This document shows, one piece after another, positions 1-64,000 of a stretch of DNA of 64,000 bases (within the stretch, counting starts at the first letter, position 1; every line of letters begins with the position of its first letter). The notes beneath the pieces are model-generated. The model had not been told where the DNA came from, made no database searches, and was given only the letters and a program-made list of their open reading frames with translations. The DNA is from Candidatus Moraniibacteriota bacterium (GTDB taxonomy: Bacteria; Patescibacteriota; Minisyncoccia; Moranbacterales; UBA1568). The position numbers and the translations under genes are program-made. The stretch is taken from positions 252,326-316,325 of the forward strand of contig CP064989.1 in the NCBI GenBank assembly GCA_016699875.1, given 5' to 3'.

Positions 1-956
1 TTCTCAATGAGAAGAACGATGCACTGACATCGCTTTTTCCGAAGCTCTCTGCGAAGATTTCCGGGCAAGAAACAGCACTCAAGACACTGTCTCGAAATAT
101 TATCCGCTCCCAACTCGGACTCAAGAATCATGCCAACCGACCATCGGGATCATTTCTCTTCCTCGGGCCTTCCGGCGTTGGGAAGACACTCACCGCAAAA
201 ACACTCGCCGAAACGCTCTTCGCCACAAAACACTCATTCCTTCGTTTTGACATGAGCGAATTCAGAGAGCGCCATACCATGGCACAAATGATCGGCTCCC
301 CTGCCGGATACGTCGGATTCGGCGAAGGAGGGAAACTCACCGAACACATACGGCGCCACCCCGCTTCAGTCATCCTCTTCGACGAAATTGAGAAAGCGCA
401 CCCGGATGTGCTCAACCTCTTGCTGCAAATTCTTGAGGAGGGCATCCTCACCGATGCTGAGGGAAGACAAGCCCATTTTCGAGAGAGCATTATCATTCTC
501 ACGTCGAATATCGGCACGGAATCATTCCTCAAAGAAGGCAGCTTCGGTTTCGGCAACGCAGCGAACCCTTCATTTGAATCCCTACAAGAAGAAGCGTTGC
601 GAGAACTCAAGCGCTCGCTTCGCCCAGAGCTTCTTGCCCGCCTCGACCATACCATTGTTTTCCGTCCGCTCGACGCATCCTCACTCTCGGAAATAGCCGC
701 CGGAGAACTTTCCCGCCTCGCTGACAATATGAAACACCATGCCGTTCGTCTCAGGAGAAGTCCGACTCTCGCCGAGTTCATCGGCGAGAAAAGCTCCAAA
801 GAATCAGGCGGCGCGCGCGCTGTCCGAAACATTATCGGACAATACATCGAGGATCCGATTGCCGACCTGCTCATTGCGGCAAAACGATCTCCAAAGAGTA
901 TTTCTCTCTCCGTTCCATCATCCAGAGACCGCGTGACTATCAAGGCAACACCATGA
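1..956 (+). CDS. Clp-family AAA+ ATPase, C-terminal (D2) part; the 5' end is truncated by the window edge
   Basis: In-frame translation from nt 3 gives ...SGSFLFLGPSGVGKT (Walker A), DEIEKAHPDVLNLLLQILEEG and the sensor-2 region, typical of the ClpA/B/C second nucleotide-binding domain. No stop occurs upstream of the listed ORF at 252-956 in the same frame. Confidence 0.8.
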   Translation, partial: LNEKNDALTSLFPKLSAKISGQETALKTLSRNIIRSQLGLKNHANRPSGSFLFLGPSGVGKTLTAKTLAETLFATKHSFLRFDMSEFRERHTMAQMIGSPAGYVGFGEGGKLTEHIRRHPASVILFDEIEKAHPDVLNLLLQILEEGILTDAEGRQAHFRESIIILTSNIGTESFLKEGSFGFGNAANPSFESLQEEALRELKRSLRPELLARLDHTIVFRPLDASSLSEIAAGELSRLADNMKHHAVRLRRSPTLAEFIGEKSSKESGGARAVRNIIGQYIEDPIADLLIAAKRSPKSISLSVPSSRDRVTIKATP

Positions 957-1711
957 AGAATATCGCCAATATGCAACTCTTTCAGCATCTCCTTTTTCTT
1001 GGAAAGGAGATGCTTTTTCCTCGTTTCTGCAGCTTGTGTCACAAAGAAGGGTGCTTCTTATGCGAATCGTGCTTCTTGACCATTTCAAAAGGACGACGCC
1101 AATCTCAAGTATGCGGACACTGCGGCGCGCGCGAAACGCCCGAAGGACAGATCTGTTTCTCCTGCGCAGGCAGCATTCCTCATGATGGCATATTCGCCGC
1201 GCTCCATTACAGTGATCCGCGCGTATCGCACCTCGTTCACCTCTTCAAATACCGATTCATACAAGACCTCGGGTCATCCCTTGGAAAGATTCTTGCACTT
1301 GCACTCCTTCAATCGGAGGTTTCACTCCCCGATGCCATAATTCCCGTTCCGCTTCATCCGCGGCGCGAACGCTGGCGCGGATGGAATCAAGCTGATATCC
1401 TCGCTCAGGCACTCACAAAAAATATGCCACAAGATATTGTGCCACCAATTCTCGATGATATTCTCATTCGAACAAAATTCACTGCACCGCAAATGTCATT
1501 GCAGAGCAGAGACCTCCGCCAAGAAAATATCGCAGGAGCCTTCCAACTCACTCCGAACATACAAACAAAAACCGGCAAGGCAGACATCATCGGAAAATCC
1601 ATATGGCTGGTAGACGATGTAGCCGCATCGGGCGCGACCCTAGCAGCGTGCGCAAAAGCTCTCAAAGAACACGGCGCCAAAAAAATATTCGGCATTGTTG
1701 TCGCACGATAA
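953..1711 (+). CDS. comFC: ComF-family phosphoribosyltransferase-domain protein (competence protein ComFC-like)
   Basis: N-terminal Cys-rich double zinc ribbon (CSLCHKEGCFLCESC...CGHCGARE...CFSCAG) and a C-terminal PRTase motif LVDDVAASGATL. The start overlaps the preceding gene by 4 nt, suggesting an operon. Confidence 0.75.
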   Translation: MKNIANMQLFQHLLFLGKEMLFPRFCSLCHKEGCFLCESCFLTISKGRRQSQVCGHCGARETPEGQICFSCAGSIPHDGIFAALHYSDPRVSHLVHLFKYRFIQDLGSSLGKILALALLQSEVSLPDAIIPVPLHPRRERWRGWNQADILAQALTKNMPQDIVPPILDDILIRTKFTAPQMSLQSRDLRQENIAGAFQLTPNIQTKTGKADIIGKSIWLVDDVAASGATLAACAKALKEHGAKKIFGIVVAR

Positions 1712-1758
1712 GCAACTGGAAATCAGAGAACTCTCTACAAGCGATATAGAAGTGAGCT

Positions 1759-2556
1759 TTGAAATATCCTATACTGGCAATAGGATCTCCAACACCGTGC
1801 AGCAAAAAAAACAGCAAACCAAAACCTATGAACAGAAAAACCTCGGACCCCTACCATATCAAAAATATAGGCATCGTGAACAATATTTCCGTCTGGCTTG
1901 TTGACGGTGGGAAAGTTCGAAAAGACTTAAGCGAAAACTTCGTGCAAAGCAGTCACCACACGTATTTTTCTTTCATTCCAACCGATGAATTTTGGATTGA
2001 TACTAACACGGATTTTCGCGAACACCGATTTTTTATGGACAGATTCTTTGCCGAACAAACCCTCATGAGAAACGGGATGAAACCGGAGAAAGCCGAAAAA
2101 ATCGGCGCCATACTCGAACAGCACGAACGCGAGGAATCCCTCTCTCGAGAAATCCTGAAACTTAAGAACTCAAGAAATGCGCTTATCGAAAGAATTCACC
2201 GGCGACACTTCACGCCCTACAGCTCCAACGAGCTCGCCATTTGGATCGTTGACGGCAAACTCGTCCGCGATCTCCTCTTTCTCAATTACGATGCCGGCGG
2301 ACATGATCGTGTTTATCCATGGATTCCCGACCGAGAAATATGGATTGAGGAAGCGCTCCCCGAAGAAGAACGACGTTTCATCCTCCTTCACGAACTCCAT
2401 GAGCGGTTTCTCATGGGAACCGGCAAAAAGTATCCAGAGGCACACCACGGCGCCACTATCATTGAAGACCGCTTCCGAAACACGCCGAAAGAACTCGAAT
2501 CTCGCATCCAAGAGGAACTCAGGAAAAACCGAGACAACGAATCATTCGCGAAGTGA
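1759..2556 (+). CDS. Hypothetical protein with an internal tandem duplication and an HExxH motif
   Basis: Two related segments (VWLVDGGKVRKDL...IPTDEFWID and IWIVDGKLVRDLL...IPDREIWIE). An HELHE (HExxH) motif lies near the C-terminus. I recognise no family, and the true start may be the internal Met (MNRKTSD). Confidence 0.45.
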   Translation: MKYPILAIGSPTPCSKKNSKPKPMNRKTSDPYHIKNIGIVNNISVWLVDGGKVRKDLSENFVQSSHHTYFSFIPTDEFWIDTNTDFREHRFFMDRFFAEQTLMRNGMKPEKAEKIGAILEQHEREESLSREILKLKNSRNALIERIHRRHFTPYSSNELAIWIVDGKLVRDLLFLNYDAGGHDRVYPWIPDREIWIEEALPEEERRFILLHELHERFLMGTGKKYPEAHHGATIIEDRFRNTPKELESRIQEELRKNRDNESFAK

Positions 2557-2559
2557 AAT

Positions 2560-3513
2560 TCACTCAGCATCTCGACCCAAAATATCCCGTGAACGGAGAT
2601 AGAAGGGAATAGCGGAGAAGCTCACGATCATCTGTATAAACCGACTCGTCACAGCAACGGCGACCGCCGCCTCGACAGAGGTGCCAAGATACCCGAAGAA
2701 TGTAGCATACGCCCACTCTTTTACGCCGATATTATTGATACTGATCGGAATATTCGAGACAATTGTCACTAAGAAAATAACACCGAGATACTCAATCACA
2801 TGCACCTCGCCACCCAGCGCCCGAAAGAGCACGAGGTTTGCAAGTCCCACACCGACAAGGTTAAACAAAAGCGACCACCCCAGCACCGGAACCGTCGTCC
2901 GACGAAACGGATAGCGCATCACTTCCCGAATCAATCGCTGCACGCGTTCCGGAAGTTTCCCTAAAAAAAAATGGGCGGATGGCATTTTCCGAAGAACCGG
3001 CAGAGCGAAATCAAACGAAAGCGAGCCAAGTATGGCGATATCCAAGAAAAGCCAGAACGGGTTTGCAAACACCAGCTTCAAATGGAATAACGAAAAAATA
3101 ATAGCAAACACCATCGCCGCCCAAATTCCCGTAAACCGATCAAAGAGCGCCGTAGAGAGTGCCGGCGACAATTTTCCGTCCCGTTTTCCAAGCCACAGCG
3201 TCCGATACGTATCGCCACCGATAGTTGAAGGAAGAAAATTATTAATAAACGTACCCGTAAGGTACGCACGAAAGAAATCTCGGTACGGGCGATCAAATCC
3301 CTTGGATCGCGCGATAGTTTGCCATTTTCTCGACGAAATTGCGATGCCCGCAAGAAGAATGCAGATGTAGAGGGAAAGAAACGGCAAATCCACTTCCGAA
3401 ATTCTCCGAACAACCTCCGCCCAGTTGATACGCCATACGAGCCACAGAACAAACCCGCTCGACACCAAGAGTTTCAAGAAAAAAGAGAGTCGTTTTCGGA
3501 GAGCTGTTTTCAT
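2560..3513 (-). CDS. Flippase-like / lysylphosphatidylglycerol-synthase-TM-like (UPF0104) polytopic membrane protein
   Basis: About 8 predicted TM helices. The sequence resembles the membrane domain family that commonly accompanies GT2 and GT4 glycosyltransferases. The start overlaps the GT4 stop by 4 nt. Confidence 0.55.
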   Translation of the reverse strand: MKTALRKRLSFFLKLLVSSGFVLWLVWRINWAEVVRRISEVDLPFLSLYICILLAGIAISSRKWQTIARSKGFDRPYRDFFRAYLTGTFINNFLPSTIGGDTYRTLWLGKRDGKLSPALSTALFDRFTGIWAAMVFAIIFSLFHLKLVFANPFWLFLDIAILGSLSFDFALPVLRKMPSAHFFLGKLPERVQRLIREVMRYPFRRTTVPVLGWSLLFNLVGVGLANLVLFRALGGEVHVIEYLGVIFLVTIVSNIPISINNIGVKEWAYATFFGYLGTSVEAAVAVAVTSRFIQMIVSFSAIPFYLRSRDILGRDAE

Positions 3514-4685
3514 GATTTTGAAGATATCGCTTCTTCGTAAGATACCCGATACGCCTTTGCCACTTCATTCCAACCCAAGCTCTCGGCACGGCGCCGACTC
3601 TCTTCACCGTATCGCTTCGCTTCATCCGAATGCGACGCAAGAAACGCAATTTTTTCAGCGATATGTTTCGAGTCGCGCATACGGACAATGCAACCGTTCA
3701 CACCGTCTTCTACCAATTCGCGTGTCCCGCCGGTATCCGTCGTAATAATCGGGAGTCCGCAGGCAAGCGCTTCAAGCACGTTATTGCTCATCCCCTCATT
3801 GAGAGAGGGTAGTACGTACACATGTGCCCGATGATAGAGCGGCACCACTTCATTGTGCGGCACCCGCCCGACAAATCGCACCCGATCAGAAAGGTCATGC
3901 TCCGCCACAAACGCCTCGAGCGACTCGCGTTCATGCCCATCGCCGGCGATATCCAAGAGAAATCGCCTCTTCTCCGAATTTTTCAACAAATGCATCGCCT
4001 CGAGCAATGACCGCAAACCCTTTCGAGGCGTGAGACGCGCAATAGCCAATACCTGAAATGGCTCGGAGACACCGTCTGAATAATTCCTCGGAACCGAGAA
4101 AAATTCCTTGATATCAACACCATTGCGCACGACCGCAATATCTCGCGACGACTCCGTAAGGAGCGCGAGTGTCCGAAGTCCCTCGCTGTTTGCGATTACC
4201 TTCGCCGCGTTCCGCCAAATAAACCGCGTCACCGGACGCAAGAAGAGGTAGAGATTCTTAAATCGCTCGCTATACCCAGGCACATCCGAACCGCGCAACG
4301 ATACGATATACGGGAGATGAAACTCCATAGAAAGCAGACGCATCACCAACCCCGATGGAACCGAAAAAAACGCATGCATACAATCGAACTGCTCCCGCTT
4401 CAAGAGCTGCCGTGAAAACATCCACGACTTCCAAGAATACGCAAGCAGATTCGCCTTCGACTGAAAATGAAGATCGCGCGCGCCATCTTTCTTCCCGACC
4501 GGGAGCCGCTCTATCTTGATATTCGGCGCCGGATATTCCGTCCGGTGAACACCGTCAACTGACGACGTCACCAGCACAATCTCCATATCCGAGAACACCG
4601 CAAACTCCCGAAGCATGTACTCCGTCGCATTCCCCGCTCCGCCTCCCAACGGCGGATACTCATAATTATGAATGAGGAGTTTCAC
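3510..4685 (-). CDS. GT4-family glycosyltransferase (GT-B fold)
   Basis: C-terminal block ...PSLNEGMSNNVLEALACGLPIITTDTGGTRELVEDGVNG matches the EX7E motif of retaining GT4 enzymes, and the N-terminus carries the Gly-rich GGGAG start. Confidence 0.8.
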   Translation of the reverse strand: MKLLIHNYEYPPLGGGAGNATEYMLREFAVFSDMEIVLVTSSVDGVHRTEYPAPNIKIERLPVGKKDGARDLHFQSKANLLAYSWKSWMFSRQLLKREQFDCMHAFFSVPSGLVMRLLSMEFHLPYIVSLRGSDVPGYSERFKNLYLFLRPVTRFIWRNAAKVIANSEGLRTLALLTESSRDIAVVRNGVDIKEFFSVPRNYSDGVSEPFQVLAIARLTPRKGLRSLLEAMHLLKNSEKRRFLLDIAGDGHERESLEAFVAEHDLSDRVRFVGRVPHNEVVPLYHRAHVYVLPSLNEGMSNNVLEALACGLPIITTDTGGTRELVEDGVNGCIVRMRDSKHIAEKIAFLASHSDEAKRYGEESRRRAESLGWNEVAKAYRVSYEEAISSKS

Positions 4686-4710
4686 AGGAAAAATGGTCTA
4701 TATAAAGACG

Positions 4711-5568
4711 CTACATAACAAAAGAGCCAACCTTAGGAGCAACGGCGCGCCAAAGTGAATCTAACTTAGCCATATCAGAATGACGCTTTCCCTCGTTCCT
4801 CTGAATCTTTTCTTGAAGGTCAGCAAGAAGCCGACCGGGGAGCGAACCGGAAAATCCCAGCGGTTGCCATTCTCCATTACCCTCTAGTTCTCGCATTTTC
4901 TTTGTTATGAAGTCACGCTGATAAATCAATGCGCTTGAGAGAACATTTTTAATTTTTTCCACAAGACTTTCCACAGTCGCGTCAAAATTCTTACTTCCTT
5001 TTTCCTCTCCAACTTGAAGGGTAAGACTCTCCCGCTCCATATTGTCGTATATGAGTTGCATGCGATCTGAATATTGTCCCACGCCTTCTTCGAGAAGTCG
5101 CGCGTTCGTTTTTCTTATATTTTCTCTGTTTGCGTCCTCATGTAAACGATCCAATGGAGAAGTAAGATCCGGAGCCTTCCCCTTAAGGTCATTTGAATAA
5201 TCAAAATTTTCTACTTTGGCTATTTCGTCATCAAAATAGGAGATGGCATCCTCAAGAAACTTGATTCTCTCTTTAATTCTTGCTTTTTTTTCGGGTTTTG
5301 CACCAGTAATTTCTGCTATTTGCAAATCAGCGTACAGTGCCGAAATAACTTTTTCCGCATTTCGCATTTTTTCAATACGAAGTTCTCGATTGCGAAGAAT
5401 TGATTCTATCTCCTTGTTATGAGTTTCTCGTAGGGAAGACACTTCATTTTGGAGTTCTTCCGATTGCAAATTGTCTACTTCAAAAGAATTTAGCTTCTCC
5501 TTACTTCTACCATCATCTTCTTCATTTATCCCCACTTTTTTAGTAGGACTTTCTCCTTCAATCCGCAT
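4711..5568 (-). CDS. Hypothetical coiled-coil protein
   Basis: Lys/Glu-rich heptad-like sequence with no recognisable domain. It is noticeably more AT-rich than the flanking glycosylation genes. Confidence 0.4.
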   Translation of the reverse strand: MRIEGESPTKKVGINEEDDGRSKEKLNSFEVDNLQSEELQNEVSSLRETHNKEIESILRNRELRIEKMRNAEKVISALYADLQIAEITGAKPEKKARIKERIKFLEDAISYFDDEIAKVENFDYSNDLKGKAPDLTSPLDRLHEDANRENIRKTNARLLEEGVGQYSDRMQLIYDNMERESLTLQVGEEKGSKNFDATVESLVEKIKNVLSSALIYQRDFITKKMRELEGNGEWQPLGFSGSLPGRLLADLQEKIQRNEGKRHSDMAKLDSLWRAVAPKVGSFVM

Positions 5569-5614
5569 ACATTTGTTTTGACTTGATTAAAAAACTTTGC
5601 ACTCCCCTTACATT

Positions 5615-6925
5615 TTACACTCCCACACCAAAGTACGTAAACCCGGCAGCTTCGGCTTCGCTTCGGCGGAAAATGTTGCGTCCGTCAACGATCACCGTGC
5701 CGCGCATGCGCTTTTGCAGATCGGCGAAATCCGCCGTACGAAATTCATCCCATTCAGTCGCCACGACGAGTGCGTCCGCGCCATCTGCCGCGCTATATTG
5801 ATCTTTGGAAAACTTCAACCGGGCATTGCTTTTCAAGACCGCCTTGGCATTTTCGGTCGCTACCGGATCAAAAGCAACCACGGAAGCGCCGCTCTTAAGA
5901 AGAGTGTCGATAATGAGCAGAGCTGGCGCTTCACGCACATCATCCGTTCGCGGTTTAAATGAAAGTCCCCAGAGCGCTATTCGCTTACCCTTCAAAGTCT
6001 TGAGCGACTTCTTGAGGAAATTGATAGGCAAAAGTTTCTGCTTTTCATTTGCCGCACGCACCGCTTCAAGAATAGTAAACTCGTAGCCGTACTCCGTACC
6101 GGTATGAAGAAGCGCTTTCACATCCTTCGGGAAGCACGAGCCGCCATAGCCGATACCCGCAGAGAGAAAGCGCGATCCGATACGTGTATCAAACCCCATG
6201 CCGCGTGCCACTTCTTTGGCGTTTCCGCCGACAATCGCGCAAAAGTTCGCAATTTCATTGATAAAAGAAATCTTTGTTGCCAAGAACGAGTTGGATGCAT
6301 ATTTGATAATTTCCGCACTCTTCACATCGGTCTGGATAATGGGCCTGCCGGCACGCGCAACCGGCCGATAGATCCGCTCCATAATCGCCCAAGCTCGCTC
6401 TGATTCCGTACCGACAATCACGCGATCAGGGTTCAAGAAATCCTTAACCGCCGTTCCCTCGCGCAGAAATTCCGGATTCGACACGACGTCGAATTCCTGC
6501 GTGCCATCACTCGATTGCATCACAATCTCGCGCACGCGATCCGCTGTCCCAACCGGCACCGTCGACTTGTTCACAAGCACCTTGTATTCGTTCAGATTTT
6601 TCCCAAACGCCTCAGCGACCGCAAAAACATACTGCAAATCCGCCTCTCCCGTCTTGGGATCGGGCGGCGTCCCCACCCCGCTGAAAACCGCTTCCGATTC
6701 GCGAATTGCCTTCCCGATATCAGTCGTAAAAGAAAGTCTCCCCTGCCGCACATTCTCCTTCACGAGTTCTTCGAGTCCGAATTCATAGATAGGAATCCCG
6801 CCACGCTTCAACTTTGCAATCTTCTTCGCATCCACATCCGCACATACCACCGTATGTCCGATCTCCGCCATGCACGCGCCCGACACCAATCCGACATATC
6901 CCGCCCCGACAAACGTGAGTTTCAT
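5615..6925 (-). CDS. ugd: UDP-glucose 6-dehydrogenase
   Basis: MKLTFVGAGYVGLVSGACMAE (NAD-binding Rossmann fold) and the catalytic GGSCFPKD motif. The listed ORF runs on to 7234, but it overlaps the next gene and contains the canonical Met start at 6925, so I cut it there. Confidence 0.85.
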   Translation of the reverse strand: MKLTFVGAGYVGLVSGACMAEIGHTVVCADVDAKKIAKLKRGGIPIYEFGLEELVKENVRQGRLSFTTDIGKAIRESEAVFSGVGTPPDPKTGEADLQYVFAVAEAFGKNLNEYKVLVNKSTVPVGTADRVREIVMQSSDGTQEFDVVSNPEFLREGTAVKDFLNPDRVIVGTESERAWAIMERIYRPVARAGRPIIQTDVKSAEIIKYASNSFLATKISFINEIANFCAIVGGNAKEVARGMGFDTRIGSRFLSAGIGYGGSCFPKDVKALLHTGTEYGYEFTILEAVRAANEKQKLLPINFLKKSLKTLKGKRIALWGLSFKPRTDDVREAPALLIIDTLLKSGASVVAFDPVATENAKAVLKSNARLKFSKDQYSAADGADALVVATEWDEFRTADFADLQKRMRGTVIVDGRNIFRRSEAEAAGFTYFGVGV

Positions 6926-6948
6926 ACCGTTTCCGATTAACTGATTAT

Positions 6949-7899
6949 TTATTTCCGTTCGATCACTTCTCGAATACCGTAATTCATCGAATGATGACTT
7001 CTGTAGTACGCACGAATCATCATATCCGTCATGAGACCAAAAATAAAGAGCTGAATGCCCGCAAGAAGCAAGAAGACGCCGATCATAGGCCAAATGCGAT
7101 CCGAAAGCGATGCGCCAAAGAAGACTTTCTCCACAAACATCCAAAAGAGAATCCCCGATCCCAAGATAGAAAGCAAAAAGCCGCCGCCGCCGAAGAGGTG
7201 CACCGGGCGATGCGAGTACTTCCGCCAGAACCACACGGCGAGCATGTCGACAAATCCCTTCACGCTCCGCTTCCAGTTGTATTTGGTGACGCCATGCACG
7301 CGCGGATGGTGCGAAACCGGCACCTCCGCCACACGGAAACCCTTAATCTCAAGAAGCGCCGGAATAAACCGATGCATCTCACCAAAGAGATCGAAGTCCT
7401 CGAAACATTCCCTTCGAAACGCTTTGAGACTGCAGCCCGAATCGTGAATATTGTCGTGAATGAGAATGGTACGCAGCATGTTCGCGCCGCGCGAAAAGAT
7501 CTTCTTGCTCAAAGAATCTTGCCGCTTCACCCGCCATCCGGAGACCACATCATAGCCCTCGTCGAGCTTCGCAAGAAGAAGCGGGATATCAGCCGGATCA
7601 TTCTGCAAATCGCCGTCCATCGTAATCACAATATCGCCCGTCGCCCGCTTGAAACCTGCGTCAAACGCCGCGCTCTGTCCGAAGTTCTTGCGGAATACCA
7701 CGAGCGTAAGTGGCGAAAGCGCATGGCATTTCTCGAGCGTCGCGTCCCTCGACCCGTCATCGACAAAGATGATCTCATATAACTCACCGAGCTTCTCCAA
7801 GGATTCCTTGATGCGCCGATGGAGTTCCTCGACATTCCCCTCTTCGTTATAAAGCGGAACAACAACCGAATACCGAACCCGCCCGGAATCTGTTTCCAT
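6949..7899 (-). CDS. GT2 polyprenyl-phosphate glycosyltransferase (DPM1/ArnC-like)
   Basis: YSVVVPLYNEEGNV, FVDDGSRD and DGDLQNDP (DxD) motifs, with two C-terminal TM helices. Confidence 0.8.
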   Translation of the reverse strand: METDSGRVRYSVVVPLYNEEGNVEELHRRIKESLEKLGELYEIIFVDDGSRDATLEKCHALSPLTLVVFRKNFGQSAAFDAGFKRATGDIVITMDGDLQNDPADIPLLLAKLDEGYDVVSGWRVKRQDSLSKKIFSRGANMLRTILIHDNIHDSGCSLKAFRRECFEDFDLFGEMHRFIPALLEIKGFRVAEVPVSHHPRVHGVTKYNWKRSVKGFVDMLAVWFWRKYSHRPVHLFGGGGFLLSILGSGILFWMFVEKVFFGASLSDRIWPMIGVFLLLAGIQLFIFGLMTDMMIRAYYRSHHSMNYGIREVIERK

Positions 7900-8131
7900 A
7901 AAAAGAAAAACAAAGCCCCTACCGCCCTATTGTACCAAACCCCCGCCCAGAGGCAAGGAAAGCCCCTTTCTTCATTGTCGGTTCAGACAAGGTCAGACAA
8001 TATCCACCTTTCAAGAGCTCCTCTCAAGAGACAAAACTCTGATTCCTCCACTCCAATTAGAACAACAAAGAATCGAATCAAGAAAAATCCGCCAAAGAAG
8101 AATACTCTCTGGCGGCACTACACATCATGCT

Positions 8132-8401
8132 TCATTGCTTTTTTTGAATCTTCGTTGCAGCGTACACAGCAGAGGCAAGTTCGTCAAGCAGAGAGTATAA
8201 TGGGCTGTCCGCCCCATCGCCAAATATCTCCCGTAGCTTTTCAAATGCATCATACGCCTTTACCGCCCTTTCCGAGAGCGGAACTTCGCAAAGAACGGTA
8301 TCTTCTTCCCCATATCCCCCATCTGTTGCCGTCCACTGAACAACCGAGACTGTTCCAAGATCACCATCAAACACAACAAAAAGCTTTCTCGTATCTGCCA
8401 T
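8132..8401 (-). CDS. Small hypothetical protein (89 aa)
   Basis: Clean ORF between two long non-coding spacers. No recognisable motif. Confidence 0.35.
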   Translation of the reverse strand: MADTRKLFVVFDGDLGTVSVVQWTATDGGYGEEDTVLCEVPLSERAVKAYDAFEKLREIFGDGADSPLYSLLDELASAVYAATKIQKKQ

Positions 8402-8502
8402 GTTTAAATCTCCTCAGACTTCAACAACAAAACACCCTCAAGAGGGTACGCTATCAAATTTGATCAGTCAATATGTCGATTGAGTTTACAAGACATAAGC
8501 AG

Positions 8503-8528
8503 AGAGCGAGGCTCTCACCTCGCTCTCA
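8503..8528 (-). terminator. Stem-loop 12 nt downstream of the dnaK stop; possible terminator
   Basis: Perfect 10-bp inverted repeat gagagcgagg/cctcgctctc with a 6-nt loop. The trailing U-tract is weak. Confidence 0.3.
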
Positions 8529-8539
8529 CCCGTCAAACT

Positions 8540-10441
8540 CTACTTCCCATCCTCCACCTCTGCGTCTTTCGGAGATTCGGGAGTGCCTTCGGTTTTCGGC
8601 GGCTCGCCCTGCCCCGGTGCGGGAGGCGTTTCCGATTCCTGCGCGGCTTTGTAGAGTTTCTCGCCGATTTTCTGTGCGGATTCGGAGACCGCCTGCGATG
8701 CCTTCCGGATCGCTTCAAGATCATCGCCATTCTTCACCTTGTTGAGCTCGGCAATCGCGTCTTCCACTGGTTTCTTTTCATCCGCCGTCACTTTGTCGCC
8801 GGCATCGCGGATCGCTTTCTCGGTTGTGTAGACGAGACTGTCCGCCATATTGCGCGCTTCGACCAGTTCCTTCTTCCGCTTGTCTTCTTCAGCATGAAGC
8901 TCAGCGTCTTTCTTCATACGCTCGACCTCCTCTTTGGACAATCCGGTTGAAGATTCGATGCGGATAGACTGCGTCTTGTTCGTCGCTTTGTCCTTCGCGG
9001 TCACCGAGAGAATACCGTTTGCATCGATATCAAATGCGACTTCGATCTGCGGCACGCCGCGTGGCGCCGGCGGAATACCATCCAAAATAAACCGCCCGAG
9101 CGATTTGTTGTCCGCCGCCGTCTCGCGCTCGCCCTGGAGTACGTGTATTTCGACCGACGGTTGACTGTCCGCCGCCGTCGAGAATACCTTTGACTGCGAA
9201 ATAGGCACGGTTGAGTTTGCATCGATGATCGGTGTCCGCATACCGCCCAAGGTTTCGATGCCCAAGGTGAGTGGCGTCACATCAAGCAGAAGCACGTCTT
9301 TCACTGACCCCTCGAGCACGCCCCCCTGGATCGCAGCACCGATCGCCACAACTTCGTCGGGGTTCACGGAGATATCCGGCTTCTTGCCGAAGAACTCTTC
9401 GACGGTCTTAAGGACAAGCGGCATGCGCGTCATACCCCCGACCATCACTACCTCATTGATATCCTTCGCGCTCATGTCAGCATCTTTGAGCGCCTGCTTC
9501 ACCGGCGCAAGCGTCGCCACCACGAGATCATGCACGAGTTCTTCGAGCTTCGCTCGCGTCAACTTCATCACCAAGTGCTTCGGTCCCGAGGCATCGCTTG
9601 TAATAAACGGCTGATTGATTTCGGTATCCTGCGCCGTCGAGAGCTCGATCTTTGCCTTCTCTGCCGACTCCTTGATGCGCTGGAGTGCCAAAGGATCTTT
9701 GGAGAGATCGATACCTTCCTGCTTTTTGAATTCGTCGAGTATCCAATGAATCACCTTCTGATCGAAGTCGTCACCGCCCAAGTGCGTGTCACCGTTCGTC
9801 GAACGCACCTCAACCGTATCCGCTGCCACTTCGAGAATAGAGATATCGAATGTTCCCCCGCCCAAGTCATACACAGCGATTTTCTCATCTTGCTTCTTGT
9901 TGAAGCCATAAGCCAAAGCTGCCGCAGTCGGTTCATTGATAATCCGCCGCACATTGAGACCCGCGATTTCTCCCGCTTCCTTCGTCGCTTTGCGCTGCGA
10001 GTCATCGAAATACGCCGGCACCGTGATAACCGCCTCGGTGATTTTTTCGCCCAAGCGATCCTCGGCATCCGCCTTCAATTTCTGCAATACCATCGCCGAG
10101 ATTTCCTGCGGCGAGTATTCTTTGCTACCCATCACCACTTTCACGCCCTCGCCCGCTTTTACGATTTTATACGGAAGCGTTTTCTTATCGCGTTCCACTT
10201 CCTCGTCATCGAAGCGTCGCCCGATGAGTCTCTTGATCGAGAAGAGCGTATTCTCCGGATTCGTCACCGCCTGTCGCTTCGCGAGAAGTCCCACAAGCCG
10301 CTCGCCTGTCTTCGACACGGCAACCATCGATGGCGTCGTGCGATTTCCCTCTTTATTTTCTACGATCGTCGGGCTTCCGCCTTCAACAAACGCCATCGCC
10401 GAATTCGTCGTCCCGAGATCGATACCAAGTATCTTTGCCAT
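8540..10441 (-). CDS. dnaK: Molecular chaperone DnaK (Hsp70)
   Basis: [26 protein letters not shown] and the full-length actin-like ATPase plus substrate-binding domain (633 aa). Confidence 0.95.
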
Positions 10442-10608
10442 ACTGTTTCATTGGGATAAAGATTGAAGAATAAGGAATAATGCAAATGTATCCCATGTCC
10501 TCACGTCCTAACTCCCTTAATTTAATACTTAAAAATTCAATTTCTCGCTTCATGTGCTTCGTCCACTCCCCGGGATTTGCTCCGAGGGAGTGTCGAAGCA
10601 AACGAAGA

Positions 10609-11022
10609 TTACTTCACCGTGACCGCAATCTTCTTCGGCTTCATCTCTTCCGCCTTCGGCGCGGTAATCGTGAGAATACCCTTCTCATACGATGCCGCCG
10701 CCTTGTCACCTTCCACCTTCATCGGGAGGATGATAGACCGGGAGAATTCGCCGCGACTAATTTCCTTGCGGTAATAGTCTTCGCGCTTCACTTCGTGCCG
10801 CTCCTCGCTTGATCCCGAAACCGTGAGCACGTCGTTCTCAATAGTGATGTTTACCTTCTCCGAATCGATATTCGGAAGTTGAAAGTCCACGATCACATTG
10901 TCTTTGTCCTGACGGACATCTACCGCCGGAGCAAAACCGTGCGCCCACATATCCTCATCGAAGAAACGATCGATATCGCGCATCGGTGACCAATGAATAA
11001 TGCTTCGTGTCATAGTACTCAC
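10609..11022 (-). CDS. Hsp20/alpha-crystallin-family small heat-shock protein
   Basis: Alpha-crystallin domain (VDVRQDKDNVIVDFQLPNI...GILTITAPK). It sits between grpE and dnaK. Confidence 0.8.
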   Translation of the reverse strand: MSTMTRSIIHWSPMRDIDRFFDEDMWAHGFAPAVDVRQDKDNVIVDFQLPNIDSEKVNITIENDVLTVSGSSEERHEVKREDYYRKEISRGEFSRSIILPMKVEGDKAAASYEKGILTITAPKAEEMKPKKIAVTVK

Positions 11023-11068
11023 CTCCTCTCTGGGTTAAAATTCCTATCGAAAATTCAAAATGCAAGTC

Positions 11069-11959
11069 CTATCTCACCACTACCTTTGCCGGACGAATCA
11101 CTCTCGAGCCACTCTTGTATCCCATCTGGAGCATCTTCGCCACCTTGCCCTCTTCCGCTGATTCGCCTTCTTCTCGACTTACAGCTTCATGCACATGCGG
11201 ATCAAAGGTATCGCCTTCCTTCACTTCGAATGCCGAGATGCCATTCGTCGCAAGCGCTTCTTCGAGTTGCTTTCCGATATAGGTAATACCCGTCATCCAT
11301 GCATTCTCCTTCTCCGCTTCCGGCACATGCTGCGCTGCCATGCGAAAGTTGTCGATCACCGGAATAATATCGAGCGCAAATCGCTCCGAACTCATCGCCG
11401 ACAATTCTCTCATCCGCTCTTCCTGCCGCCGCCGATAATTCTCAAAATCCGCCGAAATCCGCTTCACATCATTCAAATATTCCCGCTCTTTGAGTCGTTC
11501 GACAGCTGCCGATATAAAATACTTTGCCATGCTGCCAAACTCATCATTCTGAGCAACTTCTTCCGCTGTCACCCATCGATACTCACTGTGTTCCGAGCTC
11601 AGCGTAATATCCTGCGAAGAAGACATTTGCACTGTATATCCGAGAGTCAACACGCGTTTCTTTCTATATTCAGCTAAGAAAACCCCAGATTGTTTCAAGC
11701 TCTCATCAACATCAAAGCCAATCTCTTCTCCAAGTTCTCGAGACAAAGAGTCTTCAAGACTTTCCGCAACATCCACCCGACCGCCGGGAAAATCCCACAC
11801 ACCGTACTTTTGAACGAAGAAACTTTCTATATCGGCAATCTTCAACATCAAGAACACTTTCTTCTCAGGATCATACACCACTATCTTTTGCGATATCTGA
11901 AAGAGTTCATGTCCTTTCTCATCTACTATAAATTTTCCATCAACAACTTTTGTTTCCAT
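11069..11959 (-). CDS. grpE: NUDIX hydrolase domain fused to nucleotide-exchange factor GrpE
   Basis: N-terminus carries a perfect NUDIX box, GRVDVAESLEDSLSRELGEEIGF (Gx5Ex7REUxEExGU). The C-terminus aligns with GrpE (DFENYRRR, IPVIDNF, FDPHVHEAV, GYKSGSRVIRPAKVVV). Both lie in one uninterrupted ORF. Start placed at METKVVD. Confidence 0.8.
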   Translation of the reverse strand: METKVVDGKFIVDEKGHELFQISQKIVVYDPEKKVFLMLKIADIESFFVQKYGVWDFPGGRVDVAESLEDSLSRELGEEIGFDVDESLKQSGVFLAEYRKKRVLTLGYTVQMSSSQDITLSSEHSEYRWVTAEEVAQNDEFGSMAKYFISAAVERLKEREYLNDVKRISADFENYRRRQEERMRELSAMSSERFALDIIPVIDNFRMAAQHVPEAEKENAWMTGITYIGKQLEEALATNGISAFEVKEGDTFDPHVHEAVSREEGESAEEGKVAKMLQMGYKSGSRVIRPAKVVVR

Positions 11960-11975
11960 AAAATTTTTCCAAAAA

Positions 11976-12722
11976 CTAGTGCAACACAATAAACATTGCA
12001 ATCACTCCCGCCGATCCGCCCAGCATGCGCTTCATGTATTCCAAAAGAGATTTGTTCTTCGCATACTTCATGCGCTTCGGACCGATGATAGCAAGAACCC
12101 CTCGATCACCGTCGGCGTTCTGATAGGGTGATACCATCATAGCGCAGTTGGAAATTTCCTTGATCGGGTTCTCCTCGCCAATGAATATCTTGACTTCGCC
12201 GTCTTTCATCTTGGACAAAAGCGTATCGATATTCTCATCAATCGAATCGAGCGCCTCCACCAGTCGACACACTTCGTCGAGCTCCTGAAACTCCGGCTCA
12301 CCCATCAATTCCTTCATGCCGAAATCATAGAATTCGTCGCGACTCACAATACCGGACACCGCAAGACTCCCCGAAAACGCCGAGAGAAGCTTGGCAGTCG
12401 TCCGTGCCAATCGAGCGTTCCGCGCCTCAAGCACCAAGAGCTCCTTTTTCAATTCTGCTTCTTCTTCCTTTGAAAGAGCCTCGTCTTTCATCCCATGCTC
12501 GATATAAAAGCGATACCCCTTGTCGGTTGGAATACGCCCCGACGAAACATGCGGCTGATAGAGATACCCCTCTTCTTCCAAAGTCGCCATATCGCTCCGC
12601 ACCGTCGCCGACGACACCGGCAGATGAACCCGCGAGAGAAGCACTTCGGAACCGACCGGGAGTGCACTTTTCGTATAGAGTTCTACGACCGCCGAAAGAA
12701 TAGTTTTCTGTCGCTCATTCAT
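11976..12722 (-). CDS. hrcA: Heat-inducible transcription repressor HrcA (short form)
   Basis: N-terminal winged-helix region (MNERQKTILSAVVELYTKSALPVGSEVL) and position as the first gene of the hrcA-grpE-dnaK operon directly downstream of a CIRCE. Start set at the internal Met so the gene does not overlap the CIRCE. Confidence 0.75.
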   Translation of the reverse strand: MNERQKTILSAVVELYTKSALPVGSEVLLSRVHLPVSSATVRSDMATLEEEGYLYQPHVSSGRIPTDKGYRFYIEHGMKDEALSKEEEAELKKELLVLEARNARLARTTAKLLSAFSGSLAVSGIVSRDEFYDFGMKELMGEPEFQELDEVCRLVEALDSIDENIDTLLSKMKDGEVKIFIGEENPIKEISNCAMMVSPYQNADGDRGVLAIIGPKRMKYAKNKSLLEYMKRMLGGSAGVIAMFIVLH

Positions 12723-12745
12723 ACGTTTCCAGTATAAATCACAGA

Positions 12746-12772
12746 TTAGCACTCGTCAAGTATGAGTGCTAA
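12746..12772. promoter_or_regulatory. CIRCE operator (HrcA binding site), perfect consensus
   Basis: TTAGCACTC-gtcaagtat-GAGTGCTAA read directly from the sequence, immediately upstream of hrcA. Confidence 0.9.
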
Positions 12773-13020
12773 TTCATACTTTTTGGCTCTGGAGGCGGGT
12801 CATAGCCGCCCGGGTGCCAGGGGTGGCATCGTAGGAATCGGCGAAGTGAAAGATACCCGCCGCGGAGAACACCGGACCGTTCGACAGCTTGCCGCGCGTA
12901 TTCCGAGCACGACGGATAAAATCGACAAACGCGAATCGGCACGATTTTCCCCAAAAGCCCATGGTCCAGCGAAAGCGTTTTTTGATATATCCGAATGAAA
13001 AAGGAGAGCCATTGTTTCAT
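12769..13020 (-). CDS. yidD: Membrane protein insertion efficiency factor YidD
   Basis: [44 protein letters not shown]. The listed ORF extends to 13194; I trimmed it to the internal Met (MKQWLSFF). Confidence 0.8.
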
Positions 13021-13066
13021 GTTCCGTATGGTATAATGGAGATGTTTGATCTCCAAATAGAAAATC

Positions 13067-13975
13067 ATGAAAACGGTTTCCTTTGGAAAAATTTCATGGG
13101 TCGACATGCCAAACCCCGGACCCGAAGACATTTTGCATTTGCAAGAGGATTTCAATATCCATCCGATAGCGATCGAGGAATTTTCAACGCCCACCTACCA
13201 GCCCAAAGCGATCAACTTCGACAATTGTCTGTTTCTTTCGGTGCATATTCCTCTCTTCGATGCCAAGAATCGCACCACCTATCCGGGCGAAATGGACATC
13301 ATTCTCACCAGCACGCATCTCATCACCGGACATCGGGACGATATGTTCCAAGTGACCGATTTCTTCGACGCGCTCGAGAAGAACGAGGGCAAGCGTCGAC
13401 TCCACATGGACAAGACGCCAGCACACCTCATGTACCACATCCTCGATCTGCTCATGAATTCATGCTTCCCTCGCCTCGACCATATCGCACGCAATCTCGA
13501 CGCTATCGAAGACAATGTCTTCAACGGCAAAGAGAAAGAAATGGTTTTTGAGATCTCTGTCGTAAAGCGCGACATCCTGAATTTTCGACGAACACTGAAA
13601 CCGCAACGATCTATCATCGAATCCATATTCCAGAAACAAAGTCCCTTCATCCCAGAGGGACTCACCATGTATTTCCAGGACCTCATCGGCACAAATATTC
13701 GTCTGTGGAACATTCTTGAGAACAACAAAGAAATTATCGAGTCGCTCGAAGCTACCAACAATTCCCTCCTCTCAAACAAACTCGATCTCACCATGAAAGT
13801 GCTCACGATTTTCTCGGCTATCATGCTCCCGATGACCGTCTATTCAAACGTGCTCGCCATGAGTGCGAGCATCCCCTTTGCCAACAGCCCGTACGCTTTT
13901 TGGATACACGTCGGCATCATGTTCTGCATTTCACTCATTACTATCGTCATTTTCCGTGCTAAGAAGTGGTTTTAA
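13067..13975 (+). CDS. CorA-like divalent-cation transporter
   Basis: Cytoplasmic alpha/beta domain plus two C-terminal TM helices. The GMN loop is replaced here (YSNVLAMS), so this is a divergent family member. Confidence 0.55.
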
Positions 13976-14070
13976 TACGTGAAAAGGCGAGATGAAACAT
14001 ACAGAAACGCATTCTTCCTCAAGAGAAATCCGTACAATAGATCAGAATACCGTTTATAACACCCGAGTCT

Positions 14071-14436
14071 ATGCGTTTCTATCAGTCGCCCATCAAAAAT
14101 CCTGCCGCCACATCACTCTCGTTTCTTCTTGGAGCAGTGGTGATCACGGCGATCGTCCTCTCCTTGCGTGTCGCTGACTCCGGTCGACTCGCTCAAAATG
14201 CCGAGCAAACCACCGAAACAATTCCTATCGACCCGGCACTGTCCGAAACACAACGCATTATCCAAGAAGACCGCGAGCAAAAACTCAAGAGCTCCACTCC
14301 GGCACTTCAGAAAACTATCACCGAAACCAAACCAGTCAAAACCACGACACTCGTCCCCTCATCAACAAGCACCTCCTCTTCCTCATCCAGCTCCACGACA
14401 ACGAAAAAAGCAGATAGAACTACAAGAACATCCTGA
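14071..14436 (+). CDS. Small membrane-anchored Ser/Thr-rich protein
   Basis: One N-terminal TM helix followed by a low-complexity S/T-rich tail (SSTSTSSSSSSSTTT). Confidence 0.4.
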   Translation: MRFYQSPIKNPAATSLSFLLGAVVITAIVLSLRVADSGRLAQNAEQTTETIPIDPALSETQRIIQEDREQKLKSSTPALQKTITETKPVKTTTLVPSSTSTSSSSSSSTTTKKADRTTRTS

Positions 14437-14465
14437 CAACGCCACGATAAAAAATCTAAGACGCT

Positions 14466-14846
14466 ATGAAAAAACAAGTTGTCATCCTTCTCTCTTCACT
14501 CATACTTATCCTCGGCACAAATGCCCTAGTAACAGAGCGGTATGTTTCGCATGCCGAGGATGATGACGATGAGGAAGAGTATGAAGACGAAGATGAAGAC
14601 GATGATCGAAGCAGTAAAGACTCCCAACAAGACGATGTCGAGTCTGAGAAGACAAGCGTTACCAAAGAGACAACTCTTGTGCCGGTGACAACCATCACCC
14701 AGCAGGAAGTAGCCACAGTGCTCACCGACAGCGACGGAGACGGACTCTACGACAATGAAGATCCGCATCCGGACATCCCTGAAATCTACATCGTACGCGA
14801 TGACAACAAAAACGGCATCGCAGACTACCTGGAAACCTCGCCGTAG
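14466..14846 (+). CDS. Secreted acidic protein with a Ca-binding (thrombospondin type-3-like) motif
   Basis: Signal peptide (MKKQVVILLSSLILILGTNA), a D/E-rich stretch, and DSDGDGLYDNEDPHPD (DxDxDGxxDxxD). Confidence 0.5.
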   Translation: MKKQVVILLSSLILILGTNALVTERYVSHAEDDDDEEEYEDEDEDDDRSSKDSQQDDVESEKTSVTKETTLVPVTTITQQEVATVLTDSDGDGLYDNEDPHPDIPEIYIVRDDNKNGIADYLETSP

Positions 14847-14869
14847 CATTTCTCCCTTTCGGAACACTC

Positions 14870-15847
14870 ATGACTCCGAATCACCCAAACACGAAGGAGG
14901 CACTTCTCTCAACGACCCGTCTCTTTCGCGCTATGGGAACGGAGACATACCTCGAAATAGTCCACCGAAAAGGCGAGGAAAGGAAGGCCGAACAAACCCT
15001 GGCAAGCACAGTAAAGGGCTGTTTTGAAAAGATACGGATTTTCAATCGCTTCGATCCCGAAAGCGAACTCTCGGAATTCAATCGTCATCTCGGGAAATTC
15101 CGAAATGCCTCGCCGGATATGCTCGCTCTCGCACTTCACACTCTCTCGTTCCATAAAGAAAGCAACGAACTCTTCGATCCGCGCATCCTGTCAATTCTCA
15201 AGCATATCGGGTATGATGCGGATTTCTCCAAGATGCCTGCAAGCCTGCCTGTACTGGAAAAGTTATTCTCTCCTCGGACAGCGCCTCTGAGAAGCGAGCT
15301 TTCTGTATGGGGTGAAATGATACGATTCGAGGCGCCGATGGACTTTTCCGGAATAGCCAAAGGGTATATTCTGGACAAAATGGCCGAGCGGATACGGCAA
15401 GACGACTGGTCAAACTTTCTCGTTGACTCCGGCGGCGATATGGTGGCATGTGGCACGAATCGCGCGAGAGAAAAGTGGCGCATCAGTGTCGAGAACATAC
15501 CTGAAGAGTCCGCTCTTTTTGAAATGACAAACCAGGCGATTGCCACCTCAGGCATCACCAGAAAACACTGGGTGTCTTCCCGAGGAAAACACTATCACCA
15601 TCTCATTCATCCAAAACACCCGAACAATTTTTCATTCAATCTTCTGTCAGTCACCGCAATCTCAACATCTGCCGAGCGTGCCGATTTTCTCGCCAAGACG
15701 CTGTTTCTCATGGGAATTAAAGACGGTTTTTCTTATGCAAGCAAACATTCCATCCCCGCACTCTTCGTTCAAGCAAAAGCCAAAAACCCAACAACCAATC
15801 CTTGGATCATGACCCCGAAGATAAAACCATTCCTCGCCAAACAATAA
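14870..15847 (+). CDS. apbE: ApbE-family FAD:protein FMN transferase
   Basis: RLFRAMGTETYLEI (AMGT signature) and the conserved ApbE core. Confidence 0.75.
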   Translation: MTPNHPNTKEALLSTTRLFRAMGTETYLEIVHRKGEERKAEQTLASTVKGCFEKIRIFNRFDPESELSEFNRHLGKFRNASPDMLALALHTLSFHKESNELFDPRILSILKHIGYDADFSKMPASLPVLEKLFSPRTAPLRSELSVWGEMIRFEAPMDFSGIAKGYILDKMAERIRQDDWSNFLVDSGGDMVACGTNRAREKWRISVENIPEESALFEMTNQAIATSGITRKHWVSSRGKHYHHLIHPKHPNNFSFNLLSVTAISTSAERADFLAKTLFLMGIKDGFSYASKHSIPALFVQAKAKNPTTNPWIMTPKIKPFLAKQ

Positions 15848-15858
15848 ACTCTCCCACT

Positions 15859-16776
15859 ATGAAGATATCTACTCTCGTATTTACTGCCGCTATTGGAGCG
15901 CTTCTTCTTGCTCCGGCAGCCACTCGCGCCGCAGACACTTCCGACCCCATATCCTACCCCGACGGACCCGTGCTCGATTCCGATCTCGACGGATTAACCG
16001 ACATTGGAGAGACGACGCGTTTCCAAACCGACCCGAAAAATCCCGACAGTGACAGCGACGACTGGTACGACGGCACGGAAATACTGGCGCAAACAGATCC
16101 GCTCGACCCGACATCGCCGTCGGCGACCGTCATCGTTACCTCTGATCCGTCTTCGGTGCAGGTGCCCTGGGTCTGGTATGTCACGCGCGCTTCGGGACTC
16201 ATTGCTTTTGCCTTCGCATGGCTCGCCATTTTCCTTGGTATTGCCGTCCGACTTCCCATTCTCAAAGATATCATTCGCCCCGCCTATTCCCTCTCTGTTC
16301 ACTACACCATTGCTGTTCAGACGCTCTTCTTTGCTCTCCTTCATGGCATAAGCTTCCTCTTTGATCCGTTCATACGGCCAACAATTGCCGATGCATTTAT
16401 TCCCTTTCATATAGCCGCCGATAAAATCAATCCTCTTTCGCTCGCGCTCGGCATCATGGCATTTTACGGATTTATCGTTCTCGTCCTCACCAGCTGGATC
16501 AAACCCATGATCCCGCAACGCCTCTGGCGCATCACACATTTCCTCAACATATTCGTATATGTTGCCGTCATCGCTCACGCGCTCCTTCTTGGCACCGATA
16601 TGAAAGTCCCACTCTACCGAAACATTTTCATCAGCGCCAATATATTCCTCATGTCGCTTCTCCTCATGAACTTCGCCCTCAAACTCGCCAACGTCATCCG
16701 CCACACGATTACCAAACAGCAACCGGTACCGGAAGAAATACCTGCTGGCAGTTCAAACACGCAAACCCTCTCTTGA
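15859..16776 (+). CDS. MsrQ/YedZ-like (ferric-reductase-type) heme-binding 6-TM protein with an N-terminal secreted Ca-binding repeat region
   Basis: Signal peptide (MKISTLVFTAAIGALLLAPAATRA). Two DxDxDG-type repeats follow (DSDLDGLTD, DSDSDDWYDG). Then a 6-TM domain with paired His in TM helices (HYTIAVQTLFFALLHG, HFLNIFVYVAVIAHALLLG). Start is the internal ATG 12 nt after the apbE stop. Confidence 0.6.
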   Translation: MKISTLVFTAAIGALLLAPAATRAADTSDPISYPDGPVLDSDLDGLTDIGETTRFQTDPKNPDSDSDDWYDGTEILAQTDPLDPTSPSATVIVTSDPSSVQVPWVWYVTRASGLIAFAFAWLAIFLGIAVRLPILKDIIRPAYSLSVHYTIAVQTLFFALLHGISFLFDPFIRPTIADAFIPFHIAADKINPLSLALGIMAFYGFIVLVLTSWIKPMIPQRLWRITHFLNIFVYVAVIAHALLLGTDMKVPLYRNIFISANIFLMSLLLMNFALKLANVIRHTITKQQPVPEEIPAGSSNTQTLS

Positions 16777-16852
16777 GATAAGTTGCCCTATAAAAAAATC
16801 CCCGAAACCATAACGGCTTCGGGGTTATTTGCAATAAGCATGTCGTCTGGAC

Positions 16853-18532
16853 TTACTGTATCTTTCCAATACTCCTCAGATATCCCTCCGGATATCCATT
16901 CAGCAGGAAAGGAAATACGGCGACTACTTTTCCCGATCCCATTCGAATCGATGACACCAGAGCGAGTTGTCCAGAAAGAAGGTGTTGAGTTGCCGGAAGT
17001 CCGGGACGATACAGCTCGAGCGCTCGAGTACGAAGGTTTTTGATACCATCAACCACTCCCTCCGAGATACCCGGAACATTCCTCCAGAGAAACTGTGCCA
17101 ACTCATCAGATGACATATCAGCCCACGAAGTTTCCCCCCATTCTAGAGCAGACAAGCCTTCGGCAACCTCTTTGGGGACATCTTCGTAAACTCGCTCGGA
17201 AATAAAAACCGGAACCGGACTTTTCACAAATGCAGACACATCGCTTCCAAAACATTCCTCGATGAAAGAACGCTCTCCTTCCGGAAACCGTCCGGCACCA
17301 CGATTCCCTCGCACAATAGAAGCTGCAAAGCCAGCAACATACGAAAGCATAGCTACGCCACCATTACTATATCCATTAACAGGAAATGGCGACGCCATAT
17401 CGTACGGACCACGGGCGAACGTCGTCACAACAACCACACCTTCCTGATGTTGTTTGTACGGATAACCTCCCCCGGAACTCAGAAGATGACCGAGGATCGC
17501 ATTCGAAAGAAGTATCGACATGCGAAGACGGAACTCCACTGAATCTTCTGCAAGAACAGGGAATATCCGTTTCAATTCACTTCGGAGACGCGGCGCCACT
17601 TCATCCCAAATATCCGCGATATACATCCAGAGCCGACGCATACTCTCATCGTAGTGCCGTCGAAAATCAATCTCTCCAACCTGAGATTTCGCTTGTTCGC
17701 ACACATCGAATAGAATACCTCCGTTTTCTGAAAGAACCGCTGTCGAAAGAGTTTTCCTCTCGCGAGCCAGTGCCTCCAAAACAGCCCCGGTGTAGCCTTC
17801 CCGCGTCACGCGATGATCAGAGAGAGATACCCCTTGATCAAGTCCCATGAAAAGAAACCCGCGTTCCACATCAAAAGACGTTTGAATCACGAAAACCTTT
17901 TCACTACTCAAATTACCGTACGCTCGATTCGAAAAATCATGAATCGCAAGGGCAATATCTTTCTTTCGCATCACGTCATTGAGCAAACCACCGTCAGAAG
18001 CCGGGACTCCCGAAGACGCTTTTTCTTCCTCGCCCTTCGCAGCACAGTGACTGTGACTATCTAAGATGACAACTACTCTCCCGAATTTCCTCACTCGATC
18101 ACGAATCTCGCGCGTAAAGTCTCCCTCTACAAGATAGAAACTCCCATCCTTCATACGGAGAGCATCGGAAATATCCGCTGCCGGAGTACGAAACGATTCA
18201 CCGGAAAGTCCAAACACCGTCTCCACAAGAACGCGCCCATCGATACAGAGACATGGGAGGATCTCTTCTAAGGAAGCGCCAATTACGCGCTCCATGAAGA
18301 GACGAGCCTCTTGCATTTTTTCTGACGCCAGATCCGCAACTCGCGCATTCCTTGTCGCGATAAATCCACGAACAAGAAACTGGAGATAACGGACTTCCGG
18401 AGTATTCTTATCCCGAGAGAACAGTTGAGAAAAACTGTCGATGTATCTGTCCACCATAATCATAACTCCTATTGTTAACCGTCGGGGGTTTCCGACAAAC
18501 CAGGGAGAGTATAAAAGAAAAGAGCGTTTCAA
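16853..18532 (-). CDS. Large hypothetical protein with beta-carbonic-anhydrase-type zinc motifs (CsoSCA-like?)
   Basis: CIDGR (CxDxR), then about 65 aa later DSHSHC (HxxC), which is the spacing of beta-CA zinc ligands. 559 aa with non-ATG (TTG) or internal Met start candidates. I recognise no other domain. Confidence 0.3.
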   Translation of the reverse strand: MKRSFLLYSPWFVGNPRRLTIGVMIMVDRYIDSFSQLFSRDKNTPEVRYLQFLVRGFIATRNARVADLASEKMQEARLFMERVIGASLEEILPCLCIDGRVLVETVFGLSGESFRTPAADISDALRMKDGSFYLVEGDFTREIRDRVRKFGRVVVILDSHSHCAAKGEEEKASSGVPASDGGLLNDVMRKKDIALAIHDFSNRAYGNLSSEKVFVIQTSFDVERGFLFMGLDQGVSLSDHRVTREGYTGAVLEALARERKTLSTAVLSENGGILFDVCEQAKSQVGEIDFRRHYDESMRRLWMYIADIWDEVAPRLRSELKRIFPVLAEDSVEFRLRMSILLSNAILGHLLSSGGGYPYKQHQEGVVVVTTFARGPYDMASPFPVNGYSNGGVAMLSYVAGFAASIVRGNRGAGRFPEGERSFIEECFGSDVSAFVKSPVPVFISERVYEDVPKEVAEGLSALEWGETSWADMSSDELAQFLWRNVPGISEGVVDGIKNLRTRALELYRPGLPATQHLLSGQLALVSSIRMGSGKVVAVFPFLLNGYPEGYLRSIGKIQ

Positions 18533-19176
18533 ACAAGAGCATCCGTATCGGGATTATTCCCATTCATCCTGTCCTGCATCATGCGTCTCTTCTCCTGCCT
18601 ATACTTCAAAATGCCTGGCAGAAATGACAAGATGATAATGATGACGACGATCGGGAGAATATATCGGTCGACATCAGGCACAACTTGCCCCAAGAAAAAC
18701 CCGCCGAGCAAAAGTCCGAACGACCACAGAAAGCCGCCAATCACGTTGTAGAAAAAGAACTCGCGAAAATTCATCCGCCCGACACCAGCGAGAATCGGCG
18801 CGAATGTGCGAACAATCGGCATAAATCGCGCAAGCACGATAGTCTTCGCACCATAGCGATTAAAGAATTCTTCTGCCCGACGAACATGCGACTTCTTGAA
18901 GAGCACCGACTCTTCGCGGCTAAAAAGCGACGTCCCAACGCGAAGCCCGAATATATACCCGGTCACATTCCCCAAGACCGCTGCGGTAAATACGATCATA
19001 AGAAGCGCCGGGAGAGAAAGCACTCCGCCGCTTGCCAAAAGCCCCGCCACAAACAAGAGGCTATCCCCGGGCAAAAAGAAACCCAGAAACAGCCCTGTTT
19101 CAGCGAATATGACTGCAAAGAGACCTATGTACCCGATAGTGAGGATAAACTCCGAGAGATTGACTCCAGGCAACAT
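18529..19176 (-). CDS. DedA/SNARE-associated family membrane protein
   Basis: FLPGDSLLFVAGLLA and the conserved DedA core. Start set at the internal Met (MLPGVN). Confidence 0.7.
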   Translation of the reverse strand: MLPGVNLSEFILTIGYIGLFAVIFAETGLFLGFFLPGDSLLFVAGLLASGGVLSLPALLMIVFTAAVLGNVTGYIFGLRVGTSLFSREESVLFKKSHVRRAEEFFNRYGAKTIVLARFMPIVRTFAPILAGVGRMNFREFFFYNVIGGFLWSFGLLLGGFFLGQVVPDVDRYILPIVVIIIILSFLPGILKYRQEKRRMMQDRMNGNNPDTDALV

Positions 19177-19277
19177 AACCGTTTCATTAGGCGAATAACC
19201 CCCACAGTATAGGTAACTTCCCCGAAAAAGGGAAGGGCTGATAGGAGTTGCTACTTTCAAGAAAATGTCTTTTCAAA

Positions 19278-20213
19278 TCAAACGCTCCGCCCAGCAGGCA
19301 CCCGAAGCAACTGATGCTCCCGTCCTTTTGGAAAAAGAGGTGCAACTTTCCACGACAGAAGCGCGATACCAAGTGCCAAGGAGAGCCACCCCGCAAGCGA
19401 ACTCGCCGAAATCGTTCCGGTAACGAAAATCGAGGAAAGCGCTCCCGTAATAAATGCGGCCGGCACCAAAAGACTCGCCACAAACCCTGCCGGCGCAAGC
19501 GAAAGTGCGCGATACCAGCAACTCACATATCCCACAAGAAGAAGACTCGTCAGAAATGTCCATCCCCAAGCAGACCAAGAAAGAGAAAACGCTATCCCGA
19601 CTTTTCCGGAAAGAACAAGCCAGCAGAAAATAACTACCGAACCGAGAATCATCCGAGCGCTCATGGCGGAGAGACTCGAGATATGATGGAGAACTTTCTT
19701 GGCGAGAATATTCTCAACCGCCCACAAGATCGTTGCCAGCAAAACCAAGACTTCCCCAAGACCAAACGAATGCCACACCGGAACCTGGAACAATAGGACA
19801 CCGAAGAGCAACAACCCCAAAGCGAAAGCATGCAACCAATCAACCCGCTCGCCCAAAAACGGAACCGCAAGCATTGCCACCCAAAGAAAAAGCGTCTTGT
19901 GGATAAACACCGCCGTCGCCGCCGGAATCATAGACAGCCCGCTAAAGTAGAGGAGAAACGGGATTCCGCCCCCAACAATGCCAATCAAGAAGAGCAATCG
20001 CTTGTCCCGAGAAGATGCCTCTCTGATTTCATTCGACTTCCGAAACCAAAGAAATACACCAAAAAATATCAGAGACACAATCGCATTCTTCAAAAACGTA
20101 AACACAACCGGATCGCCAACTTCCGAAACTGCCGCCTTCGTCAGAAAACCGTTCACCCCCGAAAAAAGAGCCGCTCCAAGCGAAAGAAAAACCGCCCGAA
20201 AGAAAATGCTCAT
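19278..20213 (-). CDS. EamA/DMT-family transporter
   Basis: About 10 TM helices with two EamA-like repeats. Start set at the internal Met (MSIFFRAVF). Confidence 0.6.
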   Translation of the reverse strand: MSIFFRAVFLSLGAALFSGVNGFLTKAAVSEVGDPVVFTFLKNAIVSLIFFGVFLWFRKSNEIREASSRDKRLLFLIGIVGGGIPFLLYFSGLSMIPAATAVFIHKTLFLWVAMLAVPFLGERVDWLHAFALGLLLFGVLLFQVPVWHSFGLGEVLVLLATILWAVENILAKKVLHHISSLSAMSARMILGSVVIFCWLVLSGKVGIAFSLSWSAWGWTFLTSLLLVGYVSCWYRALSLAPAGFVASLLVPAAFITGALSSIFVTGTISASSLAGWLSLALGIALLSWKVAPLFPKGREHQLLRVPAGRSV

Positions 20214-20349
20214 ACGCGTATGACGACATGAATTGTATGGACGTACGCAAAAACACTCTAAGTATACCACGACCACACGCAACAAAAGACAGCCCTGAAA
20301 AATCCCGGGGCTGTCTTCCTGATATCTTTTCTTCAAAGAAGAGTGGAGA

Positions 20350-20775
20350 CTACTTCAAAGTCACGGTAGCACCAGCTTCTTCGAGCTTCTTCTTCATGGT
20401 TTCAGCGTCCGCTTTCGCCACCTTTTCCTTCACTACTTTCGGCGCGCCATCCACCAAGTCCTTCGACTCTTTGAGTCCGAGTCCGGTAATTTCGCGAACC
20501 GCCTTGATCACATTGATCTTCTGACCACCGGCAGCAGTCAATTCGACATCGAAGTCAGTCTTCTCGGCCGGAGCATCCGCACCACCCGCTGCACCCGCCG
20601 GCATCGCACCACCCATCATCACCGGAGCCGCCGCAGACACGCCAAATTTCTCCTCAAGCACCTTCACCAGTTCGGAAAGATCCAAGACGCTCATCTTTTC
20701 GATTTCCTCGACGAGCTTCGCAAACTTCTCCGGAACCGCCACTACTTTCTTCTCTTCGACTTTTTCTTCAGTCAT
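20350..20775 (-). CDS. rplL: 50S ribosomal protein L7/L12
   Basis: [23 protein letters not shown], an Ala/Gly hinge, and [24 protein letters not shown]. Confidence 0.95.
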
Positions 20776-20808
20776 ACGAAAAATATTATTGAACTTAATA
20801 CGAAAATA

Positions 20809-21324
20809 TCAACCTTTCTGCTCGGCAATTTGCTGCAGCGTACGAACCAACCCCGAGAGATTTCCCGAGAGCGTCCGGGCAAATCCGGAAATCGGAGCCG
20901 CAAGCGTCCCGGCAAGCTTCGCTCGAAGTTCCAAAAGCGACGGGAGCTTCGAAAGCGCCGTCACTTCATCCGCAGACAATTGCTTCTCACCAAGCGATCC
21001 GGCAGCAATCACGAGCGCCTTGTGCTTCTTTGCAAATTCCACCAACACCTTCGGCGCCGTCACTTCATCCGGGGAAAACGCCGCAACAATCTGCCCCTCA
21101 AGCGCACGAGCATCCACCTGGATACCGACCGACTTGAGCGCAATTGAGAGCAACGTTTTCTTTACCACTCGCAACGAACCGCCGCTCTTGCGAAGTTCCC
21201 GCTGAAGCTCCATGGATTCCTTCACGGTAAGCCCGGCATACTTCGCAAACACAACCGACTTCGAAGCGCGTGCACGTTCAGTGACATCGCTTACAATATC
21301 TTCCTTCTGTTTCTTTGTCTGCAT
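20809..21324 (-). CDS. rplJ: 50S ribosomal protein L10
   Basis: Typical L10 sequence, located directly upstream of rplL. Confidence 0.9.
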   Translation of the reverse strand: MQTKKQKEDIVSDVTERARASKSVVFAKYAGLTVKESMELQRELRKSGGSLRVVKKTLLSIALKSVGIQVDARALEGQIVAAFSPDEVTAPKVLVEFAKKHKALVIAAGSLGEKQLSADEVTALSKLPSLLELRAKLAGTLAAPISGFARTLSGNLSGLVRTLQQIAEQKG

Positions 21325-21644
21325 AAATTCTTTTCAAAATAGATGCTACCGGGGAAGTTCGACCGGACATCCCCTTTCTTTTCAATCCTTCCTCTTCGTG
21401 GAAGAAGCTATTCCGTATAGTTCTTTCTTACACCGTGCGGAGTCCGATAAGAAACAGATTCTTCCAAAAAGAGAGCTGGTATTTCCCGAAAACAAAAAAT
21501 CCGCGTTTTCCGCGGACAAGACAGGAGACTACAAGAAATCCCCCCCCCAAGGAATCTCTCTGCATCTCTTTCCTCGTGAGGACTTCTCTTCATAACTGAA
21601 GCGCCTCATGTCTGCGGAAATATTTCCAAATATAGAGCAAGGTG
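21325..21644 (-). promoter_or_regulatory. Long 5' leader of rplJ-rplL (candidate L10 autoregulatory leader)
   Basis: A 320-nt non-coding spacer between rpsP and rplJ. L10 operons commonly carry a structured leader. No motif was confirmed. Confidence 0.3.
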
Positions 21645-21998
21645 CTATGCATTCACTTCTGTTTCCGATTTTTCGACAGGAGCTTCTTCTGCCACTTTCG
21701 CCCCTTCCGTTGCCGGAGCCTCTTTCACGGTCGGCTTCGGCATTTTCACCGAACGCTTCTTTTCCGTGAGAACTCCTTCTCGGACCAAGAGATTGTGCGC
21801 GGTATCCGAAGGCTGCGCGCCCTGCCCAATCCAATACTGTATCCGCTCGCGCTTCAACACCGACTGCTTGGAATACGGGTCATAGCTCCCCAAAACCTCG
21901 ACATGCCGCCCGCCCGGCGCCACCGTATGCTCCTGCAGCACCACCCGATAACTCGGCCGATGCTTCCGTCCTGATCTATTGAATCGAATCGTCAACAT
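21645..21998 (-). CDS. rpsP: 30S ribosomal protein S16
   Basis: MLTIRFNRSGRKHRPSYRVV...GSYDP. Confidence 0.9.
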   Translation of the reverse strand: MLTIRFNRSGRKHRPSYRVVLQEHTVAPGGRHVEVLGSYDPYSKQSVLKRERIQYWIGQGAQPSDTAHNLLVREGVLTEKKRSVKMPKPTVKEAPATEGAKVAEEAPVEKSETEVNA

Positions 21999-22114
21999 AA
22001 AAAATCGCTCTTCTTAAAGCTCCTCCCACTCTAGCGCGCAGCTCGCATGTTGTCAATACTCGACCACACCAATCTGAAATTCCCAAGAAGCGGTGTCCTT
22101 GGTAGGATGCGGAT

Positions 22115-24139
22115 ATGAAGCATTCAACCGAAAAATCCTCTCGACTTATCCGCGTTGTCCCACTGATTGCCATTGCCCCGGGGAAATCGCCGTTTTTCTC
22201 ATACATATCAACCGAGAACATCCCTCGAGGATCCGTGATTTCGATCTCCTTCGGACCGAAAACGGTCCGCGGCATCGTCTGGGGAGAAGAATCCCAAGAG
22301 GTAACACACCCGCGAAAACCGATCCGATACAAAACAGTCGGAAAACTCCTCGCGCAAGCATTCCTCTCAAAAGCAACACTCCTCTTTGCCGAGCGCGCCG
22401 CACAAGCCGACTCAATCGCCCTCGGCACGCTGCTTCTCAAATTCCTCCCAAAAACATTTGCAAAAGACACAGAGGATAGCACGGCACGCTCCGAAAAGGT
22501 GCGAGTATCACAACAAAAGATTTCCACCCGAAAAACATCACCCCCCTTGACCGGCGGACAACGGAAAGCGGCAGCTGATATTCTCGATTCCCAACATCCA
22601 TACATACTTCTCTTCGGGCCATCAGCATCCGGCAAAACAAGAGTGCACTTTGAGTGTATCAGGGAGCTCATAACAAACAGCGGCCAGACACTCATCATCG
22701 TTCCCGATCGATCCCTCCTCTTACAAGAAGAAAATCGCTACACGCATGCGTTTGATCGGAAATCGGTCGCTGTGTTTCACTCGGGCATGAAACCAAACGA
22801 GCGAGACGAGACCGTACGCCAAGTGCAAAGCGGCGCCGTCCGCATCATCCTCGGCACGCGGTCGGCGATCTTCCTTCCTTTCCGCGCCCTCAAACTCATC
22901 ATCGTGGACGATGCCGGCGCGCCAGCATATCGGAAGCAAGGACTCGCCCTGCCTGACGACACACACCGCTCCGCGCAAACACTCGCATCAGCGCATCACG
23001 CCATCTGTCTCTTCAGTGCATCGGCACCATCGTTCAACCTCTTGTTCACGGCACGCAAATCAGGAGCGCTCGTCACTCTCCCGGCGCTTTCCGATCGTTC
23101 CCTCTCACTCCAAACTATCAACCTTCGACTCGAACGATGGAAGAAAAAGCTCTCTCCCATTTCGGAAGAACTCGGCAATGCCATCGCCGCAACCGTTGCC
23201 CGCAAAGAACAAGCTTTACTCTTCGTCTCGCGCGAAGGCATGAATTCTTTTTCTGTCTGCGCAGAATGCAAAGCCGTATTCCGCTGCACAACATGCGGAA
23301 AGCCTTTCTCCTACAGAGCGGAAGGCGACTATGTCTGCGCGCGCTGCAAGCAGAACGCCGGAACAACGCCCGCTTGTCCCATGTGCGGATCTCTCGCGTT
23401 TCAGCATCTTGGCGCCGGCACCGAGCGTGTCGAGCGGGATCTTGCACGGCGTTTCCCGTATATCAGCACGGTCCGATACGATCGGAAGAACGCCACAAAA
23501 AAAACGACCCTGTCTCATCTTCAGGAATTTCTCGCCGGAACGCGAGACGTACTCATCACGACCGAGCGAGGCATACGCGGCTGGGACTTGCCCCGTCTCT
23601 CGCTCATTGGTATCATAGACGCGGATGCATTGCTCGGCTCTCCGAGCTGGGATGCGGACGAGAGAGCCTTTCAAAACATGCTTTCCGCAATCGGACGAAC
23701 CGCAAGAAGCGATGGAAAGAAGTCCGCACCCGGATCAGTTTTCATTCAGACGTTTCATCCGGAGAATCCAATCTTCTCATTGCTCGCCGCCGAAAATCTC
23801 GAAGGATTTTTTCAAACAATCGAGGATGAACGCCGACTCCTGCTCTACCCCCCTTTCGGTATCATAACCAAGCTCACGTGCCGACTGGCAAGCAAAATCA
23901 AGCTCTCGCAAGAAACAGATCGAGTATACGAAGCACTCCAGCGGCACGCAGAAAAATCCGGTCGAACACTGCGCATTTCTCCGCGATCGCCGATTCGCCA
24001 AGTGATACCAACATTAAAGAGTCACCTCTTTCAGCGGCATATTCTTGTCCGGCAATCGCTCTCATCCACAAAAAATTCCGCCAGCCTCGAAGATTTCATA
24101 GCCTCACTTCCCCGCGAATGGACACGGACAAACGAGTAG
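22115..24139 (+). CDS. priA: Primosomal protein N' (PriA replication-restart helicase)
   Basis: N-terminal 3'-DNA-binding domain, a helicase core (GPSASGKT) and the Cys-rich zinc module (CAECKAVFRCTTCGKPFSY...CARC...CPMCGS). Confidence 0.85.
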   Translation: MKHSTEKSSRLIRVVPLIAIAPGKSPFFSYISTENIPRGSVISISFGPKTVRGIVWGEESQEVTHPRKPIRYKTVGKLLAQAFLSKATLLFAERAAQADSIALGTLLLKFLPKTFAKDTEDSTARSEKVRVSQQKISTRKTSPPLTGGQRKAAADILDSQHPYILLFGPSASGKTRVHFECIRELITNSGQTLIIVPDRSLLLQEENRYTHAFDRKSVAVFHSGMKPNERDETVRQVQSGAVRIILGTRSAIFLPFRALKLIIVDDAGAPAYRKQGLALPDDTHRSAQTLASAHHAICLFSASAPSFNLLFTARKSGALVTLPALSDRSLSLQTINLRLERWKKKLSPISEELGNAIAATVARKEQALLFVSREGMNSFSVCAECKAVFRCTTCGKPFSYRAEGDYVCARCKQNAGTTPACPMCGSLAFQHLGAGTERVERDLARRFPYISTVRYDRKNATKKTTLSHLQEFLAGTRDVLITTERGIRGWDLPRLSLIGIIDADALLGSPSWDADERAFQNMLSAIGRTARSDGKKSAPGSVFIQTFHPENPIFSLLAAENLEGFFQTIEDERRLLLYPPFGIITKLTCRLASKIKLSQETDRVYEALQRHAEKSGRTLRISPRSPIRQVIPTLKSHLFQRHILVRQSLSSTKNSASLEDFIASLPREWTRTNE

Positions 24140-24170
24140 AATCCATCTCAGAGCCCATTCAAAAAGTCAG

Positions 24171-24247
24171 CTTTTCTGGGAAAAATTCTTTTTTGCGGCT
24201 TTCGTACGAAGTGTAAGACAAGCAAAAAAGAGTTTTTCCCAGAAAAG
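24171..24247. repeat. Long near-perfect inverted repeat (26-nt arms) enclosing a short palindrome; candidate terminator or structured element between priA and def
   Basis: cttttctgggaaaaattcttttttgc ... gcaaaaaagagtttttcccagaaaag, with ctttcgtacgaag in the loop. Confidence 0.5.
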
Positions 24248-24311
24248 CCCTCCCAATTCTCTTTGTCTTGAAACTTTTTTTTGACACACTCTCAAATATT
24301 TCCTACACATT

Positions 24312-24791
24312 ATGACGACCATCCTCCCGATTGTCACCGGCAGAGACACCGAAATCCTTCATCGAAAAGCCGACCGGATAAAAGACCCTCTCTCGCCCGA
24401 CATCCAAAAGCTCATCCCCGTCATGTTTGATTCCCTTCGCGTCGCCGAGGGAATCGGTCTCGCTGCCCCGCAAATCGGACACTCGATCCGATTGGCAGTC
24501 ATCGATGTGGAAGGAGATCGTACCGTACTCATTAACCCGAAAATCACTTCCTATTCCCAGGAGAAGATTCTCTTCGAAGAAGGGTGTCTCAGCCTTCCCA
24601 AAGAATACTTCCTCATCGAACGTTCCGAACGCGTCACGGTGCGCTACGAAGACGAACATGGCAAAGAGATAAAAAAGCGAGCATCCGGGCTCTTCGCTAT
24701 CGTCGTCCAGCACGAGATCGATCATCTCGACGGCATCCTTATCGCCGATCGCTTCAAAAGCCAGAAAAAACGAAAGCAGTACGCACTCTGA
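24312..24791 (+). CDS. def: Peptide deformylase
   Basis: GIGLAAPQIG, EGCLS and HEIDHLDG. Confidence 0.9.
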   Translation: MTTILPIVTGRDTEILHRKADRIKDPLSPDIQKLIPVMFDSLRVAEGIGLAAPQIGHSIRLAVIDVEGDRTVLINPKITSYSQEKILFEEGCLSLPKEYFLIERSERVTVRYEDEHGKEIKKRASGLFAIVVQHEIDHLDGILIADRFKSQKKRKQYAL

Positions 24792-24964
24792 AACCCGCTG
24801 TCCCAAGTAAAGCCAAAGAATCTCAATCCTGAACAAAATACCTCTATCAACTAAATCAAAGCAGCTGCTCGCATCAACCTCGATCAACACAGCAAATAGA
24901 ACGTCTCGCTCAGCGCAAGAATATATTGAAAACCCAAAGAATAGATAACCAATAGAAAAAACCT

Positions 24965-25924
24965 ATGCCGGAAACATCGGACGCGCGCGTAGTATTCATG
25001 GGAACGCCGAGTTTCGCAGAATCAATCCTCGCTTCTCTCGTCGACAATCACTACAATATAGTCGCCGTCTATACGCAGCCCGACCGTCCGTCCGGACGCA
25101 ATCAAGAGGTTGTGCAGAGCCCCGTCAAGATATTTGCCGAAGCTCACACCGTACCCGTTGTACAGCCCGATCGATTCGACCGCGAAACCATCGAGCAATT
25201 GCGCGAATTCAAACCGGACATCATCATCGTCGCCGCATACGGAAAAATTCTGCCTCAGGACGTACTGAATATACCGCCATTCGAATGCATCAATGTTCAT
25301 GCATCACTCCTCCCTCGCTGGCGAGGCGCTTCCCCGATACAAAACGCTCTCCTTGCTGGCGATACCGAGACCGGTGTCACCATCATGAAAATGGATGCCG
25401 GCATGGACACCGGCCCAATTTTCCAGCAGAAATCACTCCCAATCAGCTCATCCGACACCGCCGAAACACTTCTTCCGAAACTCGCCGAAGCCGGCGCATC
25501 AATCCTGCTTTCGACTCTCGAACAATGGCTCGACAAAAAAATAGACCCGAAACCACAACCATCGGAAGGTGTCACGCTTTGCCAGCTCATCGAGCGTGAG
25601 GATGGAAAAATATTCTGGAGCGACGAAGCGGAATCGATATACAATCGCTATCGTGCACTCTCTCCATGGCCCGGCATTTTCTCGTTTTGGCGAAAAGACG
25701 GATCGCTCCTCCGAATAAAGTTTCATCGAATCTCTTTGCAAAAACAAAGCCCGGAAACACCTCACGAACTCGGACAGGTGTTTGAAATCGGCGAAACCAT
25801 CGGCATCGAAACCGCTCGCGGCACTATCCTCCTCGACGAAGTCCAGCTCGAAGGAAAATCTTCCGTTCCCATCAAGGATTTTGTCCGCGGATATCCCGAT
25901 TTCATCGGCGCGATACTCGAATAA
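24965..25924 (+). CDS. fmt: Methionyl-tRNA formyltransferase
   Basis: VVFMGTP, ECINVHASLLPRWRGASPIQ, and position directly after def. Confidence 0.9.
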   Translation: MPETSDARVVFMGTPSFAESILASLVDNHYNIVAVYTQPDRPSGRNQEVVQSPVKIFAEAHTVPVVQPDRFDRETIEQLREFKPDIIIVAAYGKILPQDVLNIPPFECINVHASLLPRWRGASPIQNALLAGDTETGVTIMKMDAGMDTGPIFQQKSLPISSSDTAETLLPKLAEAGASILLSTLEQWLDKKIDPKPQPSEGVTLCQLIEREDGKIFWSDEAESIYNRYRALSPWPGIFSFWRKDGSLLRIKFHRISLQKQSPETPHELGQVFEIGETIGIETARGTILLDEVQLEGKSSVPIKDFVRGYPDFIGAILE

Positions 25925-25931
25925 TACCGCT

Positions 25932-26768
25932 ATGTCTCAAGGAAAAGGATCGAGGGACACCCTGGTAATTTTTCTGGGACTTGCCTTGGTCGCCATCATT
26001 GGATCATGGTCGTTCATTCGCTTCGCAAGAGATCAGTCCTCGAGTCAGAACCAGCCTGACAGCTCCGCCCGACAGAAAACGGCAACCGACCTCCGCACCA
26101 TCTCACTGCAGACACTCCAAGACATTGTTCTGGAAAAGCAATCCGACAAAGACGTACGCATTGTCGATATGCGCCCGACATCACTCTGGGCGGACGAGCA
26201 TATCATCGGCTCCGAGAACCTGATGTTGGAAGATGCGGAACAAAATTTCCACCCGACCGACGCCGAGAAATCACAGAATTGGATCATCGTCGCCCCAAGC
26301 ACCTCCGCCGCCGGACAGCTTGTCGCACTCTTCCGCGCGCGCGGCATCCCCGACGATCGCATCTCGGTATTCGACGGCACCTACGAATCATGGAAAGAGA
26401 AAACCGGTCTTGTCGTGCACCGTGCCGATCCAACATCCGCGCTCGATGTCACCAAAATCACCCTCGTTTCGCCGGAAGAAGCCAAGGAACGGATCGGGCG
26501 CGGCGGACAATGGTTCATCCTCGACACGCGGTCTCCCGATCTTTTCGCCGGCGGACATATTGCCGGCGCCACCAATATTCCGTTCGCCGAAATCGAAACA
26601 CGCCGCCGCATCATTCCCTCGACCGCCAGTATCCTTGTTTACGGCGCCAATGATCGCGAAAGTTTTGCCGGCGGCGTTCTCCTCTTCGATCTCGGCTTCT
26701 TCAACACCATCACCCTCTCCTCCGGTTTCGACGAATGGAAAACAAAGAATCTCCCGGTAGGGAAATGA
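25932..26768 (+). CDS. Membrane-anchored tandem rhodanese-homology-domain protein, probably non-catalytic
   Basis: Two rhodanese-like modules follow an N-terminal TM helix. Both active-site loops lack the Cys (IIVAPSTSAAG and ILVYGANDRESFAG). Start set at the ATG 8 nt after the fmt stop. Confidence 0.6.
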   Translation: MSQGKGSRDTLVIFLGLALVAIIGSWSFIRFARDQSSSQNQPDSSARQKTATDLRTISLQTLQDIVLEKQSDKDVRIVDMRPTSLWADEHIIGSENLMLEDAEQNFHPTDAEKSQNWIIVAPSTSAAGQLVALFRARGIPDDRISVFDGTYESWKEKTGLVVHRADPTSALDVTKITLVSPEEAKERIGRGGQWFILDTRSPDLFAGGHIAGATNIPFAEIETRRRIIPSTASILVYGANDRESFAGGVLLFDLGFFNTITLSSGFDEWKTKNLPVGK

Positions 26769-26776
26769 GCTAAACA

Positions 26777-26812
26777 GAAACGACCCACTCGTAAGAGAGG
26801 GGTCGTTTCTAT
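26777..26812. terminator. Bidirectional intrinsic terminator between the convergent rhodanese and groES genes
   Basis: 10-bp stem gaaacgaccc / gggtcgtttc with T-runs on both sides. Confidence 0.55.
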
Positions 26813-26849
26813 ATTCAACAATAAAGCAGGGGATGCGGATATCAGAAAC

Positions 26850-27131
26850 CTACTCCGTCACCACGGCGAGGATGTCTTCGTGTTTGACAATAGCGTATTC
26901 GGCGCCGGCTATCTTAATGTCCGTTCCGCCATAGCGGGTATAAATAACATGCTGACCCGGCTTCACCTTGATCTTGTCGCTCTCGCCAATGGCCACTACC
27001 TTTCCCTCCTTCGAGGATTTGTCAGAAGAGGCATTCTCCGGCAGATACAGTCCCGAATCGGTTTTGACTTCCGGCTTCTCAAATGCAACAAGAACATTCT
27101 CGCCAAGCGGCATCACGTTCACTTTTTTCAT
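26850..27131 (-). CDS. groS: Co-chaperonin GroES (Hsp10)
   Basis: VMPLGENVLVAFEKPEVKTDSGLYLPENA...GKVVAIGE...VKPGQHVIY is the GroES fold sequence. No groEL follows it in this window. Confidence 0.85.
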   Translation of the reverse strand: MKKVNVMPLGENVLVAFEKPEVKTDSGLYLPENASSDKSSKEGKVVAIGESDKIKVKPGQHVIYTRYGGTDIKIAGAEYAIVKHEDILAVVTE

Positions 27132-27181
27132 ACGCGTATTCGGATTAACAGATTATTACCTCTCCTATTTTAAGAAGACGA

Positions 27182-27208
27182 TTGGCACTTGTCAAGGAAG
27201 AGTGCTAA
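27182..27208. promoter_or_regulatory. Degenerate CIRCE-like operator upstream of groES
   Basis: TTGGCACTT-gtcaaggaa-GAGTGCTAA has 2 mismatches to the consensus left arm and the same 9-nt spacing. Its spacer starts gtcaag, like the hrcA CIRCE. Confidence 0.55.
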
Positions 27209-27218
27209 AAGACATCTC

Positions 27219-28394
27219 CTACAAATCCACTGTCACATCCTGCTCATTCTCACCACGAAGAATGCGGAGCGTGGCAACATCCCCCTGACTCAAATTTCCG
27301 ATCGCGACCGAGAGCGGATTGTCGAGATTGATCTCCTGTCCATTGACCGCGATAACGATATCACCGACACGCAACCCCGCCTTCTCAGCTGGCGAGCCAG
27401 AGAGAATGGCAAGTCCCTGTCGCCCGGAAGGTGTCGTGATAAGTGCGCCGCGATCCCGGCTCAGGGAATTTGCAATCGCATACGCTTTCGTAATAGAGAC
27501 GTACGACACACCGAGGTCGGGTCGTTTGGAAAGCGTCCCGCGAACCTGTCGCTCCAGTGATAATTTTACAGCGCTTGCCGGAAGCAAAAATGTTTCGAAG
27601 TCGCCGTTGTTCGGTGCATTACCGACAATGCCCACAAGGTCGCCCTGATAGTCAATCGCCGGACCGCCGAGATACGGAGCAAGCGTTGCCGCATCGACAG
27701 TATACACGCCCTCCCATCGCTCCGATGAAGCCACGGCGCCGCCCGCAATATTGAACGTCTTATCCGTATTTCCTAAGAGTCCGGTCGAGTAACGGTTCCG
27801 ATATTCCTCCGACGTATTGGCAATCAAAATGAGCTTCTTCCCCGCGCGAATACTGTCCGATTCGGCAAATGATATGGACGGCAGATTGGACGCCGCAATC
27901 GACAAATACGAAATCCCCGTCAGAGAGTCCGTCGCCACCAAGGTCGCCGGATAGCTTGTACCATTGTAGAGAAACACCGTATACGAGGCATTCTCGAGAA
28001 GCGCCGTATGGAACGTTGCAATGAGACCATCATTGGTCACTAAGACGCCACTCCCTTGAAGCGTGCCGATATTTTTCGACGTCTCCTCTCCCACCTTGGC
28101 AATTTCCGTGTCGCCCCCTCTTCGCACCGAAAGGATATTCACTACTGAAGGAGAGGCTGACAGCGCGATCGTTTCCACGGAGTCGTCCTCTCGGATCATA
28201 ACCTGCTCCGTCTTGTTGATGATAACCGTATTCTCCGCCGCTTTCCGAAATATTCCCCATCGCGACAAGAAGCTATCCGCCGCTATTTTCGGAAGAAGCA
28301 CTCGGTCGGCAATGATGCCGGCGAAGCCCCCCACAACAGCGATACCCGCGATCGCCAATCCATACCACGCACATTTTCTGGCAAAAACACGCAT
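27219..28394 (-). CDS. HtrA/DegP-family serine protease with a C-terminal PDZ domain
   Basis: N-terminal TM anchor, a trypsin-like core (GSGVLVTNDGLIATFHTA) and a PDZ domain (GSPAEKAGLRVGDIVIAVNGQEI). Start set at the internal Met (MRVFARK). Confidence 0.75.
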   Translation of the reverse strand: MRVFARKCAWYGLAIAGIAVVGGFAGIIADRVLLPKIAADSFLSRWGIFRKAAENTVIINKTEQVMIREDDSVETIALSASPSVVNILSVRRGGDTEIAKVGEETSKNIGTLQGSGVLVTNDGLIATFHTALLENASYTVFLYNGTSYPATLVATDSLTGISYLSIAASNLPSISFAESDSIRAGKKLILIANTSEEYRNRYSTGLLGNTDKTFNIAGGAVASSERWEGVYTVDAATLAPYLGGPAIDYQGDLVGIVGNAPNNGDFETFLLPASAVKLSLERQVRGTLSKRPDLGVSYVSITKAYAIANSLSRDRGALITTPSGRQGLAILSGSPAEKAGLRVGDIVIAVNGQEINLDNPLSVAIGNLSQGDVATLRILRGENEQDVTVDL

Positions 28395-28435
28395 AACATT
28401 TCCATAGTCAAAAATATTCGCCAAATCCGTTCCAA

Positions 28436-29248
28436 TTATACCACCTGCAGCCACTGGGCACTCGAGAGCACTACCGCCGCAAGAAGAAGCACAAAAATCA
28501 CTTGAATCGCCAGTCGCTTCTTTGAAATTCCGCCCGTCGTTTCTGCCTGGACACCCTCCCAGAGAGGAGAAGTAAAGATAAGCATAAGCACGCCGGTTGT
28601 CAAGTAGCCAAACGGCCAAAATGTCCCGATCCACGCCATTTGCGCAGCAAAGAGACCAAGAATAAGCGCGCAAAGCATTGCCTTCCCTCGATTCTCACGG
28701 AACGAGCGCAAAAAGATAGAGAGCCCCACTAAAAATGCCGAAAGTCCACATGAAAGCATGAGCATATACTCCGTAAACCGTTGAAAGTTCAAGAAGAGTC
28801 CCGAAAAAACACTGAAGAGGAAAAAAAGCGTCGTCATCGCGACAAGAGAAAGCATGCTCTGCGCCGTGAGATCGCCATCATACTGCCGCAGCCGATAAAT
28901 ACCGAGCGCCGCCATATAGAAAACAAGCGAACTTAGAAAGATAAAAATATGTTTTTCACGTGCGGAACTCACAAAGAACAAGAGAAACACCGTCGAAAAC
29001 GAGAAGAGCGTCGGCACAATCGCCGAGCTCGCCGTTCCTCCGAGCCGCCACGAAAAACGAAACACTCCCCCAAGAAAGAGGAGTGAGAGTATCAAAAACC
29101 ATTCTGGAAACATCACTACCAATTCCAATGATCCGAAAAAGAAAATCGCAAACAGCAACAAAGACGCATGAAACAACATAAATCCCCCGAAAAAATTCTC
29201 CGCCTGACTTCTCCATCCTACTCTTTCCTTGCATCCAAATGCAAGCAT
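28436..29248 (-). CDS. Hypothetical polytopic membrane protein
   Basis: At least 8 predicted TM helices and no recognisable motif. The start may be an internal Met. Confidence 0.4.
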   Translation of the reverse strand: MLAFGCKERVGWRSQAENFFGGFMLFHASLLLFAIFFFGSLELVVMFPEWFLILSLLFLGGVFRFSWRLGGTASSAIVPTLFSFSTVFLLFFVSSAREKHIFIFLSSLVFYMAALGIYRLRQYDGDLTAQSMLSLVAMTTLFFLFSVFSGLFLNFQRFTEYMLMLSCGLSAFLVGLSIFLRSFRENRGKAMLCALILGLFAAQMAWIGTFWPFGYLTTGVLMLIFTSPLWEGVQAETTGGISKKRLAIQVIFVLLLAAVVLSSAQWLQVV

Positions 29249-29329
29249 ATCACGAAAAAAAAGACTTCCCCGCGAATAAAAAACTGCCCCGAAACCACAA
29301 GGGGCAGTTCATGCGGACATTGCCGCAAA

Positions 29330-30832
29330 TCAATCAATTTTCATACTTTCCCGCCAGAACCGTTCGATAGGCATTCCCGCCATAATTTCGAACATGCGCA
29401 GATACTTAGAAGTCATCTCCTCAACAAGATCCCTAGGAGGAACCCAGCAAGGATTTGTTTTTGGAAAACCAGCTGCCTTCCCTGCATCTCTAATTATTTG
29501 TTTATCCAGACTTGGCGGCGCCTCCCCTCTGTCGAGAGCAGCTTGCCGCTGATCAGCCAACCAAAAACGACTCGAATCAGGCGTCAGAGCTTCATCGCAA
29601 AGCACGATACGACCATCTTCATCATAAGCAAATTCGAATTTCGTATCGGCAAGAATGATACCCAAAGGCCGAAGCATATCTCGAGCGAATTCATACAACC
29701 GAAGGGACAGGTCGCGTATAGTTTCCGCCGCTTCCAACCCGATTCTCTCAACCATATCCTCGAAGTCGATATTCTCATCATGCTCGCCATAGGGCGCCTT
29801 CGTAGATGGAGTGAAAATTGGCTGCGGCAACTCGCTGCCATCGGAAAGTCCGCGAGGCAATTCGATACCACAGACTTTCCCAGTCTGTTGGTAACCAGTA
29901 AGACTGGATCCTGTCAAGAACCCCCGAACAATTGCCTCGATCTGAAACACTCTGACACGCTTCACAACAATCATGTGCCGCATGAGAAAACGCATTTGCT
30001 CAGAACTCAGCACGTATCGGAGACGCTCAGGAAAGTAATCAGTAATAGTGCGGCCAAAGGCTTTGAGATGGTTAGGAATATCTGTCTGAAGCAACCAATG
30101 CACCGTTGCTGCTGTCAAGACGGCTCCCTTCATTGGAATAGCCGCATTGAGCACTCGGTCAAAGATACTCACCCGATCCGTCGCTAAAATATAGAGATAC
30201 TCGAGGCATTCGGGATTGACAAATATTTCCCGTGTCTTCCCGGTATTCCAGTGAATCAGTCCGCCTGATTCCAATAAGGCTATATTAGAATCGGCAGAAG
30301 CTTCCCCTGTATACCTCTGTCGACCCTCGTGATAGGCATTCTGAAGAGTCAGCGTTCTCGACGGTTTTTGCTCCCGCAACTGAACCGTCGGGAATTCTCC
30401 CCGAACGCCGCAAATGGCATACCAGAATGCCTGCGCAGGGTCATGGAAGAACTCTTCCATAAAAACAAACTGCGAATCCGGCACCTCTGTTGCCGCAAGA
30501 TACGCCGCCTGAGTGGCATTCTCCGTCTCGCCCTTCAATGGAACTGCGATAAACAAAGTGTGCTTATTTCCCAACCCATTCCTTGAGATGGAGTCCACAT
30601 AACCGAATATCGCCGCCAATTTCCCGGCACACACAATCACGGCATCTACAGAGCAATCGTTAAATTTTCGAAGCAATTCCCGCAACTCGTCGGGATTCCG
30701 GTGAGCACTGCATACTTCGACTGCAAGAACACAAATTAAGTCCTGCGCCTCCGCCTCGCGAAGCACTGCTAGCCCGGATGCAATTTTCCTGAAATCAGAG
30801 TCCGAACCGCAAAGAACCACTATATTTCTCAT
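29330..30832 (-). CDS. Bifunctional PurE (N5-CAIR mutase/AIR carboxylase) fused to PurC (SAICAR synthetase)
   Basis: N-terminal VLCGSDSD...VCSAHRNP is the PurE signature. C-terminal RGFLTGS, IFTPSTKAPYGEHDENI, ILADTKFEFA and LTPDSSRFW match long-form SAICAR synthetase. Confidence 0.8.
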   Translation of the reverse strand: MRNIVVLCGSDSDFRKIASGLAVLREAEAQDLICVLAVEVCSAHRNPDELRELLRKFNDCSVDAVIVCAGKLAAIFGYVDSISRNGLGNKHTLFIAVPLKGETENATQAAYLAATEVPDSQFVFMEEFFHDPAQAFWYAICGVRGEFPTVQLREQKPSRTLTLQNAYHEGRQRYTGEASADSNIALLESGGLIHWNTGKTREIFVNPECLEYLYILATDRVSIFDRVLNAAIPMKGAVLTAATVHWLLQTDIPNHLKAFGRTITDYFPERLRYVLSSEQMRFLMRHMIVVKRVRVFQIEAIVRGFLTGSSLTGYQQTGKVCGIELPRGLSDGSELPQPIFTPSTKAPYGEHDENIDFEDMVERIGLEAAETIRDLSLRLYEFARDMLRPLGIILADTKFEFAYDEDGRIVLCDEALTPDSSRFWLADQRQAALDRGEAPPSLDKQIIRDAGKAAGFPKTNPCWVPPRDLVEEMTSKYLRMFEIMAGMPIERFWRESMKID

Positions 30833-31013
30833 GACTGCCTCCTTCGAGAAATCTCTCGAATCTTCTTGCGTGATTTACCCAGTTGTCAAAGATAGAGAAG
30901 CCGACACCTACCGAAATAGCCGCAGCTTCTCCCATATCAAAGAAAGCAGAAATTCCTATTACTGTCAATTTGAGTCAATTCGGAATCCCGCCAAGAAGCA
31001 AAGTATCTCTCAC

Positions 31014-31688
31014 CTATCGGCCAGCATACCGCCCATACGCCTCCCCTATGAACTTCCTCACCCGCACAATCAGGGCGACATGCGGATATCGGGCGAGCGC
31101 TTTGAGTGCGATGTAGATACTAATCACAAAGATGGCATCCCAAATACCGGAAGCGTGGCGAATAGCAAACGCATGAATCATGCCAAATACGAACACCGCA
31201 TATACAATTCTGTGAAGCGTCACCCATTTCCTCTTGAGAAGGCGGAGAGAAAGCGCATTGGATGTCGCCAAAAGCGGGAGTGTCAGAATATAGGACACTA
31301 CTCCGAGGAGTAAGATCGGCTCTATGCGAAGCGGCGAGGCAAGATACGTCGACCAAGAAAGCGGGAACCACAATGGATCCATCAGATATCCGACACCGTG
31401 CACCGTCGCCAGGTAGGCAAAAAGAATGCCAAGCTCCCGACGCATCCCCAGCAAGAGCTGAAAAAACGAGATCGGAAAAATTCTTGCGAGCGGACTCACG
31501 AAAAGAATAAGGACGAGGAGATTTCTCGACCACTCGCCGAAGCTGTTGCGCAATTCGGGGAAGAACAAACCGAAAAGGCTCGCGTGAGCAATCAACAAGA
31601 GAGCGATTTTTATCTGTCGATAATACTGCCGCAAAAGTCTCGTCACGCCCTCATGTGCCCAGAAAAACGGGCGAAGCAACAGATTCAT
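31014..31688 (-). CDS. MsrQ/YedZ-like ferric-reductase-type heme-binding membrane protein (second copy in window)
   Basis: 6 TM helices with His residues placed as in YedZ (LATVHGVGY, IHAFAIRHAS). Confidence 0.55.
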   Translation of the reverse strand: MNLLLRPFFWAHEGVTRLLRQYYRQIKIALLLIAHASLFGLFFPELRNSFGEWSRNLLVLILFVSPLARIFPISFFQLLLGMRRELGILFAYLATVHGVGYLMDPLWFPLSWSTYLASPLRIEPILLLGVVSYILTLPLLATSNALSLRLLKRKWVTLHRIVYAVFVFGMIHAFAIRHASGIWDAIFVISIYIALKALARYPHVALIVRVRKFIGEAYGRYAGR

Positions 31689-31763
31689 AACATCCGGAAC
31701 AAGAATTTTAACAACTGCACGGAAGTAGTACGCATGTTCTCGGGAAATCTTTCGCGAAAGCCG

Positions 31764-33479
31764 CTACTTCTTTCGCACTTTCTCAGTCACCCAAAACTCG
31801 CCGAAGTAGTTCCCAAAAAGCAAGCGCGTCTGCGAATCAATCGCCGGAAATGCCGAGAGGAAAGCGACAAACGGAGACAAAACCCACTGAAACAGCATGA
31901 AAAAATGCTTCGACCAGTGATACTTCGCCGGCCGCGGAGGAAGCGAGAAGATAGAAAGCGGCACCGACACGACCATGCCGAGCATCGCAAGCGTCATAAG
32001 ACGCTGGGTAATAAGCGGCAAATTGTGTGCCAAAACACTCTCACGAAACGCAACGCCGCCCAAGACCAAGGGCAACCACCCGAGAAGCGCCAAAATAAAC
32101 GAGGTCGTCGCCCACGAATAGTGCCCCTCGAGCATTTCAAACGAAATGCGGAGCTTCTTAAAGAAGGCGATGCGCCGATCGGGCCAGAGAGCGCGCATCG
32201 TCACAGGGAAATTCTCGATACCATAGGCCCATCGACGATTCTGCTTGTACAAATTCACCACGGTTTTCCAATAGGTATCCGAAAGCACCGCATCGAGCGA
32301 AACCGGCAAATGAATCGGACACACTTCGTAGTCTCCATGAAAATACGCGAGGCATTTCCAGTAGATATTGGAGTCCTCGCTGATCATATTAACCAGCCAA
32401 AAGTCCACCTTTACCAGAGTATCAAACGGCTCGCTGTGCGATGAAAACGTCACCATCTGCCGCCTGGTACTCTGAAACAAGTGCCAAAACGACGACCCGG
32501 TCACCGCAAGCCGCACAAATGCATTCGTATCCCACAGCGTATTATGATAAACCGGCATCGGTTGGTATGCGCGCCGGAGCCGCTTCGGATTCGTCACATA
32601 TGCATAGGTGAGCGCGGCAAAGTACTCCGGATGCGCGATACTGTCGCAGTCAAAATTCGAGAAAACAACGCGCGTGTAATCAATGTGCCGTTCATCAAGA
32701 TATTTCTGCAATTCCTTCGCCGCAAATTTCGCATTCGATGCCTTGCATTTCATCTCTCCGTCCGCCACCACATGCGTCGTTACCAGAAAGTCTCGAAACA
32801 CCCCGTCAAATTTCTTCTTCAAAAATTCAACTTTCGCCAATCGATGCACCTCATCTTCACGTTCCTCGGTCGCCAAGAGCACGATCATCTGTTCTTTGGG
32901 AAAATTCGCCTCGGCAAGCGCGCGAATCGATGGCTCGATAATATCCGCACTCTCCCCTGCCGTCGGCAAGAGGACAACATGAATCACGCTCCTCCAGTCC
33001 ATGATGTCATGTTCGGACACTGCCAATCGCTTCGCCTCGGCAAGCGTCTCTTTCGTCCGGGCAATCTCTGCGTTCACTGCGCGCCGACGACGAAGCGAGA
33101 CAATCGAAAGACGCGAACGCGCATCTCGAAGACTTAAAAGACGCGACTCCAACTCACAGACAAATCCCGCCGGATCAAGACTCTTCTGACACCGCTCCCA
33201 CCAGTCTATTCTCTTGGATCGCACCAAACGGAAATGCGCCCGCGTTGAATAGAACGAAATAAACACGATACGATAGAGCCAGTAGAGATCGAAGAGAATA
33301 ATAAAAACCGCTGCCCACAGCGGCAAAAGAAATGAAACGACAAACATCCCGATAAGCGTCCCCCACGACAAAATCCCCGGCACCATCTCAAGCGCCCGTT
33401 GCACCCGCCGATTCTTCGGATCCGTTGTCTTCGGATCGGGAAACTCAAAGATATCCTCCGTTTGCCTGCTCGTATTCAT
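31764..33479 (-). CDS. Membrane-embedded GT2-family glycosyltransferase
   Basis: N-terminal TM pair, a cytoplasmic GT-A domain (DCDS, QxxRW-like RRWAYG) and C-terminal TM helices. Confidence 0.6.
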   Translation of the reverse strand: MNTSRQTEDIFEFPDPKTTDPKNRRVQRALEMVPGILSWGTLIGMFVVSFLLPLWAAVFIILFDLYWLYRIVFISFYSTRAHFRLVRSKRIDWWERCQKSLDPAGFVCELESRLLSLRDARSRLSIVSLRRRRAVNAEIARTKETLAEAKRLAVSEHDIMDWRSVIHVVLLPTAGESADIIEPSIRALAEANFPKEQMIVLLATEEREDEVHRLAKVEFLKKKFDGVFRDFLVTTHVVADGEMKCKASNAKFAAKELQKYLDERHIDYTRVVFSNFDCDSIAHPEYFAALTYAYVTNPKRLRRAYQPMPVYHNTLWDTNAFVRLAVTGSSFWHLFQSTRRQMVTFSSHSEPFDTLVKVDFWLVNMISEDSNIYWKCLAYFHGDYEVCPIHLPVSLDAVLSDTYWKTVVNLYKQNRRWAYGIENFPVTMRALWPDRRIAFFKKLRISFEMLEGHYSWATTSFILALLGWLPLVLGGVAFRESVLAHNLPLITQRLMTLAMLGMVVSVPLSIFSLPPRPAKYHWSKHFFMLFQWVLSPFVAFLSAFPAIDSQTRLLFGNYFGEFWVTEKVRKK

Positions 33480-33590
33480 GCGAGAATAATACCTTGTTTT
33501 AGGGAAAAAGACAAGAAAAAAGCCGCGTTCAAAATCAACTGAATCGCGGCATCAGACATTGAGAGCGTTGTTTTGTTACGGAAACAACAC

Positions 33591-33935
33591 TCAGGAAGTT
33601 ATGATGATTGTTCCAAAAACCCACTCAACAAAGAACTGAGCGGCTGTTTCCGGAACACCTTCTTCCCGCATCTTACTTATGATTAGATCTCGAAGTATGC
33701 CACATATCACATCAGAACACTGGCATCTCAATACACAGTTACTCCAAGACATACATAATCGAATCAGAGGGAGTATTTCAGAATGAAAGGTAACGAATTG
33801 AATCGGCGTTATCACTAAGACATTCCGAACGCCAGTATTCGCAACTTTGCTAATGTCCTGCTGGAGAATATACCCCTCCCATTTCTGATCATTTAACGCG
33901 AAAGATGGGATGTTTACAACGTATTCTTCAGACAT
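33591..33935 (-). CDS. Small Cys-rich hypothetical protein
   Basis: ORF in an AT-rich island, directly downstream of the conserved promoter-like motif. Confidence 0.4.
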   Translation of the reverse strand: MSEEYVVNIPSFALNDQKWEGYILQQDISKVANTGVRNVLVITPIQFVTFHSEILPLIRLCMSWSNCVLRCQCSDVICGILRDLIISKMREEGVPETAAQFFVEWVFGTIIITS

Positions 33936-33987
33936 CTCATTTCTCCTTACAAGTTGTTCGAGAACTACACCTTCTCCCTACCGTAAA

Positions 33988-34042
33988 TTCCGGCAGACAT
34001 CACATTTATGTATACTTTTTTCAAAAGTTTTGTCAATACACG
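33988..34042 (-). promoter_or_regulatory. Promoter-like element, copy A (TTGACA-17/18-ATACAT plus a conserved TGCCGGAA box downstream)
   Basis: Minus strand reads ttgacaaaacttttgaaaaaagtatacataaatgtgatgtctgccggaa. It is nearly identical to the copy at 36101-36155. Confidence 0.55.
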
Positions 34043-34267
34043 CCTGAAAGTTCCAAAACAAACTAGCCCTAAATGTGAAAACATATCACTTGCAGTGAGA
34101 AAAATTCATTCGTTCTCAAAATATCCGGCCAGGGCTCAATAAGAAATACTTGAATACAAATTTCCTCTCTGCAAGAAATTCTGAGAACATACGTACCAAC
34201 TAAAGTACGACAATCGCCTTCTTCAACCGGTGAGTGGTATGTCGGATAATTTTTTAGAATAGTCGGT

Positions 34268-34999
34268 ATGAAAAAGAAAAAGAATTTGATTGGATATTCA
34301 GTTGCCGTGGCAGTTGCCGCAATATCATTTGCAACACTCTCTTCGGGAAGCGCGCTCGCCGAATTCGGTTCGAGAAACATGGGACAATATGGACAAAATC
34401 GGCAAATGCGCGACGGCGATCAACAGGGCGGACCATTCAGATCAAACGAATCCGTTTCCGCCTGCGAGGATAAATCCGAAGGAGACAGCTGTTCGTTCTC
34501 CATGACGCCGCCGAATGGCAGTGATGCCGTCACTGTAGAAGGCACCTGTTCCAAAGCTCCCACAAGACAAGGTCAAGACGACGACACCGAAAGCGATACG
34601 CTTTCGTGCATGCCGGCACGAAATGAACTCATGAAAAACGCTCCCGATGGTGCGAAAGTCACCTCGCAAAACCGACTCGAGAGAGCGGAAGCTATGAGGG
34701 AACGCGCAGCATCAAGAATCACCGCAACACAAACTCGACTCAGCAACATCGTAAGCTTCTTGCAATCAAAAGATGTCGATACCAGCGCAATTGAAAGCGA
34801 AATCGACACACTCAAAGAAAAAACTGATACTGTGCTCGACAAATACGATGCACTGATTACGCTCCTCAGAGAAGACAGCCCCTCGAGCGACGACGTCAAG
34901 ACTGCTTTCGAGGCCGTCCGTTCCGCCGAGAAAGCAGTGCGGGACTACTTCACTGGCACCCTACGAACCGCAATCCGATCCGCACTCGATTCGTTGTAA
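34268..34999 (+). CDS. Secreted hypothetical protein
   Basis: Signal peptide (MKKKKNLIGYSVAVAVAAISFATLSSGSALA), a Cys pair and a helical C-terminus. Confidence 0.5.
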   Translation: MKKKKNLIGYSVAVAVAAISFATLSSGSALAEFGSRNMGQYGQNRQMRDGDQQGGPFRSNESVSACEDKSEGDSCSFSMTPPNGSDAVTVEGTCSKAPTRQGQDDDTESDTLSCMPARNELMKNAPDGAKVTSQNRLERAEAMRERAASRITATQTRLSNIVSFLQSKDVDTSAIESEIDTLKEKTDTVLDKYDALITLLREDSPSSDDVKTAFEAVRSAEKAVRDYFTGTLRTAIRSALDSL

Positions 35000-35040
35000 A
35001 CCGATTCAAAGCGAAACACTCACCAACAATACATCTCTCT

Positions 35041-35352
35041 ATGGATCCCAAAAGAAAAATTATCACGCTCATAGCGTCCGCAGTCGCCATCATAGTCGTC
35101 GGAGGGCTCATCCTCTTCTCGGTCTCCGGCAATAAGAAGCAAGTATCGAACAACAGCTCACCCTCAACAGAGACAGCGACAGACGCGCTTTCCGGAAAGA
35201 CAGGTGCCGCATCGTCCGCAAACAATGCTGCACCACCGACAAAGAAAGCGGAAGAAATTCCCGCCGTCACCACCAAAGACGATGCCGAAAAGTCACTCGA
35301 CCAAATCGACTCCGACATGGCATCCTCCGAAACAGATACAAGCGGTTTTTAG
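35041..35352 (+). CDS. Small membrane-anchored hypothetical protein
   Basis: N-terminal TM helix followed by a Ser/Thr/Ala-rich acidic tail. Confidence 0.45.
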   Translation: MDPKRKIITLIASAVAIIVVGGLILFSVSGNKKQVSNNSSPSTETATDALSGKTGAASSANNAAPPTKKAEEIPAVTTKDDAEKSLDQIDSDMASSETDTSGF

Positions 35353-35371
35353 GAAAAACAAATGTAAAAAA

Positions 35372-35400
35372 CCCGCATCTCTTCATGAGTGCGGGTTTTG
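35372..35400. terminator. Probable bidirectional intrinsic terminator
   Basis: Imperfect hairpin cccgcatctc...gagtgcggg followed by TTTT. It lies between convergent genes. Confidence 0.4.
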
Positions 35401-35419
35401 CGGTTATTACAATCCCTCC

Positions 35420-36040
35420 TTATTCTGCTCTAAAGCCAGGCTGCCATTTTTTAACTTCTTCGCCCTTACCGGCAGCAGGAGGCGTATTCAGGTGATTAGC
35501 ACAGAGCACTTCAAAAAAATCTCCTTCCGACCCACCGCGGATCCAATAATCTTCGTCGATAGCATCAACACCTAAACGAGCGCAAGGAATGAAGTGCACA
35601 TTGAAACTGCGAATATTTTCGCCACAAGGTTTTCTCAATTCGATCACAACTTCATCACGACCCGAGGAATTCTCAGTGATAATTAAGCGAGCTGAACTGA
35701 ATTCGGTAGGACGAACAACGACAGTCCTTTTACCCTCAGGAGAGATGTCATCTTCATCCATGAACACATTCGTCGCCATTTCAACCATGGCTTGGAACCT
35801 CCGAAGCCAATCTTGAGCTTTCCTTGCTTGGTCATTCGCTCTTTCCGCCCATAAGTGGCGTTGTTCAATAACAGTCTTCCATTCCTCCTTTATTTCGTCT
35901 AACTCGGAACTTAACAGTTTAGTCCGTTCCCGAAGGGGCTTGACATTGAAAAGCATGACTAGAGAACCACCAATAAAAAATCCCGATACGACGCCAAACA
36001 AAGTGCCAATTACAAAATACGTAGAATCAACAATGCTCAT
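35420..36040 (-). CDS. Membrane-anchored coiled-coil hypothetical protein
   Basis: N-terminal TM helix, a coiled coil and a C-terminal globular part. Confidence 0.45.
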   Translation of the reverse strand: MSIVDSTYFVIGTLFGVVSGFFIGGSLVMLFNVKPLRERTKLLSSELDEIKEEWKTVIEQRHLWAERANDQARKAQDWLRRFQAMVEMATNVFMDEDDISPEGKRTVVVRPTEFSSARLIITENSSGRDEVVIELRKPCGENIRSFNVHFIPCARLGVDAIDEDYWIRGGSEGDFFEVLCANHLNTPPAAGKGEEVKKWQPGFRAE

Positions 36041-36100
36041 CTCAATTCCCCTCTTTAGGTTTCTTTGGATTTAAGGTACTGCTCCGCTATACTGGAACCA

Positions 36101-36155
36101 TTCCGGCAAGCGTCATATCTATATACACCTTTTTCATAGTTTTGTCAATATGATT
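36101..36155 (-). promoter_or_regulatory. Promoter-like element, copy B (TTGACA-17-TATATA plus a TGCCGGAA box)
   Basis: Minus strand reads ttgacaaaactatgaaaaaggtgtatatagatatgacgcttgccggaa. The -35 overlaps the divergent GH1 start codon. Confidence 0.55.
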
Positions 36156-37406
36156 CGGCAATTTCCCGAGGGATTCCTCTGGGGCGCAGCGACCGCATCG
36201 CATCAGGTAGAAGGTGGCAATACGAATGATTGGTCAGAGTGGGAAGCACAAAATGCCAGCCGCCTCGCCAAGAAATCCACTTCTGAATTCGGACATCTCC
36301 CCGGCTGGACCGAGAAGTTCGGCACGGAAGCCGCGCGCCCCGAGAACTATATTTCCGGAGTCGCTGTCGATCACTATCATCGCTATGAAGAAGACTTCGA
36401 TATTGCCAAAGAACTCGGCCACACCGCCTCCCGGTTCTCCATCGAGTGGTCGCGCGTCGAGCCACAGGAGGGGGTGTGGAATGAGGAAGAAATAGTCCAT
36501 TATCAAACAGTTGTCCGCGCGCTTCGAGCAAGGAACATCGAGCCATTCGTCACTCTCTGGCACTGGACACTGCCCCTCTGGCTCAGAGAGCAGGGCGGGA
36601 TGCTCGCGCCAAAGTTTCCGGAATACTTCGCCCGCTATGCCAAAAAGGTTGCAATCGCACTTGGAAACGATGTAACTTTTTGGATTACCCTCAACGAACC
36701 GGACGTCGTCACCGGACACGCCTATATAAAAGCTCAGTGGCCACCGCAAGAAAGAGGGCTTCTAAAGTATATCCGCGCCAACTTCGCACTCATCAAAGCG
36801 CATCGAAGCACGTACTCCGCCATCAAACAACACAATCCAAACGCGCACATCGGCATCGCCAAGCACCAGCTGTCATTCGAACTCAAGAGAAACACGTTCG
36901 TTAACCGAACACTCAAGCTATTCGCTCACTATTTTTGGAACAAGTGGTTTCTCAATCGCGTCAAAGACACGCAAGATTTCGTCGGATTAAATCACTACGG
37001 GCGATGCGTGATCGATAATGGGCTCTACAAAAACCCCAATGAGCGCCGAACCGATATCGGCTGGGAATTTTATCCCGAGTCTATTTACCAAGCACTCACG
37101 GAGTTGAAACCATACGGCAAGCCCATTTATATCACCGAAAACGGCCTCGCCGACCGAAGCGACACACTCCGGCAAGAGTTTCTGACGCGCGCACTCGCAT
37201 CCGTCCACCGCGCAATAGAAGACGGCGCCGAAATCAAAGGTTATCTCCACTGGTCGCTTCTTGACAACTTCGAATGGGACAAGGGCTTCTGGCCATGCTT
37301 CGGACTCATCGCTGTCGACCGCACAACACAAAACCGAACCGTTCGCGAAAGCGCGAGATACTACGCCAAGATCTGCCACGCAAACGAGCTCGAAACTACT
37401 GAGTAA
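36150..37406 (+). CDS. Glycoside hydrolase family 1 beta-glucosidase
   Basis: TLNEP (acid/base) and YITENG (nucleophile), plus the FLWGAATASHQVEG N-terminus. Confidence 0.85.
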   Translation: MIRQFPEGFLWGAATASHQVEGGNTNDWSEWEAQNASRLAKKSTSEFGHLPGWTEKFGTEAARPENYISGVAVDHYHRYEEDFDIAKELGHTASRFSIEWSRVEPQEGVWNEEEIVHYQTVVRALRARNIEPFVTLWHWTLPLWLREQGGMLAPKFPEYFARYAKKVAIALGNDVTFWITLNEPDVVTGHAYIKAQWPPQERGLLKYIRANFALIKAHRSTYSAIKQHNPNAHIGIAKHQLSFELKRNTFVNRTLKLFAHYFWNKWFLNRVKDTQDFVGLNHYGRCVIDNGLYKNPNERRTDIGWEFYPESIYQALTELKPYGKPIYITENGLADRSDTLRQEFLTRALASVHRAIEDGAEIKGYLHWSLLDNFEWDKGFWPCFGLIAVDRTTQNRTVRESARYYAKICHANELETTE

Positions 37407-37443
37407 CCCTTGCATCGCCGCCTTTTTGTGCTACAATCCCAGA

Positions 37444-37470
37444 AAGCCGATCGGCTTTTGTTTTTGTCTT
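37444..37470 (+). terminator. Intrinsic terminator after the GH1 gene
   Basis: aagccgatcggctt palindrome followed by ttgtttttg. Confidence 0.55.
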
Positions 37471-37472
37471 CC

Positions 37473-37507
37473 GGTCCCATCGTCTATCGGTTAGGACATC
37501 AGGTTTT
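37473..37507 (+). repeat. Partial duplicate of the tRNA-Glu 5' half (positions 1-35, ending in the anticodon loop)
   Basis: 35/35 identity with 37819-37853, then divergence. Confidence 0.7.
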
Positions 37508-37569
37508 TCAGTCAAAGACTGACCAGCCTCTGGCTGGCATCCTAGGAAGAGGGGTCGCGGAGGATTTCT

Positions 37570-37815
37570 ATGTACTACACATATATACTCAAAAGCGCCA
37601 AGAAACCCTATCGATATATTGGTTCCACTGAAAATCTAAGGAAGCGACTTCTTGAACACAATCAAGGAAAAACCAAATCCATTCAACACCTCATTCCTTT
37701 TGCACTCGAATATTATGAAGCCTACACAACAAAGAAACTCGCCAGAAAAAGAGAGCTAGAACTCAAGAAGAACAGCTTTAAGAAACGAGAACTTTTTGAG
37801 AGAATCAGCGAATAA
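37570..37815 (+). CDS. Small GIY-YIG nuclease-domain protein (81 aa)
   Basis: YYTYILKS...YIGSTENLRKRLLEHN is a GIY-YIG motif. A strong SD (GGAGG) sits 6 nt upstream. The gene lies between the duplicated tRNA-Glu segments. Confidence 0.7.
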   Translation: MYYTYILKSAKKPYRYIGSTENLRKRLLEHNQGKTKSIQHLIPFALEYYEAYTTKKLARKRELELKKNSFKKRELFERISE

Positions 37816-37818
37816 TCT

Positions 37819-37890
37819 GGTCCCATCGTCTATCGGTTAGGACATCAGGTTTTCATCCTGAAAAGAGGGGTTCGACTCCCCTTGGGACTA
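37819..37890 (+). tRNA. tRNA-Glu (anticodon UUC)
   Basis: Cloverleaf folded by hand: 7-bp acceptor stem (G1-U72), D-stem gtct/ggac, anticodon stem tcagg/cctga, loop ttTTCat, T-arm agggg-ttcgact-cccct. No encoded CCA. Confidence 0.7.
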
Positions 37891-37896
37891 CTTTCT

Positions 37897-39054
37897 ATGA
37901 TCCTCGCGATCGAAACTTCGTGTGATGAAACCGCAGCGGCAGTTGTCGAGAAGTCTGGCGACGCCGTGCGCGTACTCTCAAGTGTCGTCTCATCGCAGAT
38001 TGCGCTCCATGCACCATTCGGCGGCGTCGTTCCCAATCTTGCAGCACGCGAACATACGAAGAACATTGTCCCTGTCATTGAGTCAGCTCTCCGAGAAGCA
38101 TCCGCTTCTATGAAAGATATAGCGGCTATCGCCGTCACCGCAGGACCCGGACTCGCGCCCGCTCTTCAGATCGGCGTCACGGCAGCAAAGTCCCTTGCCT
38201 ATCTCTGGCGGAAACCTCTTCTTCCCATCCACCACATCGAGGGGCACATCTACGCAAATTTCATCAAAGAAGAACAGCCGGCAACCGGAAACCCACACAA
38301 TAGAAAGAGCTACCAAGAGTCAGAAGTCGGGAATGGGGAGTCAAAAAATTCCTTCCCTCTTCTTGCTCTGGTTGTATCCGGAGGACACACCGAACTCGTA
38401 TTCATGCGCGATCATTTCACCTATGACATTCTCGGTGAGACGGAAGATGATGCTGTCGGCGAAGCCTTCGACAAAGTCGCGAAGATGCTCGATCTTCCCT
38501 ACCCGGGCGGTCCCGAAATCGCCAAGAGAGCGGATGCATTCCGAAGAAGCGCCGCATTCTCATCGCACAATTCGGCAAATTTTTCTTTCCCGCGCCCAAT
38601 GAAGGAAAGTGGTGACTACCGATTCTCTTTTTCCGGACTCAAAACTGCGGTGCTCTACTTTCTGAAGAAACACGAGACACAAAAACAGATGGAGAACTTC
38701 ATCAATGCTGTCTGCTTCGAATTCCAAGAGTCCGCGCTCGATGTCCTCATCGAGAAAACTCGCCGCGCCCTCGCGGAATACCATCCTGAAACTGCCATCA
38801 TAGCAGGTGGCGTCTCAGCAAACATCGAGCTTCGCCACCGCATGGGCGAGATGATTGGGCACGATTTTCCAGATACGTGCTTCCTCATGCCACCTTTCAA
38901 ATATTCCCTCGACAACGCCGCGATGATCGGCGCGGCAGCAGTCTTCCGATGGGACTGCCTATCAGACACAGAAAAGAGCCGGACGACTACACTATGGAGA
39001 ACACTCCGAGCTGATCCCAACATGAAACTCTGCAGTATCGGCGTAAGATTATAG
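37897..39054 (+). CDS. tsaD: tRNA N6-adenosine threonylcarbamoyltransferase TsaD (Kae1/YgjD family)
   Basis: MILAIETSCDETAAAV, HIEGHI and GGVSAN. Confidence 0.85.
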   Translation: MILAIETSCDETAAAVVEKSGDAVRVLSSVVSSQIALHAPFGGVVPNLAAREHTKNIVPVIESALREASASMKDIAAIAVTAGPGLAPALQIGVTAAKSLAYLWRKPLLPIHHIEGHIYANFIKEEQPATGNPHNRKSYQESEVGNGESKNSFPLLALVVSGGHTELVFMRDHFTYDILGETEDDAVGEAFDKVAKMLDLPYPGGPEIAKRADAFRRSAAFSSHNSANFSFPRPMKESGDYRFSFSGLKTAVLYFLKKHETQKQMENFINAVCFEFQESALDVLIEKTRRALAEYHPETAIIAGGVSANIELRHRMGEMIGHDFPDTCFLMPPFKYSLDNAAMIGAAAVFRWDCLSDTEKSRTTTLWRTLRADPNMKLCSIGVRL

Positions 39055-39140
39055 GCAGCACATCTGCTATTACACCCTTTTAACGCCACATATATCTGCT
39101 ATCACCCTCCTTCCTGAAGACATTGCTAAAGGAAAAAGAA

Positions 39141-39176
39141 AGCAGCAACAACTATGCATTGCTGCTGCTTCTTTAT
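39141..39176. terminator. Bidirectional terminator between tsaD and the FN3 gene
   Basis: agcagcaa/ttgctgct stem followed by a T-tract. Confidence 0.45.
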
Positions 39177-39207
39177 TCCATCCAAAACGAAAGCTCGAGT
39201 TAAGGCA

Positions 39208-40077
39208 CTATCGGCTCTTCCCACCGGCATTTGACGTGGAAGCACTCGCCGTTGAAGAAAATCCGGACTCATTCCCGGCAGCATCCATCGCCTTGACCCG
39301 ATAACTATACGACGTCTTCGGCGAAAGGCCAGCATCAGAGAAAGCTGCAGTCGAACTCGTCGAAATCTCTGTCGTAGGAACACATTTCCGTCCGGAACAT
39401 CGGTATATCTTATATCCCATCACTCCAACATCGTCCGTTGAAGCCGTCCACGAAAGGGAAATTTCTGTTGCGGAAATCGTCGAACCAGAAAGATTCGTTG
39501 GAACCGATGGCGGCGTCGTATCATTTTCAGAAACAACGTCAAGTGTCTTTACGGACACTTCGCTCGATTGAGCACTTTCCAATCCCAACGTCCCCGCTGC
39601 TGACACCGTATATGCATAAGAAGTATTTGCACTCAACGATTTATCGGCATATGACGTCCCGGAAGAAACCTCTGCGACATTTTTCCCATCTCGATACACC
39701 ACATACTTCACAATTTCCATATCCGTATTTGCCGCCCACGAGAGGTCGATCTCGGATGTAGATACCGGAACAGCCGAAAGTCCTGTCGGCGCCACAGGCG
39801 TGTAGATCGACGTAGGTGGTGGTGGCGGAGGTGGCGGAAGCGGCAATCCGGAAGCTGCCGATCTATTTTGCGCATTCCGACTCATCACCAGAACAACCCC
39901 AACAACACTGCCCGCGACAAACGCAAATACCGTCATAAACTGCATAAACCGCTTCCCAGAGGAGAACGGCCACAATGCCCATTTCGATAAAGCACTAAAA
40001 GAGGTGGTCGCCGCACGATCAATAGACCTCTCCGACGATTCCGCATTTGATTCGAAGCCGCTCTTCGAAGAATCCAT
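39208..40077 (-). CDS. Membrane-anchored protein with two fibronectin type III domains and a poly-Pro linker
   Basis: TM helix, PPPPPPPP, then two approximately 90-aa repeats ending YRVKAMDAAGNES and YAYTVSAAGTLGLES (FN3-like). Confidence 0.55.
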   Translation of the reverse strand: MDSSKSGFESNAESSERSIDRAATTSFSALSKWALWPFSSGKRFMQFMTVFAFVAGSVVGVVLVMSRNAQNRSAASGLPLPPPPPPPPTSIYTPVAPTGLSAVPVSTSEIDLSWAANTDMEIVKYVVYRDGKNVAEVSSGTSYADKSLSANTSYAYTVSAAGTLGLESAQSSEVSVKTLDVVSENDTTPPSVPTNLSGSTISATEISLSWTASTDDVGVMGYKIYRCSGRKCVPTTEISTSSTAAFSDAGLSPKTSYSYRVKAMDAAGNESGFSSTASASTSNAGGKSR

Positions 40078-40262
40078 AAATTAAGAAATAGATAAGAATT
40101 GCATACGTTTACACCGAGAAGTATAGCACAAAGAGAGCGCTTCAAGAGAAGAATCCATGCGCAAGCACTGTGCCAGAGTGCCTGCAGCACCTCAACCACG
40201 AAGGCATTGCAAATCAGATACTACCTTGAAATATGCCCCCTTCAATGATACTATTTTCCCAT

Positions 40263-43019
40263 ATGAAACAGGAAATACCCAAGACCTACGAGCCGAGAGA
40301 CTACGAAGATACCGTCTATCAGACCTGGGAAAAGAGCGGTTTTTTCAATCCGGATACCTGCATCGAAAAAGAGGTGACACCTCCCGATGCGACGCCATTC
40401 TCTATTGTCCTTCCGCCGCCCAATGTAACCGGCACGCTTCATCTGGGGCACGCCGCTATGCTCGCGATTGAGGATATTATGGTGCGCTACCATCGAATGC
40501 GGGGCGATCGGACGCTGTGGCTCCCCGGTACCGATCATGCCGCCATCGCAACCCAAGAGAAAGTCGAGCGCATACTCTGGAACGAGGAGCAGAAAACCCG
40601 CCATGATCTCGGGCGCGAAGTTTTCCTCGACCGTGTCAGGAAATTCGCGCAAGATTCTCACGACACGATCGTCAATCAATGCAAAAAAATGGGCGCTTCG
40701 CTCGATTGGAGTCGAGAAGCCTACACACTTGATGAGGCACGGAATCGCGCCGTAAACGAAGCTTTCCGCAGGATGTTTGAAGACGGCATCATCTATCGCG
40801 GTCCGCGCATCGTCAACTGGGATCCGAAATTTCAAACCACCGTGTCCGATGACGAAGTAGACCGGCGCGAAGAGAAAGCGCCGTTCTATTACTTACAGTA
40901 CGGTCCCTTTGTAATCGGCACCGCTCGTCCCGAAACAAAATTCGGCGACAAATACGTTGTCGTGCATCCGGATGACGAACGCTATGCCGCCTACCAACAT
41001 GGACAAAAAATAGAAAATATCGAATGGATAAACGGCACTATCACCGCCACCCTCATCAAAGACGAAGCAATCGACATGAATTTCGGTACCGGCGCCATGA
41101 CAATAACGCCATGGCACGACGCGACCGACTTCGATATCGCCGAGCGACACAACCTCGAGAAGGAACAAGTTATCGGCTATGACGGCAAACTCCTCGATAT
41201 TGCCGGCGAATTTGCCGGTATGGATATTTCCGAAGCACGGACGAAGATCGTTGAGAAACTCCGAGCAAAGGGACTCGTCACGAAAACAGACGAAAACTAC
41301 ATTCACAATGTCGCTATAAACAGTCGCGGCGGAGGTATTATCGAGCCGCAAATCAAAGAACAGTGGTTCATCGACGTCAATAAGGAATTCAACCGTAACG
41401 GAAAAAGCACAACGCTCAAATCCCTCATGCAAAATGCCGTCCGCTCCGGCGACGTAAATATCATTCCCGAACGCTTCAAGAAGACCTACTTCCACTGGAT
41501 CGATCACCTGCGCGACTGGTGCATCTCCCGCCAAATCTGGTACGGCCACCGGATTCCGGTGTGGTATCACGATACTTGCCAAGCATGTGATGACTACGGA
41601 AAAAACTTTTTCTACAGACCAGCTTTTATCGGAGAAGAAATCTCCCGAGGAAAAAACGATCTTTTTTGGTGTCCAAACTGCGGCAATGGTTACGAATCAA
41701 AGGATCATTTTTCACAAGACCCTGATACGCTCGACACCTGGTTTTCATCCGGACTCTGGACATTTTCGACGCTCGGGTGGGGTTCGGATGAAAAGAAGTG
41801 GGAGCAAGAAAAAATCTATCATCCGACATCTGTCCTCGAAACCGGTTGCGATATCCTTTTCTTTTGGGTGGCGCGCATGATACTCATGTCCGAGTACCTT
41901 CTTGGCGAAGCGCCTTTCAAAACAGCCTATCTTCATGGACTTGTAAAGGATGAGCAAGGTCGGAAAATGTCGAAATCAATCGGAAATGTTATCAATCCGC
42001 TTGATGTCTCGGCAAAGTATGGTACCGATGCTGTGCGACTCTCCCTCGTGATCGGCGGGACACCAGGAAACGACATTCGCCTCGGCGAAGAAAGAATCGC
42101 CAGCTTCCGAAACTTCGCCAATAAACTCTGGAATATCGGGCGTTATGTCCTGCAACAAGAAGCAGACAATAAAAAGCCGACACCAACTACAAATGCGGAA
42201 AACGGAAGATTGAAAATAGAAGGCAAATCAGATGCCGATCACTGGATTCTTTTCCAACTCGATAAAACCGTTCGAGAGGTAACCCGACTCATTGAGAAAT
42301 ACCAGTTTTCGCTCGCCGGAGAGACACTTCGCGATTTCACCTGGAATGAATTTGCCGACTGGTATGTGGAAATTCACAAAGTGGAAAAGAATAACGAGAT
42401 ACTCCGATATGTTTTCGAAACACTTTTGAAACTCTGGCATCCGTTCATGCCATTCGTTACTGAAACACTCTGGGAAAATTTTGAAAAAGATTCCCTGCTC
42501 ATGATCGCTCGCTGGCCGGAAGCTCGCGACGAATCACCCGAACTCAAAAAGCAGAGCCGTGCATTCTCGCATATCATTGATATCATTACTGCCATTCGGA
42601 ATTCCCGATCCGAAAACCGCATTCCTCCGAAACAATCCGTCGACGTTATCATCACCGGCAAACGCGGGATATTCCTGCAGCGAAATAGACATATCATAGA
42701 GCAGTGCGCCCGTGTCAATTCGATTGATTTCAACAAAGAAGCGCCGAAGCTACGGGCGCACACAGTACAAATGATGGTTGGCGAAACCCATATATCAATG
42801 GTTTTTGAAACGCACGTTGACCTCAAAAAGGAGAAAGAGCGTCTCGAAAAAGAATTGACGCAGATCGAAAGATATATCAAGAATACCGATACCCGTCTCA
42901 AGAACGAATCTTTTCTCGAAAAAGCGCCGGCGGAACTCATTGAAAATACTCGGGCACAACTCCGAGAACAGGAACAGAGGCGAGTTGATATACAATCCGC
43001 CCTTAAAGACCTTCTATGA
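40263..43019 (+). CDS. valS: Valine--tRNA ligase
   Basis: PPPNVTGTLHLGHA (HIGH motif), RKMSKSIGN (KMSKS motif), and a C-terminal coiled coil. Confidence 0.9.
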   Translation: MKQEIPKTYEPRDYEDTVYQTWEKSGFFNPDTCIEKEVTPPDATPFSIVLPPPNVTGTLHLGHAAMLAIEDIMVRYHRMRGDRTLWLPGTDHAAIATQEKVERILWNEEQKTRHDLGREVFLDRVRKFAQDSHDTIVNQCKKMGASLDWSREAYTLDEARNRAVNEAFRRMFEDGIIYRGPRIVNWDPKFQTTVSDDEVDRREEKAPFYYLQYGPFVIGTARPETKFGDKYVVVHPDDERYAAYQHGQKIENIEWINGTITATLIKDEAIDMNFGTGAMTITPWHDATDFDIAERHNLEKEQVIGYDGKLLDIAGEFAGMDISEARTKIVEKLRAKGLVTKTDENYIHNVAINSRGGGIIEPQIKEQWFIDVNKEFNRNGKSTTLKSLMQNAVRSGDVNIIPERFKKTYFHWIDHLRDWCISRQIWYGHRIPVWYHDTCQACDDYGKNFFYRPAFIGEEISRGKNDLFWCPNCGNGYESKDHFSQDPDTLDTWFSSGLWTFSTLGWGSDEKKWEQEKIYHPTSVLETGCDILFFWVARMILMSEYLLGEAPFKTAYLHGLVKDEQGRKMSKSIGNVINPLDVSAKYGTDAVRLSLVIGGTPGNDIRLGEERIASFRNFANKLWNIGRYVLQQEADNKKPTPTTNAENGRLKIEGKSDADHWILFQLDKTVREVTRLIEKYQFSLAGETLRDFTWNEFADWYVEIHKVEKNNEILRYVFETLLKLWHPFMPFVTETLWENFEKDSLLMIARWPEARDESPELKKQSRAFSHIIDIITAIRNSRSENRIPPKQSVDVIITGKRGIFLQRNRHIIEQCARVNSIDFNKEAPKLRAHTVQMMVGETHISMVFETHVDLKKEKERLEKELTQIERYIKNTDTRLKNESFLEKAPAELIENTRAQLREQEQRRVDIQSALKDLL

Positions 43020-43522
43020 TTTACGCCTTGGTCCGCGGATGGCTCGCCGGTATGGCTGTTCTCCTCATCGAAATTCTACTGAGCACGTTTTTTCTCGCCC
43101 CGAATTTCACTTCCCCTCTCTCAAACACATTCGCACCGGAACCACTCTCGCTTGCTCTCATTGCATTCCTCGAAGAGAGCCTGAAGTGTCTTTCGCTTCG
43201 CGGCATTGCACGTGAGACGATGCCGTTTTTCCGAAATGCGATATTCAAAGGCTTGCTGGTCGGCTTCGGTTTCGCCCTCTTTGAAACATGTATCAAGATA
43301 CTCTTCTCCGCAGACAACGCCACCAGTAGCTCGCTCGTATTTGGCACTATCAGCAGTACGTTGCTCCACATCGTAACCGGAGGCATACTCGGTGCCGCCT
43401 GGTTCTCCCATGTCAGGAACCGCCCAGTCAGCATCTTCCTCATTCTCTTTCTTTTTGCATGTATCATCCACGCCATGTATAACATACTCCTCGCGCCCAT
43501 ACTCTTTGGACAGTTCTCCTAG
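43016..43522 (+). CDS. PrsW-like intramembrane protease-family membrane protein
   Basis: Multi-TM protein with EExxK (FLEESLK), FxxxE (FALFE) and HxxxN (HAMYN) motifs. Overlaps the valS stop (ATGA). Confidence 0.45.
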   Translation: MIYALVRGWLAGMAVLLIEILLSTFFLAPNFTSPLSNTFAPEPLSLALIAFLEESLKCLSLRGIARETMPFFRNAIFKGLLVGFGFALFETCIKILFSADNATSSSLVFGTISSTLLHIVTGGILGAAWFSHVRNRPVSIFLILFLFACIIHAMYNILLAPILFGQFS

Positions 43523-43546
43523 TCCTTCAGCACGCTCATTCCCTTC

Positions 43547-43575
43547 TTGCGAATTTTCCCGATTTCGATATACTA
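43547..43575 (+). promoter_or_regulatory. Candidate sigma70-type promoter of the second hsp20 gene
   Basis: TTGCGA-16-TATACT about 45 nt upstream of the ATG. Confidence 0.3.
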
Positions 43576-43618
43576 TACGTATTGTGTCCCATTGATAATT
43601 CCGATCGAAAATAAATCT

Positions 43619-44173
43619 ATGACAAAAACAAAACAGTCTTTCTTCGAACGACTCACCGGGGCACGCTCCGTCGGCGAGCCAACGTCTCAAGTTCCTGTTT
43701 TTGAAGAGTCAACAGAGGAGTTCGTCGAAACCTACGGCGCACCCGAGACTCCACATATGGCACACGCGGCTATCCCGGAAGAATCCCGCTGGGAAAATCC
43801 CGCAATGGGAGGTCAGAACGATACTATCGCGCAAGACGATGCCGAGGGACAGCTCACCATCGATGTCTACCAGACGGATGATGCCATCGTAATCAAGTCA
43901 ACCATTGCCGGTGTCAAACCCGAAGATCTTGATGTTGCTATCAATAACGACATGGTAACCATCAAGGGCGAACGAAAAAACGAAGAAAGCGTGCCCGATG
44001 GAAACTACTACTACCAAGAATGCTATTGGGGTCCTTTTTCCCGATCCATTCTTCTCCCGGTAGACATTGTGTCCGACAAAGCAGAGGCATCACTCAAGAA
44101 CGGCATACTTTCAATTCGCCTCCCGAAAGCCGACACGACAAGAATCAAGCGAATTCAAGTACGAGGGTTCTAG
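43619..44173 (+). CDS. Hsp20/alpha-crystallin-family small heat-shock protein (second copy)
   Basis: Alpha-crystallin domain (GQLTIDVYQTDDAIVIKSTIAGVKPEDLDVAINNDMVTIKGER...GILSIRLPK). Confidence 0.75.
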   Translation: MTKTKQSFFERLTGARSVGEPTSQVPVFEESTEEFVETYGAPETPHMAHAAIPEESRWENPAMGGQNDTIAQDDAEGQLTIDVYQTDDAIVIKSTIAGVKPEDLDVAINNDMVTIKGERKNEESVPDGNYYYQECYWGPFSRSILLPVDIVSDKAEASLKNGILSIRLPKADTTRIKRIQVRGF

Positions 44174-44201
44174 TGCTTTCTCCGATATTGAACCCCGAAG
44201 G

Positions 44202-44233
44202 CCCGGCTTGTTTTTTGGCAAGCCGGGTTTCTC
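44202..44233 (+). terminator. Intrinsic terminator after hsp20
   Basis: 9-bp stem cccggcttg/caagccggg followed by a T-run. Confidence 0.5.
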
Positions 44234-44256
44234 TGCCCGACAAAGATTCGCCAGTT

Positions 44257-45555
44257 ATGTCCATAAGAATACTGTCACTGTCATACATATTCCTACTCTG
44301 TTTCGGAGGAGTTCTTTTTTTGCAACCGAAGAATGCGAGTGCTGAGACAACCTCTCTCATTCCGATCCCTGAATCACTCTTGATCTCTTGGGGAAATAAC
44401 GAGAGAGCCGTCTCCCGCGACACAATTGACTCATGGGTAAGTCCAATAAATTCGCTTCAATTTCAACCGGGAATAACGACTGAAGTTATATCTCCGACAC
44501 GCTGCCCATGGGATGCGTTCTTTTGCGATTTCTTTCTCACAGAGCAACAGAGATTCTCCGTTCGCTCCAAAACAACATTTATTCTCAATGACGAATCGAT
44601 CCGTCAATTCTTGGAACAACTGCAATCGGAAACTCGCGACAATCCAATCGACGCTGTTTTCACGGTTAGAGAAAACAATACCGTTTCCGCTTTTGCTCCG
44701 AGCCGAGATGGATCCGAAATTGATGTCGAGACCGGCACACAATCAATACGGAACGCGCTCGCCACATCTCACAGCGAATCGGCGTTAGTCACCATACCAA
44801 TGGTCACCCTTTCACCAAAAATCACCTCGACCGATGCCGATCGTCTTGGTATCACACAATTCCTCGGCGAAGGACGGACGAGTTTTGCCGGATCACCAAA
44901 AAATCGCATTTTCAACATTAAGCGCGCCATGGAACAATTCCAGGGAGCTCTCATTGCGCCCGGAGAGGATTTCTCGTTCGTGAAACGCCTTGGCGAGGTC
45001 GATGGCGAACATGGGTATCTGCCCGAACTCGTCATCAAGCGAGGACAAACCACGCCGGAATTCGGCGGCGGCATCTGCCAAGTTTCAACAACACTCTTTC
45101 GTGCCGCACTCAATACCGGACAAAAAATCACCGAACGTCGCAACCATGCCTACCCGGTAAGCTACTACAAACCCTACGGCATGGACGCCACCATATACGT
45201 CCCCAAACCGGATTTCCGATTTATGAACAACACGCTGGGACACATCCTCCTCCAGGTTGCCATCGAGGGAAGCGAGCTCGTTTTCCGATTCTACGGCACG
45301 CCGGACGGACGAAGTGTTTCCATAGACGGCCCGCACATCCTCGAACGCTCCTCGGATGGCGCCATGAAAACCATCTTTACTCAAACCGTGCTTGCTGCCG
45401 ACGGATCAACTATGATCAATGATTCCTTCCGAAGCTCCTACGACTCTCCAAACAAATACCCGCACCCCGGCACAGAGACCTACACTGAAAAACCGAGAGA
45501 CTGGTCCGAAAAACAATGGGTCACCTATGTCAAAACAGGCACACTCCCGCGTTGA
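44257..45555 (+). CDS. VanW-like family secreted protein
   Basis: Signal/TM N-terminus and the GGGICQVSTTLF VanW core. The listed ORF begins at 44020, overlapping hsp20; I set the start at MSIRIL. Confidence 0.6.
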   Translation: MSIRILSLSYIFLLCFGGVLFLQPKNASAETTSLIPIPESLLISWGNNERAVSRDTIDSWVSPINSLQFQPGITTEVISPTRCPWDAFFCDFFLTEQQRFSVRSKTTFILNDESIRQFLEQLQSETRDNPIDAVFTVRENNTVSAFAPSRDGSEIDVETGTQSIRNALATSHSESALVTIPMVTLSPKITSTDADRLGITQFLGEGRTSFAGSPKNRIFNIKRAMEQFQGALIAPGEDFSFVKRLGEVDGEHGYLPELVIKRGQTTPEFGGGICQVSTTLFRAALNTGQKITERRNHAYPVSYYKPYGMDATIYVPKPDFRFMNNTLGHILLQVAIEGSELVFRFYGTPDGRSVSIDGPHILERSSDGAMKTIFTQTVLAADGSTMINDSFRSSYDSPNKYPHPGTETYTEKPRDWSEKQWVTYVKTGTLPR

Positions 45556-45628
45556 CGAAGCGCCCACACTTTGCTAGGATTCCAATACTTCTCCTGCGAG
45601 GAGAAGGTGTTGTTTGCGGACACAGAAT

Positions 45629-45701
45629 GCGCGCATAGCTCAGCTGGTAGAGCAGTTGGCTCTTAACCAAACGGTCGGGGGTTCGAATCCCTCTGCGCGC
45701 A
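45629..45701 (+). tRNA. tRNA-Lys (anticodon CUU)
   Basis: Hand-folded: acceptor gcgcgca/tgcgcgc, D-arm gctc-agctggta-gagc, loop ctCTTaa, T-arm ggggg-ttcgaat-ccctc. There is a G27-A43 mismatch. Confidence 0.6.
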
Positions 45702-45746
45702 CATAAACACAAGTGGCATAGGCCCCGATAGCCTACTAGCGTCCCT

Positions 45747-45818
45747 GCCCCTGTAGCTCAATGGATAGAGCATGGGACTTCTAAGCCTGTGATGTAGGTT
45801 CGATTCCTACCGGGGGCA
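45747..45818 (+). tRNA. tRNA-Arg (anticodon UCU), anticodon stem poorly paired
   Basis: Acceptor, D-arm and T-arm (gtagg-ttcgatt-cctac) are canonical. The loop is ctTCTaa, but the flanking 5-mers tggga/gcctg pair weakly. Confidence 0.45.
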
Positions 45819-45856
45819 CAAAGAAACAAAAAATACCCTCCGGAAGTCTTCGGCGG

Positions 45857-45931
45857 GGTGACTATCGTTCAATGGTAGGACAGTGGTTTGTGGAACCATC
45901 AACGAGGGTTCGATTCCCTCTAGTCACCCCA
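45857..45931 (+). tRNA. tRNA-His (anticodon GUG) with an encoded G-1 and 3' CCA
   Basis: Acceptor gtgacta/tagtcac, discriminator C, CCA present, extra 5' G, anticodon stem gtggt/accat, loop ttGTGga. Confidence 0.65.
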
Positions 45932-46003
45932 GCGAAGATTTCTTTCTCTCCAACAAAAAGACAGTCTTCGTAGGGCTGTTTTTTTTGTTTCTCGCTTTTG
46001 AAA

Positions 46004-46717
46004 TCAGAATCGTGTTTTCTTCAAAAAATACTGTCGTTTCTCAGGAGGGAATTTCTCGATCGAATAGCGAAGCATCGTCCGCGGCATGCGATCCGCATAT
46101 TGCTCAAGAAATCGAGTTAGCACTGTTTCGTCCCGCTTTCCTACTTCGCGAAGCATCCATCCGGTAGCTTTGTGCATCAAATCATGCTCATCATGAATGA
46201 AAATTGTCGCAAGAGAAAATGTATCGCGGAAATCCCCATTGCGTATAAATCGAAACGTTGCAAGAATCGCCATCCGCCGCTCCCAAAGATTCTCCGAATG
46301 AGCCCAGGCAAAAAGAATCTTTCGATCTTTACCGTGAGACAAAAAATCCCCGACAATATTCGGCGTCGTCACATCTACCAAATCCCAATTGTTCACCGCC
46401 GATCGATGCGTGATGTAGAAGTCAAAAACCTCTCGCCGCTCTACCTCATTACTTGCCTTTTCATACCGAAGCACGAGCATCAAGAGTCCGATCATCCGCT
46501 CTTCGTGCCACGAACTTTCCAAAAGTTTCTCGATATCCGGATACCCGAGATCCCGATATGCCTTCACGAGTGCCCGTTGATCCATCATTGTCAGCCCAAG
46601 AAATCGATCCCCCTCACCGTATTCACCCTTCCCTGTCTTGAAAAACCGCGCATTCACCCGTGCCCGATCTTTCGAACCACATTCCCGAATATCTCGCTTC
46701 AAATCCAAAAGTTTCAT
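46004..46717 (-). CDS. DNA alkylation repair protein (AlkD/AlkC-like HEAT-repeat glycosylase family)
   Basis: Overall similarity to the DNA_alkylation family (WDLVD, HEAT-like helical repeats). Confidence 0.6.
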   Translation of the reverse strand: MKLLDLKRDIRECGSKDRARVNARFFKTGKGEYGEGDRFLGLTMMDQRALVKAYRDLGYPDIEKLLESSWHEERMIGLLMLVLRYEKASNEVERREVFDFYITHRSAVNNWDLVDVTTPNIVGDFLSHGKDRKILFAWAHSENLWERRMAILATFRFIRNGDFRDTFSLATIFIHDEHDLMHKATGWMLREVGKRDETVLTRFLEQYADRMPRTMLRYSIEKFPPEKRQYFLKKTRF

Positions 46718-46731
46718 AAACGTGACTTCAT

Positions 46732-47310
46732 TTACGAAGCAAATGGATTTGGTCCATCAAAATCAAGACGCGGCGTTTGGTTGTTTATTTCATCAAGCGT
46801 TACGCCGTATTTACGCTGATATAGCGTTCCGACCGCACAGAAAAGCGCTTCGGAATAATTGAGTCCGAGTTCTTCTGAAACATGCTTCACCGATTCCTCC
46901 GAGTCGCCCTCCACTTCAATAAACGGCTCGAGAAATGGCCATTCATCTATGGTGATCTCCACTCCATCGAGCTTCCATAGTTCTCGCTTTGTCACCTGAT
47001 ATGATTTCTCTTTACAGCCAATCATACCCAGAAGCTCACAGGCGAACGAGAAGTCGTTCACCGAAAGACATATTTCTTTCTGATCGGTAATAGTATCACC
47101 ATCCACGGTCTTGAGACTCATGGTTATCTTGTTTCCCTCGTCGCGCACACGAAGCCACGCATTCTCTGATCGTTTTTCCTTTGGCAGGTGAAACGTCTTC
47201 CTTTTCTGTACATATTCCGGCCGCACCAAAAGAGCGCCCGACAATCTGAGCCGCTCACGAACATCATCCTTATCCACATCTGGAAATGTTGCTTCGTATT
47301 CAATGTTCAT
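46732..47310 (-). CDS. CYTH-like domain protein (class IV adenylate cyclase / triphosphatase superfamily)
   Basis: N-terminal IEYE(A)TF strand and a beta-barrel-like pattern of acidic residues. Low certainty. Confidence 0.35.
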   Translation of the reverse strand: MNIEYEATFPDVDKDDVRERLRLSGALLVRPEYVQKRKTFHLPKEKRSENAWLRVRDEGNKITMSLKTVDGDTITDQKEICLSVNDFSFACELLGMIGCKEKSYQVTKRELWKLDGVEITIDEWPFLEPFIEVEGDSEESVKHVSEELGLNYSEALFCAVGTLYQRKYGVTLDEINNQTPRLDFDGPNPFAS

Positions 47311-47353
47311 ACAGTAAAAATTCGCCCCCCTTCACCCCACTCCTTGCATAGCA

Positions 47354-47713
47354 TCATGTCCGAACTATTTCCGACCGGAAAAACTGTTCCTGGAAGTGTG
47401 TCGCCTTTCGAATTTCTTCGTCAGACATATCCTCGCTCGATTTCGGAACCACCACCAACTTGTCATCATCATCGTTCAGGCGGTGAATAATGGCAATACA
47501 TTTCCCCTTGAAAGATTCGATAGGTTTTTCAACACCGAGAACATAGGCATCCAATTCTTCCCCGTCGGGAGCTTTCGTATCGGGAATATATCCATAGTTC
47601 ACTTCATAGACAAAGCCATGCTTCGGATGTTTACTCCCGAACGGACGATCAATAACCGCCTCGACCTCTTTTCCGAGGTAGAGTTTGGCAGGTAAGAGAG
47701 GCGCTGATTTCAT
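47354..47713 (-). CDS. ppa: Inorganic pyrophosphatase-like protein (family I), N-terminally short
   Basis: NYGYIPDT...DGEELDAYVLG...DDKLVVVP parallels E. coli PPase NYGYINHT...DGDPVDVLVC...DAKLVAVP. Confidence 0.55.
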   Translation of the reverse strand: MKSAPLLPAKLYLGKEVEAVIDRPFGSKHPKHGFVYEVNYGYIPDTKAPDGEELDAYVLGVEKPIESFKGKCIAIIHRLNDDDDKLVVVPKSSEDMSDEEIRKATHFQEQFFRSEIVRT

Positions 47714-47768
47714 ATCAAGATACTACCATCAGTCTTTCACACAAGTAAAGCAAGAATCGAACAAGAAC

Positions 47769-47825
47769 ACGAAAAGCCCTTCGACAGAGTGCTCGAAAGG
47801 GCTTCGTGTTCGGACTGGCGGGGAC
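47769..47825. repeat. 57-bp direct repeat, copy 1 (duplicate of the tRNA-Asp 3' end plus its terminator hairpin)
   Basis: 57/57 identical to 48700-48756. Confidence 0.8.
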
Positions 47826-47950
47826 TGCGGGACGATTTTAGAACTATGGATTGGCACAATCTTTCGATTTAACTACAGCCAATACCTACCATTTGAGCGA
47901 GAATAGTATTTCCGACAGCATTGCTTATCCACGAGAAATTGAAGAGACAT

Positions 47951-48649
47951 TCATAACAACCCGACCATCTTTCTCGCTATTCCCGCATATTCGATTCTTG
48001 TCTCGGAGAATTGTTTCAAAAGTTTCCAGAATTCTGAATCGTGGTCTCGGATAAAAGGAAGCGCCTTGACCGGAGAAAGTGACCAGGAATTTCGATTCTC
48101 AAACCAGACACGGATCAGGGCTTCGTAGGCGATGCCGGCATAGTAAAACTGAACCGCCGGATTATCTTGATACTTCTCCAGTTTCTCCAACCAGCGACGA
48201 AGTTTATTTTTTCGATCCTTACAACCTGCCTGGTAAGCCACTTGAGGACCTTGATCAAAGACATGTTGTGTCCGTTCCATAGCTGCTTCAAACTTTCCTT
48301 GAGTATCATCAAAAAGAATCTTGACCGGCCAGATGGGAGCGTAGGGATTCGTAAAGACCCACCCTTCCGGTTTCGGCCATTCGTGAAAAGTAAGATCAAG
48401 TTCATGTCCATTCCAGTCAATGATCTCGCTCGGATATTTTTTCTCTCCGAACAGAAAAAGATCCCAATCGCTTGTCTCCGTCGCTGTTGTGTCCGTGCGC
48501 GACCCGGCGAGCGCAATCACATGAGGTTGATACGTTCTCCGCAAGAAAGCAATGAGTTGATGTTCCATAGTTTCGAATTCAAGTACAAAGCGCCCATTGT
48601 TGGGAATAATAGCACGGAAAGGTTCACCCAGAACCCACATTTTTTCCAC
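47951..48649 (-). CDS. Polymerase-beta-superfamily nucleotidyltransferase (ANT/KNTase-like)
   Basis: GSRTDTTATETSDWDLFLF (GS-x10-DxD) and a C-terminal helical domain. It lies between the 57-bp direct repeats. Confidence 0.6.
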   Translation of the reverse strand: MEKMWVLGEPFRAIIPNNGRFVLEFETMEHQLIAFLRRTYQPHVIALAGSRTDTTATETSDWDLFLFGEKKYPSEIIDWNGHELDLTFHEWPKPEGWVFTNPYAPIWPVKILFDDTQGKFEAAMERTQHVFDQGPQVAYQAGCKDRKNKLRRWLEKLEKYQDNPAVQFYYAGIAYEALIRVWFENRNSWSLSPVKALPFIRDHDSEFWKLLKQFSETRIEYAGIARKMVGLL

Positions 48650-48699
48650 CTACTATCAAAATCAGCCGTAAGAAAAGATTTGAGAGATACCCCTACAAT

Positions 48700-48756
48700 A
48701 CGAAAAGCCCTTCGACAGAGTGCTCGAAAGGGCTTCGTGTTCGGACTGGCGGGGAC
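48700..48756. repeat. 57-bp direct repeat, copy 2 (overlaps the 3' 10 nt of tRNA-Asp and includes its terminator hairpin)
   Basis: Identical to 47769-47825. Contains aagccctttcga...tcgaagggctt. Confidence 0.8.
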
Positions 48757-48823
48757 GACCGGGCTCGAACCGGCGACCTTCTGCGTGACAGGCAGACGCT
48801 CTAACCAACTGAGCTACGCCCCC
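48747..48823 (-). tRNA. tRNA-Asp (anticodon GUC), CCA encoded
   Basis: Reverse complement folds as gggggcg-...-tctgc-ctGTCac-gcaga-...-cgtcccc-g-CCA. Confidence 0.7.
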
Positions 48824-48845
48824 AATATAATATCTGCTTCGCGAG

Positions 48846-48919
48846 TACCAGGGGAGAGATTCGAACTCTCGACCCCGGGCTTATGAGTCCCGTGCTCTAA
48901 CCAACTGAGCTACCCTGGC
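48846..48919 (-). tRNA. tRNA-Met family (anticodon CAU); elongator versus Ile2 type is ambiguous
   Basis: Reverse complement folds as gccaggg-ta-gctc...gagc-a-cggga-ctCATaa-gcccg-...-ccctggt-a. Confidence 0.55.
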
Positions 48920-49067
48920 AAATAGTATCAGACACCGCCTCGTTCTGTCCAGACGCAGAAAAGATCGGTGAAATACCACCGTATCGACAGCCTACCAGAG
49001 AAGCAAGTTTCTTTCAAGTAAATTTCGACAATAAAAAAAGCCCTCAGAACCTTGCGGAAATGAGGAC

Positions 49068-49328
49068 TCAAAGTGAAAAATCATGAGACACTCCCAATAA
49101 CATCGCGTAGAATATCCCGAATTTGATCTTTCTTTCATCACTTAAGGAGCTCTTGTAAATAGCAGCACTTACCTCCTCAAAATAATTGCCAAATCCGCGA
49201 AACCTCCCCTGAATCGCCCGTTGCAAGATAATTACCTCTCCGATAGACAGCTCGAGTATATCGCGCAACCGATGCACAACATCAACAACGAACGCCCAGT
49301 CTGCCACACTCATTTCATACACCTCCAC
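49068..49328 (-). CDS. Small hypothetical protein
   Basis: ORF only, sitting in a tRNA-flanked spacer. Confidence 0.25.
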   Translation of the reverse strand: MEVYEMSVADWAFVVDVVHRLRDILELSIGEVIILQRAIQGRFRGFGNYFEEVSAAIYKSSLSDERKIKFGIFYAMLLGVSHDFSL

Positions 49329-49388
49329 ACAAGAAAACAGGTACTACTCCAATATCTACTCCACTCTTCGATTCTCCGCAAGAGTTGC

Positions 49389-51170
49389 TCACTCCTCCAG
49401 AAACCCTCCGGTTTGCTTGTTCCAAAGTTTCGCATAAAGACCACCATGAACAAGCAGTTCTTCGTGCTTACCCTCTTCTTCGATTTCCCCTCCGCGATTC
49501 AAGACTACGATGCGATCGAGCTTGCGAATCGTGCTCAGCCGATGCGCAATGACAACCGCCGTCTTTCCGAGCATAAGCTCATCGAGTGCCTCCTGTATCG
49601 CGTGTTCGCTCTCCGAATCAAGCGAACTCGTCGCCTCGTCCAAAACAAGAATCATAGCATCTTTCAAAATCGCACGCGCAATAGCAATCCGCTGACGTTC
49701 ACCGCCAGAGAGTTTCACGCCGCGTTCCCCAACCAGTGTGTCATATCCTTTCGGAAGCCTTGATATGAAATCATGCGCCTCGGCTTGCTTGGCGGCCGCT
49801 ACCACCTCTTCATCCGAAGCCTCCGGCCGACCATAGGCAATGTTTTCACGAATCGACCGATGAAACAACATCGGCTCCTGAGGCACATAGGCGATATGCG
49901 AGCGAAGATCGTCTTGACGAATATTACGGATATTCTGTCCGTCAACGCGAATTTCCCCATCTTGCGGATCAACAAATCGAAGAAGAAGCTTCGTCACCGT
50001 CGACTTCCCCGCGCCGGAAGGTCCGACGATTCCCACCTTCTCTCCATCTCGGATAGCGAGTGAGAAATCCGTAAACACATTCTCGCCATCGGAATATTTG
50101 AAATAAATATTTTGGAACTCAATCCGCCCTTCCTGCATCCGATCCAATTCGGGATGCTTCGGATCAAGCACATCCGGCGCCGCATCGAACACCTCTATCA
50201 TTTCATCTGCATAGGCAAGGCTCCCGGTCATTTTCGAAAATATCCGACCAACAGCAAAAAGCATTTGAGCGATAGAAGTGATGTATATTTGCACCAATAC
50301 AACCGTTCCGGTAGAAATCATTCCTGCAAGCCAGAGCCGAATTGCCCCATACATACCGCCGATTTCTAAAATACTCAGAAGACTCATCTGAACAATAAAT
50401 GTAAGATTCTGAAAATTCCACGCTCGACGACGCAACTTTTCCTCAACGTCGGTCGATTCCTCAAACTGATGTTGCTCTCGAGTACCCGATGAGAACATCT
50501 TCACGGCGAGCATATTCGAAACAACATCCGAAAGTCTCCCGACTACCACGGAATCTTGTTCTGCTACAGCCAAATCATACGGGGCCTTCTTTTTTGAAAG
50601 CCACCAAGCCGTCAGAAGATAAAGTGCTGTCCAAACAAAGAATCCCGCCCCAAGAATCGGGGAAAGAACAAGCAGCGTCGCCAATATGCCAATCAAATTA
50701 ACCAGCGTCATCCATGCCGAAAAGACCACTTGGTCAAACAAATCTTCAAACGATTTTACATATCGCTTTGCTTTGGCCACCAAACTCCCAACAAAATTCC
50801 CCGAAAAGAAATGATAGCTATGCTGCTCCAAAGCAGAGAACGTCCGATCGGACACGTGTTTCATGACACGACTCTGCACATATACGATCGCATAATCCCC
50901 TATCCGATAGAGAACTTGGTAGGTAGCAATACAAGCAATAAGCCAGTAAAAATCCTGAAGGAGACGTTCGGAAACATCGCTTCGAATATTCGCTGTGGAA
51001 ACCGTATCAATGATGTTCCGGTAGACCAGCGGGAAAATTGCATGAGATATGATCGCCGCCAGTCCATACGCGACAAACAAGAGGATCGTCAAAAACCAGT
51101 ACCCCTTAAACGAAGGCGCGTAGGACAAAAAAACTCGTTTCAATAAATTGTTCGATTTCCGTTCCGACAT
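49389..51170 (-). CDS. ABC exporter with fused permease and ATPase domains (MsbA/ABCB-type)
   Basis: 6-TM domain followed by Walker A GPSGAGKST, the signature LSGGERQRIAIARA, and Walker B ILVLDEATS. Confidence 0.85.
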   Translation of the reverse strand: MSERKSNNLLKRVFLSYAPSFKGYWFLTILLFVAYGLAAIISHAIFPLVYRNIIDTVSTANIRSDVSERLLQDFYWLIACIATYQVLYRIGDYAIVYVQSRVMKHVSDRTFSALEQHSYHFFSGNFVGSLVAKAKRYVKSFEDLFDQVVFSAWMTLVNLIGILATLLVLSPILGAGFFVWTALYLLTAWWLSKKKAPYDLAVAEQDSVVVGRLSDVVSNMLAVKMFSSGTREQHQFEESTDVEEKLRRRAWNFQNLTFIVQMSLLSILEIGGMYGAIRLWLAGMISTGTVVLVQIYITSIAQMLFAVGRIFSKMTGSLAYADEMIEVFDAAPDVLDPKHPELDRMQEGRIEFQNIYFKYSDGENVFTDFSLAIRDGEKVGIVGPSGAGKSTVTKLLLRFVDPQDGEIRVDGQNIRNIRQDDLRSHIAYVPQEPMLFHRSIRENIAYGRPEASDEEVVAAAKQAEAHDFISRLPKGYDTLVGERGVKLSGGERQRIAIARAILKDAMILVLDEATSSLDSESEHAIQEALDELMLGKTAVVIAHRLSTIRKLDRIVVLNRGGEIEEEGKHEELLVHGGLYAKLWNKQTGGFLEE

Positions 51171-51245
51171 ACCCCGAATATAAACACAACTTTTTCAGAT
51201 GAAATATCCCCATCAAAAGACGGGGATATTCCGAAAACTCATTTT

Positions 51246-51320
<75 letters not shown>

Positions 51321-51375
51321 GCAATGTCGCGACAGTATTTTCGATAGTACAAGAATCCCCCTCAAACGTCAATCG

Positions 51376-51449
51376 GTGGGCGTGCCAAGACTCGAACTTG
51401 GGACCTCGACATTATCAGTGTCGCGCTCTAACCACCTGAGCTACACGCC
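51376..51449 (-). tRNA. tRNA-Ile (anticodon GAU)
   Basis: Reverse complement folds as gggcgtg-ta-gctc-aggtggtta-gagc-g-cgaca-ctGATaa-tgtcg-aggtc-ccaag-ttcgagt-cttgg-cacgccc-a. Confidence 0.7.
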
Positions 51450-51546
51450 CGAAAACCAACAGCACGCCGGACATCATCCGACTCTCCGTAGCATCCTATC
51501 AAAAAGACCCGAGGAGCGCAAGATTCCTCGGAATATACGCCGAATG

Positions 51547-52218
51547 TCAACATTCCAATAAATGACCATTTTCTTTGAGCCACTGCCGCTCACGAGCAAA
51601 CCCTGGGCATATTTCTGTAACAACATGCCAAAATTTTTTCGAATGATTCGGATGTACGAGATGCGCCAATTCATGCGCCACCACATAGTCGATAACCGAG
51701 AGAGGCGCCATAACGAGCCGAAACGTGAAATTAAGATTCCCCTTTCCGCTGCATGATCCCCAGCGCGTCCGCGCGGCATTTATACGAATAGACCCGTAGA
51801 CGAGCCCGTGCTTTCGAGCATAAAAGGCAACTCGCTCAGTAAGCACCTTTTTCGCCTCTCGCCTATACCAGGAGCGGAATCGACCATTCGCTTGATTCAA
51901 AAATCGCGAAAGAAGCACAAATTCACCACCCATAAAATCCACTGACAATTTCCCGGACTCTGATATTCGAAGCGGATACTGTTCCCCAAGGTACCGGAAC
52001 AGTTCCCCATCAACGTACCTTCGTGTTTTCCGGGAAGCCAGTGCCCGCATACGATCCACAGCCCGACGAACCCACTCCTCATGACAATCGACAAATGCTC
52101 CAACAAACTCCGCCGATATCCGAAACGGTACGCGCACTACAACAGTCGCATCCGGTTTTACAACCAGTGATACGCTCTTGCGCTTTGAACGAACCAGCGT
52201 ATAAGGAAATTCCGACAT
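51547..52218 (-). CDS. YgjP/DUF45-like (WLM/SprT-type) zinc metallopeptidase
   Basis: HELAHLVHPNH (HExxH plus a downstream His) at the C-terminus. Start set at the internal Met (MSEFPY). Confidence 0.6.
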   Translation of the reverse strand: MSEFPYTLVRSKRKSVSLVVKPDATVVVRVPFRISAEFVGAFVDCHEEWVRRAVDRMRALASRKTRRYVDGELFRYLGEQYPLRISESGKLSVDFMGGEFVLLSRFLNQANGRFRSWYRREAKKVLTERVAFYARKHGLVYGSIRINAARTRWGSCSGKGNLNFTFRLVMAPLSVIDYVVAHELAHLVHPNHSKKFWHVVTEICPGFARERQWLKENGHLLEC

Positions 52219-52333
52219 ATATCTTGAGGGACGGAAACGAACGTTCAGTAGAACGTATAATACCGCGAAACACAAAACGTCGCCATGTTATGCTGGCGAC
52301 GTTCACTTGTTTCTCCGGAAAACACGAACGATA

Positions 52334-53158
52334 TCAGTTGCAACGATCAAAAGCCGGGAGATGTTTCTCTTGCGATGCATTCATAAGATTCGTGAAGACA
52401 CTGGTAATATCCGGATACTCAGTCACCGCCGGAAGCAATTTCTCTCGGTAGAGCGCCGCATTGGCGATTTCAGCATCAACACCCGTCTGACAAGCCGTTG
52501 TAATACTGTCCGGAGCCGTCACTTTCCCAGTCCACGGATCCGCCGGCACAGCGATGCCATACTTATCAAGAAGCGCTTTGAGCGAGGAAATGTGCTGCTC
52601 TTCTGCGCGGATAATCATCGAAAAAGGTCGGATAGAACCGAATTTTCCAATAACTGCTTCATATGTCGCGTGCGCCTTGTACTCATCATCAATCGCCAAA
52701 AATATCGCTTGCTTCGCCTGATCCGAAAGAGTTCCCGCCGGATACTCAAGTCCGTCAACCGCAAGGCACTCATCCGCCACACACTCATTCTTCCCGAGCG
52801 CGCGACCTCCCTGACCATTCATCATTCCCGCACCCTGTCCCAAGCCCTGGTTTTGCCCCTGACCTTGCCCGCCATTTTGTTGCATTCCTCCCTGCGATCC
52901 ACGATTTTGATTCTGCCCTCCCGCACCATTAAATTCACCATTGCGATTGCGCCCGTCATCATTCCAACGGTTGCGAGCGCCATAACCACTCCCACCACCA
53001 TCACGAAACATACTGCCGCGACCACTGTCGAAATCCGCCCGACCGGCAACCTTGCCGACAGCATACCCCGCTACTCCTCCAAGAACCAACACGCCGACAC
53101 CTACGGCAACCATCTTTCGCATCGGAGTCATTGCTCCGAGCATCTTTGAAATCTCCAT
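52334..53158 (-). CDS. Membrane-anchored protein with a Gly/Asn/Gln-rich low-complexity linker and a ferritin-like (DUF2202-like) C-terminal domain
   Basis: TM anchor (VAVGVGVLVLGGVAGYAV), a GGQNQNRGSQGGMQQNGGQGQGQNQGLGQG linker, and C-terminal DDEYKAHATYEAV...RAEEQHISSLKALLDKYG. The listed ORF extends through tRNA-Ala, so I trimmed it to the Met at 53158. Confidence 0.4.
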   Translation of the reverse strand: MEISKMLGAMTPMRKMVAVGVGVLVLGGVAGYAVGKVAGRADFDSGRGSMFRDGGGSGYGARNRWNDDGRNRNGEFNGAGGQNQNRGSQGGMQQNGGQGQGQNQGLGQGAGMMNGQGGRALGKNECVADECLAVDGLEYPAGTLSDQAKQAIFLAIDDEYKAHATYEAVIGKFGSIRPFSMIIRAEEQHISSLKALLDKYGIAVPADPWTGKVTAPDSITTACQTGVDAEIANAALYREKLLPAVTEYPDITSVFTNLMNASQEKHLPAFDRCN

Positions 53159-53240
53159 ATATCCGAAATTTACAAAATTAACGAAAAACATTCCCCCACG
53201 TATATAGTATACTACGAACCAAAACTCTTCTGTTTGCAAC

Positions 53241-53266
53241 AAAAAACAACCCGGAAAGGGTTGTCC
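53241..53266 (-). terminator. Intrinsic terminator downstream of tRNA-Ala
   Basis: caaccc/gggttg stem followed by TTTTTTG on the minus strand. Confidence 0.5.
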
Positions 53267-53270
53267 CGTG

Positions 53271-53343
53271 TGGACTGTAGGAGATTCGAACTCCTGACCC
53301 CCGCATTGCAAATGCGGTGCTCTACCAACTGAGCTAACAGCCC
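53271..53343 (-). tRNA. tRNA-Ala (anticodon UGC)
   Basis: Reverse complement folds as gggctgt-ta-gctc...ccgca-ttTGCaa-tgcgg-...-acagtcc-a, with the G3-U70 identity pair. Confidence 0.7.
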
Positions 53344-53582
53344 AAAAACACTTGGATCGCAGAAGTAAGACTCTGCCAGCAAAAGTGCCTCCATTGTAAG
53401 GAAGAATATGGAATTTGTCCAACGAAACACCACCCTGGCAACAAATTTCAGGGTGGTATTTCTTGAGAGAGTGCGCCTCCCATTTCGGGAGAAAGGGCGG
53501 AGATCTCCGTCCCTCTTTGATTGAGACTCGTCCGAAAAGGACAGAGCTATGAGGGTGACAAATTGTGTTTTTGTGTTGGTGT

Positions 53583-54419
53583 TTACATAGGCGTTATGTT
53601 TCGTGAAGAAGACAATCGAGGTCGATGAAGGAACAATCGGAGCACAATAGCAGCAGCAATCCCTTCGAGGCATCCGATACACACCAGAGTCGCCACTACC
53701 AAAGTGTGAATCGAGATATCAGGCAACAGGAATACGGAGAGAAAGACAGATAAAGCTCCCACTCTGGCTCCTTGGGTTTCCGCAGAAGCGCCTGGAACAT
53801 CCCTACCCTCGGAAGCACTATTCACTTGCTCGTGAGCAGATGATACCCCGGAGACCATCGGAGCGACCGGAGCATCGACCGAAAGAGACTTCCACGGAGC
53901 CGTATCGGCAACCGACTCACCAAATCGAGTCCCGAAGAGTTCCACCGTGAGGACCGTCGTTTTCCCCTTCCAGGGAATCTCAGCAACAGCAATACCAGTC
54001 TCGACATATTTCGGAGAGAGGATATTCTCTCGATGCTTCTCGCTCGCCATCCATGCAAACTCTTCATCCTTTGCATCCGTAAAATGAATCGCAAGATTCT
54101 CCCCGGCATAACGATACGCATAACCCGCTTTTTCAAAGAAGGACCAGGGTGTCGTGCCATCCGGCGCCGTGTGAGCAAAATAATCCTTTGCTACCATATC
54201 CATCGCCTTAGCCTCCGCCGCTCGAGAAAGCACAGGATCGATTCGAAGTGCTGGCAAACCAACTGACAGACGATCCTGATTCACCCAGTCGGCAACATCC
54301 TGCGAAGAAAACGTGCCCGCTAGAGCGATATGTGTTGGCACAAAGAAAACCAGAGTAAAAAGCGCTTTTCTCGTACAGAAGGTTACAAATTGGGTAGTGG
54401 AGTGCTTCATATAATTCAA
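53583..54419 (-). CDS. CAP/SCP (PR-1-like, YkwD-type) domain protein, secreted, with a C-terminal TM anchor
   Basis: YFAHTAPDGTTPWSF...GENLA CAP motifs, an N-terminal signal and a C-terminal hydrophobic helix. Confidence 0.6.
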   Translation of the reverse strand: MNYMKHSTTQFVTFCTRKALFTLVFFVPTHIALAGTFSSQDVADWVNQDRLSVGLPALRIDPVLSRAAEAKAMDMVAKDYFAHTAPDGTTPWSFFEKAGYAYRYAGENLAIHFTDAKDEEFAWMASEKHRENILSPKYVETGIAVAEIPWKGKTTVLTVELFGTRFGESVADTAPWKSLSVDAPVAPMVSGVSSAHEQVNSASEGRDVPGASAETQGARVGALSVFLSVFLLPDISIHTLVVATLVCIGCLEGIAAAIVLRLFLHRPRLSSSRNITPM

Positions 54420-54580
54420 AAAATGAGAAAACGGGCTTTGTTCACCCGTTTTCTCATTGATTACACTCCAATTATAACCCAGAAAATAGAGATTGTCAAA
54501 CCATTCATGGAAAATCGCGCCTCCTCACCGCGACTTTCCCCCTCTCCAGATTCCGTGTCACAGACAACATACGATCATAT

Positions 54581-54901
54581 CTATTGCCCAAAAAACACAT
54601 CGCGGAAATGTTCCGGTGGTCTCTCATGTTCCATCACGCGAGCATCGATCATACCAAGCACGGCATCGAATCGATTCTGCTGAAACTTCACCTGCTTATT
54701 TTTGGAAAGTCGGTACGCCTGCTCCTCATCCGAACTCCAGTGAAATGCATAGAGGCTGCGATACCACGAAAAAACACCCAAACCGGAAACAGCAAGAAAG
54801 AGCACGAGAAACACCGTGGAATTCCATTTCTTCCACCACAACCCCGCTACGCCCAGCGCCTTCGAAAAGGAGAATTTTTTCGGAAAAGAAAGAGGAGACA
54901 T
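54581..54901 (-). CDS. Small bitopic membrane protein at the end of the pilus cluster (PilP-like?)
   Basis: Single TM helix. Located directly downstream of the pilO-like gene. Confidence 0.3.
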   Translation of the reverse strand: MSPLSFPKKFSFSKALGVAGLWWKKWNSTVFLVLFLAVSGLGVFSWYRSLYAFHWSSDEEQAYRLSKNKQVKFQQNRFDAVLGMIDARVMEHERPPEHFRDVFFGQ

Positions 54902-54919
54902 AAAAGAGATGTGAGTGAA

Positions 54920-55702
54920 TCAGGGCGCTGTATAAATAACCGTCAAAAAAGATGCGGTCACATCTGTAGCATTCTCCGGAGAGTCAGCCGAAGCATCTGG
55001 TAATTCCCCTGCCACCACGGTCGAATTTGAAAATGGATTCAGAGAAACACGGGGCACAGAAGAAGCTGGCACCGATCTGGCTGCCTCATCCTTGACCGGA
55101 ACAGGTGAAATATCAAAAGAGAGTACATCGAGCAAAGTGGGCATGGTATCCAATTTCTGAAGAAACGCAAGCACATGATCATATGTGCCCGTCACCTTGA
55201 ACGTAACAAAAATTGATCGATCTGCCGGCAAGAGTAACGACAATGCTTTGTCATCCGATCCCTCTTCTGTTGGAGTCGCTGCGGTTGCCTCATCGCCTTT
55301 CGAAGTATTCCTCTCGGTAACAATCTTCTTTGTTGCCGAAGGAGCAGTTCGAGGAGCTTCCGAAGCTTCCGACACAACCGTTACATTCAGGTCTTTCCCG
55401 ATAGCCTCCAGAGACTCGACCAGTGAAACAATACGGCTCTTCGGCAAGAAAACATCCAATTTTCCATCCGACGCTTGGATATGCTCCCAGGTATCGCGCA
55501 TACCGGCAATACCTTGCGATTGCTCTTCAAGCATTTTTCTATCGACAATCGCCTTTTGGATCGATTCCATTTTCTCATGATTGTTCCCCATAATGCGAAC
55601 AATACCGAAATACACCAATGCAGCCAAGAAACCGGCCATGCCAAGCAGCACAATAACTTCTCTGAATTGTTTCCAAAAAATCAACATACTGAAAATACTC
55701 AC
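54920..55702 (-). CDS. pilO: PilO-like type IV pilus assembly protein
   Basis: N-terminal TM helix and a coiled coil. Position after pilM-pilN. Confidence 0.45.
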   Translation of the reverse strand: MSIFSMLIFWKQFREVIVLLGMAGFLAALVYFGIVRIMGNNHEKMESIQKAIVDRKMLEEQSQGIAGMRDTWEHIQASDGKLDVFLPKSRIVSLVESLEAIGKDLNVTVVSEASEAPRTAPSATKKIVTERNTSKGDEATAATPTEEGSDDKALSLLLPADRSIFVTFKVTGTYDHVLAFLQKLDTMPTLLDVLSFDISPVPVKDEAARSVPASSVPRVSLNPFSNSTVVAGELPDASADSPENATDVTASFLTVIYTAP

Positions 55703-55716
55703 GAGAAGCGCTCTAG

Positions 55717-56292
55717 TTATTGATTATCCTCTCCACTTACAAGACACGATTTCAGCACGGTAGCACTCAGTTGGAAGTCGATATTTTCCTTCACGAGCTT
55801 ATCCGAAAGCGGCACAGAAGCATCCGAAAAACAATCTGAATCATTGACGGAATTTTCGAGAGCAAGCAATGCCTCACGACTCGGCGCTGTGCCACTAGCC
55901 GAAAAGAAAAGATCATTTCCGACAGCTATCTTCGAATACAGCACTCCAGAAGGCGTCGCGGTATCAAGAGCGCGAAAGAGAGGCTTCCAAGAAATATGTC
56001 CCGCAAGAAGCCGGGAAATCTCTGAAACCCGCTTATTGGTATCTTGAAAGGACTGTTCATAGGACTCAATCTCTCTTTGTCCCGAAACAGCCGAAGCGCC
56101 GTCGGAAGACAGAAGCCCTTGCATTGATGAGAGCTGCGATGACAATAACGCCGAAATACCGAGAAGCGAGCAACAATAGAAAAATCCCAGAAAAATAATA
56201 ACCGACCCATGAGCAACAATCATGCGAAAGCGCGTCTGCCTCCGCATTTCAATTTTTTTCTCAACTGGAAGAAGGTTAAGCAGGATTTTCAT
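55717..56292 (-). CDS. pilN: PilN-like type IV pilus assembly protein
   Basis: MKILLNLLPVEKK is the INLLP motif, followed by a TM helix. Start set at the internal Met. Confidence 0.55.
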   Translation of the reverse strand: MKILLNLLPVEKKIEMRRQTRFRMIVAHGSVIIFLGFFYCCSLLGISALLSSQLSSMQGLLSSDGASAVSGQREIESYEQSFQDTNKRVSEISRLLAGHISWKPLFRALDTATPSGVLYSKIAVGNDLFFSASGTAPSREALLALENSVNDSDCFSDASVPLSDKLVKENIDFQLSATVLKSCLVSGEDNQ

Positions 56293-57370
56293 AGTTTCGT
56301 ATGCCTCGAAGCGCGAGTCCAAGTGCCGTCGAATATTGCACCGACTGTTTCTTATTAATGACAGGGATGGATTTTCCAATATGGAGATTCACCCAAGGAT
56401 TGCCGAACTCAACCGGCTTCCCCATTTTCCGAGCGAGATAAGGAAGAATGCCTCGCATATTGGAACCGCCGCCACACAAAACCACCTTGTCCACTGCTGA
56501 AGAATATTTAAGCGTGTTGAGATAGAAATCTACCGATCGTTCCATTTCCGCAGTAAGACTCGAAAGTACCGGCTCCACCATACGGAAGAGCGGATCTCCC
56601 TTTGTCTGAGATCCGATGCCTTCTGCGATTTTAATCCGTTCTGCTTCCTCAAACGGCACTTTCATGCTCTTTGAAATAGAATCGGTAAACATCTGAGAAG
56701 AAAGCGGGATACTTGAAGTGAACACCGGAATATTTCCAAGTGCAATCAGAAAACTTGTCCGCCGGTCGCCGATATCGATAATGAGCGTCGTCACATCGCT
56801 TTCCTCCTCGGGCAATAAAATACGCGCCTGCGCGATGGATTCCGTCTCAAATCCAACTACCTCGAGCCCTGCGGATTCGAGTGCTCCCACAAATTGGTCT
56901 ACCACTGAACGAGCCACTGCCACTACCAAGACACTCATCTTTCCCTGCTCCCGCGTGATATTCCTATCGAGAAGTTGATAATCGTAATACACCTGGTCAA
57001 GTGTAAGTGGAATATTTGCCTCAATTTCCCATTTAATCGCTTCCTCCACCTCGCTCGCATCCATCTTCGGTAGACTCACAATACGCAAAAAAGCCTTTGT
57101 CTCAGGCAGAGAACAAAAGACTCTTCGGGAGTGAATTTTACCCGGACCGGCTGTCTTGAGAAGCGTCTTTACACCCGAAACTACTGCTTCTTCTTTAAGA
57201 ATTTTCCCATCTGACACTGATTCAAACGGGAGATTAACCGCACCGTAACTCACGATTTTGTCGCGCTCACCCTCTTCGTCAAGAAACACCGCCTTGAGAG
57301 AGAGGTCGCTCAAATCCAATCCGAACGGTCGCGGCGTCAGTCGAAAGATATTTCTGTTCCAGAGAGACAT
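56276..57370 (-). CDS. pilM: Type IV pilus assembly ATPase-like protein PilM
   Basis: Actin-like fold sequence (FGLDLSDLSLKAVFL...VLCGGGSNMRGI). Confidence 0.75.
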   Translation of the reverse strand: MSLWNRNIFRLTPRPFGLDLSDLSLKAVFLDEEGERDKIVSYGAVNLPFESVSDGKILKEEAVVSGVKTLLKTAGPGKIHSRRVFCSLPETKAFLRIVSLPKMDASEVEEAIKWEIEANIPLTLDQVYYDYQLLDRNITREQGKMSVLVVAVARSVVDQFVGALESAGLEVVGFETESIAQARILLPEEESDVTTLIIDIGDRRTSFLIALGNIPVFTSSIPLSSQMFTDSISKSMKVPFEEAERIKIAEGIGSQTKGDPLFRMVEPVLSSLTAEMERSVDFYLNTLKYSSAVDKVVLCGGGSNMRGILPYLARKMGKPVEFGNPWVNLHIGKSIPVINKKQSVQYSTALGLALRGIRNYENPA

Positions 57371-57420
57371 TTCGTTTGATTTTGTTTTTGACAGAGCCTC
57401 GAAAAGTTTCTTTCATTTTA

Positions 57421-58827
57421 TCACAGCTCCTCCCACAAATCTATGAGGTATTGCTTTCCGGTTGGAAAATACGGCGGTGGAGAGATCGAGAGATTCTCAT
57501 CAAAATGCAGTTCGCGATCTTGATATCCGGTACCATTCGTATATCCGAATCCGATACGACCTTTTGAGGCAATAGCACCGAAAATAGTGATTTTATTCTT
57601 TGCATTCCCATAATTCGCTCGAGAAACGGATCCTTTCTGAGCGAGGAGTGCACCATTTATAGTAAGATTATCATCCGAATCATAGGGAAAATCTATTGAT
57701 CCCTCAGCAATAAACCCAATCGCTTCTGTGCCGCCTCCTCCGTTTTTATATTTCGTCCCACTGATAATATAGAGATTCGGATCGGTCCCATAAGCAAGAT
57801 CAGCCGCAACCAATGTCATTCGTTCCGAGTCAAACTGTTCACCTGCAAGGCTTCCAGACACACCCTTTCCGTCAAACCATACGGTATCTTCAACAAATAT
57901 CAGCCCATTCGAGGGATAGTTACTGGAAACTTTTGAAGAGTTATCAACCTTAGTAATCGTATTTCGACTACTGTTGATTGTCTTCACTTTGACAATTTCA
58001 TATCCAGTCGGCTTAAATTCAATAAGATATCCGAATTGTCCGCTCGGACCATAGTAGTGCGCAGCCGATCCGCTATTCTGCGCAACATCCTTCATATACG
58101 AAAGATCAGCGGTCACGCTATTGAAATCAACCGTCGTAACCGGAAAGGTTTTCCCTCCGAGAAAAACAAGATTGCTTAGTGTGCTATTATACGGATCCGA
58201 TCCTGACCAATCACCTGACCAGACACCCGGACGCTCGCAGCTATTCACCGTTCCCGTATCAGGATCGTCATAACAGGTCACGCCAGCCGTCACCACATTG
58301 TGCGCCACACCGTCGAACCGAATACCGCCATTGCCATGCATCGGACCAAAGATCTCCGTCGTCTTACTTAACCGAAAAGGATCGTTTCCGAGAATCATGT
58401 ACTCGCTCCAACTCGGCCGACGAAATCGGACACGTATGGTGCGTGTGTGGCTCGGATATTTGTACGTCCACCCGGTCGATTCAATAGTAAAGAGCGTCGA
58501 ATTTGCCGCGGGCGGCGTCACGGTAATACGGTATTTTCCCAGTCCCTGAAAATCTCCCTCATAATCACTGTCGACGCCCAAAGGCGCCGGACTCGTCGAT
58601 TGCCAAAATTCATTAATCTGTTCGGTATTCTTTCCATCAAGCTCATGCGCAATATACCACCGATAGAAATGCGCACCTGCCTCTGCCACTTGAAGCGATT
58701 GCTCCCGAGAAACCACGAAGAGCCCGTACTGCAAATGCGACACGACATAGGAGATAACGCCGGCAAAAATAATCGTCGCTATCGTCGTCACGACAAGCAC
58801 AAATACCAGTCCCGACCCGCGAAGCAT
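57421..58827 (-). CDS. Large pilin-like / PilX-like minor pilin (prepilin-like N-terminus)
   Basis: MLRGSGLVFVLVVTTIATIIFAGV hydrophobic N-terminus after a Gly, then a large beta-rich Gly/Ser/Thr-rich ectodomain. Confidence 0.45.
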   Translation of the reverse strand: MLRGSGLVFVLVVTTIATIIFAGVISYVVSHLQYGLFVVSREQSLQVAEAGAHFYRWYIAHELDGKNTEQINEFWQSTSPAPLGVDSDYEGDFQGLGKYRITVTPPAANSTLFTIESTGWTYKYPSHTRTIRVRFRRPSWSEYMILGNDPFRLSKTTEIFGPMHGNGGIRFDGVAHNVVTAGVTCYDDPDTGTVNSCERPGVWSGDWSGSDPYNSTLSNLVFLGGKTFPVTTVDFNSVTADLSYMKDVAQNSGSAAHYYGPSGQFGYLIEFKPTGYEIVKVKTINSSRNTITKVDNSSKVSSNYPSNGLIFVEDTVWFDGKGVSGSLAGEQFDSERMTLVAADLAYGTDPNLYIISGTKYKNGGGGTEAIGFIAEGSIDFPYDSDDNLTINGALLAQKGSVSRANYGNAKNKITIFGAIASKGRIGFGYTNGTGYQDRELHFDENLSISPPPYFPTGKQYLIDLWEEL

Positions 58828-58887
58828 TGGCAACCGCCCTTGCCGCTCCTTGACACAACCATCCGAGAAAAAAGTCATAGGCATGTA

Positions 58888-59511
58888 TTATTTTCCCCAG
58901 AGATTTCGCAGGGAAGCAAATGATGAGATTTCAACCGCATTCGAACTTGCGGAATTGTTCGGGCTAACCATGATGGAAACATGTACCATGCGGACCGTCG
59001 AGAGCGTCGGGGTCGCTGAAAGCAACGTGTTGGCGCTGTCGTAATAGGAAAACACTGGTTCGGAAGCGTCGTTCACCACAGAAGAAGCGATAGCGGATAC
59101 CGAGTCGTCGCTTGCCGGATACGTTGGTGGCGTCGCCGTGGTCGGATCAGTAACGCCGTATTTGATCGTTTTCGGAGTTGTCGATTCATCATAGAACAGA
59201 TGAACACGTTCGATTTTCCCGTCATGATTCTCATCGGCGAAGAACGAAAACTCAGTAGCAGTCGCCCGCACAACAGGAAAAGATCCATCCGCGCCGGTTT
59301 GCGCATTTCTCATCAAATCCACCATGCCTTCGACACCGCGAGATGCCTCAAACGATGCCTGCCCGGTCCGCATGGTAAATGATTGTGTGCGCCATATGCT
59401 CGCCAAAAACGCTGACATGCCAAGCATCACGATCGACATAATGCCAATCGCCACGATAAGTTCCACCAAAGACATGCCCCGCAGAGACAAATAGTGCATA
59501 GCACGGTTCAC
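58888..59511 (-). CDS. Type IV pilin / pseudopilin (prepilin-type N-terminal cleavage and methylation domain)
   Basis: LRG/MSLVELIVAIGIMSIV has a G at -1 and an E at +5 (class III signal peptide). Confidence 0.7.
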   Translation of the reverse strand: MNRAMHYLSLRGMSLVELIVAIGIMSIVMLGMSAFLASIWRTQSFTMRTGQASFEASRGVEGMVDLMRNAQTGADGSFPVVRATATEFSFFADENHDGKIERVHLFYDESTTPKTIKYGVTDPTTATPPTYPASDDSVSAIASSVVNDASEPVFSYYDSANTLLSATPTLSTVRMVHVSIMVSPNNSASSNAVEISSFASLRNLWGK

Positions 59512-59533
59512 AGATAATCAAATTCCACACACA

Positions 59534-60925
59534 TCACATTGGAGAGAGCGTTACCGATTCCTCTGCCAATCCACTGGAAATCGTCGCAGTTCCATTTTCA
59601 TCATGATACCCGGTCGCTGTAATCTCGTAGGAATAGTCCTGAAGCAAAAGCACACTACCTTCATCATGTGGAAAATACACCTTGCCAAATTGATCAGTCG
59701 TTGACGTATGATCGTATCCGCTTGGGTCAAGCGGATCAAACAATCGAACCGAAGCATCTGGGACCGGTGACGTGCCATCTGTCACCGTGAAAAACACTCC
59801 GGGACGAGACATATCTATCGCCACCAACGAAAATTCGCTCGGCGTCCCGTCGGTACCAACAGAGACGGAAAACGCATCCGAAACAATAGCCGGATTGAGG
59901 CTCCAATAAGAATATGATGAAGGCGTTATCGATGGTCCGTCGACAAAATATGTTCCCGGAGGAGCGTCCGAAATCGACGTCTCTCCTGTTACAGATGTCG
60001 GGGAAAGCGAATATACCGGGCTATTGCCGTCCGAAGGATTAGTCCCCAAAAGCCGCCCGCCTGCAATCAAATAACTCACCGAATCCAACACATCTCCGGA
60101 AAGAACTTCCTTTGGCGAGAAAGTAATGGTATAGACTCTGTCCATCGCAAAAGACACGGTTTGCAACTGACCAGCAAGAATCGAGACGTGCTTATCAATC
60201 GGATCCAGCGTTGCTGTGGCATCGCGCGTCTCAACGGACTCGTATCCGGACTTCGAAAGTGTCACTTTATATCGCGGAGTAAGTTTTTCATCAAGCCCAA
60301 CAAACAAACAGCTGCCGCTTTCGGTAACGCACTGTGTTTGATCGCTACTATCAAGATCCGTCACCGTAACAGTGGCTGACGATACGCTGGCGCCGCTTGA
60401 ATCAGAAACATTCACCACCAAGTTGCCACCCCCGGCAATTGTCTCGATACCATCAGGAACAAAACGCGTTGATAAACGAACAGACTGTGAATCGTCTGAT
60501 CCCCACGACACCTCAACCGTCACTTTCTTTGAATCATTCGGAACTGTATCATTCGGAGATCCTCCCGCCGTCCCATCAAACGGGTCGTCGATATTCTGCA
60601 CAATAGTCTTCACAGTAAACGACGAGCCGGCGGAATTCACCGTCTTCTCTCGCTCGCTCGCCGGAAGCGTCCCACGAAGCGCCGTTGATGCTTCGTCTAC
60701 AAATCCAACGCTGGTGTATGCGATGTTGCGCAACTTCTCAAATTGCTCGTTCGCAACAGCAACTGCCGCCAACCGACGCTTCGAATCAAGCGCCAACCGA
60801 GCGCCATTCGAATACACCTCATAAAAAGACAGAGTGATGATCGAAAAAATAGCCAACATGACCAATCCCTCGATAATCGTCATGCCCTTCAGGGTTTTTC
60901 TGCAGGAAATCATGCGCACAATCAC
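59534..60925 (-). CDS. Large type IV pilin-like protein (463 aa) with a prepilin-type N-terminus
   Basis: KG/MTIIEGLVMLAIFSIITL has a G at -1 and an E at +5, followed by a long Ser/Thr/Asp-rich ectodomain. Confidence 0.65.
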   Translation of the reverse strand: MIVRMISCRKTLKGMTIIEGLVMLAIFSIITLSFYEVYSNGARLALDSKRRLAAVAVANEQFEKLRNIAYTSVGFVDEASTALRGTLPASEREKTVNSAGSSFTVKTIVQNIDDPFDGTAGGSPNDTVPNDSKKVTVEVSWGSDDSQSVRLSTRFVPDGIETIAGGGNLVVNVSDSSGASVSSATVTVTDLDSSDQTQCVTESGSCLFVGLDEKLTPRYKVTLSKSGYESVETRDATATLDPIDKHVSILAGQLQTVSFAMDRVYTITFSPKEVLSGDVLDSVSYLIAGGRLLGTNPSDGNSPVYSLSPTSVTGETSISDAPPGTYFVDGPSITPSSYSYWSLNPAIVSDAFSVSVGTDGTPSEFSLVAIDMSRPGVFFTVTDGTSPVPDASVRLFDPLDPSGYDHTSTTDQFGKVYFPHDEGSVLLLQDYSYEITATGYHDENGTATISSGLAEESVTLSPM

Positions 60926-60939
60926 ATGAAAAAGAAGGA

Positions 60940-62163
60940 TTACTTGATATTCTCAAGTACGCTATACATCGGCTGAAGCATGGCGACCGCGAAGAATCCG
61001 ACGCCGCCACCGATCAAGAGCATGAGAATCGGCTCAATAATAGACGACATGTTTTTCGTAATCTGAGACACTTCGTCTTCATAAAATGTCGCGAGTTTTT
61101 CCAAAACGGTTTCGGTCTTCCCGGTTTCTTCGCCGACAGCGATCATTTGCGGTACCAAAATTGGGAAAATTCTCGGATATCGTGAAATCACCACACTAAG
61201 CTCCGTCCCACGCTGTATTTCACCGATCGCTTGAGTAAGAGCATTTTTGTACGCGTCATTCGAAAGTACGCGAGACACAATGCCGAGTCCGTCAACCACG
61301 GAGACACCGCTTCGCAAGAGCGAGCTATAAATTCGCGAAAACCGCGCGCAGTTCACTTTAATCACAATATTCCCCACAATCGGCATATAGAGAAGAGAGA
61401 CGCTAAAAACACGCTTCCCTACTGCCGTCCCCAGAAAGATTTTCCCGGCAACAATCGCGCCGATCGTCAAAGCAATACTTGCTATATAATGCCCGCGCAG
61501 AAAATCACTGATACCGATAATAAAAAGTGTCATCGCCGGCAAATCCACGTCCATATCTTTGAACGTACCGATAATGCTCGGCAAGATATACGTAAGCATC
61601 AATACGGCAATGCCCACCATTGCCACCAAAATCACTGCCGGATAAATCAAAGCGCCCTTCACCTTGCTCGTGATATCGTGTTCTTTCTCCAATTGCGTTG
61701 CGAGTATTTCCAGGACCATCTCCAGGTTTCCGGACACCTCGCCCACATACACCATATTAACAAAGAGCTCATCGAATACTGCCGGGAATCGACCCATGCC
61801 CTCGGAAAGCGTCTTCCCTGTTTGAATATCGGCATGGATTGACTCAAGTATGCTTTGAAATTTCTTATTTTTGGTTTGCGTGCTCAAATTTTGAAGCGCG
61901 CGCGACATCGTGAGTCCCGACGATACCATGACCGCGAGATTCCGAGTAAACACCATCTTCTCTTTGAGAGACACCGAGGTGAATCTATCGAAAAACTTCA
62001 CGTGCACGCTCGATGCCTCCTCTTCAATCACCTTAATAGATGTCGGCACAAAATCCTCCGCAGCAAGCGCAGTTGCCACTCCTTTTTCATCTTTCGCAGT
62101 CAGTTCGCCGCCTTTCGACTCCCCTGTTTTGAGATTTTTTGCGGTATAGAGATACTTTGGCAT
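60940..62163 (-). CDS. pilC: Type IV pilus assembly platform protein PilC (GspF family)
   Basis: Two GspF repeats and three TM segments (EGMGRFPAVFDELFVNMVYVGEVSGNLE). Confidence 0.8.
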   Translation of the reverse strand: MPKYLYTAKNLKTGESKGGELTAKDEKGVATALAAEDFVPTSIKVIEEEASSVHVKFFDRFTSVSLKEKMVFTRNLAVMVSSGLTMSRALQNLSTQTKNKKFQSILESIHADIQTGKTLSEGMGRFPAVFDELFVNMVYVGEVSGNLEMVLEILATQLEKEHDITSKVKGALIYPAVILVAMVGIAVLMLTYILPSIIGTFKDMDVDLPAMTLFIIGISDFLRGHYIASIALTIGAIVAGKIFLGTAVGKRVFSVSLLYMPIVGNIVIKVNCARFSRIYSSLLRSGVSVVDGLGIVSRVLSNDAYKNALTQAIGEIQRGTELSVVISRYPRIFPILVPQMIAVGEETGKTETVLEKLATFYEDEVSQITKNMSSIIEPILMLLIGGGVGFFAVAMLQPMYSVLENIK

Positions 62164-62190
62164 AATGTTCCCGAGAAACACGTGCCGAAA

Positions 62191-63246
62191 TTATACCACA
62201 GTTTTATCAAATAATTTCAGATATTCTCCGTATCCTTTTTCCATCAACTGTTCCTTTGGCACAAAATGAAGCGCAGCTGAATTCATACAGTAGCGCTTCC
62301 CTCCCCGATCCGATGGACCATCATCGAAGACATGCCCCAAATGTGAATCCCCCTTTGCAGATCGTACTTCCGTCCGCACGGATGGAAGCGAAATATCATC
62401 CCGGAACAAAACCGCGTTCGAATCAATCGGCTTCACAAATGACGGCCACCCTGTCCCGGAGTCATACTTGTCTGTCGAGAGAAAGAGCGGCTCGCCGGAG
62501 ACGACATCAACATACAGTCCCTCGGCCTTGTTATCACAGTATTCATTTTCAAATGGACGCTCAGTGCCATTTTTCTGCGTTACCTCATACTGAATCGGTG
62601 AAAGTTTTTCGCGCAATTCTTTTTCCGGCGGTTTTTCACGAGAAGCTCCGTCCGACACCTGCCGAGATGATTTTGAAGAAAATTCATTCTGCTCCAACCC
62701 GGCGAGAAGATGCATCTTATCGCGATGCACCTCAATAAACGCCTCGCGCCCGGATCCTGTTCGATAGGCGCTATACCGTGCCGGGTTTTTCGAAGCGTAC
62801 CCTTGGTGGAATTCTTCCGCCCGCCAGAACCTCACGCGAGGCAATATGAGAAATGCCAGCGGTTTGTCGTAGATCTTTTTCTCCTCCACCTCGCGCACAA
62901 CTTCCCGAGCAATGCGCTTTTCTTCTTCAGTTTCAAAATAAATTGCCGGCGCATACTGCGCTCCGCGATCAGCAAACGACCCGCCCGCATCCGTCGGATC
63001 GCTGTAGAAAATAATGTGTTCAACCAAACTCCGATACGATGTCTTCGTCGGATCATATGTCACCTCCACCACTTCCCGATGCCCGCCCTCAGCATAGTTC
63101 TCATATGTCGGCGATTCCGTTGTCCCGCCCGCATACCCCGACTCCACTTTGAGAATCCCTGAGAGTTTCTCGAAATCCGCCTCCACACACCAAAAACACC
63201 CCCCGGCAAACATCGCGGTTTTATGCGATTGCAGAACGTTAACCAT
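62191..63246 (-). CDS. msrAB: Bifunctional peptide methionine sulfoxide reductase MsrA-MsrB
   Basis: MsrA active site [10 protein letters not shown]. The C-terminal MsrB has CxxC...CxxC and [11 protein letters not shown]. Start at MVNVLQ. Confidence 0.85.
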
Positions 63247-63461
63247 AGGTATGGAAGAATGCTTTACGTTTATAGAATAACAGACTCTCCCAAAAGGAGA
63301 AAAATTCGACAGAAACAAAAACCAACCTTTAGTTAAGGCTGGAAAAATATCGCGCTGTTTTACTATTTTCTCGTATCCAGGCTTCCAAATTCCAGGACAT
63401 CCTCTGGAGAGAAAATTTGTAACACTTGGTACACGCTGGTTTTATTAATCATGCATTGCCA

Positions 63462-63581
63462 CTACTTTTTGCGTCGCAAACGCAATGCCGCGCCAGCAAC
63501 TGATTTCTCTTTCTTTCGAGATAAATCTTTCTGAAGCGACCGAGCAGCAATTTTAGCTACACGTTTCGATGTCCGTGCCAT
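63462..63581 (-). CDS. Small basic protein (39 aa) not in the supplied ORF track
   Basis: MARTSKRVAKIAARSLQKDLSRKKEKSVAGAALRLRRKK, with a strong SD (GGAGGTGA) 6 nt upstream. Confidence 0.35.
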   Translation of the reverse strand: MARTSKRVAKIAARSLQKDLSRKKEKSVAGAALRLRRKK

Positions 63582-63636
63582 ATCATCACCTCCTTTCTAA
63601 AAAACTTGTGAAGATCATATTTTACATGTCACAGCT

Positions 63637-64000
63637 TTACGATAGTGCCGCGGTTTCGATATCGCTCATGCGGCGGCGGAAGGATTCGAATATATGCGGG
63701 CCACGCGGATGCGGGAGAAAGATGAGTGCGTCATCCGTCGCCTCGATAATGCCCTCGGACGTATGCGTCTTGGGATTTGCGGCGATTTTCCGTTTCTGCA
63801 GACGACGAAGCAAGAACTCGATCCCGATACCCACCAAGAAGATTTCTCCGATCGCGCGTGAAAGCCTTGCTAACGGAGTATCGCGGAGCAACAGCGTATG
63901 CGGAAGACTCGCCACCCGAAAATGCGGACGAAACCGGCGCATCCATTCATTGGACGTCTGAAACTTTCGGAAGACCGCTTCACCGAAAAACGGGATGATA
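63637..64000 (-). CDS. Hypothetical protein, C-terminal part; the ORF continues past the window end
   Basis: No stop codon between the first Met (63942) and nt 64000 in this frame. Confidence 0.35.
   Translation of the reverse strand, partial: IIPFFGEAVFRKFQTSNEWMRRFRPHFRVASLPHTLLLRDTPLARLSRAIGEIFLVGIGIEFLLRRLQKRKIAANPKTHTSEGIIEATDDALIFLPHPRGPHIFESFRRRMSDIETAALS

Follow-up and report, generated by a model that had tools for sequence, protein, structure and literature searches.

The best explanation for the region between the genes of a GT2-like membrane glycosyltransferase and a GH1 beta-glucosidase is a strain-variable islet of three modules, in which one promoter element, E1, likely arose as a duplicate of a second promoter, E2, and part of its leader. 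The islet is an accessory, lineage-specific and strain-variable feature of a clade of Candidatus Moranbacteria (Patescibacteria/CPR). We found ordinary promoter reuse together with islet variation, and nothing that would point to specialised regulation. To our knowledge, very little is known about the organisation of transcription in Patescibacteria, because no such lineage is easy to grow, and we know of very few regulators in this type of organism. The locus offers a clean natural experiment on promoter-plus-leader duplication in Moranbacteria. All features are listed in Table 1. The term "window" is used for the whole 64-kb stretch of DNA that was analyzed, and L numbers are used for the loci compared with it.

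Table 1. Coordinates of the islet features and the flanking genes (window positions)
Feature	Position	Strand	Remark
GT2, membrane glycosyltransferase-like, conserved flank	31764..33479	-	no Pfam match
GT2 promoter, ancestral, retained (TTGTCT, 17 nt, TATTAT)	33486..33514	-	6 nt upstream of the GT2 ATG
ORF114 intrinsic terminator (GCCGCG...CGCGGC, then T6)	33516..33550	-	read from sequence
ORF114, cytoplasmic Cys-rich orphan	33591..33935	-	module M1 (33517-34170)
E1 leader hairpin (predicted, 5'-proximal), UCUGCCG-GAAUUUA-CGGUAGG	33977..33997	-	fold
E1, E2 paralogue predicted to drive ORF114	33987..34036	-	predicted start ~34002
ORF243, secreted; signal peptide, Cys-containing region, helical C-terminus	34268..34999	+	module M2
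ORF103, single-pass membrane protein, low-complexity tail	35041..35352	+	module M2; operon with ORF243
Bidirectional terminator hairpin, convergent ORF103/ORF206 (ACCCGCA...TGCGGGT)	35365..35399	.	read from sequence
ORF206, N-terminal transmembrane helix, coiled coil, small beta domain	35420..36040	-	module M3
GH1 promoter (predicted), inside the ORF206 leader	36065..36093	+	start ~36100; read from sequence
E2 leader hairpin (predicted, 5'-proximal), CGCUUGCCGGAA-UGG-UUCCAGUAUAGCG	36085..36112	-	fold
E2, predicted sigma-70-type promoter	36100..36148	-	predicted start ~36113; abuts the GH1 ATG at 36150
GH1 beta-glucosidase, conserved flank	36150..37406	+	PF00232, E = 4.6e-87

Islet and orphan genes between GT2 and GH1

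Synteny with related Moranbacteria identified positions 33480-36149 as an insertion, because the GT2 and GH1 genes are directly adjacent and divergent in at least 17 other Moranbacteria. Gaps of 82-205 nt were found between the two genes in L002, L006, L021, L064, L023, L020, L008, L004/5, L013, L019, L053, and L024. The retained GT2 promoter has homologues ahead of GT2 in L002, L069, L021 and others. None of the four islet ORFs was present in any of 80 related loci, and homologues of the islet genes were confined to a narrow Moranbacteria clade, in agreement with the original prediction of an accessory, lineage-specific segment. The predicted AT-richness was also found. The islet GC content of 0.454 was below that of every other 2670-nt stretch sampled across the window, for which the mean was 0.495 (sd 0.017), and it was patchy, with 0.398 for the ORF114 module, 0.438 for the ORF206 module, and 0.496, the genome average, for the ORF243-ORF103 module. 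No regulator gene was detected in the islet.

The three modules were found in varying combinations among related strains. Module M1 comprises E1, ORF114 and its terminator, module M2 the plus-strand genes ORF243 and ORF103, and module M3 E2, a gene of the ORF206 family and a terminator. L115-L120 and L124 carry M2 and M3, L121 carries M2 alone, and L103 and L112 carry M1 alone, with E2 and E1 in tandem ~261 nt apart. The contig of L122 ends shortly past the M3 start codon. In the distant strain L129 the order is another gene, an E1-like element and an ORF114 homologue. Thus, the modules come and go independently among strains, which contradicts the idea of a single co-regulated module.

Searches of the four ORF proteins against Pfam, NCBIfam, PADLOC, and PHROG yielded only weak coiled-coil or transmembrane noise, as expected from their initial description as proteins without recognisable homology. 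The proteins behind the two elements had also been described as unrelated, and BLASTP of ORF206 versus ORF114 gave no alignment (E = 12). Homologues of ORF114 showed 89%, 72%, and 57% identity with a conserved C-terminal half, and the arrangement of its terminator was the same in L129. Those of ORF243 were 57-91% identical, each placed between GT2 and GH1. The terminator hairpin between ORF103 and ORF206 was conserved in L082. The ORF206 family is very small and fast-evolving; alleles behind E2 in other strains were 27-69% identical. One islet orphan evolves far faster than its neighbours and is therefore a candidate surface or host-interaction protein. AlphaFold2 models were of low confidence for both ORF114 (single sequence, pLDDT 54.5) and ORF206 (6-sequence alignment, pLDDT 63.5, pTM 0.33), and a Foldseek comparison of the ORF206 model with the PDB returned nothing at E < 0.1.

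Putative promoter elements E1 and E2 and their descent

Both elements were found on the minus strand at the positions where they had been predicted. Using BLASTN on the 150-nt upstream regions, 42 of 52 positions were identical (81%, one gap, E = 2e-10), so E1 and E2 are similar, and not near-identical as had been claimed. They form direct repeats 2113 bp apart and bracket three genes. E2 is composed of a -35 box TTGACA (36148..36143), a 17-nt spacer, a -10 box TATATA (36125..36120), and TGCCGGAAT (36108..36100). The corresponding parts of E1 are TTGACA (34036..34031), TATACA (34014..34009), and TGCCGGAAT (33995..33987). The expected 17-nt spacer applies to E2; that of E1 measures 16 nt with the -10 box read as TATACA, or 17 nt with ATACAT. 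Taking a -35 box close to TTGACA and a -10 box TAnnnT, 16-18 nt apart, as sigma-70-type, both TTGACA-17-TATATA of E2 and TTGACA-16-TATACA of E1 fall into this class. In promoters of this class, the start site is expected 6-8 nt past the -10 hexamer. Behind each intact copy, at a distance of 60-75 nt, a ribosome-binding site and an ATG are present on the minus strand.

Within the 64-kb window, a scan with the 19-nt core pattern at up to three mismatches found only E1 and E2 (0.07 matches expected), and so did an nhmmer profile. As the scan covered only 64 kb of the ~1.09 Mb genome, further copies may exist outside of it.

Orthologues of E2 abut the GH1 start in L082, L103, L112, L115-L120, L121, and L124; E2 is fixed in the clade. 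Orthologues of E1 were found in L001, L103, L112, and L113. Across the aligned copies TTGACAAAA was unchanged (11 of 11), as was TTGACA (11 of 11; TTGATA in L129), and the -10 box read TATAYA or TATACT. The spacers drifted between four sequences, AAACTATGAAAAAGGTG, AAACAAAAGAAAAAGTG, AAATTCTAGAAATAGAG, and AAGCAAAGGAAAGAGTG. Because orthologues keep the hexamers and their spacing but differ in spacer sequence, E1 and E2 look like real sigma-70-type promoters, as the original prediction of a shared promoter had it; we infer transcription from these sequences. A chance likeness of two consensus promoters was rejected, as the identity runs through spacer and leader.

The copy of L129 represents an intermediate, combining the E2-type GACGCTCGCCGGAATGGTTCCGGTAGAGCGG with the E1-type leader GTGTAGTTCTTGAACAATTTGTAA. 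Because this intermediate form exists, the likeness of the two elements is ascribed to duplication of one promoter-plus-leader, and E1 is, as judged by sequence comparison, a paralogue of E2 by descent. The duplication probably copied the E2 promoter and the first part of its leader. In E1 the parts acting on the minus strand (-35, -10, predicted leader hairpin and ribosome-binding site) were retained, and the plus-strand -10 box disappeared. As the duplicate kept exactly the parts for one direction and lost the rest, it pinpoints the likely functional hexamers and the leader hairpin independently of wet-lab data. A single regulator had been proposed to act on both elements; the duplication suffices to account for the likeness, and no selection for a shared regulator site is needed. 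Co-regulation as a by-product of the duplication is possible.

Predicted leader hairpin, TGCCGGAA box and the predicted promoter facing E2

The TGCCGGAA box, originally proposed as a conserved operator, constitutes the 5' arm of the predicted leader hairpin, and in E2 it also lies at the predicted GH1 transcription start. The E1 hairpin corresponds to the stem core of E2 after a 7-nt deletion. In an alignment of 10 sequences 89% of the cells were paired, and all one-sided changes kept a standard or a G-U pair on the minus-strand RNA. Covariation was weak to minimal, and the folds showed no advantage over shuffled controls (z = -0.9 and -1.5). Rfam gave no match at gathering score and nothing meaningful at E ≤ 1 for positions 33400-36300. 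Stem-loops at the 5' terminus stabilise bacterial mRNAs, for example in the ompA and ermC/aprE leaders. Like in these, the predicted stem-loops lie within a few nt of the predicted 5' ends of E1 and E2 and may stabilise the transcript; unlike these, they are themselves predictions with z-scores that are not significant and with almost absent covariation.

We consider it unlikely that one regulator binds the box as a shared operator and thereby unites ORF114 and ORF206 in a co-regulated accessory regulon. The box is identical in both window copies, exact TGCCGGAAT occurs nowhere else in the window, and the box lies just downstream of the predicted starts, where repressors typically bind. The E2 box belongs to an imperfect palindrome, CGCTTGCCGGAA-TGG-TTCCAGTATAGCG, with conserved arms and a variable centre. 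However, the 7-nt deletion removed the second half-site of E1, so a dimeric site of fixed spacing is not common to both elements, and the candidate of a shared palindromic operator was rejected. Preferential conservation was also lacking. The orthologues carry TGTCGGAA (L115), TACCGGAA (L124), and CACCGGAG (L121), E1 of L103 and L112 carries TGCCGAAA, and L129 carries CGCCGGAA. Five orthologues or paralogues deviate from the box at 1-3 positions. A shared operator should exceed its flanks in conservation and keep the same half-site geometry, but the box is conserved no better than its surroundings and the geometry differs. Moreover, the window contains 36 one-mismatch variants of the box, most of them within genes; chance predicts ~19. 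The independent occurrence of the modules and the missing regulator gene in the islet also speak against the regulon. TGCCGGAA is not demonstrable as an operator.

Face-to-face with E2 lies the predicted GH1 promoter, consisting of TTGGAT (36065-36070), a 17-nt spacer, and TATACT (36088-36093). A plus-strand TTGnnn-17-TATACT was present in 8 of 8 E2 loci, with TTGAGT, TTGGAC, or TTGAAT as -35 box, and TTCCAGTATAGCG was invariant across the E2-bearing loci. In the E1 copies this plus-strand promoter is decayed (TACCGT / TCTACC). The predicted starts, ~36100 on the plus and ~36113 on the minus strand, were read from the conserved hexamers alone. A leaderless GH1 promoter with TAGTTT at 36137-36142 was discarded, as the hexamer is not conserved (TTGTTT in L115).

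E2 shares sequence with the 5' region of GH1, so some of the constraint on it could come from GH1 and not from the minus-strand gene. Comparing the window with L103, E2 and its leader were 91% identical and the adjacent GH1 coding DNA 78% (Fisher p = 0.002), an excess that was significant for L103 only. Carried further, E2 would be kept mainly as the 5' untranslated or regulatory region of GH1, with an incidental minus-strand promoter and with E1 as a neutral leftover of duplication. E2 is found wherever GH1 is found in the clade and coincides exactly with the ~50-nt predicted GH1 leader (36100-36149). Where an intact gene follows E2, it always belongs to the ORF206 family. No intact gene stands behind E2 in L121, nor behind the E2 copy of L103 or L112, and the presence of E2 in L121 fits a role for GH1. 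Nevertheless, we regard this explanation as quite improbable. The E1 and L129 copies are not beside GH1, yet keep TTGACA/TTGATA, 16-17 nt, and TATACA, while their plus-strand -10 box has decayed. In addition, E1 is nearly unchanged between strains with an ORF114 of only 72% identity, and the intact copies have the downstream minus-strand ribosome-binding site and ATG.

In the preferred reading, a duplicated promoter in a modular islet, E2 would drive the rapidly diverging family of membrane-anchored proteins, its -35 box touching the GH1 start codon. The -10 boxes of the two facing promoters would lie 26 bp apart and the predicted 5' ends would overlap by ~14 nt. If this layout holds, the E2 and GH1 promoters probably compete, because they are face-to-face with overlapping predicted 5' ends. 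In a more far-reaching version, beta-glucosidase and hypervariable membrane-anchored protein would be expressed in a mutually exclusive manner by an E2/GH1 switch in an episymbiotic CPR lineage, and the duplicated hairpin with its TGCCGGAA arm would be bound by a lineage-specific RNA- or DNA-binding regulator, which also controls ORF114. We give this combination little credence; if true, it would constitute a small, previously undescribed regulatory circuit.

Relation to mobile elements and known systems

That E1 and E2 are the ends of a mobile element (att sites or a target duplication) or a dispersed MITE-like repeat with an outward promoter is very improbable: they are direct repeats around three genes and the bracketed DNA is missing from L103 and L112, but these two loci retain both copies in tandem, where excision would leave one site. 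MITE, IS or integrative elements are recognised by terminal inverted repeats, target-site duplication, an integrase or transposase gene, and multiple dispersed copies. Here, no inverted repeats flank the elements, neither an integrase nor a transposase nor any other mobility-gene domain was detected, and no further copy of the element turned up elsewhere in the window or among the other fetched loci of related Patescibacteria. Viral contigs gave no match with the element pattern or the ORF206 and ORF114 proteins. A pattern scan of metagenomes yielded 29 loci, 28 of them unrelated (mostly two sequences recurring across assemblies); only L103 was homologous, and this is the same locus. The organism itself was seen in the sequencing runs SRR11674035 and SRR12486993.

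Putative mobile promoters were defined by alignments of ≥50 nt with an identity of ≥80%, within the ~150 nt upstream of start codons and between non-homologous coding sequences on either side, and 68% of their families were two-membered (Matus-Garcia, Nijveen and van Passel, 2012; PMC3488235). E1 and E2 are a two-member family of this kind in an accessory islet. The identity of 42/52 (81%) is only just over the threshold, and the downstream coding sequences, ORF206 and ORF114, are not homologous. The upstream neighbours, the secreted orphan ORF243 and GH1 (PF00232), are by assignment plainly of different families. Unlike in putative mobile promoters, only 2.1 kb separates the copies within one islet, or ~261 nt in the tandem of L103 and L112; this closeness points to local duplication, not to genome-wide propagation. 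Two further differences are that the predicted leader hairpin is part of the copied unit, and that one of the copies overlaps with the predicted promoter of a divergently oriented gene.

With the predicted starts, ORF206 and GH1 would resemble an excludon (ExcludonFinder, PMC12288877), being divergent with each predicted promoter within the 5' leader of the other gene. By this likeness their expression could be mutually exclusive. In contrast to described excludons with long antisense UTRs, the predicted RNA overlap is only ~14 nt. Any effect would act mainly via promoter occlusion.

Finally, the islet differs from flexible genomic islets in its size of 0-2.7 kb and in having no mobility genes and no bounding tRNA or repeats. 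It shares with them the fixed core flanks (GT2 and GH1) and a variable, lower-GC cargo of small secreted and membrane orphans. The locus represents a tiny hot spot, where small orphan genes for secreted or membrane proteins are exchanged between closely related strains from activated sludge.

Composition and modularity of the islet

The best description of the interval 33480-36149, between a GT2-like gene and a GH1 beta-glucosidase gene, is a small accessory islet that varies among strains. Within it, one promoter-plus-leader was duplicated, and the two copies are predicted to drive orphan genes unrelated to each other. Promoter reuse and flexible islets are both known phenomena, of which the locus is a new instance. 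The GH1 protein was assigned to Candidatus Moranbacteria/Moraniibacteriota (Patescibacteria, CPR), with the closest species representative 77% identical. As both flanking genes were found adjacent and divergent in at least 17 related genomes (gap usually 82-205 nt), and none of the four islet ORFs was detectable across 80 related loci, 33480-36149 represents an insertion between them. The ancestral GT2 promoter, homologous to that of locus L002 and others, was retained.

Features of the islet and its edges
Feature	Position	Strand	Details
Ancestral GT2 promoter, retained	33514..33486	-	TTGTCT-17-TATTAT
ORF114 terminator	33550..33516	-	
ORF114	33591-33935	-	start codon at 33935
E1 leader stem-loop (predicted)	33997..33977	-	
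E1	-35 34036..34031; -10 34014..34009; TGCCGGAAT 33995..33987	-	TTGACA; TATACA; precedes ORF114
ORF243	34268-34999	+	
ORF103	35041-35352	+	
Bidirectional hairpin terminator	35365-35399		between ORF103 and ORF206
ORF206	35420-36040	-	start codon at 36040
Predicted GH1 promoter boxes	36065-36070 and 36088-36093	+	conserved hexamers
E2 leader stem-loop (predicted)	36112..36085	-	
E2	-35 36148..36143; -10 36125..36120; TGCCGGAAT 36108..36100	-	TTGACA; 17-nt spacer; TATATA; precedes ORF206

The islet had a lower GC content (0.454) than any of the other 2670-nt segments sampled (mean 0.495, sd 0.017). The AT-rich island of the original prediction was thus found as a whole, but it is uneven by unit: ORF114 (0.398) and ORF206 (0.438) are AT-rich, while ORF243-ORF103 (0.496) equals the genome average. 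As predicted, the four genes lacked recognisable homology, with no meaningful match in Pfam, NCBIfam, PADLOC or PHROG, and ORF114 and ORF206 showed no relationship to each other. ORF114 is Cys-rich and cytoplasmic, with a poor structure model. ORF243 has a signal peptide and a region containing Cys residues, and its C-terminal half is helical. ORF103 spans the membrane once and has a low-complexity tail. The NCBI protein IPK84_01405, encoded on a 1,088,644-bp contig of a Moraniibacteriota MAG, is identical to ORF206. The low-confidence model of ORF206 (pLDDT 63.5, pTM 0.33) shows a long helix at the N-terminus (residues 3-88, TM and coiled coil) and, after it, a small beta domain; a structural search with this model gave no match. 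Only a handful of homologue clusters were found for the orphan proteins among 5.8 billion proteins, and 5 ORF206 homologues among 1.84 billion representatives. Every placeable homologue came from the same locus of close relatives, in activated-sludge and similar assemblies. One may speculate that the rapid divergence and the secreted or membrane character of these proteins are compatible with cell-surface roles.

The island consists of three independent modules, each with its own terminator: M1 (E1 with ORF114), M2 (ORF243-ORF103) and M3 (E2 with ORF206). Every combination occurred in the contigs of relatives. All three were present in the window, L001 and L082, M2 and M3 in L115-L120 (160-aa M3 allele, only 30% identical to ORF206) and in L124 (207-aa allele, shared by L122, whose contig stops shortly past its start codon), M2 only in L121, and M1 only in L103 and L112. 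L129 carried a different gene and terminator and, after these, an E1-like element with a homologue of ORF114. Mobility genes in the islet, inverted repeats at module edges and relatives among viral contigs were not found. The window and L103 were 94% identical over E1 and ORF114 and only ~80% over GH1 (L103 607-1094 versus 1-525), so the ORF114 module may have moved between lineages after GH1 divergence.

Several observations concern the surrounding window. A small GIY-YIG-type ORF (37570-37815, MYYTYILKS...YIGSTENL) and a tRNA (37819-37890) lie between GH1 and tsaD; as the ORF had no tblastn match in L002 (GH1-tsaD gap ~240 nt), this interval is another variable spot beside the islet. An ~80-nt hairpin at 24145-24280 (27-bp stem GCTTTTCTGGGAAAAATTCTTTTTTGC...GCAAAAAAGAGTTTTTCCCAGAAAAGC at 24170-24248, DNA fold z = -5.6) recurred at L115 7859-7992, L115 14133-14210 and L119 6-108. 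One place where L115 has it is between a ferric-reductase-like gene and GT2, where the window has none. The hairpin resembles a mobile terminator or a small palindromic repeat of the dispersed REP/MITE type. GC skew stayed below zero across all 1-kb bins (about -0.04 to -0.34). Real genes, GT2 and GH1 among them, are opposed by many long spurious antisense ORFs, and public gene calls on related contigs include several of these (L112 3802-4986, L119 2884-3186).

Relationship of E1 and E2

The observation of duplicated elements in an AT-rich islet is real. Both minus-strand elements were confirmed at their coordinates; "near-identical" was an overstatement, as a BLASTN alignment of the upstream regions (150 nt each) matched at 42 of 52 positions, with one gap (81%, E = 2e-10). 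Within the 64-kb window (6% of the genome), E1 and E2 were the sole matches to the 19-nt core pattern (up to 3 mismatches, 0.07 expected by chance) and to an nhmmer profile built from five copies. TTGACAAAA was invariant in eight E2 orthologues and three E1 copies, with TATAYA or TATACT as -10; the 17-nt spacer took several forms with the hexamers kept.

E1 arose from E2 by duplication. An E2 copy adjoins the GH1 start codon at every locus of the clade. L129 carries a form between the two types, ahead of an ORF114 homologue with 57% identity: TTGATA-17-TATACA is followed by E2-type GACGCTCGCCGGAATGGTTCCGGTAGAGCGG, containing 7 nt absent from the window's E1, and by the E1-type leader GTGTAGTTCTTGAACAATTTGTAA...GGAGAAA. 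E1 and E2 stand in tandem in L103 and L112, separated by ~261 nt, and E2 is followed there by no more than a stub (SD-ATG-TGA). E1 copies retain the minus-strand -35, -10, predicted leader hairpin and ribosome-binding site. Where E2 has the plus-strand TATACT, they show the decayed forms TACCGT or TCTACC. Such a pattern would be expected of a functional minus-strand promoter, with the plus-strand promoter required only beside GH1. By a published working definition (≥50 nt, ≥80% identity, non-homologous downstream genes; PMC3488235), the pair is a putative mobile promoter family; 68% of the families in that survey likewise have two members.

Genes behind E2, where present, all belonged to the ORF206 family (27-69% identity). 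Between window and L103, E2 and the first 40 nt of its leader were 91% identical versus 78% for neighbouring GH1 coding DNA (Fisher p = 0.002); in the other strains this difference was non-significant. Across GH1 and E2, and over the C-terminal two-thirds of the ORF206 protein, the window and L082 are ~98% identical. Identity is only ~50% in a patch of ~250 nt (36065..35810; L082 275-540) that includes the ribosome-binding site and the part of ORF206 encoding its N-terminal TM and coiled coil. Together with the clade-wide gap to neighbouring ORF243 (57-91%), this patch suggests allele replacement or diversifying selection of ORF206.

Predicted leader hairpin and predicted GH1 promoter

The TGCCGGAA box, which the original prediction had proposed as a putative operator answering to a single regulator, was not preferentially conserved among E copies: L115 has TGTCGGAA, L124 TACCGGAA, L121 CACCGGAG, the E1 copies of L103 and L112 TGCCGAAA and L129 CGCCGGAA. 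In both leaders the box makes up the 5' arm of a stem-loop predicted close to the 5' end. Across ten sequences 89% of cells were paired, a level reached in just 4 of 500 shuffles, and all five pairs varying on one side remained standard or G-U on the minus-strand RNA. Just one pair showed a two-sided change, and fold energies of the E1 and E2 leaders were no better than those of shuffles. A palindromic protein site common to both elements is unlikely, since E1 lacks the second half-site. Given this, the box variability and the retained pairing, the operator reading is not supported, and we tentatively prefer a hairpin arm, possibly of an mRNA-stabilising 5' stem-loop. Some co-regulation of ORF114 and ORF206 might still exist as a by-product of duplication.

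Of side interest are a predicted face-to-face promoter pair and the hypervariable gene predicted to be driven by E2. The best-conserved stretch 3' of E2 was TTCCAGTATAGCG, which reads CGCTATACTGGAA on the plus strand and is preceded there, at 17 nt, by TTGGAT, TTGAGT, TTGGAC or TTGAAT in 8/8 E2 loci. We read these conserved hexamers as a putative GH1 promoter with a start near 36100, in which case the E2 sequence would constitute the GH1 leader. The two -10 boxes would lie 26 bp apart with predicted 5' ends overlapping by ~14 nt. If this layout, drawn from conserved hexamers only, is right, both promoters should occlude each other, resembling a short-overlap excludon (PMC12288877). L121 (9030-9150, minus strand) has no gene behind E2; ~85 nt on, a canonical hairpin with T7 follows (CTCAGAAA...TTTCTGAG TTTTTTT), and the only product of its E2 would be a short transcript running antisense to the predicted GH1 promoter.

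At five loci lacking the islet (L002, L020, L021, L023, L024), GT2 and GH1 show a -10-like hexamer just 6-7 nt before the ATG and no ribosome-binding site. In the window, TAGAAT lies 7 nt ahead of the ORF243 ATG (34255-34270). Leaderless mRNAs may be common in this Moranbacteria lineage.

Follow-up and report, generated by a model that had tools for sequence, protein, structure and literature searches.

A candidate selfish GIY-YIG nuclease cassette at the anticodon loop of bacterial tRNA-Glu genes

A comparative analysis of a tRNA-Glu locus within a 64-kb stretch of bacterial DNA (the whole of which is referred to below as the window) and of 72 related loci points to a probable selfish cassette, acting like a free-standing homing-endonuclease gene that supplies a substitute for the gene that it disrupts. 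The cassette combines a minimal GIY-YIG nuclease gene, an intact tRNA-Glu and a 30-nt double-hairpin module (DH) placed between positions 35 and 36 of a tRNA-Glu fragment, and many uncultured bacteria carry cassettes of this design. The original prediction, which read the locus as a small mobile insertion with a GIY-YIG gene, directed at the anticodon of tRNA-Glu and leaving a working tRNA, is supported by a recurring breakpoint, by self-pairing outer tRNA halves in two complete copies, by occurrence in two phyla, by the composition of the open reading frame (ORF) and by a nearly identical partial copy in a syntenic locus; from this evidence we infer mobility and specificity of cleavage.

Results

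Anatomy of the Locus in the Window

The repeat on which the original prediction was built, an exact copy of tRNA-Glu(UUC) nucleotides 1–35 that precedes the intact gene by 346 nt, was borne out by ARAGORN and by a blastn-short comparison inside the window (35/35 matches with 37819–37853, E = 3.7e-15, no other comparable matches), and it reaches 38 nt if one mismatch is allowed (Table 1). Past the two short hairpins, which are present between the copies as predicted, the upstream copy picks up again, with CATCCTAGGAAGAGGGGT matching nt 36–53 at 15/18 positions. Thus, the hairpins constitute a 30-nt insert placed precisely between U35 and C36, and the upstream copy is a second, 3′-truncated tRNA-Glu with hairpins inserted. 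The anticipated Shine-Dalgarno sequence and 81-aa reading frame were likewise found in place.

Table 1. Features of the tRNA-Glu locus (positions within the window)
Feature	Position	Strand	Basis
Displaced or duplicated tRNA-Glu 5′ half, nt 1–35, last base U35 of the anticodon	37473–37507	+	Exact repeat
Double-hairpin module (DH), 30 nt, between tRNA positions 35 and 36	37508–37537	+	
DH hairpin 1, TCAGTCaaaGACTGA (TCAGTC-AAA-GACTGA)	37508–37522	+	
DH hairpin 2, CCAGCCtctGGCTGG (CCAGCC-TCT-GGCTGG)	37523–37537	+	
Stub, diverged tRNA-Glu nt 36–53, CATCCTAGGAAGAGGGGT	37538–37555	+	Repeat-family match and direct reading
Spacer with Shine-Dalgarno GGAGGA (37559–37564), 5 nt before ATG at 37570	37556–37569	+	Direct reading
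Stand-alone GIY-YIG nuclease gene, Slx1/UPF0213 type, 81 aa, 37% GC	37570–37815	+	Pfam PF01541
Intact tRNA-Glu(UUC), 3 nt past the ORF stop	37819–37891	+	ARAGORN; Rfam RF00005, 59.1 bits

The intact tRNA-Glu is the functional copy, kept or supplied by the cassette. The formal insert between U35 and C36 comprises positions 37508–37853; since the two 5′ halves are identical, host and element parts are indistinguishable in the window. The cassette is flanked by a GH1 glycosidase gene on one side and by the TsaD gene on the other, and because tsaD starts at 37897, directly past the intact tRNA, there is no space for a right-hand DH or for a displaced tRNA 3′ half. Judging by these sequence features, the window copy is probably a recombined, one-sided derivative of a complete element. 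The composition of the ORF looks foreign (GC content of 0.37 vs. a window mean of 0.495, within the lowest 0.6% of tiles). A promoter scan of the locus yielded no convincing cassette promoter; a TTGCAT-N16-TACAAT match is visible by eye at 37411–37438, 5′ of a terminator-like hairpin (37442–37459).

Two conventional explanations of an interrupted tRNA gene were rejected. An integrase-type integrative element does not agree with the gene content, as the GIY-YIG gene is the only ORF between the repeats (a payload devoid of integrase, as had been predicted), the neighbors are GH1 and TsaD, and the repeat is the 5′ half of the tRNA. A group I intron in the anticodon loop is not compatible with a continuous functional tRNA and an interrupted copy that has no 3′ end; Rfam searches for introns and ribozymes (permissive threshold for the locus, gathering threshold for 10 related loci) returned tRNA only, and this as an uninterrupted tRNA.

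The GIY-YIG Protein

The 81-aa product matches the Pfam GIY-YIG family PF01541 (E = 1.1e-15; 58 bits vs. a cutoff of 22.6), the domain spanning residues 1–70 and beyond. Five residues (Y5, Y16, R26, H30, and E62) are invariant in all 27 aligned homologs and two more (H40 and N68) in the 14 closest of them; the nuclease active site is intact. The AF2 model (pLDDT of 90.5) has the order beta-beta-alpha-alpha-beta-alpha-alpha; with its motifs, its catalytic Arg/His/Glu/Asn and this confidently predicted alpha/beta fold around a three-stranded sheet, the protein belongs to the GIY-YIG nuclease superfamily.

Its nearest solved structures are UPF0213 proteins BH0048 and EF2693, and SLX1. A PDB profile search ranked 1zg2 (E = 1.7e-13) and 1ywl (1.1e-10) ahead of SLX1 (3e-05), I-TevI (0.013), and UvrC (0.23), while Foldseek with the predicted model returned 1zg2 and Slx1 as the top matches (TMq of 0.65–0.69 for Slx1, 0.58 for UvrC, and 0.46–0.48 for I-TevI). 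Sequence comparison and modeling together place the protein in the UPF0213/Slx1-like (URI) branch of GIY-YIG rather than in the I-TevI or UvrC branches. Of the expected homing-endonuclease-like fold, GIY-YIG was confirmed but the I-TevI type was not: the protein consists of an Slx1/UPF0213-type domain and nothing more. An assignment to I-TevI/Seg-type homing endonucleases was rejected on the same grounds of architecture (no C-terminal DNA-binding domain; 20 bits vs. a cutoff of 56 for TIGR01453). NCBIfam produced matches below threshold only, PHROGs none, and PADLOC just two partial matches, both weak (17 bits, spanning some 25 residues); hence, labels of a phage or defense protein were dropped.

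Related Loci

A search with the protein alone as the query (14-sequence alignment) yielded 72 loci encoding homologs, from two phyla, Patescibacteria and Bacteroidota, at a protein identity of 55–70%. A same-strand tRNA, usually tRNA-Glu, adjoins the ORF in 64 of these loci, starting 4–60 nt 3′ of it in 50, lying at most 370 nt away in 9 further loci, and just upstream in 5. Most of the 72 loci also hold a tRNA fragment interrupted by a DH; the fragment of nt 1–35 is found 5′ of the ORF in most homologous loci, and at most Glu loci tRNA fragments begin or stop at 35|36. Related ORFs of the same design are located at tRNA-Arg, Met, Ser, Pro, Asn, Tyr, and Cys, with the hairpins placed in D-, anticodon- or T-loops.

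Two loci (L012 and L013) hold complete copies, in which a host tRNA-Glu is split at 35/36 and DH, ORF, a different intact tRNA-Glu and a second DH lie between the halves. When acceptor-stem pairing was counted with the 3′ strand anchored on the T-loop, the outer 5′ acceptor GGCCCGT formed 7/7 pairs with the outer 3′ strand (ACGGGCT and ACGGGTC) and only 3/7 with the 3′ strand of the inner tRNA, whose own acceptor GCCGCCA paired 7/7 with its TGGCGGT. In two more loci (L016 and L055) the upstream half mismatches the sole intact tRNA, with 3/7 and 4/7 pairs, respectively. In five loci the upstream half is identical to the intact tRNA over nt 8–35 and differs from it in nt 1–7, a pattern that resembles a conversion tract with its end close to the junction.

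These loci bear directly on a non-mobile explanation, by which tRNA-Glu was duplicated in tandem long ago and the remains, a tRNA-like leader with hairpins, have come to act in the processing, stability or regulation of a housekeeping UPF0213 nuclease that shares a transcript with tRNA-Glu. Such a fixed operon would agree with a widespread and always co-oriented arrangement, with selection on the hairpin stems, and with UPF0213 being common bacterial proteins without a known role. It is, nevertheless, very improbable in view of (i) an outer tRNA split around a different inner one, and mismatched halves, in the four loci above; (ii) scars without an ORF, as well as truncated ORFs, among the related loci; (iii) tandem arrays, with units 98–100% identical in L034 and L035 and further examples in L020, L052, L053, and L065; (iv) a patchy spread over two phyla and the involvement of other tRNAs; (v) the foreign-looking composition of the ORF; and (vi) the same hairpins in T-loop and D-loop fragments with no ORF after them. 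The original prediction had named one and the same arrangement everywhere as evidence against it: many genomes do share the arrangement, but chimeric loci, tandem arrays and decayed copies argue for repeated insertion rather than for an ancient fixed state.

Two further comparisons concern the recent history of the cassette. One locus (L049) is syntenic with the window (80% identity for the GH1 gene and 75% for tsaD) and shares with it the 3′ part of the ORF and the tRNA at 96% identity, the 5′ half of the ORF and the DH being deleted; by sequence, this may reflect a recent exchange or decay. An exact homolog (P0023) occurs on 18 contigs, always in one genomic neighborhood, which gives no direct sign of recent jumps either way.

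The Double-Hairpin Module

Hairpins 1 and 2 each occur once in the window, with no other DH-like double hairpin there, and a DH occupies the same 35|36 junction in about 60 loci, where it is followed by stubs of 6–21 nt starting with CATCCT. Its stems covary (99.3% of cells paired, both-side changes in 7/12 pairs, 0/500 shuffles as high). Within an element, the DH on the left hardly differs from that on the right, and DHs vary between elements.

A different reading of the data puts the DH itself at the center, as the unit that actually moves and on which the Slx1-like nuclease acts, comparable to REP/RAYT or MITE/transposase pairs: two DHs would bracket and move an ORF and a tRNA like a composite element, and solo DHs would spread alone, reaching coding genes as well as tRNA loops and T-rich sites. 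A flank-free DH pattern matched > 120 metagenome contigs, vs. a chance expectation of < 1 as estimated from pattern specificity and collection size. A GIY-YIG homolog lies at most 600 nt away at 18 of 123 sampled metagenome sites, by our estimate far above chance for a gene present about once per genome; no such gene is nearby at the other 105, and, thus, the DH may be the primary mobile unit. DHs are found in tRNA fragments (in D-, anticodon- and T-loops), in intergenic regions and in read-through ORFs (42 sites within ORFs of at least 150 aa, the 30-nt length preserving the frame). They are present in both orientations and show a flank preference (T at −2 and −1 in 79% and 57%, respectively, and A at +2 in 66%). 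The hairpin type follows the ORF clade (e.g., a CCTGCCTGCCGGCAGGCAGG palindrome in the D-loop for the Bacteroidota Arg/Met clade), and the closest relatives of the protein with a known function are structure-specific Slx1 nucleases. This reading is, nevertheless, unlikely as the principal explanation: a GIY-YIG transposase would be without known precedent, the two terminal DHs are oriented as direct and not as inverted repeats, and the duplication of DH-adjacent tRNA segments is by itself left unaccounted for. Target-site duplication was rejected as a general feature of the DH, as flanking repeats of at least 6 nt were found at 9/123 sites (at least some of them within heptamer tandem repeats). 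A REP/RAYT system in the strict sense was rejected as well, the associated protein being GIY-YIG and not an HUH (Y1) transposase. The DH-centered and the cassette explanations are partly compatible rather than mutually exclusive. A scan of IMG/VR viral contigs with the DH pattern returned one contig, without a tRNA.

The location of the breakpoint within the anticodon and the repeated tRNA-like fragments around a small nuclease gene also invite an explanation at the RNA level, in which the GIY-YIG protein is an anticodon nuclease or toxin acting on tRNA-Glu and the hairpin-bearing fragments are a decoy or antitoxin, as in type III toxin-antitoxin systems. We give this almost no credence. The fragments follow the sequence of the neighboring gene exactly up to the DH, which is a signature of DNA recombination, DH copies within coding genes do not suit this scheme, the PADLOC matches are as weak as noted above, and we know of no GIY-YIG RNase.

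Discussion

The cassette explanation, which we consider probable, builds on the structure of complete elements in related loci. On the left side, host tRNA-Glu nt 1–35 is followed by DH, a stub (nt 36 to about 45), a Shine-Dalgarno sequence and an 80-aa ORF; on the right side, the intact tRNA-Glu is followed by a spacer, a partial tRNA (nt 2x–35), a second DH and host nt 36–73. The ORF is always co-oriented with the downstream tRNA, with a gap of 3–30 nt, so that the two most likely share one transcript. In the proposed cycle, (i) the nuclease would cut the anticodon loop (TT|CA) of a tRNA-Glu gene that lacks the cassette; (ii) recombination with cassette-bearing DNA would mend the break, with conserved tRNA halves as homology arms; (iii) the tRNA carried by the cassette would keep the cell alive; and (iv) the DH at each junction would keep the halves of the old target apart. 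The split host tRNAs, the conversion-like tracts and the high identity of L049 lend indirect support to such cutting and copying. Complete elements displace the host tRNA 3′ half. Later recombination between the repeated tRNA segments might remove one side: loss of the right side would produce the form seen in the window (5′ half, DH, stub, ORF, and intact tRNA), loss of the left side would leave ORF-less scars (intact tRNA, DH, and 3′ half), and repeated events would build tandem arrays. The intact cassette tRNA holds the presumed target, and, thus, self-cleavage would have to be tolerated or prevented.

Among the features that count against the cassette model are a protein without a DNA-binding domain for sequence-specific recognition of the tRNA gene, a hairpin module at both junctions, which classical homing does not predict, and the many DH copies with no GIY-YIG gene nearby. 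We tentatively consider a broader possibility, that of an unrecognized class of bacterial mobile elements composed of a ~80-aa Slx1-like nuclease and a 30-nt DH, in which the DH would be the recognized structure and the tRNA fragments the address, retargetable to D-, anticodon- and T-loops of many tRNAs, with solo hairpins spreading into coding genes. If the address were, indeed, provided by the carried tRNA fragments and hairpin and not by the protein, insertion would be led by homology and DNA structure, in a system of very small size.

If the cassette explanation is true, it accounts for thousands of small genes annotated as "GIY-YIG nuclease family protein" beside tRNAs in Patescibacteria and Bacteroidota, as well as for many truncated or hairpin-interrupted tRNA pseudogenes that muddle annotation. 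A double-hairpin repeat family tied to a candidate enzyme would also offer a testable handle on the movement of mini-palindromes, a question that also concerns the double-hairpin elements (DHEs) of mitochondria and the palindromic elements of Rickettsia. The literature searched, mostly outside subscription journals, contained no description of a bacterial, DH-linked system in tRNA loops, and this form of such cassettes appears to be undescribed there.

Comparison With Known Systems

A partial tRNA duplicate next to a restored functional tRNA is shared with integrase-type islands and prophages in tRNA genes. These elements rely on a recombinase of the tyrosine or serine type, and the duplicated part is usually the 3′ end of the tRNA; the cassette, in contrast, duplicates the 5′ half and has a payload of about 0.35 kb. 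With respect to the protein, UPF0213/YhbQ and the Slx1 domain provide the best sequence and fold matches and have the same GIY-YIG catalytic residues. Slx1 depends on Slx4 and has a RING domain, UPF0213 has no assigned function or genomic partner, and, to our knowledge, neither is tied to tRNA genes.

The DH shows the features of double-hairpin and palindromic mini-elements (DHE, RPE, REP-like), which we take as a resemblance of kind with no homology implied. DHEs, or GC clusters, of mitochondria are described as short GC-rich units of two adjacent stem-loops with variable loops and conserved stems, located in intergenic, structural RNA and coding regions; mobility is suspected for them, by a mechanism not yet known (Paquin et al., 2000, cited in PMC10085805 and PMC2800124). 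Like these elements, as portrayed in the citing papers, and like Rickettsia palindromic elements, the DH is a dispersed pair of stem-loops, for which sequence homology would not be expected; unlike the DHEs portrayed there, it is 30 nt long, has its place precisely at the breakpoints in tRNA loops and shows a statistical link to one nuclease family.

SegB of phage T4 and other Seg GIY-YIG homing endonucleases are encoded by free-standing genes that lie between tRNA genes; their cleavage falls in the tRNA gene region, and they are preferentially inherited together with flanking markers (PMC2330249). The cassette resembles them in the location of a free-standing GIY-YIG gene near tRNA genes, whereas Seg endonucleases have a C-terminal DNA-binding domain, reside in phage genomes, and are accompanied by neither a tRNA duplication nor a hairpin module.

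Another parallel in design is offered by endonuclease mORFs of fungal mitochondria, which carry a replacement gene end, as in atp6 of Allomyces macrogynus and in atp6, atp9, cox2, and nad3 of Glomus (PMC3630166). In these cases, an essential gene is interrupted by a free-standing endonuclease ORF (GIY-YIG in Glomus atp9) that brings a foreign version of the part it cuts off, the native part survives next to it as a displaced remnant, the hybrid gene is the functional one, and sequence differences between the foreign and native parts indicate horizontal transfer (PMC3630166). An ORF with a replacement gene copy within an essential gene, next to a displaced native part, is likewise seen in L012, L013, L016, and L055; this likeness rests on the related loci, the two copies in the window being identical. 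In contrast to mORFs, the host is a bacterium, the broken gene is a tRNA gene interrupted in a loop, a whole tRNA can be carried, the nuclease is a bare domain of 80 aa, and a conserved DH is present at every junction. The cassette described here would, thus, widen the strategy of breaking an essential gene and bringing a spare from fungal mitochondria to bacterial tRNA genes, in a format of about 0.35–0.5 kb.

Anatomy of the tRNA-Glu locus and its GIY-YIG protein

The original prediction, that nt 1-35 of tRNA-Glu are repeated exactly 346 nt upstream of the intact gene and that two hairpins, a Shine-Dalgarno (SD) sequence and an 81-aa GIY-YIG ORF lie between the copies, was borne out at the window locus (see table; blastn within the window gives E=3.7e-15 for the 35-nt repeat). 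Since the upstream copy resumes after the hairpins as tRNA nt 36-53, the 30-nt hairpin pair (double hairpin, DH) is an insert that splits a second, 3'-truncated tRNA copy precisely at the U35/C36 junction. This cassette is flanked by a GH1 glycosidase gene and by tsaD, which begins 5 nt past the tRNA, and no integrase is present among the genes at the window locus. A homologue search found a protein identical to the window's annotated in a Candidatus Moraniibacteriota MAG.

Features of the window locus and positions of a conserved segment in related loci
Feature	Position	Basis
Exact copy of tRNA-Glu nt 1-35, ending at U35 of the anticodon	37473-37507	repeat search, blastn
Two perfect 6-bp hairpins (DH)	37508-37522 and 37523-37537	direct reading
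Stub CATCCTAGGAAGAGGGGT, directly 3' of the hairpin pair	37538-37555	15/18 matches to tRNA nt 36-53
SD GGAGGA	37559-37564	direct reading
81-aa ORF	37570-37815	Pfam GIY-YIG, E=1.1e-15
Intact tRNA-Glu(UUC)	37819-37891	ARAGORN, Rfam
Conserved ~110-150-nt segment, related loci	L001 ~3360-3500; L004 ~3370-3505; L006 3304-3460; L009 ~3480-3565; L045 ~3390-3505	

Residues Y5, Y16, R26, H30 and E62 are invariant in 27/27 aligned homologues, as are H40 and N68 among the 14 closest; we take these seven to correspond to I-TevI Y6, Y17, R27, H31, H40, E75 and N90 (in the order Y5, Y16, R26, H30, H40, E62, N68). The nearest solved proteins in a PDB profile search are UPF0213 BH0048 and EF2693, then SLX1, with I-TevI and UvrC farther away, and the confident AlphaFold model (pLDDT 90.5) superposes best on 1zg2 and Slx1 (Foldseek TMq 0.65-0.69, compared with 0.46-0.48 for I-TevI). 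Thus, of the predicted homing-endonuclease-like GIY-YIG protein the superfamily assignment stands, in the UPF0213/Slx1-like branch, whereas the I-TevI/Seg-type domain architecture is lacking, the 81 aa leaving no room for a DNA-binding domain. The cassette-encoded nuclease is apparently active.

Recurrence across genomes

Scanning a genome collection with the protein alone as query yielded 72 loci from Patescibacteria and Bacteroidota. A same-strand tRNA begins 4-60 nt past the ORF in 50 of these and lies within 370 nt in 9 more (mostly behind a second tandem unit), while 5 have a tRNA just upstream of the ORF; in most of the other 8, a contig end or N run truncates the locus, or the tRNA is interrupted or atypical. 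The adjoining tRNA is Glu in closer homologues and Arg(CCT/ACG), Met, Ser or Pro in more distant ones. In most Glu loci, tRNA nt 1-35 are repeated about 50-100 nt upstream of the ORF; some others have a copy of nt 36-73 downstream, and a DH adjoins every such fragment at the 35/36 boundary (typical junction GGTTTT-TCAGCCaaaGGCTGA-CCACCCtctGGGTGG-CATCCT). Related tRNA-Glu loci thus share the window's design, and complete, tandem and ORF-less forms occur as well.

In two cases a single contig has two divergent GIY-YIG paralogues: they precede tRNA-Ser(TGA) and tRNA-Ser(GCT) in locus L033 (3001-3240, ~3599-3874) and are nested in successive tRNA-Glu fragments in L051 (3001-3219, 3308-3544), with DHs in D-, anticodon- and T-loops. 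At tRNA-Arg(CCT/ACG) and tRNA-Met, Bacteroidota and one Planctomycetia-labelled bin have a related design (L052 2904-4102, L065 3234-3727, L061, L064, L066-L069, L062, L057); L052 has at least three tandem ORF and palindrome-tRNA units, and L065 has full-length tRNA-Arg copies with the palindrome, labelled 'tRNA-???' by ARAGORN.

Downstream of the intact tRNA-Glu in five loci (see table) lies a conserved segment (…GGGGAATCGAAcGGGC…GAGCATTCAGCGCTGCCC…GGACTACGAG…) bordered on the left by the tRNA T-arm/3' end in inverted orientation and on the right by a direct 3' fragment (nt 56-73); this segment breaks the T-loop of the sole tRNA-Glu copy in L006. Rfam gives no match to it at gathering threshold. 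The segment could be a T-loop-inserting element of a second type or a small RNA gene.

Split host tRNA and signs of horizontal movement

In its complete form (loci L012 and L013), the element reads 5' half, DH, stub, ORF, intact tRNA, spacer, partial 5' part, DH and 3' half. At the acceptor stem, the outer 5' strand (GGCCCGT) forms 7/7 pairs with its outer 3' counterpart and only 3/7 with the 3' strand of the inner tRNA, which itself pairs 7/7 (GCCGCCA/TGGCGGT). Because the outer strands pair mutually and not with the inner tRNA, the outer pieces are halves of one tRNA-Glu split at 35/36, and the intact tRNA-Glu that the cassette carries is a different one. The predicted GIY-YIG insertion at the tRNA-Glu anticodon that leaves a functional tRNA is supported by the recurring breakpoint and the split tRNA, and substantially refined. 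The upstream half of L016 and L055 is unable to pair with the sole intact tRNA; in these loci the host 3' half is gone, and the cell depends on the cassette's tRNA.

Upstream half and intact tRNA are identical throughout in 19 of 37 loci; in five loci they differ at nt 1-7 and are identical at nt 8-35, as expected of conversion tracts that start at the junction. Within one element, the left and right DHs are nearly identical; DHs of separate elements differ. Tandem units in L034 and L035 (337-345 nt) are 98-100% identical, longer arrays are found in L052, L065, L020 and L053, and ORF-less scars (intact tRNA, then DH and 3' fragment) are common among metagenome contigs. Starting from the complete element, simple recombination between its tRNA repeats produces each derivative form, including the window's one-sided form.

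The window's relative L049 shares the synteny GH1 ... tRNA-Glu ... tsaD, with flanking genes ~80% (GH1) and ~75% (tsaD) identical and the ORF 3' part plus tRNA 96% identical, a deletion having removed the DH, SD and first 43 codons. The window ORF has a GC content of 37% and GC3 of 39%, compared with 53% and 57-62% in neighbouring genes and a window mean GC of 49.5%; only 0.6% of equal-sized window tiles are as low. Identity contrast and composition both speak for horizontal movement at the locus in the window. A promoter-like TTGCAT-N16-TACAAT followed by a terminator-like hairpin (GAAAGCCGATCGGCTTTT plus a T-run) stands directly before the 5' half (37411-37469), at 98% identity to L049, with only 60-80% for the adjacent GH1 gene end. 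Since L049 has a 685-aa ORF (3382-5439) between tRNA-Glu and tsaD, a pair 5 nt apart in the window, this junction is variable for other reasons too.

The double hairpin as a dispersed repeat

Stem positions are paired in 99.3% of cases across 38 distinct DHs, with changes on both sides in 7 of 12 pairs and a covariation reached by 0/500 shuffles, so that the stems are under selection; its target could be DNA palindromes or single-strand hairpins. A flank-free DH pattern matched at least 120 metagenome contigs (fewer than one chance match by our estimate from pattern specificity and collection size). Among the matches listed (L082-L201; 123 sites), a GIY-YIG homologue lies within 600 nt of the DH at 18, by our estimate far above chance for a gene with roughly one copy per genome; at least 17 fall within a partial tRNA copy next to an intact tRNA (Ala, Pro, Ile, Thr, Arg, Cys, Ser, Asn, Tyr, Glu), 42 are internal to read-through ORFs of 150 aa or more, and none restores a complete tRNA on DH removal. 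Flanks at these sites favour T at -2 (79%), T at -1 (57%) and A at +2 (66%). T at +1 is almost absent (4%), and the three tRNA-loop sites (GGTTTT/CA, GGTTC/GA, CAGTT/GG) agree with the preference.

DH-type hairpins also split tRNA copies in the D-loop (~21/22) and T-loop (56/57), in either orientation, and the Bacteroidota Arg/Met clade has a 20-bp perfect palindrome (CCTGCCTGCCGGCAGGCAGG) inserted in the D-loop. Hairpin type thus tracks ORF clade, which suggests mutual recognition of protein and hairpin.

Target-site duplications were rejected as a general DH feature from the flanks of the 123 sites listed; some DH copies within short heptamer tandem repeats (CAATTTT, ACAGTAA; L086/L154 ~6007, L087 ~3506) mimic 7-nt duplications. 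A larger palindromic unit, TTTCCGCCaaaGGCGGATC-[DH]-CGCAAAAACCtctGGCGGAAA, occurs on nine contigs among those listed (L085 ~3840-3930, L144 ~7210-7300, L189 ~1060-1150, L082, L104, L132, L168, L169, L173), within open reading frames where checked, as for Rickettsia palindromic elements; translation across the L085 site remains open. The sole viral-collection match (IMG/VR contig L081, 356-385) consists of one DH, located in an AT-rich spacer of a contig without tRNA.

Both a fixed operon and an RNA toxin fit poorly with the split host tRNA, with the evidence for movement from L049 and composition, and with the dispersed DH family.

Discussion

Overall, the cassette breaks a tRNA in a loop, always retains an intact, co-oriented tRNA adjoining the ORF and puts a conserved hairpin module at each broken junction. 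We consider it rather probable, judging from these sequence comparisons, that a nuclease break in a tRNA loop and recombination copy the cassette in while the carried tRNA compensates. The nuclease would cut the loop of a cassette-free tRNA gene, recombination with cassette DNA would copy the element in, with the two tRNA halves, which are highly conserved, serving as arms, and the carried tRNA would make up for the destroyed gene, so that simple cassette loss would be costly. Tandem arrays may be a sign that the cassette's own tRNA is not spared. As an alternative or complement, which we regard as somewhat unlikely, the Slx1-like nuclease would recognise the DH structure, with DHs as the moving ends and solo DHs as non-autonomous copies.

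The literature searched, whose incomplete coverage makes an earlier description possible, gave no account of the bacterial cassette in tRNA loops or of a hairpin family linked to it; nor is the cassette mentioned in a recent survey of tRNA introns in Patescibacteria. The cassette is of concern to mobile-DNA and CPR genomics, and a hairpin plus minimal-nuclease mechanism, if true, would be the finding of greater weight. Breakage of a gene with a carried replacement is also the strategy of fungal mitochondrial mobile endonuclease ORFs, which insert in atp6, atp9, cox2 or nad3 with a foreign replacement C-terminus and leave the native gene end behind (PMC3630166). T4 SegB is a GIY-YIG homing enzyme that acts in a tRNA gene cluster (PMC2330249), and the DH resembles in kind mitochondrial double-hairpin elements and GC clusters (PMC10085805, PMC2800124), as well as Rickettsia palindromic elements.

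Follow-up and report, generated by a model that had tools for sequence, protein, structure and literature searches.

Genomic islands that target tRNA or tmRNA genes are classically recognised by a displaced fragment of the tRNA 3' end, which marks the distal end of the element (Islander, PMC4383910), and such islands may occur in tandem arrays (PMC7192596). Tandem accretion at tRNA genes is also known for CIMEs, for example the Streptococcus CIMEs related to ICESt1 and ICESt3, and for composite islands at tRNA-Lys (PMC5704250). tRNA targets of serine integrases (S-Int) have been regarded as rare or unproven, and PMC7192596, which found 14 of 297 candidates, states that no S-Int had earlier been reported to target a t(m)RNA gene. 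Among the tycheposons of Prochlorococcus, cargo elements found at tRNA genes, 27 of 937 carry a large serine recombinase (bioRxiv 10.1101/2020.12.28.424599).

The locus considered here lies in a 64-kb stretch of Candidatus Moraniibacteriota DNA (the window; 64,000 nt, to which all positions refer). Next to its tRNA-Asp gene is a 931-bp unit which, at a probability of roughly three in four, represents a non-autonomous, CIME-like remnant of a Candidatus Moraniibacteriota family of large serine recombinase (LSR) elements that insert at the tRNA-Asp 3' end (Table 1). A sequence-only reading of the window had proposed that the last 10 nt of tRNA-Asp and a 47-nt hairpin were duplicated exactly 931 bp away, and this was confirmed: the two direct copies are identical at 57/57 positions, and at 59/60 once extended to 47766 and 48697, with a start-to-start distance of 931 bp. 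On the minus strand each copy reads GTCCCCGCCA, the tRNA end with its encoded CCA, followed by the 47-nt hairpin and a U-run that were rated terminator-like in both copies; the hairpin (termA) folds at -26.3 kcal/mol (z = -3.5). The final 10 nt of the tRNA-Asp gene sit inside copy 1. The 57-mer, with up to three mismatches allowed, occurs exactly twice in the 64-kb window and in none of 100 shuffles, and it is not scattered over loci that lack a tRNA, a distribution that would have spoken against the earlier reading. The GC comparison that had been proposed for the cargo sets nothing apart, the insert (0.45-0.47) being not atypical against its neighbours (0.45-0.50).

Table 1. Features of the tRNA-Asp locus in window coordinates
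Feature	Position	Strand	Basis or remark
Short inorganic pyrophosphatase (PPase), right flank, taken as chromosome	47354..47713	-	Pfam; 7791 homologues
Repeat copy 2, attR side: displaced tRNA-Asp 3' end (47825-47816) and second termA	47769..47825	-	no tRNA ahead
NTase module: promoter-like TGCTATTAT, CDS, 125-nt 3' region, displaced tRNA end	47816..48615	-	blastn
P-arm CCAATCCATAGTTCTAAAATCGTCCCGCA, element-side half of the distal junction (~29-30 nt)	47826..47854	-	
Pol-beta-fold nucleotidyltransferase (NTase), 205 aa; G22-S23, D34-W-D36, D58	47951..48568	-	= QQS16019.1
ATTGTAGGGG, directly past copy 1	48690..48699	-	9/10 against the LSR-side flank ATTGTAGGAG of CP064994 (alignment)
Repeat copy 1, attL side: tRNA 3' core GTCCCCGCCA (48756-48747) and hairpin termA	48700..48756	-	perfect 57-mer
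tRNA-Asp(gtc), intact, encoded CCA; target gene	48747..48823	-	ARAGORN; Rfam RF00005, 70.3 bits
tRNA-Met, left flank	48845..48919	-	
ABC transporter, left flank	49389-51170		

The repeat itself indicates what kind of element may have left it. In relatives the reverse complement of the 57-mer forms the last ~20 codons of an LSR gene (YKKPFDRVLERASCSDWRG), and the plus-strand reading of copy 1 encodes LQYEKPFDRVLERASCSDWRG, with 95% identity to LSR residues 479-500 (tblastn and translation); tblastn with the LSR matches both copies of the window, and their translations agree. Judged by this match, LQYEKPFDRVLERASCSDWRG is a fossil of the LSR C-terminus. The corresponding motif, YKKPFDRVxxRASCSDWRG, is conserved at the C-terminus of LSR homologues and kept in those of as little as 44% identity, and the tails of these proteins read as reverse-complemented tRNA (DWRGRxDSNPRP). 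The 47-nt sequence taken for a plain terminator is thus the reverse complement of conserved LSR C-terminal codons, and both copies would therefore be element-derived. Both also carry a private variant, TTTTCGT (K482E in the LSR frame), which is absent from the relatives and suggests gene conversion or local duplication after decay. Inspection for an LSR crossover found just an outer GTTC...GAAC pair as dyad symmetry around the core. Beyond the repeat, ATTGTAGGGG is the only trace of the recombinase-proximal arm: these first 10 nt are the only part of the 131-nt spacer that matches the LSR side, local alignment of the spacer found no significant LSR remnant (484 and 715 of 2000 shuffles reached the score or more), its first 90 nt gave only chance 11-12-mers in blastn-short searches against all loci, and the 85 nt between hairpin and NTase module had no match among the loci compared.

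Complete elements of this kind are found in relatives. The nearest other complete genome, CP064994, whose left flank is syntenic with that of the window, shows, in order, ABC transporter, tRNA-Met, real tRNA-Asp, termA and an LSR gene in opposite orientation, which belongs to an island that also encodes a protein similar to rolling-circle replication initiators (Pfam Phage_CRI). Metagenome contigs likewise show the tRNA end and hairpin followed by an opposite-strand LSR gene. The LSR of the relatives has Resolvase, Recombinase and Zn_ribbon_recom domains (Pfam) and matches the phrog_95 integrase (E = 2e-73), and its gene abuts the core and termA in L014, L034, L035 and L038; a three-domain recombinase beside attP/attL, as in described LSR systems, is thus present in relatives only. 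No integrase lies between the repeats, as the sequence-only reading had remarked, and in this respect the unit departs from the Islander-type pattern, of which it has the intact target tRNA and the displaced 3' fragment as a direct repeat. tblastn with the LSR detected none anywhere in the window, and the window's 1,088,644-bp genome is absent among the 120 best LSR homologues. To judge from the domains and positions of its relatives, the integrase that the unit lacks is of the large serine recombinase type, not of the tyrosine type; that the LSR acts on the tRNA-Asp core we infer from adjacency. The LSR clade also includes phage copies that adjoin tRNA-Gln and tRNA-Leu.

Full elements measure 5.4-7.1 kb and stand in tandem arrays at tRNA-Asp. 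The 5.4-kb element of L014 is bounded by the core repeat, with LSR and NTase as its terminal genes, in the order hairpin, LSR, Methylase_S (the domain of a restriction-modification specificity subunit), 193-aa ORF, Pkinase, HAD, NTase, P-arm and tRNA end; its two ends are those of the window unit. Two 'X-end' copies in L014 were considered as a sign of a circular form and dismissed, as they are only 86% identical. In L035, tRNA-Asp is followed by three modules that each close in GTTCTAAnnTCGTnCCnnn and a tRNA end, the third being a 7.1-kb island with an LSR, a restriction-modification system, an HTH_17 excisionase-like gene and M78 plus HTH_3; a single-gene Metallophos module of the same locus is bounded by 35-nt repeats. 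The HTH_17 excisionase-like gene is predicted in L034 as well. L038 shows accretion, with a compact NTase module followed by termA and an LSR gene.

The NTase module recurs at 85-88% identity in >20 contigs, and its blastn boundaries are the same in L013-L023 and L038, where homology to the window stops at 47815-47818, at the CCA end or at most 2 nt from it. Past the CCA of the displaced tRNA end, four alternative sequences follow: termA in the window and in L038/L039, termB with an 85-aa gene in L013, L017 and L019, termC with DUF2726 in L014 and others, and termD in L016. On the other side of the tRNA end, the P-arm has a consensus, GTTCTAAnnTCGTCCCnnn, that is common to the far end of the 7.1-kb LSR island, and the tail of an LSR protein (P0152) reads the same P-arm, WRGLRDDFRTFNW; P-arms and right flanks occur in many combinations across contigs. 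These boundaries behave as a recombination junction and support the attL/attR geometry that had been read from the repeats. The 135-nt region 3' of the NTase gene has no structure above shuffled controls (z = +0.25), by which a tRNA-like or otherwise structured RNA was ruled out. An integron gene cassette, for which an IntI tyrosine integrase, attI and a structured attC at the cassette end would be expected, was likewise rejected: none of the related loci showed a tyrosine recombinase, the 3' region is unstructured, and the ends are tRNA-derived. Synteny of the NTase gene without repeats, which would have told against an element, was not found among the relatives; yet the distant homologues in L001 and L010 carry no repeats, and the gene family is, on the evidence of these loci, not restricted to the tRNA-Asp element. 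No flanking repeats of at least 18 nt surround the distant homologues in L001, L004, L007, L008 and L010, the only hit being an 8-mer, GTCCACAC, in L004, with one copy at the end of tRNA-Ala and another past the NTase; ~0.4 such matches are expected by chance.

A search for the empty site, with tRNA-Asp, its native terminator and PPase in order, found no such contig among the relatives scanned, where only alternative occupancy of the same tRNA was observed. PPase is a widespread Moranbacteria core gene; in the window, genes for a CYTH domain and for DNA-alkylation repair come after it. Homologues close to it (78-88% identity) sit in unrelated contexts, with HSP70-like, NUDIX and ASCH neighbours and no tRNA-Asp; judged by these contexts, PPase synteny in relatives is too fluid for an empty-site test. 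Scans with core plus hairpin matched one species-representative genome, five metagenome contigs and no viral contig.

One of the relatives offers a model of how a unit with a single gene could arise. In L017, L013 and L038, a junction termA|ATCGGGGTTTCAC joins the hairpin to the terminator of the HAD gene of L014, a deletion that removes the LSR, Methylase_S, the 193-aa ORF, Pkinase and HAD; the resulting compact type-2 NTase-only module equals L014 minus one deletion with 2-nt microhomology. The spacer of the window unit differs from the type-2 spacer and therefore points to an independent reduction, so that two differently deleted NTase-only derivatives exist. A deletion origin for the window copy is thus inferred by analogy with the type-2 derivative. 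The sequence-only reading had left a choice between a decayed island and a small cassette mobilised in trans; with a parent such as L014 and a derivative one deletion away, the decayed island is the better supported. Mobilisation in trans could still occur because both att arms are kept, the P' side (termA and ATTGTAGG) as well as the P-arm. As in a CIME, attL and attR persist and the integration and transfer genes are gone.

The preferred reading, a remnant of an LSR element, would have the following course. Intact members would carry the LSR gene on the strand opposite the tRNA, with its last ~20 codons overlapping the tRNA-proximal arm (P'). This arm would have two roles, one strand re-supplying the last 10 nt of the tRNA and the terminator hairpin and the other encoding the conserved LSR C-terminus; the far end would consist of the ~30-nt P-arm and then the displaced tRNA end. 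An LSR element with the NTase gene at its distal end may have integrated at tRNA-Asp, after which an internal deletion would have stripped it of the LSR and other genes and left the hairpin, NTase and P-arm. The second hairpin might be the start of a second, nearly all-deleted tandem element, or belong to a long block of identity between attB and attP. The unit would be unable to move alone, and, since both att arms persist, a newly arriving LSR element might in principle bring about its excision or co-mobilisation. As a rule a short identity suffices for LSRs, whose recombination is confined to attP with attB; serine integrases cross over at a central dinucleotide inside attB and attP sites of ~40-50 bp, and a recombination directionality factor (RDF) sets the direction. 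Tyrosine recombinases are the more usual source of tandem arrays and of an identity block as long as 57 bp, and we count both against the LSR explanation for this reason.

The NTase is the only substantial ORF with homologues between the repeats. A sole gene of 232 aa had been claimed, of which the first part stands; the 232 aa belong to the mechanical ORF 47951-48649, read from a GTG at 48649, but homologues begin at M28, and the true CDS is therefore probably the 205-aa form of Table 1. An exact-protein look-up found no match for the 232-aa ORF, and the 205-aa form matches QQS16019.1. As had been predicted from a GS-x10-DxD motif plus a helical domain, the sequence has GS-x10-DWD, with G22-S23 and the intact catalytic triad (D34, D36, D58) conserved, and the AlphaFold model (pLDDT 92) an N-terminal Pol-beta NTase domain and a C-terminal helical bundle. 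The model thus has the predicted active-site motif and helical domain of the ANT(4')/KNTase fold, and the top Foldseek matches are of this type (6un8, 1kan, 4ebj; E ~1e-5, TM 0.5-0.57, probability 1.0) at a sequence identity of only ~15%. At the sequence level the protein falls outside the ANT(4')/KNTase families: Pfam Polbeta and NTP_transf_2 score below gathering, and nothing in NCBIfam exceeds its cutoff, MntA reaching 16.9 bits against a cutoff of 60. A PDB profile search returned only an MNT motif (E = 0.26), and PADLOC and PHROGs searches nothing meaningful. ANT(4') (PDB 1KNY, 6UN8), LinB, AAD(9), Hailong HalB and MntA resemble it in the two-domain layout and in GS...DxD with a third acidic residue; the window protein differs from them in its ~15% identity and sub-threshold Pfam scores, in having no adjacent HEPN partner (nor any second homologue-supported ORF between the repeats), and in the C-terminal domain, where inspection found no Rx4-6H motif. 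An MNT-HEPN (type VII) toxin-antitoxin system was ruled out by the sub-cutoff MntA score and the missing HEPN neighbour and Rx4-6H motif. Of the ANT- or MNT-like cargo that had been suggested, the KNTase-like fold survives, and neither a demonstrable resistance gene nor an MNT antitoxin does, the family cutoffs being unmet. The cargo, as modelled, is apparently an active KNTase-fold enzyme riding along.

Other explanations of the repeat pair have to be weighed against a decayed LSR element. The unit might be a still-mobile mini-cassette, in which hairpin, NTase and P-arm leave regularly as a circle of 931 bp and return by means of an LSR acting in trans, with tRNA-Asp as the anchor of an integron-like array. 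The intact att arms and perfect repeats would fit, as would the occurrence of the same type-2 module with two right flanks and a non-tRNA left flank (L017 versus L038), the second single-gene module of L035 (Metallophos, 35-nt repeats), and the numerous P-arm/right-flank combinations. We nevertheless hold it to be doubtful: neither the window nor, apparently, the genome has an LSR, the internal junctions of the compact forms differ, as expected of independent deletions and not of one spreading cassette, and integration and excision of neighbouring full-length elements could equally shuffle the flanks. Recombination at a specific site may not have been involved at all, if a local duplication, gene conversion, or homologous or illegitimate recombination copied the tRNA end and terminator past a resident NTase gene. 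This is very improbable in our view, for although the private TTTTCGT in both copies points to copy-to-copy homogenisation and the distant NTase homologues of L001 and L010 lie in ordinary chromosomal contexts free of repeats, in all close relatives the NTase is trailed by the displaced tRNA end and the same P-arm regardless of what comes next, a P-arm of this type also closes the 7.1-kb LSR island, the hairpin encodes the conserved LSR C-terminus, and CCA-exact breakpoints with four alternative flanks would not be predicted.

The link to tRNA would be one of function and not of mobility if the NTase acted on tRNA 3' ends, in the manner of MenT or CCA-adding enzymes, and the downstream GTCCCCGCCA were a transcribed mimic serving as substrate, decoy or regulator. 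NTase homologues do lie just 3' of tRNA-Asp in the window, of tRNA-Ala(cgc) in L004 and of tRNA-Ala(ggc) in L007. The 135-nt region ending in the mimic is nevertheless unstructured (z = +0.25) and lacks a 5' acceptor strand to pair with, ANT enzymes that modify small molecules, and not tRNA nucleotidyltransferases, are closest in fold, and the same motif also closes modules whose cargo is unrelated (Metallophos, M23 peptidase, LSR island), so that we would give this idea only a slender chance. Slighter still is the chance that the repeat was collapsed or mis-joined in the assembly of a metagenome-derived genome: the short-read contigs L036, L037 and L040, from other samples, break within it, as at a graph repeat, but an independent SPAdes metagenome contig (L038) covers the entire unit, both hairpins included, the source genome consists of one contig of 1,088,644 bp and is apparently near-complete or closed, and 57 bp is no standard k-mer overlap, the similarity running on to 59/60.

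To our knowledge, the mobile elements of CPR/Patescibacteria are poorly described, and most classical gene-exchange routes are lacking there. The locus provides a precise, sequence-defined att system for small integrative elements in these bacteria, with accessory genes left at a tRNA as one-gene islets, an NTase here and a metallophosphoesterase in a relative; full elements carry restriction-modification systems. A bolder proposal, and to us an improbable one, is that tRNA-Asp anchors an integron-like cassette array driven by a serine recombinase, with the LSR clade as a dedicated lineage of tRNA-targeting serine integrases. If this were true, modules for NTase, metallophosphoesterase, M23 peptidase, DUF2726 and restriction-modification would be captured, shuffled and excised by the LSR, each single- or few-gene module closing in a ~30-nt P-arm and tRNA 3' end; the 3' end of the LSR gene would be at once the P' arm of attP, the replacement tRNA 3' end with its terminator, and the C-terminus of the enzyme; and the lineage would represent a class that in 2020 was reported to be essentially unknown. 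Genome engineering makes valued use of serine integrases, and a whole clade with an ORF running into its target tRNA would naturally supply such enzymes with a conserved, predictable attB.

Among described systems, CIMEs come closest to the window unit, in their attL and attR flanks, lost recombination genes and plausible origin by deletion from an autonomous element, and in being found in tandem, at one and the same target, with a full element, as in the relative L038. The unit differs in the recombinase of its parent, which is a large serine and not a tyrosine enzyme, in having no conjugation genes and a CPR/Patescibacteria host, and in being exceptionally small (0.93 kb, one gene). With classical tRNA islands it shares the intact tRNA regenerated by the element, the direct repeat that the displaced 3' fragment forms distally, and tandem arrays with repeated tRNA-end fragments; such islands, however, overwhelmingly use tyrosine integrases, whereas the Moraniibacteriota recombinase ORF continues across the att site and into the tRNA. 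Tycheposons are likewise cargo elements at tRNA genes of a streamlined genome, where successive insertions push older elements outward and leave remnants and partial tRNAs scattered, but they belong to another phylum and another recombinase family. What sets the Moraniibacteriota family apart from them is a P' arm that doubles as recombinase C-terminus and tRNA terminator, and its three overlapping functions would make a compact case of overlapping constraints on one stretch of DNA.

The one-gene insert beside tRNA-Asp is, at a probability of about three in four, the remnant of a large serine recombinase (LSR) element. The sequence-only reading had described a direct repeat at the tRNA 3' end, duplicating the tRNA end and its terminator hairpin around a single gene, and all of this was recovered: the tRNA is intact, the repeat is perfect over 57 nt with copy starts 931 bp apart, only one ORF with homologues lies between the copies, and, allowing up to three mismatches, the 57-mer occurs exactly twice in 64 kb and never in shuffled sequence. 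On the minus strand the repeat begins with GTCCCCGCCA (the core), made up of the final six bases of the acceptor stem, the discriminator and the gene-encoded CCA, followed by a hairpin and U-run (termA; -26.3 kcal/mol, z = -3.5) that scores as terminator-like in both copies. A private substitution common to both copies, TTTTCGT (a Lys-to-Glu change when read in the LSR frame), suggests that they were homogenised. The proposed comparison of GC content was made, and the island does not differ from its surroundings.

Coordinates of features in the window and in compared loci (L numbers)
Feature	Sequence	Position	Strand	Remarks
tRNA-Asp(GTC), intact	window	48747-48823	minus	ARAGORN and Rfam; immediately after tRNA-Met
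Direct repeat, full extent	window	47766-47825 / 48697-48756		repeat search of window
Direct repeat, perfect 57 nt	window	47769-47825 / 48700-48756
ORF between repeats	window	47951-48649		only one with homologues
Nucleotidyltransferase CDS	window	47951-48568		205 aa; start is Met28 of the longer ORF
Match to L014 LSR residues 479-500	window	48693-58		95%
Match to L014 LSR residues 480-502	window	47765-47833		83%
Frameshifted LSR	L034 (CP064994.1)	9820-10010		after ~codon 20
X-end termini	L014	28-151 and 9829-9952		124 nt each
Module 1	L035			2.1 kb; M23 peptidase
Module 2	L035	11489-12342		0.8 kb; metallophosphoesterase gene (265 aa) only, no integrase
Module 3	L035			7.1-kb island, both ends visible; LSR, restriction-modification genes, HTH_17, 397-aa ORF, M78 + HTH_3
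LSR end, ~4488-4497	L041, L044, L064 (viral)	4489-4568 (tRNA-Gln)	c	LSR into tRNA-Gln
LSR into tRNA-Leu	L061 (viral)	4444-4524 (tRNA-Leu)	c
Nucleotidyltransferase homologue	L004	5591-6720		just downstream of tRNA-Ala(cgc)
Nucleotidyltransferase homologue	L007	490-1427		between tRNA-Ala(ggc) and tRNA-Arg(cct)
16-mer TGCTATAATCGACTGT	L004; L007	5960-5976; 1260-1276		extended -10-like
Pkinase, HAD hydrolase, nucleotidyltransferase trio	L001; L014	4216-6636; 3082-5456		also L016, L019-L023
ORF with weak LAGLIDADG_3 match	L007	3531-4641		overlaps tRNA-Leu(taa) region
House-cleaning neighbourhoods	window; L010; L025	46732-47713; 4959-7557; 1489-4633

A protein 88% identical to the window nucleotidyltransferase (NTase), P0017 (205 aa), is present in identical form on at least 22 contigs. 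When the window region was compared by blastn with these contigs and with L038, similarity of the NTase module always stopped at window 47815-47818, where the displaced GTCCCCGCCA ends or at most 2 nt away. Beyond this point the window has termA and a pyrophosphatase gene, and L038 and L039 have termA and a recombinase gene; L013, L017 and L019 have a second hairpin with an 85-aa gene, L014, L015, L018, L020, L022 and L023 a third with a DUF2726 gene, and L016 a fourth. On the left, the window has the real tRNA-Asp, L017 has another module's end (...GATTACGTCCCGAA+GTCCCCGCCA+termA), and L014 and others have a Pkinase-HAD gene pair. A 10-nt core with precise breakpoints and swappable flanks is what site-specific recombination typically leaves, and neither homologous exchange nor local duplication would be expected to produce that combination. 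The attL/attR geometry first proposed is upheld by module homology that ends at the CCA of the displaced tRNA end, with differing flanks beyond. No empty site was found for the window island, nor evidence of its circular form.

In a scan that took in one genome per species, core plus termA was found in only one other genome, the complete Moraniibacteriota chromosome CP064994, where the left flank is that of the window (ABC transporter, tRNA-Met, tRNA-Asp). Past tRNA-Asp and termA, this chromosome carries an LSR gene in the opposite orientation; beyond it lie a type II restriction-modification pair, an HTH_17 gene, a gene whose product matches Phage_CRI (a rolling-circle Rep) and an M78 peptidase. 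This LSR gene is frameshifted, and its annotated 445-aa product is without the catalytic-serine region; the frameshift reflects either true pseudogenisation or a homopolymer error in the long-read assembly. An LSR 95% identical to it opens a 5.4-kb unit in L014 (termA, LSR, the restriction-modification specificity-subunit domain Methylase_S, a 193-aa ORF, Pkinase, HAD, NTase, P-arm, core) that has GTCCCCGCCA at both boundaries, the P-arm being a ~29-nt sequence at the far end of the element. L035 has tRNA-Met and tRNA-Asp with three modules in a row after them, each terminating in GTTCTAAnnTCGTnCCnnn and a tRNA end. The LSR of the third is 85% identical, its HTH_17 gene matches phrog_66 'excisionase', and its closing P-arm (CCAATTGAAGGTTCTAAAGTCGTCCCGTA) is of the same type as that after the window NTase (CCAATCCATAGTTCTAAAATCGTCCCGCA). 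No unit of CP064994, L014 or L035 contains a tyrosine recombinase, and the integrase missing from the window island would appear to be an LSR.

Some further features of these arrays may be recorded. In L014 two X-end module termini, 86% identical and 9.8 kb apart, each terminate in GTCCCGTC and a tRNA-Asp end; between them lie the LSR-NTase element and a DUF2726/CARDB module, and an rve-family transposase gene follows the second. The metallophosphoesterase gene of L035 lies downstream of tRNA-Asp between the M23-peptidase module and the LSR island; on either side of it stands a copy of a 35-nt direct repeat consisting of P-arm and ATCCCCGCCA (the copies are 91% identical), and the final A of the upstream core is also part of the gene's ATG.

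That the island holds no integrase was confirmed, since tblastn with the L014 LSR found no recombinase gene in the window. The same search gave two short, strong matches, one on each repeat copy: plus-strand translation yields LQYEKPFDRVLERASCSDWRGRPGSNR from copy 1 and ...EKPFDRVLERASCSDWRGLRDDFRTMDW... from copy 2. The corresponding motif, YKKPFDRVxxRASCSDWRG, stands at the extreme C-terminus of LSR homologues aligned down to 44% identity and is followed by tails such as RxDSNPRP, which by our reading would be encoded by the reverse-complemented tRNA acceptor and T-arm. The motif and its tRNA-like tails imply that the integrated-state ORF crosses the att site into the tRNA, and that beside the P-arm the tail reads the P-arm instead, as does the LSR P0152 (tail WRGLRDDFRTFNW), in an attP-type configuration. 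The KPFD and ERAS codons form the two arms of the termA hairpin, and one DNA stretch therefore serves as replacement tRNA 3' end, terminator and conserved LSR C-terminus. Both window 57-mers are thus element-derived fossils of LSR gene ends.

As to how the remnant arose, the compact NTase form of L013, L017 and L038 has a junction, termA|ATCGGGGTTTCAC, that joins termA to the 3' half of the L014 HAD-gene terminator with 2-nt microhomology, and it is an L014-type element minus one internal deletion. The window form has its own 85-nt spacer, of which only ATTGTAGG(G/A)G is common with the LSR-side flank and for which no other match was found; given this differing spacer, a similar LSR element would have been reduced independently. 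The second termA separates the displaced tRNA end from the pyrophosphatase gene, which is taken as chromosome because it is ubiquitous in Moranbacteria (7791 homologues). This termA could be the start of a second, almost wholly deleted element in a tandem array, such as that of L038, where an LSR gene follows, or part of a long attB/attP identity block.

The window unit is non-autonomous, as there is no LSR in the window and none of the best 120 LSR homologues comes from the source genome (1,088,644 bp). It keeps a complete P' side and P-arm, and recombination between the 57-mers would yield a 931-bp circle with the junction P-arm-core-termA, the architecture of the attP-type site beside the P0152 LSR. 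An incoming element might mobilise it.

The cargo was assigned 205 aa because all homologues begin at Met28, and it has the same sequence as QQS16019.1, which is encoded on the single 1,088,644-bp contig of a metagenome-assembled genome of Candidatus Moraniibacteriota. Its minimal nucleotidyltransferase motif (G22-S23, D34-W-D36, D58) is invariant or nearly so in 20 homologues. Pfam Polbeta and NTP_transf_2 matches fall under gathering scores, NCBIfam MntA reaches 16.9 where the cutoff is 60, a PDB profile search returned only the MNT antitoxin active-site motif (E = 0.26), and no HEPN partner is adjacent. The description of the cargo as ANT/KNTase-like holds at the level of fold, because a confident AlphaFold model (pLDDT 92) best matches ANT(4')/kanamycin nucleotidyltransferase (E ~1e-5, TM 0.5-0.57, ~15% identity), but not as membership of a resistance or toxin-antitoxin family, for which scores are under cutoffs. 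Weaker fold matches are an uncharacterised NTase (3c18), Hailong HalB, LinB, AAD(9) and MntA.

Distant NTase homologues (49-61% identity) occur in ordinary, varied contexts, two beside tRNA-Ala genes and one after a Pkinase-HAD pair. The two at tRNA-Ala, in L004 and L007, are 53-59% identical. In L004 the tRNA end contains an 8-mer, GTCCACAC, of which a second copy lies 77 nt past the NTase stop and just before a terminator; this is suggestive only, ~0.4 matches being expected by chance. The 16-mer TGCTATAATCGACTGT, upstream of NTase in one locus and of tRNA-Arg in another, is probably a lineage-typical promoter. The Pkinase-HAD-NTase trio is conserved between distant relatives (L001, NTase 61% identical, no tRNA nearby) and the tRNA-Asp islands, which hints at a functional operon; its kinase matches PADLOC PD-T4-6 and MkoA kinase models. 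In different Moranbacteria, NTase and pyrophosphatase are found repeatedly amid nucleotide 'house-cleaning' genes (NUDIX, CYTH, HIT, HAD, PPase), a CYTH gene directly preceding the NTase homologue in L010. Group I introns have been reported in Patescibacteria tRNA genes (PMC13011429), and the LAGLIDADG_3 ORF of L007 may be related to them.

A scan of IMG/VR found viral contigs with LSRs 35-40% identical to the Moraniibacteriota LSR, in some of which the ORF extends into an oppositely oriented tRNA-Gln or tRNA-Leu gene. These contigs suggest that the trait extends beyond Moraniibacteriota, in a broad clade of serine integrases targeting tRNA 3' ends. The viral LSRs listed, including L042, L053 and L062, have either an ORF that enters an opposite-strand tRNA gene or a tail resembling a reverse-complemented T-arm (RDSNPRP, GVEPTS).

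Functionally, the window unit is a remnant like a CIME (a cis-mobilizable element that has kept attL/attR and lost its recombination genes) within an array built by tandem accretion at a tRNA gene. Tandem accretion and remnants at tRNA genes are well known for tyrosine-integrase elements (PMC5704250, PMC4383910, PMC7192596), and tycheposons show the same pattern (10.1101/2020.12.28.424599), while the use of t(m)RNA genes by S-Int was stated to be previously unreported (PMC7192596). The Moraniibacteriota elements differ from tyrosine-integrase elements and tycheposons in host phylum, in recombinase family, and in a recombinase ORF that shares sequence with the att site, tRNA end and terminator.
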